DNA of 64,000 bases from Carcharhinus amblyrhynchos (Eukaryota), in contig OZ336886.1 in assembly GCA_965287045.1 (NCBI GenBank), positions 29,760,001 through 29,824,000 on the forward strand, given 5' to 3'. Positions 1 through 64,000 of the stretch are shown here, piece by piece. The stretch's first letter is position 1, and each line of letters opens with the position of its first letter. The notes under the pieces were generated by a model. It was given only the letters and a program-made list of their open reading frames with translations. It was not told the DNA's origin and made no database searches. A program made the position numbers and the translations under genes.

Positions 1-51
1 TTTACTTCCCATTTGCCACACTGTGAAAGGAGAGAGAGAACAATAGGAAGA

Positions 52-355
52 TAAGAACTTGCATTTATATTACACCTTTCAGGGTCTCAGCAAGTCACTT
101 TACAACCATTGAAGTTCTGTTGAAGTGTAATCATTACAAGGGGTGCAGTTGTTAATCTGTCTAAATGCAAAATCCCAGAGTCAGTTTTTAAATTATGTTG
201 GTTGGGAGATAAATATCGGCCAAGACACGAGGATGAACACACCCATTATTCGAATATTGCCATAAGCTCTTTTACATCTAGGGCAGATTTGGCTTCAGTT
301 TAAGATCTCAACCAGAAGAAGCACCCTCAATGCATTTACCCTCAGTATTGCATCA
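52..355 (-). mobile_element. Deu-domain SINE (SacSINE1/AmnSINE1-like), body and tail
   Basis: The reverse complement resembles the Deu core (cagtactgaggg...ggccgatatttatctcccaaccaacat) and the tail ...atataaatgcaagttctt. The matching head lies at 1358-1432. Confidence 0.65.
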
Positions 356-420
356 AAGCTATCCTATAAGAGTAGATCAGAGGCTGGGAATACTGCGGCA
401 GGTAACTCACCTCCTGACTT

Positions 421-728
421 TCCCCAGAGGTAGGGGAGTCTAAAAGAGGGCATAGGTTTAAGGTGAGAGGGTATGGATACAAAAGTAGGCAATTTTTTCA
501 CACAGAGGGTATCGAATGTCTGAAACAAGATGCCAGAGGTAGCAGTAGAGGCGGGTACAATTTTGTCTTTTAAAAAACATTTAGAAAGTTACATGGGCAA
601 GATGGGTATAGAGGGATAGGGGCCAAATGTGTGCAATTGAGACTAGCTTCGTGGTTAAAAAAAGGAGTGGCATGGACAAGTTGAGCCGAAGGACCTGTTT
701 CCAAGCTGTAAACCTCTATGACTCTATC
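421..728 (+). mobile_element. CR1/HER1-like LINE 3' end
   Basis: ORF2 C-terminal motif (ggggagtctaaa..gagggcataggtttaagg), 3' UTR and ctctatgactctat tail. Same family as 15880-17015. Confidence 0.8.
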
Positions 729-730
729 AT

Positions 731-1357
731 ATCCTTGGGGTTACCATTGACCAGAAACTTAACTGGACTCACCACATAAACACAGTGGCCACAACAGCAG
801 GTCATAAGCTAGGAATATTGTGGTGAGTAACTCATCTCCTGACTCCCTAAAGCCTATCCACCATCTACAAGGCACAAGTCAGGAATGTGATGGAATACTG
901 TCCACTTACCTGGATGGGTGCAGCTCCAACAACATGCAAGAGGCTTGACACCAGCCAGGACAAAGCAGCCCGCTTGATTGGCACCACATCTACAAACGTC
1001 CATTCCCTCCACACTGATACTCAATAGCAGCTGTGTGTAGTATCTACAAGATACACTGCAACAATTCACCAAGATCTTTAGACGGCATCTTCCAAACCCA
1101 CAACCACTTCCATCTAGAAAGTGAAAGGCAGCAGATACATGGGACCATGACCACTTGCAAATTCCCCTCCAAGTCACTGACTTGAAAATATACTGTCTTT
1201 CCTTCACAGTTGCTGGGTCAAAATCCTGGAATTTCCTCTCTAATGGCATTGTAGACCAACCCACAGCTATGGACTGCAGCAATTCAAGAAGGCAACTAGG
1301 GATAGGTAATAAATTCTGGACAGCCAGCAACGCTCATGTCCTACGAATGAATAAAAA
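731..1357 (+). mobile_element. CR1/L2-group LINE 3' fragment (second family), degenerate ORF2 end plus tail
   Basis: Translates to LGVTIDQKLNWTHHINTVATTAG...STIYKAQVR.VMEYCPL.WMGAAPTT, a post-RT region of Jockey-group LINEs. Ends in atgaataaaaa. Confidence 0.75.
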
Positions 1358-1432
1358 CTTGTGTCCAAATCTCTGGAACAGGATTTGAATCCACAACCTT
1401 CTGACTCAAAGATGAGTGCTACCAATCGAGAA
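1358..1432 (-). mobile_element. tRNA-like head of the Deu-SINE split by the 366-1357 insertions
   Basis: Reverse complement has A/B-box-like sequence (..agtcagaaggttgtggattcaaatcc..), colinear with 52-355. Confidence 0.55.
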
Positions 1433-1571
1433 GCATTTTTCATCAAAACACATTGTCACACACCACAAACTGGAATTCTACAGAAAACCAAAACAAACCC
1501 ATCATATGTCATCAACTTCTGTATACTGCGGCAGAAGAACATCATGAAGAAAGTTCCTTTAATGGCAACAA

Positions 1572-1890
1572 GGGGAGGTGGTGTAGTGGTACTGTCAAAG
1601 AACTAGTAATCCAGAGATCCAGAATAATGTTCTGGGAACTCGGTTTGAACCCAACCATGGAAGATGGTGAAATTTGAATTCAATGAAAACAAAGGTCTGG
1701 AATTAAAAGTCTAAAGTCCATGAAACCATTGTTGATTGTCATAAAACCCATTTGGTTCACTAATGACATTTAGGGAAGGAAATTTGCTGCTCTTACCTGG
1801 TCTGGCCTACATGTGACTCCAGACCCACAGCAATGTGTTTGTATCTTCACATGCTTTATGAAATGGTTCAATTAGGGATGGCCAATCAAC
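1572..1890 (+). mobile_element. tRNA-derived SINE, family B
   Basis: Head ggtgtagtggt...ggtttgaaccc and body ggttcactaatg..tttagggaaggaaat..cttacctggtctggcctacatgtgactcc. Repeated at 7365-7570 and 12918-13226. Confidence 0.75.
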
Positions 1891-2965
1891 ACCTGCATAA
1901 TGTTAGTGACATCTGTAAAGAATGCCAATAAGTGTACTGCATATAGTAAAACCTGCTAGAAATGCATTACTACTCTAGTACATGCACACTTAAGGCATTC
2001 AACAGATTGTATTCCACTGATCAACCTCCTGTTTACTTCACTCCATCACATCCCAAATAGACACTGGTAAAAATCTCCATTCTCGACGTGGACACTAACT
2101 CAAGAGAATTATGCATTTTCTATTTGAAGTTACATTTTTATACTAACTTCATTTCTGAATTACAAATGTGTTGCAATAGTGCCTTTGATCACAATTGATC
2201 GTTGACTTTCTTGAGGGGCTGAGCTTTGACACTAGGTTCCTAGAGGAGACATTCCCCCTCACCTAATTTATTCCATAGGGCAAGAGGACCCTGCATTAAT
2301 CCCACGTATTACCATCTCATGGGATCCTGTTGAATATTGTCTCCAATTTATACCTTCCCATACTCGCATTTATTTGTTCACCTATATTTGTTCTCTCATG
2401 CAGGACTACTAAGCGTCTCCAGGACCATTCCCACTGTAAGTTCCATGTCTTGTTGTCCCAACGATTCATGCTCATTTATGTGCACTCTTCCTGAAGACAC
2501 GTCCTTGGCACTTCGTGTGTTAATGCTTCATCCAGTGGCAGTATTTGCCACTGGTGATTTGCCATTGCTTTCCATTTTCATGGGCAGGGCAAGAAGGCAG
2601 GTCAATGCCTTCCCATTCTTACTGAAGTTATTAAACCCACATTGATTGTATTATTTTGGCCCATACATTAGTCATCTAGCTCCTGGGGCTCTTAGCTTAT
2701 TCAACCATAATTCCACTAGAGTACCATACTTTGGTTGCAGGTCACGATCCATAGCTCTGCGCAGCTTAAACATAATTCAATAAAGTTAGATAGGCCACAT
2801 TCAGGTACATACAAGACGATGGAAACTTTCTACTTGTGGATGAATTTATCAGCCCTCTGTAAAACCAATACAGTCCAAGGTATCATTTTTCTTTACACAA
2901 GCAGATCCAAACATATATATTTGAAGTAATCATTCAGCTCTCTATAGATTTTGTTCCCTGGGGCT

Positions 2966-3255
2966 GTTATTTATTTATTAGTGTCACAAGTAGGCTTACA
3001 TTAACATTGCAATAAAGTTACTGTGAAAATCCCCCAGTTGCCACATTCCAGCACCTGTGGGAGAATTTAGTATGGTCAATACACCTAGCCAGTACATCTT
3101 TCAGACTGGAAGGAAACTGAAGTACCCAGAGGAAACCCATGCAGAGCTGAGAAGAACATGCAGACTCCGCACAGAGAGTGACTCAAGCCAGGAATCGAAC
3201 CTAGGTTCTCGGTGCTGTGAGGCAGCAGTGCTGAACACTGTGCCACTATGCCTCC
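2966..3255 (-). mobile_element. HE1-like V-SINE (tail type A)
   Basis: tRNA head, V-domain (tgtgcggagtctgcatgttct...ggtttcct) and tail ttttcacagtaactt..gtaagcctacttgtgacactaataaataaa. Confidence 0.8.
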
Positions 3256-3983
3256 CTGTGATCTTACGAAACTACAAGAAAGCGCAATCACTTCACAGCT
3301 TGGATCTCTAACCAACCCAGAATATTTGTGTATATATAGCTCAAGACAAAGCAATCATTTCCATCTTGAAGATATGTCAATCCCTATTTACATTTTATTC
3401 TGGATATAGGGAATGACAATATGCAACTACAATTGGCACTAGTTACTTTTTAAATGGAAAATAGATCCTCAAAAGCATGTAAACAATTAAATACTGTAAC
3501 AAGTAGCAATCCAGCATGTTTAATCTGTAAATCAAGCAAATGAAAAGTTAACAGGAGCATTTCCTGTTCCAGTGATAAAAAATGCACTCCCTCCAACACA
3601 ATCCAAACAGGTACACAGTCCAGTTATCCAAGTACAGAAAACCTAGCTGCAAATTGGCAACAGCAAAGGTTCAGGGAATTCACAAGTCTGCAGACAATTA
3701 CTTGCCTGTATTTGCAAACTAAAACAGTACAGTTTACCAGCAGAGAACACAGGTAAACGTGTCCAATTAGGACTACCTTGATTGGTTGGAGCTCAGCGGG
3801 AAGCATCCTAAGCCCAGGGAAAGTCTACTTTTCCAGGTACCATTAAAGAGCTGTGCAGCCAGGTGCATCATCTTTGACCATGCACTGTCATGAATGTGCT
3901 AGCAGATTAAAAGCCACCAGCATTTTAAAAGATCTAAGTAACGAGATTAGCAGTGCAGACAGACCAAAAGAGTATATCATTCT

Positions 3984-4092
3984 TTGATAAAGCTTTGACA
4001 AAGGGTCATCTGGATTCGAAACGTCAGCCCTTTTCTCTCCTTATAGATGGTGAAGACCTGCTGAGATTTTCCAGCATTTTCTCTTTTGGTGG
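3984..4092 (+). mobile_element. Short Penelope-like (pLTR) insert with minimal hammerhead motif and 14-bp TSD
   Basis: gagtatatcattct is duplicated at 3970-3983 and 4093-4106. Hammerhead-like core at 3992-4028. Confidence 0.7.
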
Positions 4093-4140
4093 GAGTATAT
4101 CATTCTGCTAACAAGAAACACTTTGGGTAGATGACTGCAC

Positions 4141-4750
4141 TACCCAGGGATGACATACATTAGATTTTTTTTAGAACAGAAGCTGAGGGAACAGACAGTC
4201 AAACATATAGACACAATCTTCAAAGGGAAACAATGATATAATTGGCAACATTTCTATGAAAGCAGGGGGCAGATTCCATATAACTGCCTGAGGGGTAGAT
4301 TTTCCTACTAGCAGCCTGTAAACTGGTTCCAGCTAGCAGACCAGAAGCAAGAGTGCAGAAACCTTTGTGAAGACAGTTAAAACCATATCTTCATTGAACC
4401 AAGAAGTGACGTTCTCCAGAGTAACTCGTCAATTGTATACAGTGTGGAAACTATAAGCTGGCCTTTATTTATTGATCTATTGAATTGGACATTGTTTGAG
4501 AAGAGGGAATTCCTTAAAGAATTCATGTAAATGTCCTTTGGAACAAAAAGGGCAATTTCCACTTAACATATGTTTAGTAGTTTGTATGTAACTGTCTTCG
4601 ATCATTATAGTCCTGATCGTATATGTGTATTTTCTTTATTGCAATAAATGGCTTTCAATAAATGTTATACGATTGGGCTGGTTACTGTTACTGTTACTAG
4701 GTATCGCATACGTCTCCTCACACCATTCCTGTGAATAAAATGTAGACACA
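4141..4750. mobile_element. Possible decayed solo LTR
   Basis: gcac flanks both ends, termini TA...CA, clustered AATAAA at 4643-4740. Weak evidence. Confidence 0.25.
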
Positions 4751-4899
4751 GCACTGATACCAAGTCAAATTTATGTTAAGTTTCTTTTAAAGCTCTTTAA
4801 CAAAGAGAATTCTCATCAGTTTCATAAACTGAAATTAACCAGCAGGATTTTCAGTCTAATCTGTTTATCGAACATCAGCCATGATCAAATTGCCTCAGA

Positions 4900-5047
4900 G
4901 GTACATGGTTCTGGGGCAAGTCTCACTTACAGCCAAGTGCAAAAATCCACACCAAACTCAGAGCGGTTGTGCAGGGATGCTGCATTATCAGAGGCACTGT
5001 CTTTCCAATTAGACTTTAAATTAGGGGTGCAGTATAAAACATCCATG
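4900..5047 (+). mobile_element. Deu-SINE fragment
   Basis: gggatgctgcattatcagaggcactgtctttcc..gtataaaacatccatg resembles the Deu core. Confidence 0.5.
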
Positions 5048-6350
5048 TGTCAGGAAGCAGAGACAGTTTTAAGTTTTATGTTTGCATTATTAGATGATAG
5101 AAATAAGGCATAAATTTAAGTGAGTTTAATTCAATGTTTATATGGGAAAGGATTAAAACTTTAGTTAGATTCATGCTAAACAAAGGTGTTTGCATTTATG
5201 GGGGTTTTGGTTTCATTTTAAACTGTGTCTGTATTGCTTAGAGAGTTAATGAGATGAAAAGCCAACAAGAATAAAGGAGGATGAGGCTGCCAGTTAGAAA
5301 GACCTTTTGAGAATTTTTTTTTAAACTGGACTCAAAGCAATTGGAGCTCAGGAGCAGGAGAGGAAATAGTTCTGAGCTCTGCCAGAAGCAGGACAATGGA
5401 GTAATGGGAAGAAAGCACTCCAGAAACTAAAGAACAGGCAGTTCTAGAAACCAGGGAATGAAAAGTTTAAGGAAAACTGAAACTAAAGGGACAAAGAAAC
5501 TAGAAACTGGACAAAGGTACAGTTCATCCAAATTAAAGAATGGGGCAGAGGGAAGCTCCCAGTTAAAAACTGGATGTGGAGTTGCTGGTGTTGGACTGGG
5601 GTAGGCATGGTATGAAGTCTCAACTCCAGGTTAAATTCCAAAAGGTTTATTTGGTAGCATGAGCTTTCGGAGTGTTGCCCCTTCATCAGTTAAGTGGGCA
5701 ATACTCCGAAAGCTCATGCTACCAAACATGTTGGACTTTAACCTGGTGTTGAGAGTTAAGGCCAGTGCTAAAAAGAGCAGACATGGCAACGTTGGCTAGC
5801 AAGAAACCAGATGGCTGAAGCAATCCAAAGGTTGCTGACCCTGGTACAGCCTGTGAAGCAGTAGTGTTCTGCGAGTGAGGCTGGGTACCTGAGTTTGTGT
5901 AGAAGCTTGAATGCATGCAATAATTCAAAGCAAAGGAATAATGAGAGTTGGAAATCCTGGAAGTGAATTGGCTGTGGGAAAGCATTGTTTGGATGGCAAT
6001 TCTAATACAGTGGTGGGCAGCTTGGGGGCCAAATATGGCCCATCTGGGTTCTGAGTGCAGCCCATGAGAAATTTTGTTGACCACTGCCCACATGCAGGGT
6101 TGCCACATTCTGCTAATTTTCAGACAGTAAACGTTTCTACTAGTGTGAATGAAGAGATATGCACGTAAAGCAAGTGCATGCGAAGCAAGGAACATGCTGA
6201 TCACACACAACATTGACAGTGAGAGCTCTGCTTCCAAAATGTAAATATTTTGTTTTTAACCGTTTAAAGTTGATGATAGTTCAATTAATATATAAATGAA
6301 ATAGCATATCCATTATGAAATATTCAGTTTGTATTAAATGTATCATATTT
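5048..6350. mobile_element. LTR-like interspersed repeat, right boundary uncertain
   Basis: Starts TGTCAGG like the 21363 element and abruptly truncates the Deu-SINE. Confidence 0.35.
5574..5754. mobile_element. Penelope-like inverted pLTR fragment forming a long hairpin, with a hammerhead core on the minus strand
   Basis: 31-bp arms at 5650-5680 and 5696-5726 with one mismatch. The 5' part resembles 33721-33770. The minus strand reads CTGATGAAGGGGCAACACTCCGAAAGCTC. Confidence 0.7.
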
Positions 6351-7364
6351 AAGGGGTCATGGTTAGTGAACAAACATGTTTCAATCTTGTGGCCCACTGA
6401 GATGGAGAGCTATTCATGTAGCCCACTCGCAAGCCTAGGTTGCCCACTGTTCTTAAGGCATGTCTGAGTGTGGAGTTTGGGGAAGCACTCATATGAAAGC
6501 CAGAGTCCCAGGAGGTCAGTTGATTCACAGTCTAATCATCATGAGGGGGTTTCAGGAGAGATCAATAGAAGGATGATCAGGGTGTTCACTTGGTTTCATA
6601 AGTGTGAAATTTAGCACCTTTACCTCCAATGGGGATTTTGGAGATGAGCACTCAGCAACGATGTGCACTCGAGGGGCATAGGTGAGGATACGAGAACAAG
6701 CTTAAGAAACCTCAAACCAACAATTATGAAGGCTGAGGCTCTCATGCTCCTGCCTCTCACACAGTGACATTCTCCTGTCTTGACCAAATCAGAAGACCTG
6801 TCCTAAGAGATAAGACTACTACCTGGTACAAAGAAACCAGGTAACTACCCTCCCCCCCCAACCTCCCACACTTCCTCATGCATTCTCATGTCCATAGTTC
6901 AGCCTCCAGCTCAAACTCTGAATCAAAAGTTGCTCAAATACAAAATACTTATTGCAAACGTGTGTTTGAATTAACAATTTCATTATTTTATTCAATTGTT
7001 CTAATATATTTTATTAACCTTACCACCAGTTGCTATATTACTTTGAACCTTAGGAGTAGAATAAACCATAGTCATTTACCAGATACTCACAAAATAAGTA
7101 GCTTCTCCTGTAGCAGAATAAGACCCCTTCCTGAAGGCTAGAAAGATAGAAAACAAAAAGCACCCCTTTGTCTTCCTTCCCTAATTCCCTTAATTACCCA
7201 TCTCCCGGCACTCTGATTCTAAGTCACAATTTTCACAGTAAACTTTACCCAAAGCACTTCTTCCCACGTATCAAATTTCGACTTTGAACCAAATTCCCAA
7301 ATATATGCACTTGGTCTCACTTAGGCTGAAGTCTCCCCTGACTGACCGTGTCCTTCGTCTGCAA

Positions 7365-7570
7365 TGGCGACCATGAAACTGTTCTTGATCGTCATAAAAA
7401 CCCAACTGGTTCACTAACGTCCTTTGGGGAAGGAAATATTTACCTAGTCTGGCCTATCTGTGACTCCTGACACATTGGTCAGCTCTCAATTGCCCTCTGA
7501 AATTGCTGAGTTCAAGAGCAATTAGGAATGTACAAAAATGCTGGCCTTGTCAAGGACACCCACATACTAA
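7365..7570 (+). mobile_element. SINE family B, central and 3' part
   Basis: Matches 1715-1890. Confidence 0.7.
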
Positions 7571-8127
7571 AGACAGGGATAAGGATAGGTACATTAGAAC
7601 TGGGAAAATGAACTATTGGGTATTCCCTAGTCTGAGGCAGTATACTAATAGACTGCCCAGGCTTCCCCATCACTCAACAACTTGTATTCATATTCAGCAA
7701 TATTCATTTTCCAGAACTCAACAGAACAAGCTGCTATAAATCTCTATAGTGAAAATACTGAAGTTAAACTGGCACTCTCTGTCCCAACTTTCTTCAAAGG
7801 GTTCACTGACATTTCAACAAGATAGCTCCTTCAGAACGAAGTTTAGAAAAATGTCAATGGAGAGACTGGGGTGTGAACACAGATGAGTACCTTTTCTGCA
7901 ACATGGAAGTGATGGTCTCATTTAGTACAACTTAATGTGAAGCTAGATTTTCAACAATAATGAACAAAGTACCAAGCCACAGTGGACATTAACTATGATA
8001 TGCTGTGTTTGTCAAAAAAAATACTTACATGATTTGACAGAATTGTTGCTCAGCACTGCAACAAATTTCACAGTAAACAGAAGAAAGTAATAAATACATG
8101 TTTAAACATGTATTTGTTTTCATTATA

Positions 8128-9300
8128 CAGAAAATAGGCAATAGGCAGCATGGCTTTGTGCAGGTGAGATTGTCTCTCACAAACTTGATTTGAGTTTGAG
8201 GAAATGACAAAGCTGATTGATGACGGTAGGATGGTGGGTGTTGTCTACATGGACTTTTAACAAGGCCTTTGACAAGGTTCCTCATGGCAGGCTGATTCAC
8301 GGTCACGAGATCCATAGTGAGTTGGTAAGATGAAGACGGTAGTGTTGGGAAGGTGTTTTTCTGACAGGAGTTCTGCGATCAGTGGTGTTCCACAGGGATC
8401 AGTGCCGGAACCCCTGTTGTATGTAAAATTTAAAGAAAATGTAGATGGTCTGATTAGTAAGTTTTGGCCGACAAAGATTGGGGGAGCTGCAAGTAGTGAG
8501 AAGGATTGATAGGAGATAGACAAGCTGGACACTTAGGTGGATAGATGGCAGATGGAGTTTAATCCAGACAAATGCAAGATTATGCATTTCAGAAAGTCTA
8601 ATGTAGGAGGAAAGTATACCGTAAATGGCAGAACCCTTAGAGGCAGTAACAGAGGGATTTAGGCATACAGTTCTCTGAAAGGGGCAACACAAGTGGACAA
8701 GGTGGTCAAGAAGGCATATGGCATGCTTGCCTTCTGTGGTCAGGGTATATAGTATAAAAATTGGCAAGTCATGTTGCAGCTGCAGAGAATTTTAGTTAGG
8801 CCACATTTGGAATATTGCATACAATTGTGGTCACCACACTACCGGAAATATCGTGGAAGCTTTGGAGAGGGGTACTGAAAACATTTACCAGGATGTTACC
8901 TGGTTTGGAATGTACTAGCTATGAGGGGAAATTGGACAAACTTGGTTTGTTTTCACTTCAACATCGGAGACTGAGGGATGACCTGATAAATGTCAATTAA
9001 GTTTAGAGGTGTGAGAAACAAGTTTTTTTTAAAAAGGGTGGCAAGTTTCTGGAATGCACTGCCAGAAAAGAGTGGTAAAAGCAGATACGTAGCAACACTT
9101 AAGAGGCATATTGACAGATACTTGGGATTAGAAGGATACGGTCCACAGAGGGGAAATTTCACAGTAACTTCATTGCAGTGTTAATGTAAGCCTTACTTGT
9201 GTATAATAAACTTCAAATAAACTTCAACTTCAAGGGCCTTCTGTTAAAAAAGGTGTCATGCATCAGTGCAGGCTTGGTGGACCAAAGGGCCTGTTCTTGT
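8128..9300 (+). mobile_element. Degenerate CR1 LINE (RT to 3' UTR) with a V-SINE tail fragment inserted at ~9150-9215
   Basis: QHGFV, DF.KAFDKVPH, SGVPQGSV and FTRMLPGL motifs, broken by frameshifts. Homologous to 27450-29075. Confidence 0.85.
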
Positions 9301-10006
9301 AATACTTGGGTCACATGGGTGGTGAATCTTGGAAATCAGAAGATTTTAAAACTCTTGGCCAAAAACATCAAGGTGGACTGGGACATTGAAAGCTGTTCAA
9401 TACAAGTCCTTTCGCTTTCTGAAAAGTGTGCTCAGGCCAACCATGACAATTGCTGAAATTGATATTTAGAAGCAATTAGAGACACTTATGATTGGATTGC
9501 TGAAACACAATTGCTTCTGAAGCTCTACATCTCCAAATAGTGGATCCATCATTTAATGAGGTAAGAACACGGGCAATGTAATTGCACATTTTGTCAACCA
9601 AGTTGCTTAGCATGATGCTCATGAGCAGCTTAGCGTGCCCACCAATAAACACATTTTTGAAATCCCAACACTGCAGACGTAATTTCCGTCATTTTTCTCT
9701 CCTTTTGTTTGCCATTTTTTCCCCCTTTCCTGAAGATGTCAACTCTTAATGGAGGTGTTCCATGGATGTCACTAATGGATATTGGCCCAATTAACCATTC
9801 TTCACAAGAGCCATAACTGCAATTATCAGAAGGGACCACATACTTGTGCACTTTCCAGCAGCAGAGAGTGGTCAACAAAATTCCCATCCAATTTTCATCT
9901 CCCTAACAGTTTGTCCCAGCTGAAATCTGCACAAACTGGAATTTGAACCTGGAGCCTCAAAACTCACCATATAACGCATCACAGGAGCTGCAGGTACTTG
10001 ACTGAC

Positions 10007-10045
10007 CAAAAAAAAACAAAATCAGTTTTTATTAATACCTTTATT
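10007..10045 (-). terminator. Candidate BUB3 polyadenylation site
   Basis: Two minus-strand AATAAA (10040-10045, 10028-10033) followed by a U/GU-rich tract (TTTGTTTTTTTTTGG). Confidence 0.6.
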
Positions 10046-10751
10046 GAATTTATAACAAAAACCTTCAACAAAGTTTCAAAACATTTAAATGTATTTGACA
10101 ATGATTACAATTGAACTTCAATGGAAAACAAATCGTAAGTTTAACAAACAAGTAGAACTTGGTTATTTACAAATTCTGATTAAAAAATCCTTTGCTGATG
10201 TTAGATAGCCATGAGCTCTCTCCACGATCTTCAGCTAACACCAATTTAGATGGGAAGTTAACTGAACTACTCACTTGCGTTAAGTTGTATATCTAAGCCG
10301 ATTAAATATTTCATATAACCCTACCATATTAGCAGCAATTTATAACATAAGAAGCAAATTCATGACTTTTTGCAGTTTGCACAAGTAGTCTCAAAATGCA
10401 TTTATGTCTTTGCATAATCAAATATTGTTACACAGAAAAAATAAAAAAATTCTATTTTGGGAAAATAGTTCTAATGTAAAGGACCAATCACCAATCCAAG
10501 CTCCACTGTAGAGAAAAAAGAATGACACTATTTGACATGCTGCCTCAGAAAACAAGTAGGCACATTTTTATCAATGTGACGCCTATCATCCAACGGATAT
10601 TGAAAGCTTGGGAGAACAAGATAAAATCAATACTGCCTCTGCTGGGAGCTGTGTTATCTACTCAACATCAATAATTTCTTTCATGAAATTAGGAAAATTA
10701 ATAAATGTTTGGATAAATGATGGAAAGGATAAAACCCAGCTGCTGAGAAAC

Positions 10752-10972
10752 TCACTTGGGCTTTGTTTCCGCATCTGTCACTTGTCGAATATAGATACTG
10801 TCTTCAGGGTGTTCAATTTCACCTTTCTCATACATGTATGATGATGCTATTGCAATTGCAGAGCCATCATTGCTGAAGGCAAGCGATGCAATACTGGTTG
10901 GGTATCGGTGGAACTGACACAACCTTTTCTTATTGAAGGGATCCCAGATATTCACAAATCCATCAGAGCCAC
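10752..10972 (-). CDS. BUB3: BUB3 coding exon 6 (GSDGFVNIWDPFNKKRLCQFHRYPTSIASLAFS...DAETKPK); donor after 10756, or read-through to TGA at 10754-10752
   Basis: AG acceptor at 10974-10973, 217 nt to AA|GTGAG. Near identical to the vertebrate BUB3 C-terminal WD40 region. Confidence 0.95.
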
Positions 10973-11449
10973 CTACATTTAAATATCAAAAAAGTTTACT
11001 GTCATTTGCATCTTTAAAAATGAAATATTTTCTATACTTTGCCAAATAAGATCTGTTGGCTTCATGCAAAATTCACCAAAAGGTAATATTTTAAATCATT
11101 TATCAAAAAGTCAATGTTATATAAACTCTTGACATTCATACGAACCTTCATTTAGATGCAAGTACCCCAGACCAACAGTGTTTTAAAACAGTACCACAAA
11201 TCAACATTTTTCATAGATTTAAATTTTAAATCAACAAGTTTGGTATGTTTCAAAGTAAACCAAATACTTAATTACCAATCTTGCTTCTTTCCATTTCTGA
11301 CTAACTACTACACTATAGTAGTAATGAAAATCTGTGTGTAACAGATGTTGCAACATCATCGCTTATAAACTAAGAAAAGTACCTAATACCGCTAGTAATG
11401 TAACTAGGAATGAGCAATCATTTTAATGACATGCACATCCTGAGAATTT

Positions 11450-11527
11450 AAAGAACACAGTAATGCCTATATTGTCTGCTCTGAAGCTAAAGAACACAGT
11501 AATGCCTATATTGTCTGCTCTGAAGCT
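11450..11527. repeat. Perfect 39-bp tandem duplication
   Basis: aaagaacacagtaatgcctatattgtctgctctgaagct occurs twice in a row. Confidence 0.95.
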
Positions 11528-11611
11528 ATTTGGGAAGTTCGTCTATCACTACCCAATTCCCTACCACTATCTTCCCAAATCTAATCTTACAGACCATTAG
11601 CATCAGGAGTA

Positions 11612-11862
11612 AAGTTTACTTATTAGTCACAAGTAACACTGCAATGAAGTTACTGTGAAATTCCCCTAGTTGCCACACTCTGGCACCTGTTCGGGTCAAT
11701 GCACCAAACCAACACATCTTTCAACCCGCAGGAGGAAACCGGAGCACACGGAAGAAATCCATGCAGATATGGGGAGAACATGCAAACTCCACACAGACAG
11801 TGATCCAAGCTGGGAATCGAACCTGGGTCCCTAGCGCTGAGAGTGCTAACCACTGTGCCACT
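11612..11862 (-). mobile_element. HE1-like V-SINE (tail A)
   Basis: Same head, V-domain and tail as 2966-3255. Confidence 0.8.
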
Positions 11863-12554
11863 GAAGTTGCTGTTCTTAACATTTAACACAACAGGCTGTG
11901 TTTCAAGTCTTTTGCATCGTTTCAGGTGATTAATCCTCATGATAGCTGGAACATTTTTGTCTACCTCTTCTGACAAGCAAGTTTTCAGCTCAAGCAATGA
12001 AACAGGGGTCGAGTTTCCACTATGATCCCCAATCGGCAATCCAAGCCCAAACTGTGGTTTTCAGAAGGACTTTTCTGTCAAGTTTCACCTCAACACTCAT
12101 TTGCATTATTGTTGGCAAAATATTTGTCAAGTACCAACACGATCAGGCAGTGATTCCGGAATATAATTTTCTTAAATTTAACTTTCAAAAAAGTTCCATG
12201 ATAAATGTGAAAATGGTAACTTAATGCAGTTTTATTAACACAACTGACAATGGGTTTATTATAAAAACAGCATTTTTAATAAGAATGGCTAATCCATTTG
12301 TGGGAAATTAGCTTTTAAATAATTGAAAATAACTTTAAAAACAATGCAAAACAATTTATTTGGTATTGACAGTTTCTTAGTAAATTAAAATAAAAATTAC
12401 GGTCAAAAGTTCTTAAACTGTGCGCATTTCTGTTCCTGCACGCAAAAGAACCAGGTTAAATTGGAAGCTTCTCAAAGGCATGCAAATGGGCACAACTCAT
12501 GGAAAATTGCAAAGTTAGTTTTGTGGGCATAGCCAGTTTATAGTACAATGTTTA

Positions 12555-12790
12555 TCAAGTCAGCCATGATCTTATCAAATAGCAAGGCAAGCTTGAGAGA
12601 CTGAATGGCCTCCTCCTGCTGTTAATTCATATTTTCACATAGATAGATTCTTGATTGACAAAGAAATCAAAGGATATGGAGTAGGGAAGAACGGGGAATT
12701 GAGGCCACAATCAAATCTGCCATGAAATTATCAAATGGCAAAGCAGGTTCAAGGGGCCAAATGGCCTAGTCTTGATCCCAATTCATATTT
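12555..12790 (+). mobile_element. Two CR1 3' UTR fragments in tandem
   Basis: cagccatgatcttatcaaat..gaatggcctcctcctgct motif occurs twice. Confidence 0.6.
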
Positions 12791-12917
12791 TCATAAAACA
12801 TCCAGGTTTGCAGAAACTCAACTTACACTGCAAATAACTTGAGTTTGAAATTCTGCAACCTTTTTGGGCTGATTTCAGAAGCATTGCACTAAAACAAACA
12901 GTGCAATCTGGCAGAAA

Positions 12918-13226
12918 CTTTTTTTTTATTAATTCATGGGACATGGGCATCACAGGCTGGGTCAGCATTTACTGCCTACCCCATTTAAAAGTCAACCACA
13001 TTCCTATATATCTGGAATTACATAGGCCAGACCCCCAAAAAGGACATTAGTAATCAGCTGGGTTTTTACGACAATGGTTTCATGGTCATCATTAGATTTT
13101 TAATTCCATATTTTTATTGTATTCAAATATCACTGACTGTTGTGATGAACCCAGGTCTCCAGAACATTACCCTGGATCTCTGAATTACTCGTCCAGTGAC
13201 AATGCCACTGCACCATTGTCTCTCCC
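12918..13226 (-). mobile_element. SINE family B, near full length
   Basis: Reverse complement of 1572-1890. The tail matches the LINE tail at 1290-1357. Confidence 0.75.
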
Positions 13227-14688
13227 ACTACAGCCAATACAGTAAATTGTTATGAATAATCTCATTACCAAATTATCTGGAAATAAGCACAATACAATTT
13301 TCAAAAATTGAATCCTGATCTTTCTTTTCTCAATTCTCTTCCTTTCAATTTGGCCCTTATAAAAATAAATTCTGTAGCTTTATTATCCAATCTATTTTCT
13401 ATATCTTATTTTCCTAAAAATCCTTTCCACTTGTCTTATTTTTACCATTGTCTGTATATTCTGAAAATGGAGACAACTTTCAAAATACTAATTTTTCCTT
13501 GATTCAAAATTAATTCTAAATGATTGATGGCATTTTGATCTGCCACAAAACTAATGCAAAAGGCTTGCACCATTAAATGTATCAAACATGGTCAAGAACA
13601 AACAAATATTCACTGCCAGGCCCAACAAATTTCATAGTATAAGAAACTTTACTGTAACAATATATAACATCAGATCCCTATTACAGCATTTTTTCTTAAA
13701 GCTGCTATGCCAAAAAATTGATTTTTTAGTAGATGTGTAACGAATCAATGAGTTAATAACCCAATACTGTTTATTAATCTGCTCCAAAGCAGTCTACTCA
13801 AACATAGTGGCTGACTTAAATAGGACTCAAATTCTTTTATATTCAATTCTTTGCAGAAATAGGAGCCATCTTCAGGTACTATTTGAATACTCCCAGGCTC
13901 AACTCCAAACTGCTTCCCACCTTCAACATCCATGGCTCCATACTCTTACCTCATCCTCTCCCTGGCATCAATCTACTATTCCGTTTCTCAACTGTTGCTT
14001 CCTGGACATCTTGGTCTATTTGATTCGAGCACACATCTACAATTTGTTAGCTATTGCTTTCTTTCTACATATAGAAAGAAGTCTAAGCTTCTTTTCTTTA
14101 TCAAATGTCTGTTCCAACATCACAGCCACCAGCTTCATATCAAGGCACCAAATAGCCAATTGAGGAAATCAAGTTGTGACCAAAATCAAAACCTGTGTTA
14201 CCTTTGCTACCCACAACTCAGAGCCCTTTAACACCTAATCCTTCCTCCATCTGAAAAGCCTGCCTCTGATTTCAAGTCGTAGAGTCATAAGAGGTTTACA
14301 GCATGGAAACAGGCCCTTCGGTCCAACTTGTCCATGCCGCCCTTTTTTTTTTTAAAACCCCTAAGCTAATCCCAATCACTCATTCATCTGACCATATCAG
14401 TGCTACCTTAGAGGTTGCACCTTTTGGTTTCACAATACCAGATTCAATCATTTTATGGCCCTCATGGGGGTCCCCCATTGCTCTCCTATACCAGCACATA
14501 CAGTAGCCACCACAATGCCTTGACAACATTAATAAGTTCCATGATAGATACAGTCTATCAACAGCAAAACAGCTGAGACCATATTCTGTGACCTGTGGTT
14601 AGTTGAAATAACTGGGAAAAACAAACTAGACTGAAATAGGATTCTTTCTGGTAAGTCCATTAATTTTCTTTTTTTTCTAATATCTTAC

Positions 14689-14866
14689 CTGTAGCAAATG
14701 TGTTATGAACACTGTGGAAAGAAATGGCATTAACTGGATAAATTTGTTCAAGGTTGTTTTCTTTTAATCGATGACATTTAAAAGCATATTTTTTCTTCTG
14801 CACTTCTGGGTTTGGGTCAAGATACTCCACTGCAACACGTCCTTCAATTGAACTAAGAACATAACC
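14689..14866 (-). CDS. BUB3: BUB3 coding exon 5 (GYVLSSIEGRVAVEYLDPNPEVQKKKYAFKCHRLKENNLEQIYPVNAISFHSVHNTFAT)
   Basis: 178 nt with AG/GT boundaries, translated by hand. Absent from the ORF track. Confidence 0.95.
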
Positions 14867-15074
14867 CTAAAAAGAAGCAGAAAATTCTGATCACATATCA
14901 TCCAATAGTTACACAAAGTAGATTAAAAACACCTTTCCTGCATATCAACAGCTGTTGGCTCTCAATGTCCTAATACTTCATTAGATGCAAGGCAGGAGAA
15001 TCAATTCATAATTTAGCTCTCAGTTGACACTATTCAACTGATTCTGAACATGTAGTAATATATTAAAAATAGAT

Positions 15075-15252
15075 AAAGTCACCAGAGCTGACTGGTGGTG
15101 ATTTAACCTGAGGATCACCACACCTCAGGCGAGGAGCAAGGTTGAGAAGGCAGGCCTTCATGAATAACCTCAGCCAGCATGGGAACGGAACCCACGCTGT
15201 CAGCGTCGCTCTGAATCACAAGCCAGCTTATCAGCCAAGTGAGCTAACTGAT
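15075..15252 (-). mobile_element. tRNA-derived SINE, family C
   Basis: The minus strand begins gttagctcacttggct...gtgggttccgttccc (A/B boxes). Confidence 0.6.
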
Positions 15253-15879
15253 CTCTACATAATGGAGAAATAGAAATACAGATGTCAGACTGGCACAAGT
15301 AAATTGTGAGTAAGTAGAAGTGACTAGAGCACACAGAATATTCAACCAATAGTCCAACGTAACATTGCCAGCTCTGTCTTACGCTTGGCAAAGAGTTCTT
15401 CATTTGCATTCTTGCATGTACCTGCAGACCTTCACAATCCTGTTGCAGTGCTGATTCTCTCCTAACAAAATGCTCAAACAATGATAAAAGGAAATCACTC
15501 CAGTGAAACACTCCGGCACTGTGACACAGAGTTCCAGCCAGGTGGAAAGCAATTACAACGGTGCAGAGTTGAAGACATTATCCAATAGCTACTTGATATT
15601 CTCTCTCTTTGCCTGGCTTCAGTGTATTCAGGAGTTAAACTGGCACTTGACTGTGTGGCAGTGGGCATCCAAAGGTTCTTTGCAGTGATTTGAAAGTACA
15701 ATTTAACAACTTGTTCAACTAAGCATTTGGTAGCTTTTCTTATCCAACAACTAATCTAGCTTTCCTACTAGTGTATTGTCAACTGTGGAAACAGCTGCAA
15801 AAATAAAGTCAACTTGACCAAGAATGATTGTCATCATATTGGCTGCCAACTGCGCAACTGAAAACGTTTCTTCACGACA

Positions 15880-17015
15880 GAGTTTTACAGCATGGAAACA
15901 GGCCCTTTGGCCCAATTTGTCCACGCCATCCTTTTTTTAAAACTAGTATGTTAGTGTTTGTGGTCTGGCCCACATCCCTTTATACCTATCTTACCTATCT
16001 AACTTTCTAAATGCTTTTTAAAAGACAAAATTCTACCCACCTCTAGCAGCTTGTTCCAGACACTCACCACCCTCTGAAAACAACTGCCCCTCTGGATCCA
16101 TTTGTATCTCTCCCCCTAAATCTTTACCCTCTAGTTTTAGACTCCCCTACCTTTGGGAAAAGATGTTGACTATCTACCTGGTCTATGCCCCTCATTATTT
16201 TGTAGGCCTCTAAAAGATCATCCTCAAACCTCCTACACTTCAGGGGAAAAAAAAAGTCCCAGTCCTTATAATTCAAACCATCAAGTCCCAGTGACATCCT
16301 AGTAAATCTTTTCTGCACTCTTTCTAGTTTAATAATATCCTTTCTATAATAGGATGGCCAGAACTGCACACAGTATTCCAAGCGTGGCCTTACCAATGTC
16401 TTGTACAACTTCAACAAGACGTCCCAACTCCTGTATTCAATGTTCTGACCAATGAAACCAAACATGCTGCATGCCTTCACCACCCTGTCCATCTGTGTCT
16501 CCACTTTCAAGAAGCTATGAGCCTGTACCCCTAGATCTCTTTGCTATATAACTTTCCCAACACCCTACCATTAACTGAGTAAGTCCTACCTGGTTTGATC
16601 TATCAAAATGCATTCTCTCGCATTTATCTAAATTAAACTCTATTTGCCATTCAACAACCCACTGGCCCAACTGATCAAGATCCCATTGTAATCCTAGATA
16701 ACCACCTTCCCTGCTCACTATGCCACCAATCTTGGTGTCACCTGCAAAATTACTAACCATGCCTCCTATATTCTCATCCAAATCATTAACATAAATGACA
16801 AATAACAGTACACCCAGCACTGATCCCTGAGACACACCAATTGGAAAAACAACCCTCTACAACAGTCCTCTGTCTTGCATCATCAAGCCAATTTTGTATT
16901 CAATTGGCTACCTCATCCTTATGCAACAAACTACCATGCAGTACCTTGTCAAAGGCCTTGCTGAAGTCCATGTCGTCAACATTGACTGCACTGTTCTCAT
17001 CTACCTTCTTGGTTA
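15880..17015 (-). mobile_element. Degenerate CR1 LINE (RT to 3' tail), sense to BUB3
   Basis: SQGSVLG..VSNFAGDTKIGG and LVRPRLEYCVQFW in ORFs 16515-16835 and 16124-16510. Confidence 0.9.
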
Positions 17016-19152
17016 CCCGTTCACAAAAAACATGTCCAAACAGCACAAGGTAATTCATTTAAAAACTTTTATGCCCCATATTCTGCACTCATGAGACATG
17101 CTGGGAAGTACTTCTTTCAAAAATAAGGCACGTTGCACCCTTCTTCGACCAAAGAGAGAAGATGGTAAGTACATCATTTGTAGAATAAGCAGCAGCAACC
17201 AGCCATACTTTGGCCAAACCTTCATTAAACCACCACTATTTTACTAGCAGGAAAGTGAAACATAAACACACAATCATCTTGAAAATGAAAAAAATTGGTA
17301 GTTTTCAGTCAGACAATTGAGTGAATCTGGACAATTGCAACATCACACATACAAGGGTGGGAAATTCCAAAGGAGCTTGTATCTTGTAAGAGTGTTAGTC
17401 AAAAGAAACAAGAAGAATTCTACTTCAGTTGACTTCATGAGACCGTTAAAGAAAAGCACAGACTGTGTCCTGGATTTTCCTCTTCTATAACAAATACTGA
17501 AACATCAGGAGTGAGAAATTTTTGGCTATTTGCTCACAGCTTGCGCAGATTTTTATACAACAGACCTCGGTGTTTTTAAATGGGAGAGGAGATGGGGAGG
17601 ACTGAACTGCTTAACTGAAGATCTGTTGACCTGAGTCGACTCCAATTAACTACAGGGAGAGTAAACAAAATAGCCTGGCCCCTCTTCATAAAGGCCATAA
17701 GACTTTGCGTAATCCAGGCACAAACCTTTGATCCACGGGGTCTGACCATTGGAGACCAAAGCCCCCAAACTCCCCAGTCTCACTGATGGAGCCCTTAATG
17801 GGAGGGAGGAAAACAGCAAGAAGCATGGGAGAACGAGAAGCAGGGGGATCCAAGGACCAGAGAATTGCCAAAGAACCTCTCATCTGTCTGTGTGTCTTTC
17901 TCCATATCCATTTCCCTCCCTCTCTCCCCTTAACGCTCTGCCTCAATATTTAAAAGTTTAACTTGTAAATAAAATATTAAGAGTATTTAAAAGTTTTTAG
18001 AAAGTGTTTTAACAGCTTTACAATAAACTCATCCACTACTGGGCTGACGATTAACCTCAAGGGGTGCAATCTTTATCTTATGACATCAAAAGTAGATGGA
18101 CAGTGTTCTACCAATGTGCCAATACTGTTTCTTCTGATGTTAGGCCTTGCTGCAACAAGCTTCACGGTGCAGTCAACTAACTAGGTAACTTAATTCCTCT
18201 GTACATTCAGCAGCAAACATCATTTCTTTGCCGCTGACCACAAAATCTGGATCAATTTTAAGCTGTACTGTTAGGGCTGCTGAATATAACACTAAGCTAC
18301 ATAAGGGTTTTGTACAAAAGCAAAATACTGCAGATTCTGAAAATATGAAACGAAAACAGAAAATAATGAAATACTTCACAGATCAGGCAGTATATGCGGA
18401 CAGGAAGATTTTTGTATGTTTGCAACTTAAATTGATCAGTTCAAATTTAATTTCCAATGCTGGTGAAGAACAATAAATCTTTGGAAAAGATGCAAAGGAC
18501 AGTCAGCAAGATAATACAAAACCTTCCATCTTTTTAAAAGTTTAAATATTAGGTTATTACTTTGATAGATTGAGACAGAATACTTTTTCTTAAATTAGAG
18601 GGATTAAAGTTTGGTTAGATAAGTCACTGAAATGCATTTGGATACTAAAACCAAAGGAAGGATGTGGAATAGATAGACAATGCAAGTAGATGCCTAGTTG
18701 TATTTATTTTAAAATCACAGCTGTTTGGAAGCAATCTCCATAAGTCATGAAGCACTGAGGTTACTAAAATCATTTAAAGTAAACTTGACAAGTTCCTGAG
18801 AGATTACAACATTGTCAGTGAGATGGCAAGTAATTAGTTAGCTCAGATGACAATGCACAATCCACAAGTTTCTTGAAACTTCCTTGATTTCCTTCACAAA
18901 ATTTATTTTGGGCTAGTCTTTATGCTTCTCAGAAAAAAAATTTATGGGCAGTTGTAATGGTATATCCAATTGGATGCAATAATCCAATGAATTAAAATGA
19001 ATTATCATTTCCAACCCTTTTTCCAAGACACAAATGATTTTCCTATACATTGTATAATAAATGGTGTATAATTAACTACCGAAATATAATTAAACAAATT
19101 AAATGCAATGCAGAAATTAGTACAAATACGGTCAAACATGAATATTAAATAC

Positions 19153-19311
19153 CTGTTTATTTGGAAATGCTCTAATGCAGCGTGTCTGATACTTCAGGCT
19201 AGACTCTCTCCTTTGCTGTACATATCCCATGTTCCGCAAGTCCCACACCAACACACGACGGCCAGCAGTTCCCACAATTAGACGATCCCCAGACACAGAA
19301 AGAGTATACAC
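19153..19311 (-). CDS. BUB3: BUB3 coding exon 4 ([53 protein letters not shown])
   Basis: 159 nt with AG/GT boundaries. Confidence 0.96.
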
Positions 19312-19593
19312 CTTATAAATGAAAAAAAACAAACATTTACTCAAAATTTTATACATGCAAGAGCAGGCGTTCAAATACCTATCTTGCAGCCCGAGTGCAA
19401 CAGTCACCACGGACAACAGGAAGGCCAGGAACGGACTGACTGACCACAGAACCCACCTATTGGGGTTACTCAGCAACTTGATAATGTGGACACCATAGTG
19501 ACTGTAATGTGTACACCAATCTGGGGGAGCTGTCATGAGACAGACCAATTTGGGGTTATTGTTTGTGTTTAAACAAACATTTGCTTGTTTTTT

Positions 19594-19924
19594 CATAGAA
19601 TCATAGATTCCTACAGTGCAGAAAGAGGCCATTCAGCCCATCGAGTCCACACCAATTACAATCCCACCCAGATTCCCCCATATTTACCCACTAATCCCCC
19701 TAACCCATGCTTCCCAGTTCACTCAGGGCAATTTAGAATGGCCAATCAACCTAGCCCGCACATTTTTGGACTGCGGGAGGAAACCGGAGCACCCAGAGGA
19801 AACCCACGCAGATGCATGGAGAATATGCAAACTCCACACAGACAGTGACCCGAGTCGGGATTCAAACCAAGGTCCCTGGAGCTATGAAGCAGCAATGCTA
19901 ACCACTGTGCTACCATGCTGCCCT
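19594..19924 (-). mobile_element. HE1-type V-SINE with CR1/HER1-type tail (tail B)
   Basis: Head and V-domain as in the other copies, but the tail is gatgggctgaatggcctctttctgcactgtaggaatctatgattctatg. Confidence 0.8.
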
Positions 19925-20134
19925 ACTTTTTCTTTAGATATATACAAAGTGTTCTCTCCTTTCAATAAAGTGATCTTTTTACTTTTTATATATTATTATA
20001 ATTGTTTTATCATTCAATAAAACTTATCAATATTCGTCCCTGATTCATCCCTGTTACGCTTAGAGCATGCCTTTGAACCAAAGTGAAACTCAAAGGGACT
20101 CTCATGGTCTCCTCACAGATAGACTTGCAAAATC

Positions 20135-20410
20135 TTTCATAACCACCTGATGCCCAAAGTGCTTTAAAGCCAAATATACCTGAAGTGCCGTCACTATTAC
20201 AATGCAGAAACAGCAATGTGGAAGTGTGCTGTGCACAAATTAATGTATCGGTAGCAATAATTGCTGGCTGATCCGTTTGTGACATTGATTGATAAATTAC
20301 TGATGGATAGATATCAGCAAGGCCACCAGGCCTGGGTGATGGGGAATTGGGATCTTTCACATTCACCTGAGAGAACAGACAGTGGTTTAATATCTCATCC
20401 AAAGACAGTC
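20135..20410 (-). mobile_element. Old Deu-SINE
   Basis: gggatctttcacattcacctgagag..ggtttaatatctcatcc is the reverse of the Deu core. Confidence 0.55.
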
Positions 20411-20879
20411 ATGATGTAGAAATAAATAGAATATAAGATGTGAAATTCAGCTCAGAATCAAACACAGGCTGAACATCCAGTTGATTGAACACAGCAGTAC
20501 AATGCAGAGTTCCAAGCTGGTGGATGTTAACAAAGACAGCATGCAATCTAGAAATAAGAGTAGGATGAGCATGGAAACCTCAGGCACATTCCTGTGGATG
20601 CAGGACAAGAACCATAACAGGAATTGTGCTAGTTATGCTGCAAAAAGCATGGAAATAATGAGAACACAGATTCACAGAAGCGTGTTGGCAGCAGTTTCAA
20701 AGCACAAGGAATAAGTAAATAATGGGCCTGATGGGATGAACAGACACCTTCTGTACCCTAAATGATTAGTTCACCTTGGCTGCAATCAAGAGACAATCAG
20801 AGATAACTTTACCAAGAGAAGGATCAAATTGGGGACAGAAGTCAGGCTGAAAGGATTCAAATAGAATTTCCATCCAATA

Positions 20880-21200
20880 TAGTTAAGTGGACAGAGTAGA
20901 TAGGGAGAAACTGATCCCCCTCATAAAAGGATCAAGAACAAGAGGGTAAAGATTTAAGGGGATTTGCAAAAGAAGCAAATATGTGGGGGGAAAAAAATCT
21001 TTTCACACAAGTGGCTCGTATCTGGAATGCGCTGCTTGATAGTGTGGTGGCTCAATTGAGGCATTAAAGAGGGTATTAGACAATTAGTTGAATGGAAACA
21101 ATATGTAGGGGTGCAGCACTAAGTCATAATGCTCATTTGGACAGCCAGTGCAGACATAATGGGCCAAATGGCCTCCTCCTGCAATGCAATGATTTTGTGA
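20880..21200 (+). mobile_element. CR1 3' end
   Basis: ORF2 C-terminal remnant and atgggccaaatggcctcctcct 3' UTR. Confidence 0.7.
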
Positions 21201-21362
21201 AGATTTTTAGAAGATGTCACACAAATCATCTTTTACTCAATGTTACTGTTTCATTCAATTTTGAAGCAACAAAACCCAGCTGAACAAGGAACTGAACTAA
21301 GCCATCCATACAGATAGTCATAGCTGGCCACGAGTTTACCTCATTCCTTTGAACATTAGTAA

Positions 21363-22084
21363 TGTCAGGATCCCGGATCAGAACCCCAAAGTGTATTTTG
21401 AAGTCAGACTAGACCGCAACACTTTTTTTTTAATTTTGGCATATATATGAGAGTAGGATGCATTACTCCAGGAGTGATTCTACTGACAAATTAGGGATCT
21501 TTTACCAAAACAAGCTTTATTCATAATGCAGTTTAAATATAGCTCAAACAAAATGAAACAGCATATCTCTTAATAATTGAACAATCTTTGAACGTGAAAA
21601 GAACTAATTTTTAACTTAGCGCTATTTCAGTTCCAAGCAAGCAACAGTTTTCCCACAGACAAATATCACTTTAAATACAGTTAGCAAACCCAGGCACACT
21701 TGGGTTAACAGCCATGGAGCTTCCTGTAAGATTTTGTGGAGAGAGAGCAGACTTGTGTCTTTCAACAGCTTCAGTTAGCAACTAACTCTAAAATGAAACA
21801 GAAACTGTTCCCTTGCTACAAAGTAGTTCCTCCCAATAACCATTACCATATGACCCCGAACACTCAAACACCTTCCATTACTTTAATCAAAAAGTAATGG
21901 AAGGTGAGCCAGAGATCCTCTCTATAAACTTCTGTTAAATAAATGCAATATGGCTAAAATGAGTAATTATCCTGCTTTTTCAGGATTTGAGCTGCATTCC
22001 TTCCAGACATACTGACTTACTAGAAAAAAACTAATTAAAACATTCTACAGAAACATAAAATACATCAATAGAACAGTATTATCA
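21363..22084. mobile_element. Solo LTR
   Basis: TG...CA termini flanked by tagtaa at 21357-21362 and 22085-22090. Confidence 0.55.
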
Positions 22085-22894
22085 TAGTAAACAAACCTCA
22101 AAATTTCTAAAATTGCTCTTTACTTTGGAGATGCAAGTAACAGAAGAAAAAAAAATCAATGGAAATGACACAGAGCAGCTTGTGATCTGGATCTCCAACC
22201 CATCCAGTGAAACCAAGATATCTTTCACTGACTCTCTGTAGGAAAGTTGCCCAAGAAATCTGATGATAAACGTTTCCCACCACTGTCGTCAACCCCAAGG
22301 ATCAAAAGTACAAAGCTGACGGCAGTCCCTAAGACACTGACATCAAACTATTCCCCAAAACAGTGGGGAGACAGAACTCTTAATGAGCTCCTCTGTGTCC
22401 TGAGACCCAATATTAAGGATCTACTCAGGTCATAATGAGACTTTTCAAACTTCTTGAACAGCTCCCACCCCTCCTTTCGGCATTGCCTGCTTCAGATGTC
22501 CCATGAAGCTGCCAGCACCAGAATCCAACTTGGGGGCAAAAATCCCACCGCGCCAGAATACAAATAGCACCGACACGGGAAAAAAAAGGATCAAGATCAC
22601 TGAAGGGTGAACCCCAATAGAGACGGTCTCCAGCAAAATTGCCCTGCATCCTGACTTGGGAATGGACAAATTGTGAAACAATTACTTTGCCCACAAGTAG
22701 CTGGAAAGCAGGTTTTGCTAAGAACTTCAGATGATTTTCGAGTACCAATGTCAGAATGCCAAATCAAATGTTAGATCTAAAGTCAGTGGTTTGCAGATAG
22801 AAAGTTTTAGATTACATATTCAAAGAAATTTGAAGGATGGATGTTTTAAACTACTGCAGAAGTAACTGAAGCTTCCATCAGGAAACCAATGAAA

Positions 22895-23100
22895 GTCTAC
22901 CTGGAATTCACTACCTCAGCAGGCTGTGGATGCTTGGGCATCAAGTATATTTAAGGCAGAGATTGATAGATCTTTGAATACTAAGGGAATTCAGGGGATA
23001 AGAGGGTGGTGCAAGAAGGTGGAGTTGAGATAGATCAGCCCCAATCATATGGAATGCTGGAGCAGGCTCGACAGGATCTGCTCTTGTTCTCATTATATTC
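22895..23100 (+). mobile_element. CR1 3' end
   Basis: ctggaattcactacctcag..aggcagagattgataga motifs. Confidence 0.65.
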
Positions 23101-24489
23101 CAAATTTAAGACCAAATAGCTTCAACATTTTCTTTTGAAACTAATCAATTTCAAAAATGTTAGCTAGCCTGCAATGTGAATGGCAACTATGAGAAGGAAC
23201 TGACTTTGCAAAAAGAAATTCAGTGCACAATACAAATGACCCAATCAAGATTACTGAATGTAGACGATTGCTCCAATAGCCATAATTTTCAACAAATTAA
23301 ATCTGAAATTTATTATGGTCAATTGTTGAGGAGGTTCCCTCTGAATAGTTGTTCATTCAAGCTCAGGCATATCTTGGCATCCAAGAAAACAGTACTGTGA
23401 AAAAATCGTGAGCACATTTAGCCAAAGTGACTCATTCTCAACAAGCATACAAACTCAAGGACATCAGCTCCTTTATCTACCTTCAGTTCTTCCTCTTTCC
23501 AGTCATTTATCAAGTATCAAGAGCTTATCTATCCCCATTAATTATCTATGATGGGTAAACTGTAATCATTCAGCCATGGCAATGCAATGCTAAAACCCAG
23601 TCAACTGCTTTCAACTTGTCCTCAATACTTAGTCGTTGCTTGCTTCTGTTTGAATTGTGCAGCCTGGAATTTGGAAAAGATCAGCTTTTGTGAAATCATA
23701 TCAGTGGATAAATCCTAATCAGTTCATACAGTACAGTAGCAGCAACTTATAACATTCAGGAATGAGGTAAAGTTTATTTGTGGCTGCAGATAAAAATTGA
23801 GCAAGCTGCTGAGCTCAACAAATCCTGATTTGTTTAATATTAATCCAACTGTGAGGCAAAAAACATTGTAAACAGCCACTTCTAAAATGTCACACCCACA
23901 AAATATGGATATGCTATAGAATAATAAACAGCATACAAATAGGACTGATCTGTTCAGATTTTAAGAGTCAACTGACATATCCTATATGTCCATAAGACTG
24001 TATATAACACACTAATTACCTCGATCAGGGTGTTTTGCACCAACCCCAACTAAATGCACTAAGATGATTCATAAAACAACCCATGAAACACTGCGTGAAA
24101 AATTACCATTTAATTGAGAAGCATATTATTCTCAAAGCCATACAGAGTAAAATATTGCATACGAAGCAAGGGCACCATTGTGCACATTTAAACTAACTCT
24201 TTATTAAGAACTAATATCATATAATCATTCATTACTATGGAGAGTGTTAGACACAAAAATATAAAAACTTACAGAAACAATTTAAAAAGGTGAAGGCCCC
24301 TAGAAACAAGATTCAACATTCCTATGGAAATCTAAGCTGCATTGGCTTTTGTATTCTCTGCAGTACTAACTGCACTTAGTCAAAAAAAGTAATGAGGTTC
24401 ATAAAGAGGGAGAACGTTCAAAGAAAACCACACACAAGTGCTGAACCCACTGGCACACAATGAAACAAAAAAGTGCAGATTAACCATTT

Positions 24490-24730
24490 TAAGTTGGAAA
24501 CCTCGCCATCTGCAAGTTCTCTCCAAGCTGCACACTGTCCTGACTTAGAATTACATCACCATTCTTTCATAAATAGCCGAATCAAAATCCCAGAACTCCA
24601 TTCCTATGAGCATTGTGTGCAGCTACACCACATGGGAGCAAAGCAGTTCAAGGTGTCAACTCACCACTATCTACTCAAGGAAAATTATGGATGGCCTAGC
24701 CAGCAATGCCCACACCCCATGAATAAAGTA
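24490..24730 (+). mobile_element. 3' end of the LINE family at 731-1357
   Basis: Similar to 1140-1357. Confidence 0.65.
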
Positions 24731-26339
24731 GTACTGAATTGCTTTTGAAATGAAACATCTGTCAACTGCCAAAAATGAAATTCTGTTGGGGTACCAATTT
24801 ACAGAAAAACGTCAAAATAGTTATTGGATGGAAGCATTGCTAAGGACAAAGACTCAGATTTTGTGGTCAGCAACAAGTAAAGGCGCTGCCTGCAGACTTC
24901 AAAGAGAGTCTCAGAGACCTTGCAGATTGCAATGTTGTTCAATGGGAATCCAGTGCTGATCTGCAGTGATTTTTTTTAATCAACTATGCAAGCAGCAAAT
25001 CACGTTCAAGAATTCTCAGACAGCCTGCCAGGAAATGAAAAGCACTAACCAGCACATCATTTTTAAAAACAGCAAAATGAAGATTGAAACGTATGCATGG
25101 GACTAAAGTAGAAGTTGAAACATCATTAACAAACTTGAATTTTTATTATTTAAAAAATTAATGAATCATAATGGAAATTCTTAACAACATCCCACAAGTA
25201 TAACATTATTTCTCCATGGTCAAATTGCTGTTCTTTAGAAATACTGGCGGTCAGGTACTTTCTGCACTGCAAGTTGTGATCTTCCTAACTCCTAAGCACT
25301 CATAAATCAAGCAGCAGAGCTGATGGGTCATGCAGATTCTGCCAGTCTACTCTTGTGCACACATTCATCAGGAGAAGTATTACTCACTCAGATAAAAAAC
25401 CTGATGCCATAATGAACCCCAGTGAACCAATAAACAGCTCCATCGACAATGCCTGTCTGTTCCACTCCATTCTGTCACAGATTCATCACTAGCTCTCGGA
25501 AGCTAACATGCTATAAATCATACTCGCATTCACCACAACCTATTTTCTTTAAACTAAGACCTTACTAAAAATTAGGCTAAGAGTAATGGGGTGGCTTCAC
25601 AGCCACTTAGCAGATAATACAGTAGATAATACAGTAATAATAGGGTGCTTAAAGGTGAGACTTTAACTACCCAAGATATACCTATATTACCATATAAGCC
25701 TTATATCTACAAGGTTTGAACCTCACCTAAATACTACAACTTGGCAAATCAAATGTTAAAATTACTTGGCCAAAATCAAAGACCATAAAACTGCAAATCT
25801 ATGTTTTTGCTCCAATGATATCATCATATCTTTCATAATATCAGACTCAATTAAAAAATTTTCTGCCCAGATGTGGAATATAATTTAGCGACACATGCTC
25901 AGCTGCCTGGAAGTATACAATCTACTTAAAAATGACAGCAGGCTGAAGTTGAGCTTCTCCTTGCCTCACAAAGCAAAGATTTTCTACAATTCATTAAAAT
26001 GGCAATCAAAGGCAAGTATACTTTAATATTTTAGCACAATGTCTTTCTTCAGCATTCAGGGTCTTGCACCAACATCAACTTAAAGATGCTGACCACGTTG
26101 CTGTGCATTTCCAGTTTTTGTCTTTATTTCAAATTGCCAGCATTTTTCCCTTATTCACAAAATTATCTAGCCCAAGCAGACAGGATTTTCTTACTAGAAT
26201 TCAATAAATAACTCTGGAAAAACATATATGCAGGTATATTTAATTATACTCCAGTGTTGTTTGCTAGACTTATAGGTTTTCAACATAACAAAACAGAATG
26301 CCAACATCACTTTACATCAGGTTTTGCCTCTCTAGCCAG

Positions 26340-27315
26340 TTCCACTATTCAAATAGATTGATTTGCTTTGTAAGGTAGACAAGGGTTATAGGAGATAGAC
26401 AGGAAGTTAGAGCTGAGGCCAGAAACAGATCAGCCACAATCTTATCGTATGGTACAGCAGGTTCAAGAGGTTGAATGGTCTCCTCCTGTGCCTACTTTGT
26501 GTTATGTTCGTGGTGGAGAAATGATTTGAAAACATCTGGAGGGACTTGATGTCCACTTGGAAAGTCAAGGAGTAATCAAAGATAGTCAGCATGGCTTTGT
26601 CAGGGAGAGGTCATGTCTAACAAATCTGATTAGATTTTAAAGAGATGACTAGGTGTGTAGATGAGGGCAGTGCAGTTGATGTAGTCTACATCAACTTCAG
26701 CACAGCTTTTGACAAGGTCCCATAGGGGAGACTGATCAAGATGATAAGAGCCCATGAGACACAGGAAAATTTGGATCCAAAATTGGTTTAGTGGCAGGAG
26801 GCAGAGGGTGATGGTCAACGGTTTTTTTTGTGATTGGAGTCTGTGTCCAGTGGTGTATCAGCGGGATCGGTGTTGGACAACTTGCTGTTTGCAGTGTACA
26901 TTAATGATCTAGACATGAAAGTAGAAAGTATGATCAGTAAGTTTGCAGATGACATAAAAGCTGGTAACGTGATAAACAGTGGGAAAGAAAGCCTTAGATT
27001 ACAGGACAACATAGATGGGCTGATCAGATGGCCAGAACAGTGGCAAAATGCAAACTACTGCTGAAAAGTGCTGTGATGCAATTTGGGATGACTAACAAGC
27101 CAAGGGAATATACAACGAATGGTGGGACACTAGCAAATGGGACACTTGCCACTCTTAGTCGAGGCATAGACTATAAGAGCAGGGAGATTATGTTGGACCT
27201 GTATAATACATTTATTAAGCCACAGCTGGAGTGGTGTGCGCAACTCTGGTCATCACACTACATAGAGGATGTGACCGCACAGGAAATTCACCAGAAGGTC
27301 GCTTGGGCTGGAATG
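26340..27315 (+). mobile_element. CR1 3' UTR piece followed by degenerate CR1 RT
   Basis: SQHGFV, MISKFADD and IKPQLEWCAQLW motifs with frameshifts. Confidence 0.85.
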
Positions 27316-27444
27316 TTTCATAGCACGGCTGATGTTAAATGCAAGAATATTTTAAATCCTAGAAGAACTGTATTTTGCAATTCACAATCTCATATATAAA
27401 TCCCTTCAAAGTTGCAAGATTGTCCAGCTCTCTCCAATCATGAT

Positions 27445-29160
27445 GCATTATGGCAGAGGTGCTTAACGAGTACTTCACCTCAGTATTCACAGTGGAAGCT
27501 GATCTGGGAGATTTTGTTATGGATTTGCAGCAGATGGAAAAGATTGAGTACGTGAATATTAAGGAGGAGGAAGTGTTGGAACTTTTGAATTCTATCAAGG
27601 TAGATAAGTCGCCTGGACCAGATGGGATGTACCCCAGGATACTGTGGGAGACGAGGGAAGAGATTGCAGAGCCCCTGGCGATGATCTTTGCGTCGTCAAT
27701 GGAGACGGGAGAGGTTCCAGAGGATTGGAGGATTGCGGATGTAGTTCCTATTTTCAAGAAAGGGAACAGAGATAGCCCGGGAAATTACCGACTGGTGAGT
27801 CTGACCTCAGTAGTTGGTAAGCTGATGGAGAGGCTTCTGAGGGACAAGATTTACGAACATTTGGAGAGGTTTGACATGATCAGGAATAGTCAGCATGGAT
27901 TTGTCAAGGGCAGGTCGTGCCTTACAAGCCTAGTTGAGTTCTTCGATAACGTGACTGAACACATTGACGAAGGAAGTGCCGTGGACGTAGTGTACATGGA
28001 CTTCAGCAAGGCGTTTGATAAGGTCCCCCATGCAAGACTTCTTGAGAAGGTGAGAGGGCATGGGATCCAAGGGCCTTTGGCCTTGTGGATCCAGAATTGG
28101 CTTGCCTGCAGAAGGCAGAGAGTGGTTGTGGATGGGGCTTTTTCTGAATGGAGGTCAGTCACCAGCAGAGTGCCTCAAGGATCTGTTCTGGGACCCTTGT
28201 TGTTTGTCATTTTCATAAATGACCTGGATGAGGAAGTGGAGGGATGGGTAAGTAAGTTCGCTGATGACACTAAGGTCGGTGGTGTTGTGGATGGTCTGGA
28301 AGGATGGAAAAAGTTGCAGCAGGACATAGATAGGATGCAGGACTGGGCGGAGAAGTGGCAGATGGACTTCAACACGGATAAATGTGTAGTCGTCCATTTT
28401 GGCAGAACCAACAGGATGAACGAGTACACTATCAAGGGCAGAAGTCTGAGTAGTGTTGAAGAGCAGAAGGATCTAGGGGTCCGGGTCCACAGGACTCTTA
28501 AATCGGCCTCGCAGGTGGAGGAGGTGGTCAAGAAGGCGTATGGTGTACTGGCCTTCATTAATCGAGGGATTGAGTTTAGGAGTCGGGAGGTAATGCTGCA
28601 ACTTTATAAGACCCTTGTCAGGCCTCATTTAGAGTATTGTGCGCAGTTCTGGTCGCCTCACTATAGGAAAGATGTAGAAGCTATTGAGAGGGTACAGAGG
28701 AGATTTACAAGGATGTTGCCTGGACTGGGAGGCATGCCTTATGAAGTTAGGTGGAGGGAGCTGGGACTCTTTTCCCTGGAGAGACGAAGGTTGAGAGGCG
28801 ACCTGATAGAAGTTTACAAAATGTTGAGAGGAATAGATAGGGTGGACTCTCAGAGGCTATTTCCCCGGGTTGAAATGGTTGCTACGAGAGGACACAGATT
28901 TAAGGTGCAAGGAGGGAAGTTCAGAAGTGATGTTAGGGGTAAGTTTTTCACTCAGAGGGTGGTGAGTGAATGGAATCGGCTGCCGTCAGTGGTGGTGGAG
29001 GCAAACTCGCTGGGGTCTTTTAAAAGACTTCTGGATGAGTATACGGGGTTTAATGAGATTGAGGGTTATAGATAGGTCTGTAGGTTGGTAGGTGTTGATG
29101 TGATCGGCGCAACTCGTGGGCCGAAGGGCCTGTTTGTGCTGTAGTGTTCTATGTTCTATT
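27445..29160 (+). mobile_element. Young 5'-truncated CR1 LINE; ORF2 fragment 27450-29075 (541 aa, RT domain) uninterrupted
   Basis: KSPGPDG, QHGF, DFSKAFDKV, PQGSVLGP and FADD motifs, 3' UTR and ttctatgttctat tail. No endonuclease domain or ORF1. Confidence 0.95.
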
Positions 29161-29699
29161 ATTGCCAATAAATGCATTCTTCCTCTTGGCCGTGCTGTCC
29201 TTCAGCACAAGATACACTGTATCCTCACTGACAAGAGCCTTCAGATTTCTTATCTCTGTATTCTAGAAGCATTTCATTCATAAAGTGTAAACATACAGTA
29301 GAAAACAGTTAAAATTTGACAAAGTGGAATACAGGACAAATTGTGTCAATATTTTGAGGAGCTTCATTATACTGAAAATATAACATATAATAGCAAAAGT
29401 ACATTTCACATCAAAACATTCTCTAATGCATACAGCCTAAGGTTTTTACAAGGTTTCCAGTCACTTGGTATTGTATGCAATAGTGGCCTTTCCCCATTGA
29501 AGCTTTGGTTGTTTCCATCTTCAGAGCATCCCTCAGCACGTGATCCTGGAATGTGCCAACCTACAAGACTAGGTCCCTAACAGTTACTCGCACTATACAT
29601 CAATTTTTGGATTGAGCAAGAGCTTCTTCTTTCACTAAGTTGACCATCCTCCAACAACAGCTTACATGCATCTGTGGGTACCCCCAGGAACAGCCTTTA

Positions 29700-30045
29700 G
29701 AATGGTTTGGGATGAATCTTAACAAAATCTAATACCCTAAATGTGCAGGGAGAATCTGACAGAAAGGGTCCTCCCCACCACCAGCCAAGCCACGTGTGTG
29801 TGCTTGTTTGAAAGTTCTGATGAAGTATTCTGCCAAATGATTTTGAGTGCGCTGAGGGAACCATTTGACCAGGATATGCTTTCTCCTATTTATGCAGATT
29901 CTTGAGGATGCTAGTGTGTGGGCCACTAACTGATGGGTGTGTGGTCAAAGGCATTTTTCTGCATAAACTTTCCGTGAGAGGCAGGCAATACAGCACGTGC
30001 AACTGAATAGGACGTTCTGCAGCAATGTGGTCAACCCCATCCTTC
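29700..30045 (-). mobile_element. Tx1/L1-group LINE ORF2 remnant
   Basis: Frameshifted minus-strand translation KFMQKNAFDH...WQNTSSELSNKH..AWLVV resembles the Tx1 post-RT region. Confidence 0.55.
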
Positions 30046-30307
30046 GCAACAATCCCTCCAACTAGCTGCATCTCTCTTCCACATATCTGTCTTTTCTCAT
30101 CCTTCAGACACCTTCCACAATTTGTTCCTCCTGTCACATTCTTGCTAAATGCCTGACTCCATTTCAAGGAGCACTTTTGGGACCTCATTTCATTAGAGTT
30201 GCTGCACAAATGAAAAAGTTAGTGATTCCCAGAACAAATAAAGTTGCTTGCTTGCGTAATCAGATTTAACTCAAGGTATTGCTTTGGGATGCTGAACGTA
30301 GGATTTG

Positions 30308-30750
30308 CGTGCAGGAGTTGGCCATTCATCCTTTGAGCCTGCTCTGCCGTTCAACGTGATCAAGGCTGAACCTCTATCTCAATGCCATAGAGGCAGGAAC
30401 CTTCACAACATTTAAGCATTTAGATGAGCACTTAAAACACCATAGAGTACAAGGCTATGTACCAAGTGCTGTTTAGACTAGATAGGTGCTTGATGGCCGG
30501 TACAGACACAAGGGGCCAAAGAGCCTCTGTGTACTGCAAAACTCTATGAATAGGTTGCAGCATCTATCTGTCTTGCGTTCATAACCCTCATACCATTGCC
30601 TTATGAGTATGTATCAATCTTGATTTTGGAAGTCTCAACAATTTTCTGAGGAGGAAAGAGATCCACGATTTCCATCATTCTGTCATCATTTAATGAACTG
30701 AAAACATCTCAATTACATCACCCTTCATCTTCCCTATTCAAGGTATTACA
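30308..30750. mobile_element. Nested CR1 3' ends (a + copy at ~30388-30550 inside a - copy)
   Basis: CR1 3' UTR motifs in opposite orientations. Confidence 0.6.
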
Positions 30751-30917
30751 AGCCCAATGATCATGAGTGACATATAATAGTCGGCAATTACAGTTAGAAA
30801 GACAGGTCTTTTAAATAGCCAGTGTGAATAACACTAATAGCTTTTACAAAAATATACTGTAACTGTCCATTTATTAGCCAATTTGAGCATTAATTTATAA
30901 ACAATATGAATGCATAC

Positions 30918-31069
30918 CCTTTCTGGCTGTGCAAACGTTCCAGCATTGCAAGGTGTTCTAGGATCCCATAGCTTGACTGTTTGATCCCAACTTCCCGTAA
31001 CCATTACATTCACTTCCGGACAGTATTCAACACAACGAATTGAAGCATCGTGCGAACCCACAATAGATT
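30918..31069 (-). CDS. BUB3: BUB3 coding exon 3 (SIVGSHDASIRCVEYCPEVNVMVTGSWDQTVKLWDPRTPCNAGTFAQPER)
   Basis: 152 nt, AG/GT boundaries, phase consistent with neighbouring exons. Confidence 0.96.
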
Positions 31070-31125
31070 CTATAAAAAAAGATCAAATTAACTGAATTGT
31101 GCCTTACATCAAGGAAAAACTGGCA

Positions 31126-31402
31126 GTTTATTTATTTTTTTATTAGTGTCACAAGTATGCTTACATTAACACTGCAATAAAGTTACTGTGAAAATCCCCT
31201 AGTCGCCACACTCTGGCACCTGTTCGAACACCGAGGGAGAATTTAGCATGACCAATGCACCAAACAGTCTTTTAGACTGTCGGAGGAAACTCATGCTGAC
31301 GAGGGGAGAACATGCAGACTCCACAAAGACAGTGGCTCAAGCCGGGAATCGAACCCAAATCCCTGGCACTGTGATGCAGCAGTGCTAACCACCATGCTAC
31401 TG
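31126..31402 (-). mobile_element. HE1-like V-SINE (tail A)
   Basis: Same structure as 2966-3255. Confidence 0.8.
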
Positions 31403-32931
31403 TCAGTTTACTCCCTATAGGAACAAAGTGTGATTTCTTCATTGTAATACAACTGCCAGCTGGAATGCCCTTGGGATACACCCTTTCAAAAAGTGGGCAA
31501 GTTGAAGATATGGTACCCATGCTTCCCAGCTCAAGCCACATAGGTGCATACCATAGAGTCTCAAAGGCCAGAGCGGTCTAAACTTTCATCTTTCAAAGTT
31601 GCTGGATACTGAAGTGTTCATTCATAATTTATGTAGCCACTCAACCGAACAAAACCACCCCCATGACTCAAAGCTTACAATAAATGGACCAAAACAACAA
31701 GCAAGAATTGAGAGGGTAAATATAATGAAATCACTTGGGCTTTGAAGTTGCTGTGGCCCACGAGTTGCGAAATGGAACGTTTCTAGTAATCACTTTCTGC
31801 TTTAAGTACTCCTCCATTTTTATTTAAATTAGAAAATAATCTGATGCAATCTTTAAATACTGAATTTATCAAAACAGTGGACTTTACCGTCCCTAACCCA
31901 CTTCAGTAACATCAATAATAGGAGTGCATGCAGTGTAAACAAGGGGCAGTAGTTGGAAACCAATCCAAGAGTAATTCTAGGATTACCTTCCTCCAAAGTA
32001 CAGCCCTCAGAGCAGAATGAAGTCATAAGACACCCCCACCACACCCAAGTGATTGTAATGCAACCTGTCTTCAACATACACCAGAGCTTTCGCCTCAAGA
32101 GTCAGATGAACTGTTCCTTCACCATAACCTTTATCACCTCGCAATAGTGATTCAACCAACATAGCAGACATTCAGGAAACTTTCCCATTAGCTTAAAATT
32201 TAGGGCCTTTAATGTCAATTTTGAAGATAGTTTTAAAATCAGCGAAATTATGTGTATGTGTAGGTTTTCCTGAATCTTGTAATGGAAGATTTTCGTATTG
32301 TAAGCTCAAAGATTCTTAAACGAACGAGTTGCACTTCTAAAACGTAGCTGGAAGCAGAGATTACCAATCAAATTCTAAATCAAAGACAAGCGGGAACGGC
32401 AAAGGGGTTTAAAATTATGGAAGAGCCAGAACAAGATTAAGAAGTCTACAACAATGGAACATAGATGAGTAAATACAAGATGTTGAGGGCAAAGAACATT
32501 TTATATAGAGGTTGTGAGACTGCAGTATACAATCAGTTAGTTATTAAAGCACAGACAATGTCAACATTGGCTGCAGGAAAGAGGAACAAAGGAATACAGG
32601 AAAAGAATGGGCATCACAGATTAGGACAATTGCTCACACAAGATACACATCAGCACAGGCTGCTCAAGTCAAATAGAAATTAGAACATAGCCTAATGTTA
32701 CATCAAAAAGAAAAAACGGGAGATGGGCTTTCAGTTTTGTTAAGTTTAATATACTCTGTCAGATTGGTAAATCACAAACCTTCAAAGCTCAAACAACCAA
32801 TGCAATGAAATAATTTCTATGAGCTAAAGGTATCTTCACAAACTTGGGAGCATAATTTAGCTTATATAAAAATATTTCCAAGAACATCATTTAACTCCTT
32901 ACACAGCATGTTTAACATAAGCATTGCTCAC

Positions 32932-33001
32932 CCTGGTCTGTGTTTAAATCACGCATTTTCAGTGAAAGGTCCAGTCCGCCACTCCATGAATGAGTCGGGT
33001 C
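32932..33001 (-). CDS. BUB3: BUB3 coding exon 2 (DPTHSWSGGLDLSLKMRDLNTDQ)
   Basis: 70 nt, TAG acceptor and G|GTGAGC donor. Absent from the ORF track. Confidence 0.93.
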
Positions 33002-33720
33002 CTATTAATAGGGACAAGTGGACAATTAAACACTGTTAGTACACAGCTTACTTTGGACCAATATTTGTTTTATCAAAGTACCAATATTTACAATGAAATG
33101 GCGACATCTGTACTTCTCAAGTATGCCACAGAAGAAACAATCTTTATCAAAACAATACAATATGATGGAATAGCTATCACATTCCGTAAAGAATACACAG
33201 AAAATCTGTACTTCATCCTTCAAAATGTAAACTTTGGATAGCTCATGAATAACTCATTGAAATAATTAATTACTGCAAAATAATTAACCAAGAAACACAT
33301 AGGATTCTCAGATTCTTGAAATCATGTGTCACGTGATGGTGTTTCACTGTTTGCTCCACATATTAATAAAAGCTATATGATCAGCAACAAGACACATTTT
33401 AGGGTCACACTGAAGTAAGCTGGAGACGCACTACCGAAGCCCAGAGATTCAGTTAATTTCTTATGGAAATTAATATTCCAAAATAAACTTTGCAGTCCAG
33501 CCAGAGAAATAATGGGGTGAAGGAAAAATAAAATTAAATGCAAACCTGTTGCATACAGCAGCTTCAACTAACCTATTCCACATCAAGGTAAATGCTGAGA
33601 TCCAGGGCATAAGATCACAGTCTTAGAATAAGGAGAAAAGGAGTAATTGTTTACACGAACAGCTGTGAATTTCTGGAATTCTCTAGGGACTGGTGGAAGC
33701 TCAGTTAAGTACATTCAAGA

Positions 33721-33880
33721 TGTGGAGATACCGACGTTGGACTGGGGTGGGCACAGTAAGATGACTCACGACATTCCAACCATTATCTTGCATTTGCGTA
33801 TCTGTCTATATATGTCCTTTTTGTGAACCCAACTCTCCACTCACCTGAGGAAGGAACAGCATTCCGAAAGCTCGTGATTC
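33721..33880 (+). mobile_element. Short Penelope-like insert with intact minimal hammerhead motif (33841-33877) and 15-bp TSD, inside an old CR1 end (~33590-33990)
   Basis: taagtacattc(a/g)aga occurs at 33706-33720 and 33881-33895. Confidence 0.75.
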
Positions 33881-34649
33881 TAAGTACATTCGAGACACAC
33901 AGGTTGATAGGTGGTAATGAAATGAAGGGACAGAGTGAGAAGATAAAGTTGAGATAGATGATTGACCATGGTCTTACTGACGTAGCATAGTAGACTCTTC
34001 ATGCATAATCCATAAGACCATCAAAATAAACATTACCAATTTAACGATCTCCCCATTTTGTTAATAGAAACAGACGATACAGTAAAAGAGTTGCAGTAGG
34101 AGTTAGATTAACTTTTCAACTGGAAAATAAACAGCTAATCAGATTCAATATTGATAAATATAACTGTTTTGCACAGCTGTTAAGTTACACACTATAAATA
34201 TGCACTGAATTAAAACAAATTAGATTGATGACTGTATGATGAACAAGATAATAGCTGACATTATGTACTACGATCAGGCAATACATCCAAGTGCTAAGTA
34301 ATGGCAGAATGCAAGACAGTACAATTCAAGTCCCCATTGACACCAAGACATTAGTATTTATACCAAGTGCATAAATCAGACCTCAGATTGATTGTAAAAT
34401 ATTATAAAACATAAAATACATACATCCATTGGAAATTGTGCAAATTTCTGTTAGGGGAGCAAACACATGTTTTGTAGTGCAACCAAAAGTCATGAATGTT
34501 ACACTGCCATCCAGGTTCAAGAGTCAAGAAAAATAGAATGGAATACAAAAGATTTTATATGCTAAGTTTTGATTATTATTGGAACCCGTTACAAAAGAAA
34601 TAAAATCAAGGCCCTGAAGAAACATATAACTAAAAAATTTATATAAATG

Positions 34650-35130
34650 ACCTCAGAACCCAAAGCATTTTTAAACCAATAAAGTAACTTTAAAAAAAGT
34701 CACAATCGTTCCCAAAACCAGCAGTGCAATAATGACCAGATTAAACACTTAGACTGATCAAGAGATAAAACGTGAAAGGAACACTATGCCATGGGATATT
34801 TTATGCCCACCTGATAGTGCAGAGTCTCCAATTAATACTCTGACAGTGGATGCTGGGACAGTGAGTAAATTTGAGGAGTTAGACAGATTTTTAATTGGTA
34901 ATGGGTTGAAAGGTTACGGGGAGAAGGGCAGGAAAATAGGAATGAGGAGCATATCAGCCATAATCGAATGGCGGAGTGGACTCAATGGGCTAAATGGCCT
35001 AATTCTAATCTTATGAAGTAAGTTATATTTAACATTTTTTGGAGAAAATAATTTTTATTTAATAAGGCAACATATTCCCTCAGTACTGCACTGGAGTATC
35101 AGTCAGACTTCTGTGCTCAATTCTTTGATG
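34650..35130 (-). mobile_element. Old Deu-SINE interrupted by a + strand CR1 3' end (~34838-35015)
   Basis: ccctcagtactgcactggag and gccatgggat motifs flank the CR1 3' UTR. Confidence 0.55.
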
Positions 35131-35678
35131 AAATATATTAAAAAGTAATACCTCAAGGCTAATAAATCTTGGTTATTCTTAATAACAGGAAAAATAAGAT
35201 AAACAATTCAAATTTTTGGCAAAAGAAATTGGGGAAAGAAAGAAATTAGGTTCCTAGGACACTGCCAGAGCGACGCAAAGCTGGGACCAATGTGTTTACA
35301 CTGGAAGAGTAACCAATACTCCAAGGGAAAAACTAAATTAAATGTGGCAGAAGGGAAAACACACAAAGAAGCAGAAAAGAAAGCAGAAGGGTTGAGAAAA
35401 ACAAGAATAAGTTAGAAAGCAGTGGAATTATAACAGGATTAATCTGATATGAGCAGATTTTAGTTTCATGTATACAAACGAACAAAATATTTCAAATCTA
35501 TAGACATCTATTGCTTTGAGAGATATGCACAAACAGGCCTGGCTTAGGCTAATGCTTATTTTGGGTGATGTTTGAGGGTGAAGTCTAAACAGCAAAACAA
35601 ATATCCACATAGCTACTAGGTGAAATGTTTTCAGTTCTGGTAACTATAATTCAGTGGGAAAATAAAATTGCTTCTTAC

Positions 35679-35873
35679 ATGAAAAGCACAGTCCAGGACA
35701 GCTGCTGAATGCTGGTACTTGAGTCGCATGTTATTTGATGTGATGTCATATAAACGAACGGTACAGTCCCAGGATGACACCAACAGGAACTGAGAGGTGT
35801 TTGGACTGAACTTAATGGCAGAGATCCCATCTTCAGGGCACTGGTTTAGTTTGAATTCATTTGAACCTGTCAT
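35679..35873 (-). CDS. BUB3: BUB3 coding exon 1 (MTGSNEFKLNQCPEDGISAIKFSPNTSQFLLVSSWD...AVLDCAFH), spindle checkpoint WD40 protein
   Basis: 195 nt. CAG acceptor immediately before the ATG, GTAAGA donor. Recognisable BUB3 N-terminus. Confidence 0.97.
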
Positions 35874-36864
35874 CTGAAAATAAGTAATATAATACTTCAG
35901 TAAGATCTGTACTAATCATTGACAAACTTAAAACAGAGATCAGAGAACTGATTTGTTACCATCACTAATAATGATTCCTACTAGTCTAATTTAAATATCA
36001 CTCAGTACTTTGAGTGAAAACAAGGAAAAGATGTGCAATTAGATCAACCAAAAATAAAGCTTTGTGCACTTCTGGATTACAGTATTAACCACAATGACTA
36101 CTGTACCTTTCTCTTAAGCATGACTCTGAATCCCCTTTCTTCCAAAAACAATAAAATCCAATAATGAGCTACCAAAATGGTTCCCTCACATATAATCAGT
36201 CAACTGCCACAGCACAAGTGAAAATAAAAACTGAATCATGCTTAAAGGTCAATTTCAATGAAAGATCAAATTACCAATATGTTGGGAAAATGCAAAACTG
36301 CAGGGGTACCGCTCATATCTGTTGAATGCAGTTACACTGTTAGTAGTATACTCTTCATCAAATATCTTTAATCTTAAGACCTCAAGTAATATCAATTGGC
36401 TTGTACGGTGCTTCAACATAGATATGGATCTGTTGGACTATTTCAGCACTGTAAATACTTAATCAATTCTGTCTGTAACACGTTATTCAGACAATTTCTC
36501 CAAACATGTAGAAGTGAATAATTGCAACTCATTTTGTTCTTAAAGTTATATAATTTTAATTTTAAAAATCTCCTCTAAAATAACTGGATTTCTCAGTACT
36601 GTAGCTTACAACTCATGCCCTGTGCTTTGACACCCACCCACAATATTTAACCTGGTAACATGACTGATAGTAGGAGCAATTCATAATCAACATGTAGGTA
36701 CCAAATAGTAGTAACTGCATACAGCTCCGGAAACATTAAGATATTTTTCTGAATAAATGTACAAATTGGTTTTGAGAAATATAAATAAAATCAAACATGA
36801 CTGAGTTTCCATTTGCCTGTCATTTAATTCTCCATCTCATTCAGTACTCCATACTCCTAAGCTG

Positions 36865-36960
36865 TTCCAATGAAGTTCAATGCAAACTTGAGAAACATCA
36901 TCTCATTTTTCTACTAGGCAGTTTGCCACATTCAGGCTCTATTATTAAAGATTTCTAGTT
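36865..36960 (+). mobile_element. Penelope-like ORF C-terminal (GIY-YIG end) remnant
   Basis: EVQCKLEKHHLIF/LGSL..SG resembles the RKLEEQHLIFRLG.LQP.GLN ending of PLE ORFs. Confidence 0.45.
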
Positions 36961-37504
36961 TCCAGCAGATGCTGGAAACAGAAATTGACAGCATTAGAGC
37001 TCTTGGAATGGGTAAGTGCGTTGGGTTGGGACCTCCTATTTGTACATTGCAAGGGGATGGTGTGCACTTGACGTCTACCTGCTTTTTCTCAGCTAGGCAG
37101 GTCCCTCCACAATGGCAGAATTTCCACATTTCTCTGCCTCGCTATTGTTATTATTTATATCTCTTCTGAATTCATCTTTTGTTTTTTTTTAATCCCTCTT
37201 TCATCACTAAACTACTCCAGTTCTCCACCCTGGTACAGATCTTTCCCTGTATATAATAAATTCCAGTCCGGATTCAGCCAAATTTATTTTAATTGTTCAC
37301 TGGAAAGCTATTCTTCCCATTGCTGGGGTGTTAATGGCATCAAAACACTCCCCACTAAGATCCTCTACCAATAACCATAGTTTGTCATTTACAATAGCGC
37401 CTCTACTTAATATTCAAGTAGGACCTGGAACAGTTTCTGGCATACGTAATAACACAATATCCTATACAACAATGAGCCATCTAAACCCCATAACCTATCA
37501 TACA

Positions 37505-37768
37505 GGACAACATGGTGGCACAATGATTAGCACTGCTACCTCACAGCACCAGGGACCAAGGTTCAATTCCAGCTTGGTTCAGTGTGTGGAATCTGTACGT
37601 TCTCTTGTTTCCTCCCACAGTCCAAAAGATGTGCTAGTTAAGTGCATTAGCCATACTAAATTCTCCCAATGTCCCTGAACAGGCGATGGAACTTGGCATC
37701 TAGGGGATTTTCACAGTAACTTCACTGAAGTGTTAATGTAAGCTTACTTGTGACACTAATAAATAAAA
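37505..37768 (+). mobile_element. HE1-like V-SINE (tail A)
   Basis: Head ggtggcacaatgattagcactgc..ggttcaattcc, followed by tail A. Confidence 0.8.
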
Positions 37769-37789
37769 TCTATTTATTTCCTTCAGATT

Positions 37790-37885
37790 TCCTGCAGACA
37801 CAGTGAGAACATGCAAACTCTGCACAAACAGTGACCCAAACCAGGAACTGAACCCAGGGGCCTGATGCTTTGAGGCAGCAGTGCC
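37790..37885 (-). mobile_element. V-SINE 5' fragment, inverted relative to its neighbour
   Basis: gagaacatgcaaactc..gtgaccc..gaacccagg motif. Confidence 0.7.
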
Positions 37886-38184
37886 TCACCCTCATCCCTC
37901 TCTTCCACTCCATCCATGGCTTCATTCCCTCTGTATCTCTAACCTTCTCCAACTCTGTAACCCCTCTGTAAGCATTCCATTGCAGCACCTTGTGCATTTC
38001 TCATGCTGCTAATTCTCATATTCTCCCTCCTGTAAGGAATGGCTTTCAACAACTTTAATTTTTAAAAAAATACTGTAGAAACACACTCCCCTGACTATTT
38101 TATTGCAGAGAGTCGGGTTGACAAACCTAGATTAGTGTAGGCCTGTTAAATCTGGAAACAACATGATTCTAGAGTAAACATTCC

Positions 38185-39555
38185 TAAAATGTAGTGTATC
38201 TGGATATCCAAGAGATCTGATATGGTGTCACACAAAAGACTAATACACAAAATAAGATCCCATACGAGTGGGGAGGTAATATGTCAGTTTGGAAAAAGGA
38301 TGGGTTAATCAACAAAAAGCAGAGGGGTCTTTGTCTGGTTGGCAAGCTGTAATTAGTGGTGTGCCATATGGTTTGGTCCTCAGGCCCCAGCTATTTACAA
38401 TCTATATTGATGATTTGGATGCAGGGATAGAAGGTACTGTAGTCAATCACTGTCACCACCAAAATAGATGGAAAAGCGAGTTGCAATAAGAAATTAACAA
38501 ATGGATATAAGAACATAAGAAATAGGAGCAGGAGTAGGCCATCTAGCCCTTCGAGCCTGCCCCGCCATTCAATAAGATCATGGCTGATCTGTCGTGGCTC
38601 AGTTCCACATTCCCGCCCTCTCCCCATAACCCTTAATCCCCTCTCTTATCAAAAACCCATCAACCCGCGAATTAAAAATATTTAGCGAGGTAGCTGCCAC
38701 CACTTCAACGGGCAGAGAATTCCAGAGATTCACCACCCTTTGAGTGAAAGGTGAGTAGGTCAAAACTTGGCAGCTGGAATTTAATATGGATAAGTGTGAG
38801 GTTATTCATTTTGGCCAGAGGAACAAAAAGGCAGCATACTACCTAAATGGAGAGAAGCTTCAAAATGCTTCAATGCAGACAGATTTGGGAGTCCTCATGA
38901 ACAAATCATAGAAAGTTAACGTGCAGTAGGTAATCAGGAAGGCAAATGGAGTTTTGACATTCATTGCTAAGGGAACAGAGTATAAAAGTAGGGAGATGCT
39001 TTTGCAACTGCAAAGGGCATTGGTGATACATCTGCACACAGCTTTGGTGTCCTTGCTTGAGGAATAATGTAAATGCATTCAAGACAGTTCAGCGAATATT
39101 CACTAGATTGACTCCAGGGATAAAAGGACCTGTCCTACAAAGAGATATTGAGATGTAGGTCTATACTCACTGGCGCTTAGAAGAATGAGGGGAGATATAA
39201 TTAAAATATACAAGACGCTAAAGGGGACTGACAGGGTAGATGCAGAGCAGACGTTTCCCCTTGTTGGGCATTCTCGAATGAGAGGCCACAAGGCTAAGGG
39301 TTGGCAGGTTTAAAACAGAAAAAAAGGAGGAATTACTTCACTCAAAGGGTCATGAATCTGTAGAATTCTCTATTCAAATGCAGTGGATGCAAACACACTA
39401 AACAAATTTGAGGACAGAAGAGAGGTATTTAATTAGTAAAAGGATAAAGAGTTTTAGGGAACAGACAGAAAGGTGATGCGATCAGCCACAGTCATATTGA
39501 AAGGCAAAGCAAGCAAGGGGTTCTGAATTGCTTACTTCTGTTCCAGTTCTTATGT
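38185..39555 (+). mobile_element. Degenerate CR1 with a younger minus-strand CR1 3' end nested at ~38506-38745
   Basis: SGVPYG.VLRPQLFTIYIDDL motif. The insert starts ataagaacataagaaataggagcaggagtaggcc. Confidence 0.8.
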
Positions 39556-40549
39556 ATCTGATAAAATCAGATTTTGTGACCCAAACAAACCAAACGAGCA
39601 AAGCTGAAATTTGTCCTAGCAAGTGGTAAATCATGCCACAAGATTATTTCAGACAGAGAAGCAGTTTTCCAAGTATCCATCCCTCGGTAATTGGGTAAAC
39701 AGGAACAAATGATTGACATGGGATTTCCAAAAGCTTTTAGAAATAAGGTACATAAAAAGGTGCTAGGAAGGGAGTCTACAGTCTTCTGCAGAGGAGGAGA
39801 CCAAAGAGGGGGTAGAATGCTTTGGTTTGCTCAGAAGACAACAAAGAGATGCCACCACCAGCCAGGGGTCAAGATCCCTTTACTTTCCCCTATTCATTCA
39901 TCAGATCAGAGACTACCAACAAATTCAGGCCATTTGTCTTTTCTACCTATATGTATCATAGCTAAACTGTTGTTAATTAATAAACTGCTTTAAATTCACC
40001 AATGACTTCAGCTCCTTATTTGGGTAATGTGTCACCGGGATCAAGTATTGCACTCCTCTCCACTGACAGCCACCTCTTCAGCTCCTTCTCCACTTTTAAA
40101 ATCCACTTGTTTTACTAATTTTGATCACCTCTTTAACTTGACGTCCATGTTCAGCCCCTACATCTTTGTCAACTAAATTATGAAACGTTTCAGCAGTATA
40201 CTAATGCAAGTTCTTGGCTCTATTTGCTTTGTTATCTGGGCCCACCTGGCTTCAGGTCAAATAGGACAGGGATGTTAGGCTAACGTATGGTGTTCAAGTC
40301 TGTTTGGGAAACAAGCAGAGATGCTGTCTGCCCGTAAACAAAATGGTGCCAGTGGAAAACGAGAAATATTAATGCACTAAGTTGTACGCTTCCCCTTTAT
40401 TAGATTTGTAGAATTGCCAGGCTCTAAATGGTCGTATTAACCATATGATGGGTAATAAAAGTTGCTGATTGATAAAGCAACTTTAAACAGTACAATGTGA
40501 AACTATTGAAGGGATTGCTCCTTGAAGAAAAGTATCACGGTTTGGAGTC

Positions 40550-41330
40550 GGAATTGGAGCCAGCGCCTGACAATTAAAATGGCCGCCGTGTCAAACTGAT
40601 TTGTATGTTGGCGCTGAATTTCGAACCGAATCCCAAACTCCACTGCACATCCTCCATTTATTTGACGGAAGTATTAACATGGGACGTGAAATCGCCGCAA
40701 AAAACACCCCCCAATCCCACTCCACCGCAGGCTCGCCCCGTAAAGCCGGGGAGCCCCGGGGCGGACTCGCACTAAAAACTCAACCACATGCGCCGGCTCA
40801 GGCCTGCGGCCTACCCGCAGAAAGCAGCGGCGGCAGGGGGCTCGCCAGACCGCCTCAACTGCATCGTCCCAGGCCTCCAAGCTCAGGCACAGCGGGCTGC
40901 TTGAGAGACACACAATGACCGAGGGTAAGGTGCCGGCGATGGAGCCGCACTAAGTGCGCAGAGCCCTCCCTCCATTACCTACCTCCTCTGCTGTTTGCTC
41001 TCTGTTTTGAACTAATAACTGAATTCACGCCGATTCCGCTCCGATTGTTCCAGAAGCTGCTCCGCTCGCGCCAGCGCCCTTCACAATCCTTAATTCTGAT
41101 TGGTCAGTTTGAACCCGGGGCCGCTCGAGCGCCCGTTGGGGTTGCGGATGTGACGTCACCGCTTTCCCATCTCGGGCCGGCTGGGACAGCTCACGTGACC
41201 CCCCACCGGTTCCATTCCCTCCGAGCTTCAGACAGCCCAACTTCAACTTGAAGGCGCGCAACCCGCATCTAAAACTGCAAATCGGGGAGAATGATTGCAA
41301 AATAACACGAGTCCTGCGAACTTGGAGACG
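40550..41330 (-). promoter_or_regulatory. BUB3 CpG-island promoter
   Basis: CCAAT box GACCAATCAG ~41096-41105, TTTGAA at 41108-41113 and 41006-41011, TGACGTCA 41151-41158, TCACGTGA 41191-41198, YY1-like AAAATGGCCGCC 40576-40587. Confidence 0.75.
40983..41070 (-). other. BUB3: Putative non-coding first exon of BUB3 (start approximate)
   Basis: GAG|GTAGGT donor at 40982 (alternative GTAATG at 40978) inside a CpG island. The ATG exon begins at an acceptor, so an upstream exon is required. Confidence 0.6.
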
Positions 41331-44300
41331 AATTAACAATTTATAGTGCAGGGTTTGCCCGGTAGGGCAAGAAAGCAACTTTGTCAACTCTGCAACTTTG
41401 AATGGCTACATAGTTCAAATGTTTTGAAAGCATAACATTTGCAGTCGTATAATAGCATAAATGTTAAAATATCGTGAACCGCTACTTGAAAGCGAGCCAC
41501 GATGGTTTTGATTTTCATCCCACGGAGGCAGTAACTCTTATCGTTTTAATGAAAGTGCAATGCAGTCAACAAAAACCTGTATGCATGGAGGCTATACTGA
41601 GGGTATCAGTACTGTTAAAGTAATTAAAATATAACGCGTATGCATAATGGATGAATGTTACCTTAGTGGGTTGTTATCTGGTGCTATCCGGACATTCAAT
41701 ACCGTGCATATTATTCAAACTGTTACGAATACTATTGACGCTATTCATAAATAGACATATACGTTTGTACTGCTGCTGATAACATTTTAGTTTACTTTTT
41801 TTGTAATTTAGTTTGTGACTTATTTTATTGAATAAACCAACTTACCTGCAGGACCTTGTTATTTTTGTTTAAAAATGTGTTTTTCTCCAAAATGTTCCAA
41901 GGAATAAATGCTACTGAAGACTTTCAAATTGTTCTCAGTTCGAAATGATCCTTTTCTTGTTCCAACATACCCATTCCGTAATTTCGCAGTATTATCTACA
42001 ACTCCCACTTTTCAGGGTGGTATCGGTTCTGTTTGACCATACTTGTTTAAATGCGAAAAAAGTGTTATATAAAGATATCTTAATAAATTGTGTCAAAGTA
42101 GCTCTTGATTTTATTGCGGGCCCCAATTGCAATTCGCATAAATGCAAGTCGAAAGTACGTTATATTTGACTAACGTTATATAACAGAAAATGATGTCATA
42201 AACTATCTTCTGTTGCGTATTACACTGAGTAGATGTTACTGTTTTTAGACATAATGTATTTAATAAAAATAATAGCTTTCATGTATTACCGCTTTTAACT
42301 GATTTTTCTTGACAGAGCAGGTGCATGCATTATTACCCAATATTTTCAGAGACCGTAAGTAAAGTTCGAATTACTCTCTAAAATTCGACCAAGAAGTTCA
42401 AATGCAAATCAAAGCAAATTCGGCTTTATTGTCTTGAATTGCACCGTTGTGCAACATGTGGGTGCATATTTATAGTAGCAACATTAAAAATCCATATTGT
42501 CCTTTCAAATATCAGGTGCCTTTCTGTTGTTACATTAATTAATGTTTAGTGGAGTAGAAATACAACATAGATACGTTATTTCATAATAGATGTCAGAATT
42601 TGTGAAGAAAATATATTACTCCCCCAAATTTTGATAAAAGATTTGGCGATGCAAATGTTTATGTCAGAGCAAACAACTGCCCTGCACTTAATTCTTCTAA
42701 ATTGTTGATTAAACGATGTTACATTTAATTTAGGCAGTAACTTATCGCAGTCTGGTAATGCTGAAAGATGACACATTTTTCTACGTTCAACTGAACGGCG
42801 TGCGGAAAATGTGGAGTTTCAAACTGGACATAAGGGTGAAGATTCAACAATTGTGTATGTTGGTCATCAGTTAATTTCAATAACTGAAGGTATTGATCGT
42901 TCATCTTGTAAACGTTCAAGTAAAATGTCAGTGCTAACTCGGGGGAAATGGCAATGGTGCATCGCCGCAATAAGACATACATAAACAATGCCTATGCTAC
43001 ACTTCCAGCTTCTCCTATTTTTGGCTATTTGTTTACATTAAAAATTCTTAGTGCGCCTAAACTGTTATAACATACCCTTGAAGTTGAATTTTAAGAGACG
43101 TCCTACGCTGCTTCGTCTCTGAGAGGTGTAATTTTCGACCACTTGCTTCAGTCTGCATAGTTCAAAAATGCAGACATTGTCCTTTTTTCGTATTTAAGAT
43201 CGTCGTTCTATTGTAGTGAAAAATGACGTGCCTTTTAAAAATTTTGCAAATAAGTTGAATAGCGCGAAAAGGTGGCTTTACAGGTTATTTAAATTTAAAA
43301 AACTATCTACCAAGATTTTAAGTACTCTGAATTAATCTTTCCTTTGCCCAAATGCATTACCCTGAAAATGCCAACCTGAATGTGTTCCTCATGTCAAAGG
43401 CACCAAATTTAAGAATAAGTAAAATATTTGAAGTATCCATTATTGTACCTTGCAATTGCATCATTGCCTTTTCGACAAGGTTTGTGTATTTTTTGCAACA
43501 ATTTGTAAGATTCGGGGGTACTACTTGTGAGAATTGCGAACTCTAATCTTTTGCACAGGAAGTTTCTGGTTTACCTAGTAGCAAAACATTCAAATTTCTT
43601 TGAAAGTATAACGTTCGGGCAACATTACACAACAACGTGCTACTGATATTGTTTTTCCTGTTTCCGATTTTCAATTTATTAATTAAGCATATGAACAAAG
43701 TTTTCTAAATTATGTTTGACATATAATCCACATCCGTCTGCATTTCCTGTTGCAAATGCCATTATGTCAGCGTTGCTTTCGATGGCGTGAGTGAAAAATC
43801 AACGTAAAGAAGAATCATGTGCAGAATAACCATGTGTATTCCTTGTACGTCGTTATTGACTATTAATTTCCCTTGTCAAAAAATGCGTTTATGTCAAAAA
43901 TAAATTCCTATCACCATAGTTGAGCAACGTCCTCAGATGAGATATACACATATGGTTTGCTGTTAGCCATTAAGAATTATTCTTAAAATCAGTACAGTAC
44001 TTCATTTTCTGCACGTGTCTTTTATACATTCTGAAAAAATCTATTTTGACGTGAATATTTTTAGTATAATGCACCCATCTTCAATTGTAGGAGTTAAATA
44101 AGTCTTATTATCAAATAAGAAACTGCAAAATAATCCATATATACACTGTATATTTAATACAATTTATAGAGAAGCACGTTGTCTTTATAATTATGCAAGT
44201 GGTTGCATATAAGAAAGATATATTTTAAACAGGTACGGATATTATATAAATATACAATTTAATTGTTAAACAATTATAAAGAGACGTGGAGCAGAAAATG

Positions 44301-44842
44301 TCAGTATTCGATTTTGTTGTAGAGATTGTAGAAGGGAAGAGCTGTAAGGTTGTTGCCTGGGTAGTACAAAGGAGCAGGGAACGCAATTGATCTGGGGACT
44401 GGAACCCTCAAAAGGGAATTGTCTCTGAAAACTAGAGGCATTCCTACTAGAGTCTGCGCTGACGCGTGAGCCATGTTGGCCGCCTCGAGTTCCGCTGAGA
44501 GCTGTCGCTTCCACTTGTTCCTGCGGTTCTGGAACCAGGTTTTGACCTGGGTCTCTGTGAGCTGGAGGCTGGTGGCGAGGCATGCTCTCTCCGAGCTACT
44601 CAGGTAACGTTTCATGTCGAAGGTGGATTCCAGCTGGTAGACCTGGCTGCGAGAGAAAACAGTGCGAGTTTTCTTCTTGGTCGGGTTCCCTTGTCTGTCT
44701 CCCTCCCTCTGTCTGTCTGTTGATGTCTGCATGCAGTTCTTTTCTTTTTCTTCCTTGTAAACCTGACCGTCTTGCGACAGGTACTGCTGCTGCCTTCTCT
44801 CCGCACTTTCCTGCCCAGCGGTGCCAACTCCTTTAGAATTAC
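44301..44842 (-). CDS. HMX2: HMX2 (NKX5-2) exon 2, homeodomain
   Basis: [59 protein letters not shown] and C-terminal LYNKIEY. Phase-1 acceptor TTTCTAG. Confidence 0.95.
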
Positions 44843-45914
44843 CTAGAAAGCAGAAAAATAAGGCATTTCTCAGATATATTACAGCCAATCTGCACTCCTC
44901 GACTTTTCACTATCCTGCCTCTTTATAGATATTTTGTAAAATTATATGACAAGAATAAGGGATCGACACACATAGTTACAATTATTTTGTTGTTTTAATC
45001 CGGTCTGCAATGTATGACATGCATCATTGCATAAAAACTTGATATGAAAAACTGCCTTCAAATACAAAGAAAACTATATTACAAAGGTGTCAACGGCAGC
45101 AAGGGGAGTGAACATTTTTAAGATTAGGTGATAAGAAAACATATTTTCCACCTCTATAACTATCTATATATGTACGTCGAATTAGCGGACAACCTCACCT
45201 GTATTTTCTGCCAAGAATTTTGCTAAATGCCGCCGCTTGCCTATGTTTGTCGGGCTTCCTTCAAGATGAACAGGACGAAATATGGCTTGATTTGTATCAT
45301 AATTCGCAGTATTAAATGTGATTAAAGTAAGTAGCCATGTAAATGGATTACAATCCTGAAGCAATCTGGTGTGAATGATGGCAGTACAGCACGGCTATCG
45401 CAGTCTCTTACCTGGTGTTACAGTAATAACATAACTGTCCCTTCAATTCTATTCACTAAATGGCTGTGTTGTTTTTTGAAATGCAAAGTTGCTGGTGTCG
45501 AAGGAAAATCGTGCGAGTGCTTCCCGTCCGCGGTAAAATATGGAATTCCTTTATGTTTGCACAAAGTAGCTTCCCCGACCAAATTCACCCAAAGTATTAG
45601 AGTCCACAGATGCTATCTGATTGCAGAGAGTTCCTAATAGTTTCGGTTGAAATGTAAGAGGCATTGTTGACTTAAATGGGTTTACAATGTTGGTATTAGC
45701 TTGGGCGTCAGTGAGAAGGGAGTAAGATACAAGAATATACGATAGGACGGAACAATATGTCTAAAAAGAGCTATAAATAAAGACTGTTTCATTTAAAGTT
45801 AGACATTATTAAGGGCAAGCGCACTGTTTTCTCAAAATCATTCTCCAAACTATACACAAAAGAGAGTTGAGGATAACGCTGCTCGATAAATAGAAATGAT
45901 TTCGCTTTACTTAC

Positions 45915-46179
45915 TCACACAAGTGTAGCTGATAGGCTGGTGTCTGCGACAGGGCTCTGCGGGGCCAGAGTCAGAACAGAAGCAGGCTAGGTCTTTGTAT
46001 CCTTCCTCGGTTAACTCTTCGTCCGAGGAGTCGGATAAACAGCGCTTCCTGGCATTTACTTTGGCATTGTCTTTGCAACCTGTGCGTTCTTCCTCCGACG
46101 AGGTCCCGAGAATGGACTGTATCGTAAAGCTGGAGATCGGAGCTGGAGAACACTTAGTGATGTCGTCTTTGTTACTCAT
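45915..46179 (-). CDS. HMX2: HMX2 exon 1 (MSNKDD...SSFTIQSILG eh1 motif)
   Basis: The A|GTAAGT phase-1 donor joins exon 2 in frame, giving 268 aa in total. Confidence 0.9.
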
Positions 46180-46299
46180 TCTGTGTTCATAAAAAAAGAA
46201 AATAAACTTACTTACAATCGTTTGCAGAAGTGTCAGACGGCGTATATTGTTGTGGCTTTGTTCTGCAGTCGTTTTCCCTGAGCATGCACGGGCTGAATG

Positions 46300-46400
46300 C
46301 ATTCTCTGCGCCCCGTAAACCTGTATTGATCTGCTGCCTAGTCAGTGGCGTTGGCTGATTTGCATGTAGGTTTGAGTTGCTGCAGCCAATCAAAAACAGC
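46300..46400 (-). promoter_or_regulatory. HMX2 proximal promoter candidate
   Basis: Octamer ATTTGCAT at 46358-46365 and CCAAT at 46386-46390. Confidence 0.4.
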
Positions 46401-49396
46401 AGTCAGTCCCGGAAATTTTGAACTTTACACAAGCTGAGGGAAGATGAGGTTAACCCAAGAATGTGATTGATTGTTGATGTTTGTAATGTTAAAATATATT
46501 CTCGCTTTGGAGGAAGATGATGCACTATTGTGTGACAATAGATGCAGCCCCAATACACGCACGTGGTGATTCTGATTTGTTTACTGGTTTTAAGTTTTAA
46601 TGAACGATAGGCTGTGGTGCAGGTCACTTGACAGTATAACCGTCCAACTCGATATTAGGCTCCGAGAAGGCTGGTCATTGCTCACCGAAGATCAGGAATG
46701 GGACTGCTCCCAGTTACATGCCTATAAAATAGATTAAATTGCTAACGGCCTTCTACCTGTGTCCTGTTGGGATGTTGCTTTTTTTTCGAAAGAGCATGTG
46801 AATGGGAGTGGGAATGGGCTAGGTGGGGATGGGTGGAAAGTCATGAATCTGAATATTCACTAAAATGTTATCAGAATGTGAAAATGAAGAATACTATTTG
46901 GGAATTAAATAGCAAAATTCATTTTGTTTGCCTTATTGAGAGATCGTGCACATGGGAAATAATTCTTCAGCCCATTATGACTAATTCGACCCGATTTGGT
47001 GCTAGCTTTCCCCCGTTTTATAATGTTGTTGTAAGGATTGGTGGTGTGAGCAGTCACTAGGCTGTAACTAGCAAAATGTTGGGTTCTGTTTCAATACTGG
47101 AATTCATTCATGAAACATTTTTTTTCAAAATGCAAATAGAAATGCAGTTGAGTTTTATTGTTTAGTTTGGAGATTAGGAGGCGGGTAATCATGATCACAC
47201 CAGGAGCCTTATAACACAGTAATGGGAACTGGAAGCGAATAACGAAAGACATTGGAAATTTTGAATGAGTTTGGCTTGGTGTCTGAGTTCCCTAACGCAC
47301 AATGGCTGCATATCAAGATCCTCACTGGGAGTTTAGATTAAGTCTGTTCACTATTCTGTGGAAGGTTAAAGCGGTTATGTTCGGATTGCGAACAGGCATA
47401 GCCTAATAACAAACGCTGAATAAATTCGGATAATGATGGTTTCTGGTTGAAGCGACATTTGGTTGCTAACGACGTCCATAAAAAATAAATAGCTGATGCT
47501 AGTTTTCTTAACCGATGGCTAAATACGTTCGGTTACTTAACTGCAATCAAATTTAGTTTCCAAGTTAAAAAGAAAGCTGGGGTGCTAATATTGATTGGAA
47601 ACTGATCACGCTGAGTGAGTCTGGTGTATGTTGGATTAGTTGAACTTTACCAAAATGTGACTGTTGACGGGGTAAAGAATAAGACTTGATTACCAGTCTA
47701 TACTATGATGAGGACTGGTCACAAGAAACCGTTGATATTGGAGGCTGGAATTTAAGCAACTGAAGGGATGCTTCTCTTTATTTTGTTTGGCACCACAGTT
47801 GTGTTAGCACCCGACTGAATTTATGGGCAGTTGGTTTTGTACTTATAAGCTGACTAAAATCGAAGGTTAAGTGCGGTTAGAGGGTCATGTACCAGTTACA
47901 GCAATTACATTGGATGCACATTTCTTGGCGTCAGGCATCATGGCGACGCTGGAAAAGATGCAATATGAGATCGCAACAGACATTCAACAGATTATTGATA
48001 TGACAGGAGGAAAAATAAGATAAACAACTTAGTAATCGGAATTTTAAACTCGTCATTAGTATTCAATTGGACTATGATTACTAATAGTCAGATACAGTTA
48101 CTTGACATTCCTATTGGAATGGACGATATTGAATAATTGATGCTAAATGAACCCTCTTTTATGTTTGAATCGATTATTAATTCGCTGCGGACTTTAGAGC
48201 GTTTTGGCCACTTCATTGTTCTATTCTTGAGATCAGGGATAGAAACAAACTGATCGGAATTTTTCCGGAACTTGCGTTTCATAAAAGCATTTGAAGATAT
48301 GTCTGGTTGTAGCAATAACATTCTAGACGTAGAACCAAATGAATGGAAGATGCAGCTGTATATTTCGGTAGTTGCATCCAATGTGCGTATTTAACAATTT
48401 GCCAAGGAATACGGAGTGGAAAGAAGTATTCAAAACAAAGCGTCTCAAACATAGAAATGCAGTTCTGTTAATTATCCACATACTGTAACAGTCCCAAACA
48501 CAATGTATCTTTATTCTCGCCGCTTCCCCAATGTTGCTGATACAATTGCAATGGATCTGATAGAACAGCCAAGTGGCGCAACATGGGTAGTTGTCAGGAC
48601 ATTGCAAGCCTCGACAATTTATTTACTATCAGCAACAGATATGCAAGTGTGAGAAACACACCATGTATTTAGTGCTTATTGGACAGTTCGTTGATTAGTG
48701 AATGAATAAATTAATCAATGACAAAATTTCCAACACCGCAGCTAGATTAGTTGAGGGAGATGTACCATTAAGAAATGGGTTAATTTATAGCTGTCTAATT
48801 GAATCCTAGGTTTAATTAAGGAACTGGCTGGTTAGCCGGTTCATGGAATAAAATGCAACTATTCCATAATCTGAGTATTTCTTGATGTACAGATATGTGA
48901 ACCATTAAAATAACGCATTAACCGTGTTGACCAGGCAGAGTTTGTAGGATGACATGATGTTGATAAATGATGATGATGGGCGGTTAATAAACACAAAGCT
49001 GGAAATATGCTGATTAGATTTAAATCGCTTTCTAGGTACATTAACTCCTCAAAGTATCACATTACTGATTTGAATGACAGTTCTTCCTTCCCTATAAAGT
49101 TGGTAGATTGTCGAAAGATTAGCATGATCTCTTCTATTGATTATCTCATTATATAGTGGAACCTTGTGAGCATAAGATTAATTGGAGCTAACTTTTGAGA
49201 GGGTCATAATTGCCAAATACTTAAAATTACACGGGCTTAATTTAATAATAAGCAGAACTTTGCCACTAATGCGTTCACCATATTTACATTCACTTCCTTT
49301 ATATATTACAGACCTCTGCGACCCCCTTAGTTGATTATCCTGTATCTTAATAGTTGCAAAAAAGCAATTCGATTAACAAGTACAGTTCCATTGACA

Positions 49397-49398
<2 letters not shown>

Positions 49399-49432
<34 letters not shown>

Positions 49433-49443
49433 GAGAGAGAGAG
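49399..49443. repeat. (TG)15 plus short (AG)n microsatellite
   Basis: Read directly from the sequence. Confidence 0.95.
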
Positions 49444-52400
49444 GCCCTTGTTCCAAAAAGGAGTCTTACTACATTATATTAATTCCAGTACAGTCATATT
49501 TTGAGGCTGTATCTTTATACACCGCGTGTTCTCCAATTAAACATCACCATGCTAATACTTTGTTTCTACATTTGAAGGTTGCTGTAGCAAACCCGAATCG
49601 ATCTTATAGGAGTTCGACTTTGTTTACTTGATTATTGTGCTGGCTGCTGAGAGCTGACTGCGGAAAGGGCTTGGTTAATTGATTGATTGACAGGGGCTGC
49701 GCTCCTGTCCTGCTCTGGGCGGCAGGTGTGAGAGCCCCGCACCGTTCTACCACATTAACCTTTTCATGCTTTCACGGGGTCGCGACACATTACAAATGGT
49801 CAGCTTTAATCATTGTGTCAGCTCGTTAGCATGGCGCGCCCTTGCAAACGGCGCTGGATGATCAGTCTTCATTCCGCTTTCAGTCAGACTCTGGGGCTGC
49901 AGCCAGCATTTAAACAACAAATAGAAATTGTCGCAGCTTCAGAAAGTTACAACCCGAGCGGACTTATCCTCCGGGTTCCTGATGTAGACACTAAACTCGG
50001 ATGTCATACAACTCATTGGGAGATCACACACGCTGCTACAATTGATTTAAATCCATTTGGAATTTTCCAGCTATGTGACTTGTAATACAAAACGCACTTC
50101 GCCAAAACAAAAACACGTTTCCATATTTTCCAGAGCGTAACTAGACTTAATTTGTTGCAAATGTTATATTGGAAGCCAAGTTATCATTTGTTCATGCTTG
50201 AATTGCCATAGTATTGTACTAAATTATATAAAAAATGTACTTGCACCGTGTGTAATTGTTGATAATTAAGTTTCTCTTTAAGTTGCTGAACTAAAATCCG
50301 AATTCGGTAGCCATATGTGCACATGAGCAAACATTTTACCATGTGATGTATTGCCTACAGCTAAGCAGGCAGCCGTGTTTGAATGGAGTTTGGAGGTAAT
50401 AAAGATAAGGCGTGAAATCTGCTTTGACATATTAAATAGGCACATTTTGAGAACCTTTACTATTTAAAAGCCTGTTAAACGTGGACATCTGCTTAAAGAG
50501 AGCGGTTAAAATCACTTATTTTAAAAAAGATTCGCCCTAAGACGCCTCTGCTGCCCTTCGCCGCATAGCTTGTAGCTTTGTGAGGTGATTTTATTTCCCC
50601 CCCTCGGTATTTTCTTTTGAAGGCTGGTCAGAGGGAAACGTACCTAGAATAAATCTGCCCTGTAATCACTGCTACTGTATCACGCCTGTTAAGCTTTAAG
50701 CACAGATTGCAAGAGCACAAAAAATGGAATCCTCCTTCCTCCCTCCCCCCAAAAAAAAGTATAGAGGATGTCAGGAGCGCATTGTCACTAATGAAAATTG
50801 ATCTTTAGTAGGTTTATGCTGCTAGAAATAGCCTCCTGACCGCCTATAATATTGCAAAGGTTCCACCTGCCGTGACAGATGAAGTCATAAACAAGTTTGA
50901 TCTGGGAATCAAGCTTCGATAAATATTAAACACAGTCCTTTACACGTGTGTATTATGATGTATGGCGCGTCGAACTTTAAAATAAGGAAATTACCGAAGA
51001 AAATGATATCAATAAATTTTCTAAGTATAAACGTTGATTATGTTTCGATTTTCATTCAAAAGCTTGGTGTTGCTGGTACAAATGACATCTCACAATGGGC
51101 TGCAAAAAAGGCTCCCTATTCCACGGGAGCCTGGAGGTGTACAATTTATGTAATCGGGGCTGGAAAATGAATTGTGTAATTTATTGGAAAACAGAAGTCA
51201 TCGAGATTAGATCAGCATAGCCTATCAAAGGGCTACAATCCATCAAGTTCCAATTAACAACCTAAGACGCGTAAACCATAGAGCGTTAATGGGTTTCCAA
51301 TCTACTGGACTGATAGACTCATCAATTCCTCGGGGATGAATTAAGAAAATCGACCGCCCCGTAGCGTGTAGTGTCATTCTTTTCAGCAACTATATGTCAA
51401 ATTAAAAACACAATTAAAATTTAAACTGTTTCAATCAGAGGTGCCCTGCAACCTATGTTTCACTTAATAGAACTTTGATGAAAATCTGATGGTTACACTC
51501 CATCACTGAGGCGAATGGGACTCAGAGGTGCAAAGGATTCTTTAAACTGCGGATCTAAAAAAATAATAATAGACCCGGGTGATGCTCAGTAGGGCTCACA
51601 CTTGACATCGGGTAGAACAAGGTACAGGTTTCCAACTGAGCAGCAGATACTTCAACCCTGCGACTTATTTTGTATATCTGATGATGTTAGTCTGCAGAAT
51701 AATAAATTGGGCTCGGCCGGAAAGCGCGAATCACGATTCATTTACTAAGTAAACCTATTTCAGAGATGCCTTTACAAGAGACAAGGGTTCGAAACGCGAA
51801 TGAAGACATTTTAGCAGCAATTAACCTCCATTCTGACTTTTTTTTAAAAAAGAAACACATATGACGAGTATCACAGTTTATTTGGAGTTTGGAGATGAAG
51901 TTTGAAGGCCCCCTAGGTATTGAGCGCTCATTTTCACTCCCACCCACCCCCTTCCCCGCCGTGCCAACAAACCAAGGTCACAATATTCCAAGAGCGTGCG
52001 ATGAACAATACAGCTCTCATTGAAACAATATTTTACAGACATTTTACGATCAATACCAACTAAAGCATAATGCTATGCCAATCTATTAATGCTCTTTAAT
52101 GGCCCCTCGCAGAGTTTGCATCGCCCAAGTCGATACTGGAACGTGATTATCTCGAAGGTGCTTTGTATCTCGTCCCTCTGAATAAAACAAACACATTCTA
52201 TGCACAAATAAAGTTTGTAAACAAATATACTGACCTATCAATTGCCGCTGTTCCTCTCCCCCCTCCCCGGAAAGCTGCAAAGCGTTCCTGAGAGATAGGC
52301 ACAGATTAACGCCAGAGTTGAACAGATATTTTGAAGAGTTCGACGCAAATTAGTGCAGTGTTAAACTGCAAAATACCCGCAGGCCGCCGAAGCTGAACTA

Positions 52401-52842
52401 AGCTCACTACAAATGATCCGCATGGTCATTCTGAAGACTGTTCCGGAGAGTGATGGAAAGGTTATATCTGTTTGGAATGATTGGAGTGTTTGCTATACAA
52501 AACTTTCCAGTGTTTTGCACCAAATAAAAGAAATACATATTTGTGTAAGGTACAAATATGACAACGGGGTATGTGCAGCCATATTTATAGAAATGACCAT
52601 ATATCAAACAAAAGCAGAGATTTGGGAACCTGAACGTTTAAGTACTAAGAGATGTCCACGTTTATGATGAGCCTTTGTACAGTTAGCGTCTCTTATTTCT
52701 CAGACATCACTCTGCAATCCATCCTTTACCTATGCTTTATAAGTCCACCCTTCAAAGTGTAAACGTTATTAGTCCTTAAAAAGAACTGTACATGATTTGT
52801 GCATTCCCCATTATAATGATGATCGCGTGATACAGATAAACA

Positions 52843-52910
52843 AAGGAACAGACGTAGGCCATTCAGCCCATCGAGCCTGCCCCATCTTTCACTTAGACCA
52901 TGGCTGATAA
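52843..52910 (-). mobile_element. Short CR1 3' UTR remnant
   Basis: gtaggccattcagcccatcgagcctgcccc..ccatggctgat. Confidence 0.6.
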
Positions 52911-55900
52911 AGTAATCATTCACATGCCTAACGGAATTGAAACATGCCATCATGCATCCTTAAGTTTTATATTTCTAAATAAGAAGTTTTGCCAAATAAT
53001 GGAACAGATAAGCTAGTCATGTTAAATGTCTTACTTGATGAATATTCTGATAAAAATGTAAAAGCTGCTTAGTTGCATGTCCTTTTTATTTAAACAGGTT
53101 TGTGATAGTGACTTTCTGAAATCGTTTTCCCTCAACAGTTCTTGTCTGACCATTAATCCCAGGCACCGAGCGAGAAAATTATTTCTGTGGGGGAAATGGG
53201 TGACAAGTTATATTGGTAGTTAAGATGTTGAGGAGGGGAAATAACATGAAACCAAATGAATGAATGATGGAAAGATGAGAACAAGAAATTAGTCTCCGTG
53301 TTTATTAAATATTTTAATTGGCCAGTAACCACTTTAGTACCACTGGTATGTGGACATGAGGTGTAAACAAATTGATTTTACCTGAATTGTGTAGAAAGTG
53401 TGTTACAAATAAAATCTGGAAAATTGAAATACCATCAGATGAAAGAACTAAGTAACAGAGAAGCCTGCAAAATTACTAAAAAAAGACCTTGGAAAAAGGA
53501 TTACTACAATCGTAAATCTTCGAAACATAATTATACTTCTACATACGCTCTTACATATTTGGAATGGCTCCTATATTCAAAGGTGTGACTATATTTCATC
53601 ATATCACCATATTGTTTGAATTAACAAACTAACCGTAGTTCCAAATCTTATTATTTTAATGCATATATACTTGATATGCAACCATAGAATCTCATGAAAG
53701 TGGGATGTTGGAACTGGTCACCTAAAGCCAAAAAAATCAAAAACAGGCATTTTGTTTTATTTTTTGATGTAAAGTTGAACTGATTATTGAAAAGAAATGA
53801 AATTTCTACAGGTTGGTACTGAATCAGATACAACACAGTTGTTGCATCAGGAAAGTTGCGTTAGCAAGAGGGCACCACGCCTTTTTCCTACAAGACTGTC
53901 TTTTAGTTAGCAGACGCTTTGCAACTTAATCAATTTTAAAATGCAATCAAAGTGCAAAATTAGAAGTTTAACAATGGGTGTTTATCGGTCAGCTCTTGAT
54001 AGAGTATAGATTAGGTCAGACAAGGTACTTTTAGGACACTCAATACAAAATAAAAGTACTTTTGATTATTTGTAGTCGTTGTTTTCTGTTGGTTAAACTG
54101 TTGAGTGTTTACTATATAAACGCCTTAAAGTTCATGATGACACTGTTGTCATAAAGTTAGTATCGCCAACAATGCAAGGCACAATTTTGTTATTACTTCA
54201 CACAAGAGGCAACATATTTTGGCTTCTGTGTTGTGTTTATTTTCAACCATGACGCATAACAAATTAAAACACAATCAAAGGCTCAGAGCCACCTAGTTAG
54301 CGTCTTGTCACTTGCGAATCATCTGAGAACACTGTTGACAGCTTCCACGCAATAAGCTAACAGCAATGCTATCTGAAAATCAGAACACGGCGCTGATGCT
54401 TTCTTGGATGTCAACCATAAAAATACACACGGAATAATCTAGAGTTGTTCATCTGTAAAGGACTATAACCGTGACCTTCTGCAAAAATAGGAATGGTTAA
54501 AATATATTTTCAGTATACAAGCGCCGGCACGTATCTGTGCTTTCAAGGACTCACTAAACCTGGTTGGTCTGTACTTGATCCAGCAAGGGCATTTGGCTGA
54601 TTTGAGGGTACTATTTAGATATCACACCACTCTCAGAATAGAAACTATCCTTTTGCTCGCCGGAACTCCATTTAAAAAAAATAAAAAATTGTCATAAAGG
54701 CAATTTTAAAAAAATCATATTTAATATACTCCTACCTTGTGAGCGTGCGCGTGTGTGTATACAACAAAGTGAGGTGCACTGACATTGCGAAATAGGTCTA
54801 CAGGTTGTACCCTTAACTGTAAATAGTTCCAGTTCCCTCGGAGAATCAGTCGGCCTTCCCAATAACATTCACTATAAATTGAAAGGACTTTTTGAAAAGT
54901 TTTTGATTGAAAAAAAGAATCACTTTGCGGATCAGCCATCGGTTTCACAGCAGTTTCCTAACTTAGTTAGTTTAATTAACAACTCTCTGAGATTTCAAAA
55001 CTAAAGCCGTGAAGGGAGACAGCAGATGTGATAGTCGTGCAAAGCGTGACTCCAAAATAAACACCAACCTCACTACATTAGATAAAATACAGCATGTAAC
55101 AGGTAACAGTTAACTCAAAATACTTCGGAATAATTACTGAAAAGTTGCAGTGGTGTTTCCTTTGCTGTGTAGAATAATGTATTCATCTGATTAAGATACA
55201 CGAATGCATTATGTAAAATACCGATCCAGCTAGTTTCCTGCTAAACTGTTATGTCCTCAAGCATGGACGCCATGAAATTTTAGGCCTCTCAACTGATGGC
55301 GTTTCAGCAAATATCTTGGCCATAAATGGCATTTTATTGACGAACCAGCTGCTTCCCTGTTTTTTGAGCCAATGTTTGGATGAAACTACACATTTGGGTA
55401 ACAAGGAATGCTTACATTTTATTTTAGTTTACAACAAGTCTGTTCAACAAAATTCGGCATTACAATATCAAAAAACGCCAATATTTTATTTCTTTTTTTC
55501 TAAAACATACAGAACACCCATTATTCTCACAGCAAATAACTATGTTACATCTGGAGAAATCATCAGAAATAATAAACACAACAGTATTTTAGTCTGGAAA
55601 AAAATTAGAAACTTTATCTTTTGACCTCTTCGATAAACTTACAATCCAGGCAAATTAAAATACGCTGCCACCACGTAAACAGTACATTTATTAAATAAAT
55701 AAACAGAACCTTAAATATTTTTTCTGATTGTCCTTCAGTTAAAGCGCCTTGACATGAGAAATTTGATAGTATTCAGAATCTCCACACGCTAATCGTCACA
55801 CGTATTCCAGTTTAGACCAATGTACGTTGGATTTCGACTTGTACTGATTTTTTTCTCGTGACTCCAAAAACAGTGCTTTAACTTCTTTAGTACAATATTG

Positions 55901-56202
55901 CACAGATACGTGAAACCATAATTAAGAACAACATCGTCACCACTCCTTTTAGTACTTACAAAAAAGACATTTACAGCAGGTCCTCTCAAAACTACATGGC
56001 TTGATCTTACAAAACAAAAAAAATGGTTAAACAGAATGAGAATAAATTGATAAACCAGACTGGCCTTAAAGGGGTACAGGTGAGGCTAAAGGATATGAGC
56101 AATGTAGAAATTTACAGCTGGTCTTCTTGTGGCTCGTTGTTTCAAAACTACAAGGTCTAATCTTACAAAAAAGAGTAATGTAAGTTAAATATTAAAATAA
56201 AA

Positions 56203-57408
<1,206 letters not shown>

Positions 57409-57539
57409 TCATACAAGTTAAATGCAGAAAGTATACGGCGATTGGGCACGGACAATGGCAAATGGGATTACCGAAGGGAAAAAAAAGAATGGCATGTAAT
57501 GAGTCCACCTCCCTATACTTTGCGCTTCGCTTAAGGCTA

Positions 57540-57690
57540 TAAGAGCTCGCCTGTTATTGGCTTTATATAGTCCAATTAGGCAGCAAATGAGGACGAGACT
57601 AATACCACAAAAGAAACTCGTCCTGTAAACCACCACTAGACGAGCAGTAGGCAAATGACTTACTCCTGTCCATTGGCACAAAACGCTGCT
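57540..57690 (-). promoter_or_regulatory. HMX3 promoter candidate
   Basis: TATATAAA on the minus strand at 57562-57569, flanked by CCAAT elements (57556-57560, 57572-57576, 57672-57676). Confidence 0.45.
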
Positions 57691-60600
57691 TCATTTCCAT
57701 CTGTAAGAGAAATTTGTTTAAAGTGCCCAGGCTTTTTTGCTCCTCTGTCAGTTTGAGAGCCTCAGCACCCCGGTCACCCATTGAGGGAGCACATTTTCCA
57801 ATGAGGAAACAAAACAACCTTGTTTCTGTAAATTGGTTATTTTCCCAGCCTTTGTCCTTTTTTAAAAAAAATCCAGTTTCTATCCTGGCTGGTTGGTGCT
57901 GCACAGAAAAAATAAAGCTTCTCCGTCTTTGAAGCAGCCAGATTCAAAAAGAGATGTCCACAGTGTTCCATGCGGTTTTAAACTGAGACGTAGAATTTGA
58001 GAGGTTTTCGTGATGGAGTATTATATGCCAGGGATATATGGCACATTAAAACGCGATTTTATGAAGTGTAGCACTGCAAGAAATAGCAATAATTTTATTA
58101 TGGAAGCAAGCCCAATTTGTATATGAAGATTTATAAGTAGAACGGATATGGTATGACCTCAGATTGAAGCAGGATTTCGCATATGTCATTTTAATGTTAT
58201 ACTGTATTTCTCATGAGTTCATTTAATAGAGATAAACCATTTCCACCGTTTGCCTGACGAATTTACCCCCCACCACCACCCCCGCCCAGCCCCCACCCCT
58301 CTACTTTCTCTCTCACCCATACACATACACACACAAGTCGTGGATAGCTTGCGCACTTCTACTTTGTAAAAGGCAAAAACGTGTATAATATTTTAGAATG
58401 TTATTTTAGGCGCAGCCTATTATAACACTAACATTTGCAAAACGAGACAGCACTAATTCAGTACGATGAGGAAGAGGAGACTAGTGCCTGTAAACGAGAC
58501 TAGTTTTATATTAATCTACCACTTAGGTGTAGCCCTTGGCTTTTGGTAAATGTCAACCGAAGATTGTATTTTGATCATTATTCCAATTTCTACTGCGGAC
58601 AAACATGTTATTCTACCCATCTCGCCAGCTCAGTTTGGCAAACAACATATCGGCGTGTTGCAGGGGAATTTGATTGAATTTGTTTTGAAAGCTTTAATCT
58701 ACGGCTTCCATTTAGTTTATCTTCATTTTCATATTACTAATGTGTTTCCTTTACGTTGCTGTTGAACACAGCGCATTATTTGTATTACTCATATATTTAC
58801 ATATGCTCTAGAATTGGAATCGGATAGAAGGCGTCAATTTGCTGTTTGGACCGAAAGCACACACTAGATAAAGAATGCAACATTCCAGCTCTCATCTAGA
58901 ATGCAGATAGTTCACAGCAGTGATGAACATGCCGACACATTTGGATGAGTGTGCGTGCAAATTGAAACACCCATTATCATTCCTGTATCAACCTATGGCG
59001 TTTGTTGTTTACCCAATGTTAAATTTCGTTTCGTTCATGCAGAGTGACAGCATTCACAACTTAGTACCATTCCGCAGGATACAAGGCTCTATTTCACTAT
59101 AAACGGCCAGGCTAATCTACCAGTTATCTACCTTTTACTCCTGTCTTTGATTGAGACTGGTGTCTACATCTCCACAACACGCTATGTATTCTCTTTCAGC
59201 ACATAGTACAATTGCATTATTGTCCATTCTAATAGACGCAAATGAAGCGATACTACCCGCTGTGACACCCAGGAAAACATTTACTCAAATCTATGGGGAA
59301 ATGAGTCATGGGTGCATAACTTTATATAGACAAATACTTGTTAACGATCACACAGGGCAGTAAAGGTAGCTGTTGCAATGTTAATTACAACTACAATGCA
59401 TTCCCCTACAGGCTGCAGATTAATTCATGATTTGCATTTGCAATTAATTTGTGTTTTCAAAAAGAGAATCACCTGCACCCACGATGAGGACTATGTCGTG
59501 TTGATAGTCATTAAAAAGAGGACTGGACTTACTTCTGAAGTTCGAGCCTCATTACGCCAACGCCATAAAGCTCTTTTGTTCTACAGTTCCTCGTATTTGC
59601 CTGCCGAACTGAAATATTGCCAAGGAGACTAAGCGCAATTGTTTGCGAGATTATATGCAAGGGAGAGAATATATACCAGGGCTTCAGTCAGTTATTTAAA
59701 GGCAACTGCTGAATGACTATGTAAATATATGTAATATCCAAAGGTGGTCAGATGGCAAAGTGAGATACAGTACTCCTCAAACAAATCTAAACTGTGTACC
59801 CTTTTAAAGGGGAGCGCAATGAACAAAGTGATAAAAGAACGAGCCAAATAATTTTAGATATGGGGATATGATTTCTTTTGAATGAAGTGCGGGGTATGTA
59901 AGGAGTTTGGGTCTCTTTTGATGGATGCCTCTGTAGATTGCGAGCCGGTGAGAACTAGTGAACGCTGCGAGATCCTCATTCAAAACTGGCCACTGACACC
60001 ATTACCGGAAACGGTTGGTATCAAAACATGCATTTCAGTAGGCGCATTTGAACGCGTGAGGAGGCAGGTATTTCATTCCACCATTTAACTGACTTGGCCT
60101 TTATTATCATTTGGCAACTTTTCCGTGGTCTATTTATATTCTGGTTGAATTCGTCATGTTGATGGGAAGCAATAGCATTAATTATCTTAACATTAATGCG
60201 CTGGTTGGGACTGAAATGGACACGTGTTCCCATGATGAGGAATAACCAGCTTCGATAAAGAAAGTGAGAGTGTCCTTCTGTACAACAAACATTACAATTT
60301 AAGATTATTTTCTTTAAAGATACCAGCTTTTGCAAACCAACAAGGAAGTCTAATCTAAATCATTAATTCATATATGTCTTGCAACGTTAATGTCTCGGGG
60401 TGCTAAAGATGACTTAAAAATATTAATCGTATCACATTTACACCTGACCTTCACATTTCGAGGTTGCATGCTATCATTGTTGAAACTTTTTAAAATACTT
60501 TCAATATCCTATTACGGTACTATCTCATTAGTTACGTTTGAATAGCACATGCACGGTATATCATAGTCGTTTTATACTTACAAATACAATAACTATAACA

Positions 60601-63600
60601 GAGCACTTCGCATTATCGGTGTGGCATATTAACAGAAGTTAGCACAGATGTGTATAAAAGTCTTTAAGTACTGTTGAAGATGCACATATATCGTAGTGTA
60701 GACTGATGGTTGAGGGAAAATGCTGCTCTAAATTGACAGGTAAATGTTTATTTCTGATATCTTGCATCACCCCTACTCTTGCACTTGTTTTCCTAGTTCG
60801 CTTTACGCAGCCACTGAGCGATTGTCCCACTATATGCTGTTTTAAACAATTTGTCCCCTTCCAGATCATTGCAGATCAGAATCCTGCAATGGCCAGTGTA
60901 CTTACTGTAAAAATAGTTAAACATAATTTACTGTGAACTCTCTGAAAACTTAGTAAAACATTGAATCTGGTGCTTGGTATAAAATCATGAACGAAGCAAA
61001 CTGAATTGATTGGATATGTATTGTTAAATGTGATATAAATGCTGCAGGAACACACACAACACATTACACAACTGTGCTTAAAAGCATCGTTAACACACTT
61101 TGATTTGGCTCTTTCTTTGAATGCGGCAATTAGCGGTTAGGAACAAAATGGTCCATATCGAAATTGGACAATGTGTTTTTAAAAGCAGCCACCTTCTTAT
61201 TAATTACATGACTTTCACTAAAGGAATGCATTGTCCTCTCTGATGTTGCTTGGAGATCACATTCGTCCCTCCACTGTGTTGCAAACTGACTTTTTTTTCT
61301 GTTGCTAATTATTTCCCTCCAGGTTATGGGAAGACAGATCAGAGAGGAACAGCTTTCGAGGTCTTAAAACAACCCCTGAGGAGAAGACATCAGAAACCGC
61401 GAACATGTCCATCAGGGCAGTCAATCTCTCTGACAGCAGATACTTATCATCAGGGAGCTCCTTTGTAATATGAAGTCTTGAAACAAGAGATAAACGAGCT
61501 GCTTGATACTTTAGGTGTTGTCCCTGAATGTTGAAGACTTATATCGTTTTAGGGAATGATTCTTTTCCTCTCTTTTACTCCCCAGTTTCTTTTTAAAGAG
61601 ATGACAATCATGTCACTAGACAGAGACAGAGGTAAGCCAAGGGCAATTAACCTTTTGCCAGCTGCAGTGAGAGTTTGGAACCACACCCCGGAATCCTATT
61701 TGTCTGCGGTGTTCTGTAAGGAGGGGAGTTATGTGGGAGAAGTTCTGTTCCTTTGGCATAAATGTTCTACCGTGATTCGGGATAAGTTACTGTGTGTGGC
61801 TGGAAGAATCACAGTTTGGGGGAAAGTACGTCATTAGTTCTCAGGATTAATGTTGTGTACAGGAAACCCCAAACCCCTCTCATCTGCTTGATAAAGCCAT
61901 TCAGGAATTGTTCAGGAACAAGTTGTTTTATCACTTCTGACGAAGGAGCACTGCAGATAGAAGTGACTGAATGATTCATAATTAGGGATGTGTGGCGAAC
62001 GTTTCCTGTAACAGCACCCCCTATCGATATACATTCTCTTCATCACCATTCAAGTAATTTACAAGTCAGCATCATGCATTTTTGTATTCTACTTAAAAAG
62101 AACACGGCCTGGCATTAATCAATTTTGTTTCTGTTGGGAACAAAAATGTAGAAAAACATGGTCTGTATTAACAGGGAAAAATGGCCGAATCATATCAGAC
62201 ATTTGTCAAAAAGTTTGTGCAATTCTGCGGGGTCTGTTTTTATGAGTTTGGAAGGTGTTGGATTTGTCGCTTTGTAGGGATCTTTGATTGTGTTAGGCTT
62301 ATTCTTTTTTACAAATCTGATTCTTTTTGTTATATTCGGCTTAACTCTAAGACTTCAAAACGAGCCTGGAATTACTCTGTATTCAAAGCTGATTTAAACC
62401 CAGAATATGATTCTAATACATTCTTGACGCCATGTGTGCGAATTGAGGACGTCAATTAAAAATGCTTGGAAAAGATCACAACGGAAATTGGAATCCCGCT
62501 TTCAACTCAATATTATAAATGAAGGAAAATGACACCTGTATTATTAAACTTGTAGACCATTATCAGGCCCAGAACTAAAAAGAGCGGGAAGGGGAATCAG
62601 CATCCATTCTTATAATTCTTCAGATAAGCTGTCCCCTGCTTCAATATTTTTTCAGCAAGGTGTCAGGACATTATTTAGAGAGAAAAAAAGTACTTCAAAT
62701 TTTAACTCCAGGACCTAATTGCTTCTTTTCAACACAGTTAACTATGTGTGGAAATTAGATGGGGCGTGCGTACAAAGCTGAAAACAAACTCAAAATAGCG
62801 AATGCATAAATTACAAGCTGCATTAGAAATAATTCATTTCAATGCATTGAAAACAATTTGGTTTGATCGGAGGGGAAAGCAAGCGTAAATCAAAGCCTGG
62901 TTTATTCAGATCGTTTTTGGAAAGTCGCTGCCCTCTTTTTTTCTAAGCAAACATATCTGTAAACCTGATAAATGACACAGAAGTGTTTGTTTACACAAGT
63001 CTGGCATTAAGAACCGGCTAGAGAGAGAAACAAATCCTTTGTTTACTTGTGGCCTCTCTGACTGCTTGATGAAGTGATTGGAAATCAAGCTACAATTGAT
63101 GTTAGGAATGGGGGAGAAAAACACTGCGGATCTGAAATAAAAACAGGAGCTGTTGGAAACACACAGCAAGCCAGTGTGGGACGCAGACAGCATTTACAGC
63201 AGTTTTTGATCTTGTTACAGCAGATGTCATGTATTTAAGCACTGAAGGTGCCGCAGTGGGGTTTACATTACACTCATGTGTGATTTACTGTCGTACGCAT
63301 TTTATTTTTAATACAGAAGTTATTATGATTCAGGCTATAGGTGGGTAACATTGTCAAATGGTATTTGTCTTTGCAGGCTAGTCTGATACCAGGAACTCAA
63401 TGATATCTTTCCAAACCCGCCTTTATTTCTCGAGAATTGTGACAGTGACTTTTTAGTAGTTGGCCAAATTGATCCGGAACCTTCTCTTTAACATCTTAAA
63501 GGCGAGGTAATTTGTTCGATTGTTATACCCTCCGTGCTGGTGTGAGTATTCCGTTAATACAGCTACATGTCTCCTGGATTCCCTGCTCATTTTAAGCAGT

Positions 63601-64000
63601 CAAGAAAAAAAAACAGCACAATGTAACCGGTATGTAGATAACAAGGCTGAATCGGTATGACATACACTGACAATAATAACGTGCCATCACTTTCACAGTT
63701 AAATATACATGATTCCAAACTATAATATTCATCATCGTAACGCTGGATAGTTCAGAAATGCTGACGATAGTAATGTCATATAATTCCTTTATCCACAAAA
63801 AGGCAATATCCGACCAAAACAATGTTCAGGTCGTGTGAATTATTCAATATTATTGCATTATCATGCTCAGTCATGATGAATGCCCCAAATGAAAGCTTTG
63901 AATCATGATTCACTCGGCGAATGTGTTAATGGAGAAAATGCTAACCTCGATATCTTTCTAAATAATTTATCCAAGCCCAAATGTATCTAAGATGGTATCT

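What the first reader, a model, noticed from the sequence alone, without database searches (positions are those of the whole stretch)
3970..4106. TSD-flanked 109-bp insert carrying a minimal hammerhead ribozyme with a U3-A8 compensatory core
Seen: a perfect 14-bp TSD. The + strand folds as stem I GCU (3992-94)/AGC (4026-28), core UUGACAA (3995-4001), one extra A, stem II GGGUC/GAUUC, then GAA-ACGU-C with a GUC triplet at 4023-4025. Known: hammerhead C3 and G8 pair in the active fold, and Penelope-associated minimal hammerheads replace stem III with a palindrome and cleave as dimers. Inference: C3U together with G8A is covariation rather than decay, so this may be a distinct non-autonomous ribozyme-carrying retroelement family.
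Basis: partly seen in the sequence, partly recalled or inferred. Interest (0 to 1): 0.7.

Follow-up and report, generated by a model that had tools for sequence, protein, structure and literature searches.

The report
Penelope retroelement fragment with U-A hammerhead
The insert is one of thousands of short copies of a Penelope-like jumping gene whose whole subfamily carries a hammerhead ribozyme motif with a swapped U-A core pair already reported in other animals; this lone, slightly damaged copy is likely inactive.

Summary
In detail: an exact 14-bp TSD (a related target occurs once in empty paralogous sites) and a minimal hammerhead motif with U3/A8. U3-A8 is the subfamily state, not decay: genome-wide exact counts are U3A8 3556, C3G8 2088, C3A8 1294 (mostly CpG decay of a sister subfamily), U3G8 246; a tree on sequence outside the ribozyme separates the subfamilies (100/98). 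The 'distinct non-autonomous family' is not supported: the same segment caps ~3.3-kb Penelope-like elements (RT motifs, Cx4Cx2C linker, C-terminal GIY-YIG; Neptune type; host likely a cartilaginous fish). U3-A8 in Penelope hammerheads was published in 2014 (Schistosoma), and this scan noted it on other DNA three times. New detail: 18 of 30 copies picked without regard to the ribozyme begin at its 5' edge, 30 nt below a TATA box, not at the cleavage site, and 3' ends fall at two sites (the known 'tail'). Short copies are likely run-off cDNAs from uncleaved RNA. The window copy lacks a partner in 64 kb and has weakened stems; cleavage and expression were not tested. Verdict: new member of a known kind; interest 0.22.

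The parts
3970..3983 (+). Left target-site duplication (14 bp)
   Evidence: Exact direct repeat; related target present once in empty paralogues of the host repeat
3984..3990 (+). 7 extra bases at the 5' junction, likely a slipped repeat of the first bases of the ribozyme core
   Evidence: Outside the alignment to most copies; similar short repeats at the junction in L018, L022, L026, L041; origin inferred
3991..4090 (+). Head segment of a Neptune-type Penelope-like element (from the first base of ribozyme stem I to the short 3' end, about +97), about 5% diverged from its subfamily
   Evidence: 92-94% identity to the best of 40 scored copies, 3054 first-look candidates; same segment at both ends of ~3.3-kb units L192, L195; divergence 0.053
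3991..4029 (+). Minimal type I hammerhead motif: stem I 3991/2-3994 with 4026-4028/9, core U3(3995)...A8(4000) A9, extra A, stem II 4003-4007/4013-4017, GAA, palindromic ACGU, predicted cleavage after C4025
   Evidence: Sequence; per-position comparison with 30 U3A8 and 28 C3G8 copies; matches the min-HHR features in PMC4209133; cleavage not tested
4091..4092 (+). Two junction bases (GG) not part of the element's usual sequence
   Evidence: Alignments to most copies end at query base 107 = 4090
4093..4106 (+). Right target-site duplication (14 bp)
3885..4760 (.). Older, unclassified host repeat into which the element inserted (about 75% identity to its paralogues)

Best explanation
The insert is a short, TSD-flanked copy of the head of a Penelope-like retroelement subfamily whose copies carry U3-A8 in the hammerhead core, and it was likely made when the element's reverse transcriptase started about 100 nt inside its own uncleaved RNA and ran off the RNA's 5' end. 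Shown: membership in the high-copy subfamily, the link to ~3.3-kb RT + GIY-YIG units, U3-A8 as the subfamily state, clustering of 5' ends at the first bases of stem I, two preferred 3' ends (~+97, ~+132), a TATA match 30 nt upstream in long copies. Inferred: (1) the pLTR TATA promoter starts RNA at the A of AGCU, so the ribozyme occupies the first 35 nt of the transcript and recurs near its 3' end; (2) the protein nicks AT-rich DNA (14-bp stagger here) and primes cDNA at one of two internal sites, as shown in vitro for the anole element PAc; priming at the 5' copy of the site gives 100-135-bp inserts such as this one, priming at the 3' copy gives long inserts; (3) U3-A8 arose in the master lineage, probably as G8A by CpG deamination at C7-G8 plus a compensating C3U, and was kept because the 3-8 pair is needed for a dimer- or protein-assisted cleavage; (4) this copy, with no promoter, no partner ribozyme in the window and two weakened stems, is likely inert.
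For: High copy number (2537 exact matches to a 36-nt window stretch). [quoted passage not shown] L192 and L195 carry the ribozyme segment at both ends of a 3.1-3.3-kb unit. Core counts U3A8 3556, C3G8 2088, C3A8 1294, U3G8 246. With the subfamily's stem II fixed and 3/7/8 free, 90 of the first 100 listed of 759 are U3A8 (counted by eye). In 30 copies picked on downstream sequence only, 15 of the 16 with both positions readable are U3A8, none C3 or G8. Tree on +36..+100 (53 of 59 rows): 28 U3A8 copies including the window against 24 C3G8 + 1 U3A8, support 100/98. 94 of the first 100 C3A8 matches have C7 and most have the sister's loop II, and about 55 of the first 100 C3G8 have T7: symmetric CpG decay (by eye). 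U3A8 copies are younger (0.049 vs 0.089 from own majority, 26 vs 23 rows, p=0.001). 5' ends in the unbiased 30: 18 at -8..+11, 6 long, 6 at +33..+55, none at +12..+32 (P about 1e-10 under a constant truncation rate); near-full-length L190 and L191 start at the same base. TA[TC]AAA lies at exactly -30 in 24 of the 28 U3A8 cores that have one in the 50 nt upstream, and in two sister copies with different spacer sequence. 3' ends: 13 at +94..+110, 17 at +130..+133. PAc initiates RT at two internal sites that define the tail, and uses unprocessed RNA (PMC11167929).
Against: No RNA data: transcription start, expression and cleavage are untested. Pfam did not recognise the RT fragments (0 families for 3 RT-region pieces), NCBIfam gave only a weak hit and no solved structure matched; RT identity rests on motifs and on one homologue carrying PF00078. 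The sequence just upstream of the clustered 5' ends also reads as a splice acceptor (pyrimidine tract + YAG). 2-3 of 30 copies do begin near the cleavage site (+33, +33, +37). U3-A8 is a single event in the master lineage, so the large counts are not independent support for selection; the direction C3G8 to U3A8 rests on relative age, not on a rooted tree. All long copies seen are decayed. Modelled folding favours a helix that pairs the core with the cleavage site over the active-like fold by 1-2.6 kcal/mol in copies with an intact ACGU.
Confidence: 0.8

Rival explanations
1. A separate non-autonomous (SINE- or retrozyme-like) master of 100-135 nt, derived from the pLTR, makes the short copies.
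For: Most copies are short with sharply shared ends; PLE-derived non-autonomous retrozymes are reported in vertebrates including one chondrichthyan (bioRxiv 10.64898/2026.07.22.740005).
Against: Short and ORF-bearing copies share the same U3A8 segment and the same two 3' ends; near-full-length copies start at the same base as short ones; short copies lack the upstream TATA; the window copy is single, not a tandem array. A tree of short against long copies was not built.
Confidence: 0.12
2. U3-A8 is a fixed but functionless pair of transitions: the ribozyme was dead in this master, which spread without it.
For: Both changes are transitions, one at a CpG; one sister-type copy (L125) reached U3A8 by decay alone. 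Catalytic mutants did not impair PAc insertion in vitro (PMC11167929) and HHR-less Naiads thrive (PMC8557442). Most inserts here come from RNA that still spans the cleavage site.
Against: Apart from two CpG-decay positions, the subfamily differences inside the 39-nt motif are 3, 8, two loop II bases, N17 (U/C) and 1.1 (U-G to U-A pair): none breaks an invariant base or a stem (the invariant core and 5' strand of stem II were fixed by the search pattern, so only the free positions test this). U3-A8 hammerheads were reported active in vitro (PMC3088659, citing a paper not held).
Confidence: 0.2
3. The clustered 5' ends mark a splice acceptor or an RT stall at the ribozyme rather than a transcription start.
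For: Both subfamilies have a pyrimidine tract + YAG right at the cluster; in D. virilis Penelope the intron's 3' end maps to the 5' end of helix I (PMC4209133).
Against: Target DNA or TSD abuts the cluster directly in several copies and no shared upstream exon is seen; a stall would be expected on the 3' side of the hairpin, where no ends fall (+12..+32 empty); TATA spacing is fixed at -30.
Confidence: 0.2
4. U3/A8 is random decay of this one copy from CUGANGA.
For: Such double decay occurs (L125).
Against: The window copy groups with the U3A8 subfamily on independent sequence and matches its majority at both positions.
Confidence: 0.01

Closest known systems
U3-A8 minimal hammerheads in the pLTRs of Cercyon Penelope-like elements of Schistosoma mansoni (Cervera & de la Pena 2014, PMC4209133)
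   Same: U3-A8 in place of C3-G8; no helix III, palindromic 15.2-16.2; extra base between 9 and 10.1; G10.1-C11.1; short helix I; mostly single motifs from truncated elements, some in opposite orientation nearby
   Different: Vertebrate host (likely a cartilaginous fish) and Neptune-type ORF; helix II of 5 bp rather than 7-8; a close, older C3-G8 sister subfamily coexists in the same genome
Neptune-clade EN+ Penelope-like elements (Craig et al. 2021, PMC8557442)
   Same: Single ORF with RT and C-terminal GIY-YIG, CCHH-type finger, CX2-5CxxC linker, pLTR with hammerhead, 5' truncation, partial tandems, inverted 5' copies, optional 30-40-bp tail
   Different: Clade assigned from the linker motif only (shared with Nematis), no reference tree; insertion here is not in a microsatellite and has a clear TSD
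PAc (Poseidon element of Anolis carolinensis; Frangieh et al. 2024, PMC11167929)
   Same: Hammerhead at the pLTR-ORF junction; two internal RT start sites about 100-135 nt downstream that would give the two 3' ends; AT-rich target; uncleaved RNA as template
   Different: Different clade; canonical C3-G8 core in PAc; here the evidence is genomic only
Non-LTR retrozymes (bioRxiv 10.64898/2026.07.22.740005)
   Same: PLE pLTR-related short sequences with type I hammerheads
   Different: Retrozymes are defined as tandem arrays with two or more ribozymes; this copy is a dispersed single insert with a TSD

Membership tests
EN+ Penelope-like element (parent of the insert) | ORF with RT domain | tested here: met
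   RT motifs in order in L192, L193, L069, L072; a homologue carries PF00078; Pfam scan of the decayed fragments themselves was blank
EN+ Penelope-like element (parent of the insert) | C-terminal GIY-YIG endonuclease with two cysteines between GIY and YIG | tested here: met
   PF01541 E 1.5e-4, just under the curated cut-off; YCIRCSQCGLLYIGET-type motif in 10 of 15 loci scanned
EN+ Penelope-like element (parent of the insert) | pLTRs from partial tandems, inverted 5' copies, optional 30-40-bp tail | tested here: met
   L192, L195 partial tandems; inverted piece within 200 nt upstream in 14 of 30 U3A8 loci; 3' ends 35 nt apart
Neptune clade | CX2-5CxxC linker between RT and EN | tested here: met
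   12 of 15 loci; definition from PMC8557442; also present in Nematis
Neptune clade | RT phylogeny groups with Neptune references | not tested
   No reference set at hand
PLE minimal hammerhead (Cervera 2014) | Core boxes with C3-G8 or U3-A8, extra base after 9, G10.1-C11.1, palindromic 15.2-16.2, helices I and II | tested here: met
   features
PLE minimal hammerhead (Cervera 2014) | Self-cleavage as dimer or with protein | not testable with these tools
   Needs a bench assay; cofolding does not model the active dimer
Rfam hammerhead families | Covariance-model hit | tested here: not met
   No hammerhead hit at E<=10; expected for a motif without helix III (inference)
Non-LTR retrozyme | Tandem repeat with at least two ribozyme-bearing units | tested here: not met
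   Single copy in the 64-kb window; definition; tandem arrays elsewhere in the genome were not searched
Distinct non-autonomous family | Own master sequence separate from ORF-bearing copies | tested here: inconclusive
   Same segment and ends as ORF-bearing copies; no short-versus-long tree built

The most novel reading that the evidence does not exclude
In this shark-like genome a young Neptune subfamily fixed a U3-A8 hammerhead next to an older C3-G8 sister, and thousands of 100-135-bp inserts are complete run-off cDNAs between the element's two internal RT start sites and a TATA-driven start at the first base of the ribozyme. That would be a genome-scale record that uncleaved RNA is the integration template although the ribozyme core stays under selection, which points to a role for cleavage outside integration (decapping, circularisation or limiting the element's own RNA).
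Probability: 0.45. Interest if true: 0.45.

Novelty: new member of a known kind. Interest (0 to 1): 0.22.

Why it matters
The insert itself is an ordinary dead fragment. The subfamily pair is a convenient natural test of an open point: why Penelope-like elements keep hammerheads although catalytic mutants insert normally in vitro (PMC11167929) and some clades lack them (PMC8557442). A compensatory swap fixed in a successful lineage argues for selection on the active fold, and the end distribution suggests the template is uncleaved RNA. It also shows that descriptor searches with CUGANGA alone would miss the larger and younger of the two subfamilies in this genome (3556 against 2088 exact matches).

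Tried and rejected
Rfam scan: no hammerhead hit. Folding z-scores 0.21-1.10: no signal. No RNA holder listed, so nothing on expression; DNA contigs of four runs were laid: contigs from two coded organisms run from the left flank into the insert, so the insertion looks shared; coverage in the third stops short and is uninformative; the absence of variant rows at 3995/4000 was not used, because the table also lacks the known difference at 4015. Pfam/NCBIfam/PDB searches of RT fragments were blank or weak. First labelled Poseidon-type in my notes; changed to Neptune-type after the linker motif was checked. The idea that two cDNAs anneal through the AGCT palindrome to give head-to-head pairs explains few cases: 4 of 99 distinct cores have an in-register palindrome, although nearby inverted pieces are common. 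The end mapping missed minus-strand loci and was redone; its insert-query set is biased toward copies that include stem I. No TSD was found for the whole L192 unit. Lunse et al. (PMC5785218) and Przybilski & Hammann 2007 (PMC1986816) are not held: only their titles were seen in reference lists; either may already list U3-A8 variants from fishes or give rates.

Full report
Observation. The 14-bp direct repeat is exact and the motif lies at the stated coordinates. The insert interrupts an older repeat; 10 of 11 fetched paralogues cover the site without an insert, most with one recognisable copy of the target, so this is a true target-site duplication (chance about 3e-6). Rfam finds no hammerhead and folding energy is unremarkable; the case for a ribozyme motif comes from the core letters and the family.

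What it belongs to. The window lies on contig C17 of a 2.9-Gb genome, and the insert has thousands of relatives (3054 first-look candidates, 40 scored, 92-94% identity; 2537 exact matches to one 36-nt stretch); it is the only copy in the 64-kb window. Some copies run upstream into a decayed ORF. Walking to the 5' end gave units with the ribozyme segment at both ends: L192 (about 3.3 kb between the two ribozymes) and L195 (about 3.1 kb). The ORF shows the LSKGLSF, ADKG, MDVQSLY, GVAMG, YIDD and LPFLDL motifs (motif names recalled; positions), a Cx4Cx2C-type linker in 12 of 15 loci and a GIY-YIG region with internal CxxC in 10 of 15 (PF01541 at E 1.5e-4 and 0.0018 in 2 of 6 fragments). By Craig et al. 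2021 (PMC8557442; Introduction and passages read) this is an EN+ Penelope-like element with the linker of the Neptune and Nematis clades; I call it Neptune-type without a reference tree. The three best named homologues are from whale shark, a stingray and zebra shark (51-52% identity; 6 hits among 384 candidates), so the host is likely a cartilaginous fish.

Is U3-A8 decay or covariation? Exact genome-wide counts in front of the same stem II arm: U3A8 3556, C3G8 2088, C3A8 1294, U3G8 246; reversed-pattern controls 3-6 each (odds ratio 23, but copies are not independent events). With this subfamily's stem II fixed, 90 of the first 100 listed of 759 matches are U3A8 (counted by eye). Among 30 copies chosen only on sequence downstream of the ribozyme, 16 have both positions readable and 15 are U3A8; 14 are truncated or gapped there. 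A tree on +36..+100 (53 of 59 rows; 6 dropped because they do not continue into the element) splits 28 U3A8 rows including the window from 24 C3G8 rows plus one U3A8 row, support 100/98, on few columns. The C3A8 class is mostly CpG decay of the sister: 94 of the first 100 have C7 and most have the sister's loop, mirrored by T7 in about 55 of the first 100 C3G8 (by eye). The U3A8 subfamily is younger (0.049 against 0.089; rows with indels in the motif, poor continuation or long branches left out). Other differences between the subfamilies inside the motif are in loop II, N17 and a U-G to U-A change in stem I. So U3-A8 is a real lineage state; that it was selected is an inference from one event.

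How the short copy arose. Numbering U3 as +1, the 30 unbiased copies have 5' ends at -8..+11 (18), at +33..+55 (6) or far upstream (6), none at +12..+32; 3' ends fall at +94..+110 (13) or +130..+133 (17) (some of the 30 are two halves of one inverted insertion). A constant truncation rate cannot give this cluster (P about 1e-10). Near-full-length L190 and L191 start at the same adenine, and a TATA match sits exactly 30 nt above it in 24 of the 28 U3A8 cores that have one within 50 nt, and in two sister copies. Frangieh et al. 2024 (PMC11167929; parts 1-2 of 4 read) showed that a purified Penelope protein starts reverse transcription at two internal sites that define the genomic tail, that ribozyme mutants insert normally, and that the ribozyme cleaves only with protein. 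The simplest reading is that 100-135-bp inserts are complete copies from an internal start site to the 5' end of uncleaved RNA; the window copy used the proximal site. A TATA/Inr-like arrangement in pLTRs was noted for rotifer elements (PMC3846280, passages), whereas D. virilis Penelope has a TATA-less internal promoter (PMC2377424, passages). A splice acceptor at the same place is the main rival. No RNA evidence was available.

This copy. It differs from its subfamily by about 5%, including 4015 (G-U in stem II) and 4029 (outer stem I pair lost); modelled stem II pairing falls to 0.40 from 0.99, and to 0 in the 100-nt context. It has no upstream TATA and no partner in the window. It is likely inert unless a host transcript and a trans partner are supplied.

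Comparison with print. Cervera & de la Pena 2014 (PMC4209133; parts 1-2 of 4 read, one supplement file searched, file 1 not searchable) report U3-A8 minimal hammerheads in Schistosoma Penelope elements (about 1,300 hits), minimal hammerheads in fish Xena, Poseidon and Neptune elements, and low dimer activity. Perreault 2011 (PMC3088659, passages) reports natural U3-A8 cores and cites in vitro activity. A 2026 preprint (abstract, methods, first part of results; supplements not seen) derives animal retrozymes from pLTRs and includes one chondrichthyan. Searches returned no paper describing a U3-A8 hammerhead in a shark element or the 5'-end clustering, but two key papers are not held and Repbase/Dfam were not available. 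PMC6765202, PMC6155905 and PMC2920678 were seen as passages only and added nothing beyond references. This scan's own notes hold three similar findings in other genomes (none by sequence); they agree but are not independent evidence.

Verdict. Observation confirmed; covariation supported; separate non-autonomous family not supported. New member of a known kind, interest 0.22. The part worth pursuing is the subfamily pair and its end distribution, not this copy.

Noticed in passing
window ~3885-4760: Older unclassified repeat (about 75% identity among paralogues, 371 first-look candidates) that hosts the insertion; no informative ORF seen in three paralogues.
   Followed up: partly
L080-L109 (first 30 C3G8 matches on contig C1): Older sister subfamily with canonical C3-G8 core, GUU cleavage triplet and U-G first pair in stem I; same 5' clustering, same two 3' ends, TATA at -30 in L090 and L096. 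Its ORF was not retrieved.
   Followed up: partly
L190:1222-5300 and L191:1240-3465 (reverse-complemented / plus orientation): Near-full-length units that start at the stem I adenine, are preceded by a short inverted tail piece and end by joining to a second short head copy without the 3' UTR; looks like template jumping.
   Followed up: no
window 3995-3999 with 4023-4027: The core (UUGAC) can pair with the cleavage-site strand (GUCAG); this inactive helix is predicted in both subfamilies and could keep monomers uncleaved.
   Followed up: partly
window 4030-4046 region and L191:1240-1450: Pyrimidine tracts ending in CAG occur about 20 and 70 nt downstream of the cleavage site and again further in; possible splice acceptors or ORF start, not resolved.
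   Followed up: no
window 5615-5757: A 143-bp self-inverted (palindromic) stretch, 80% identity, seen in the window self-comparison.
   Followed up: no
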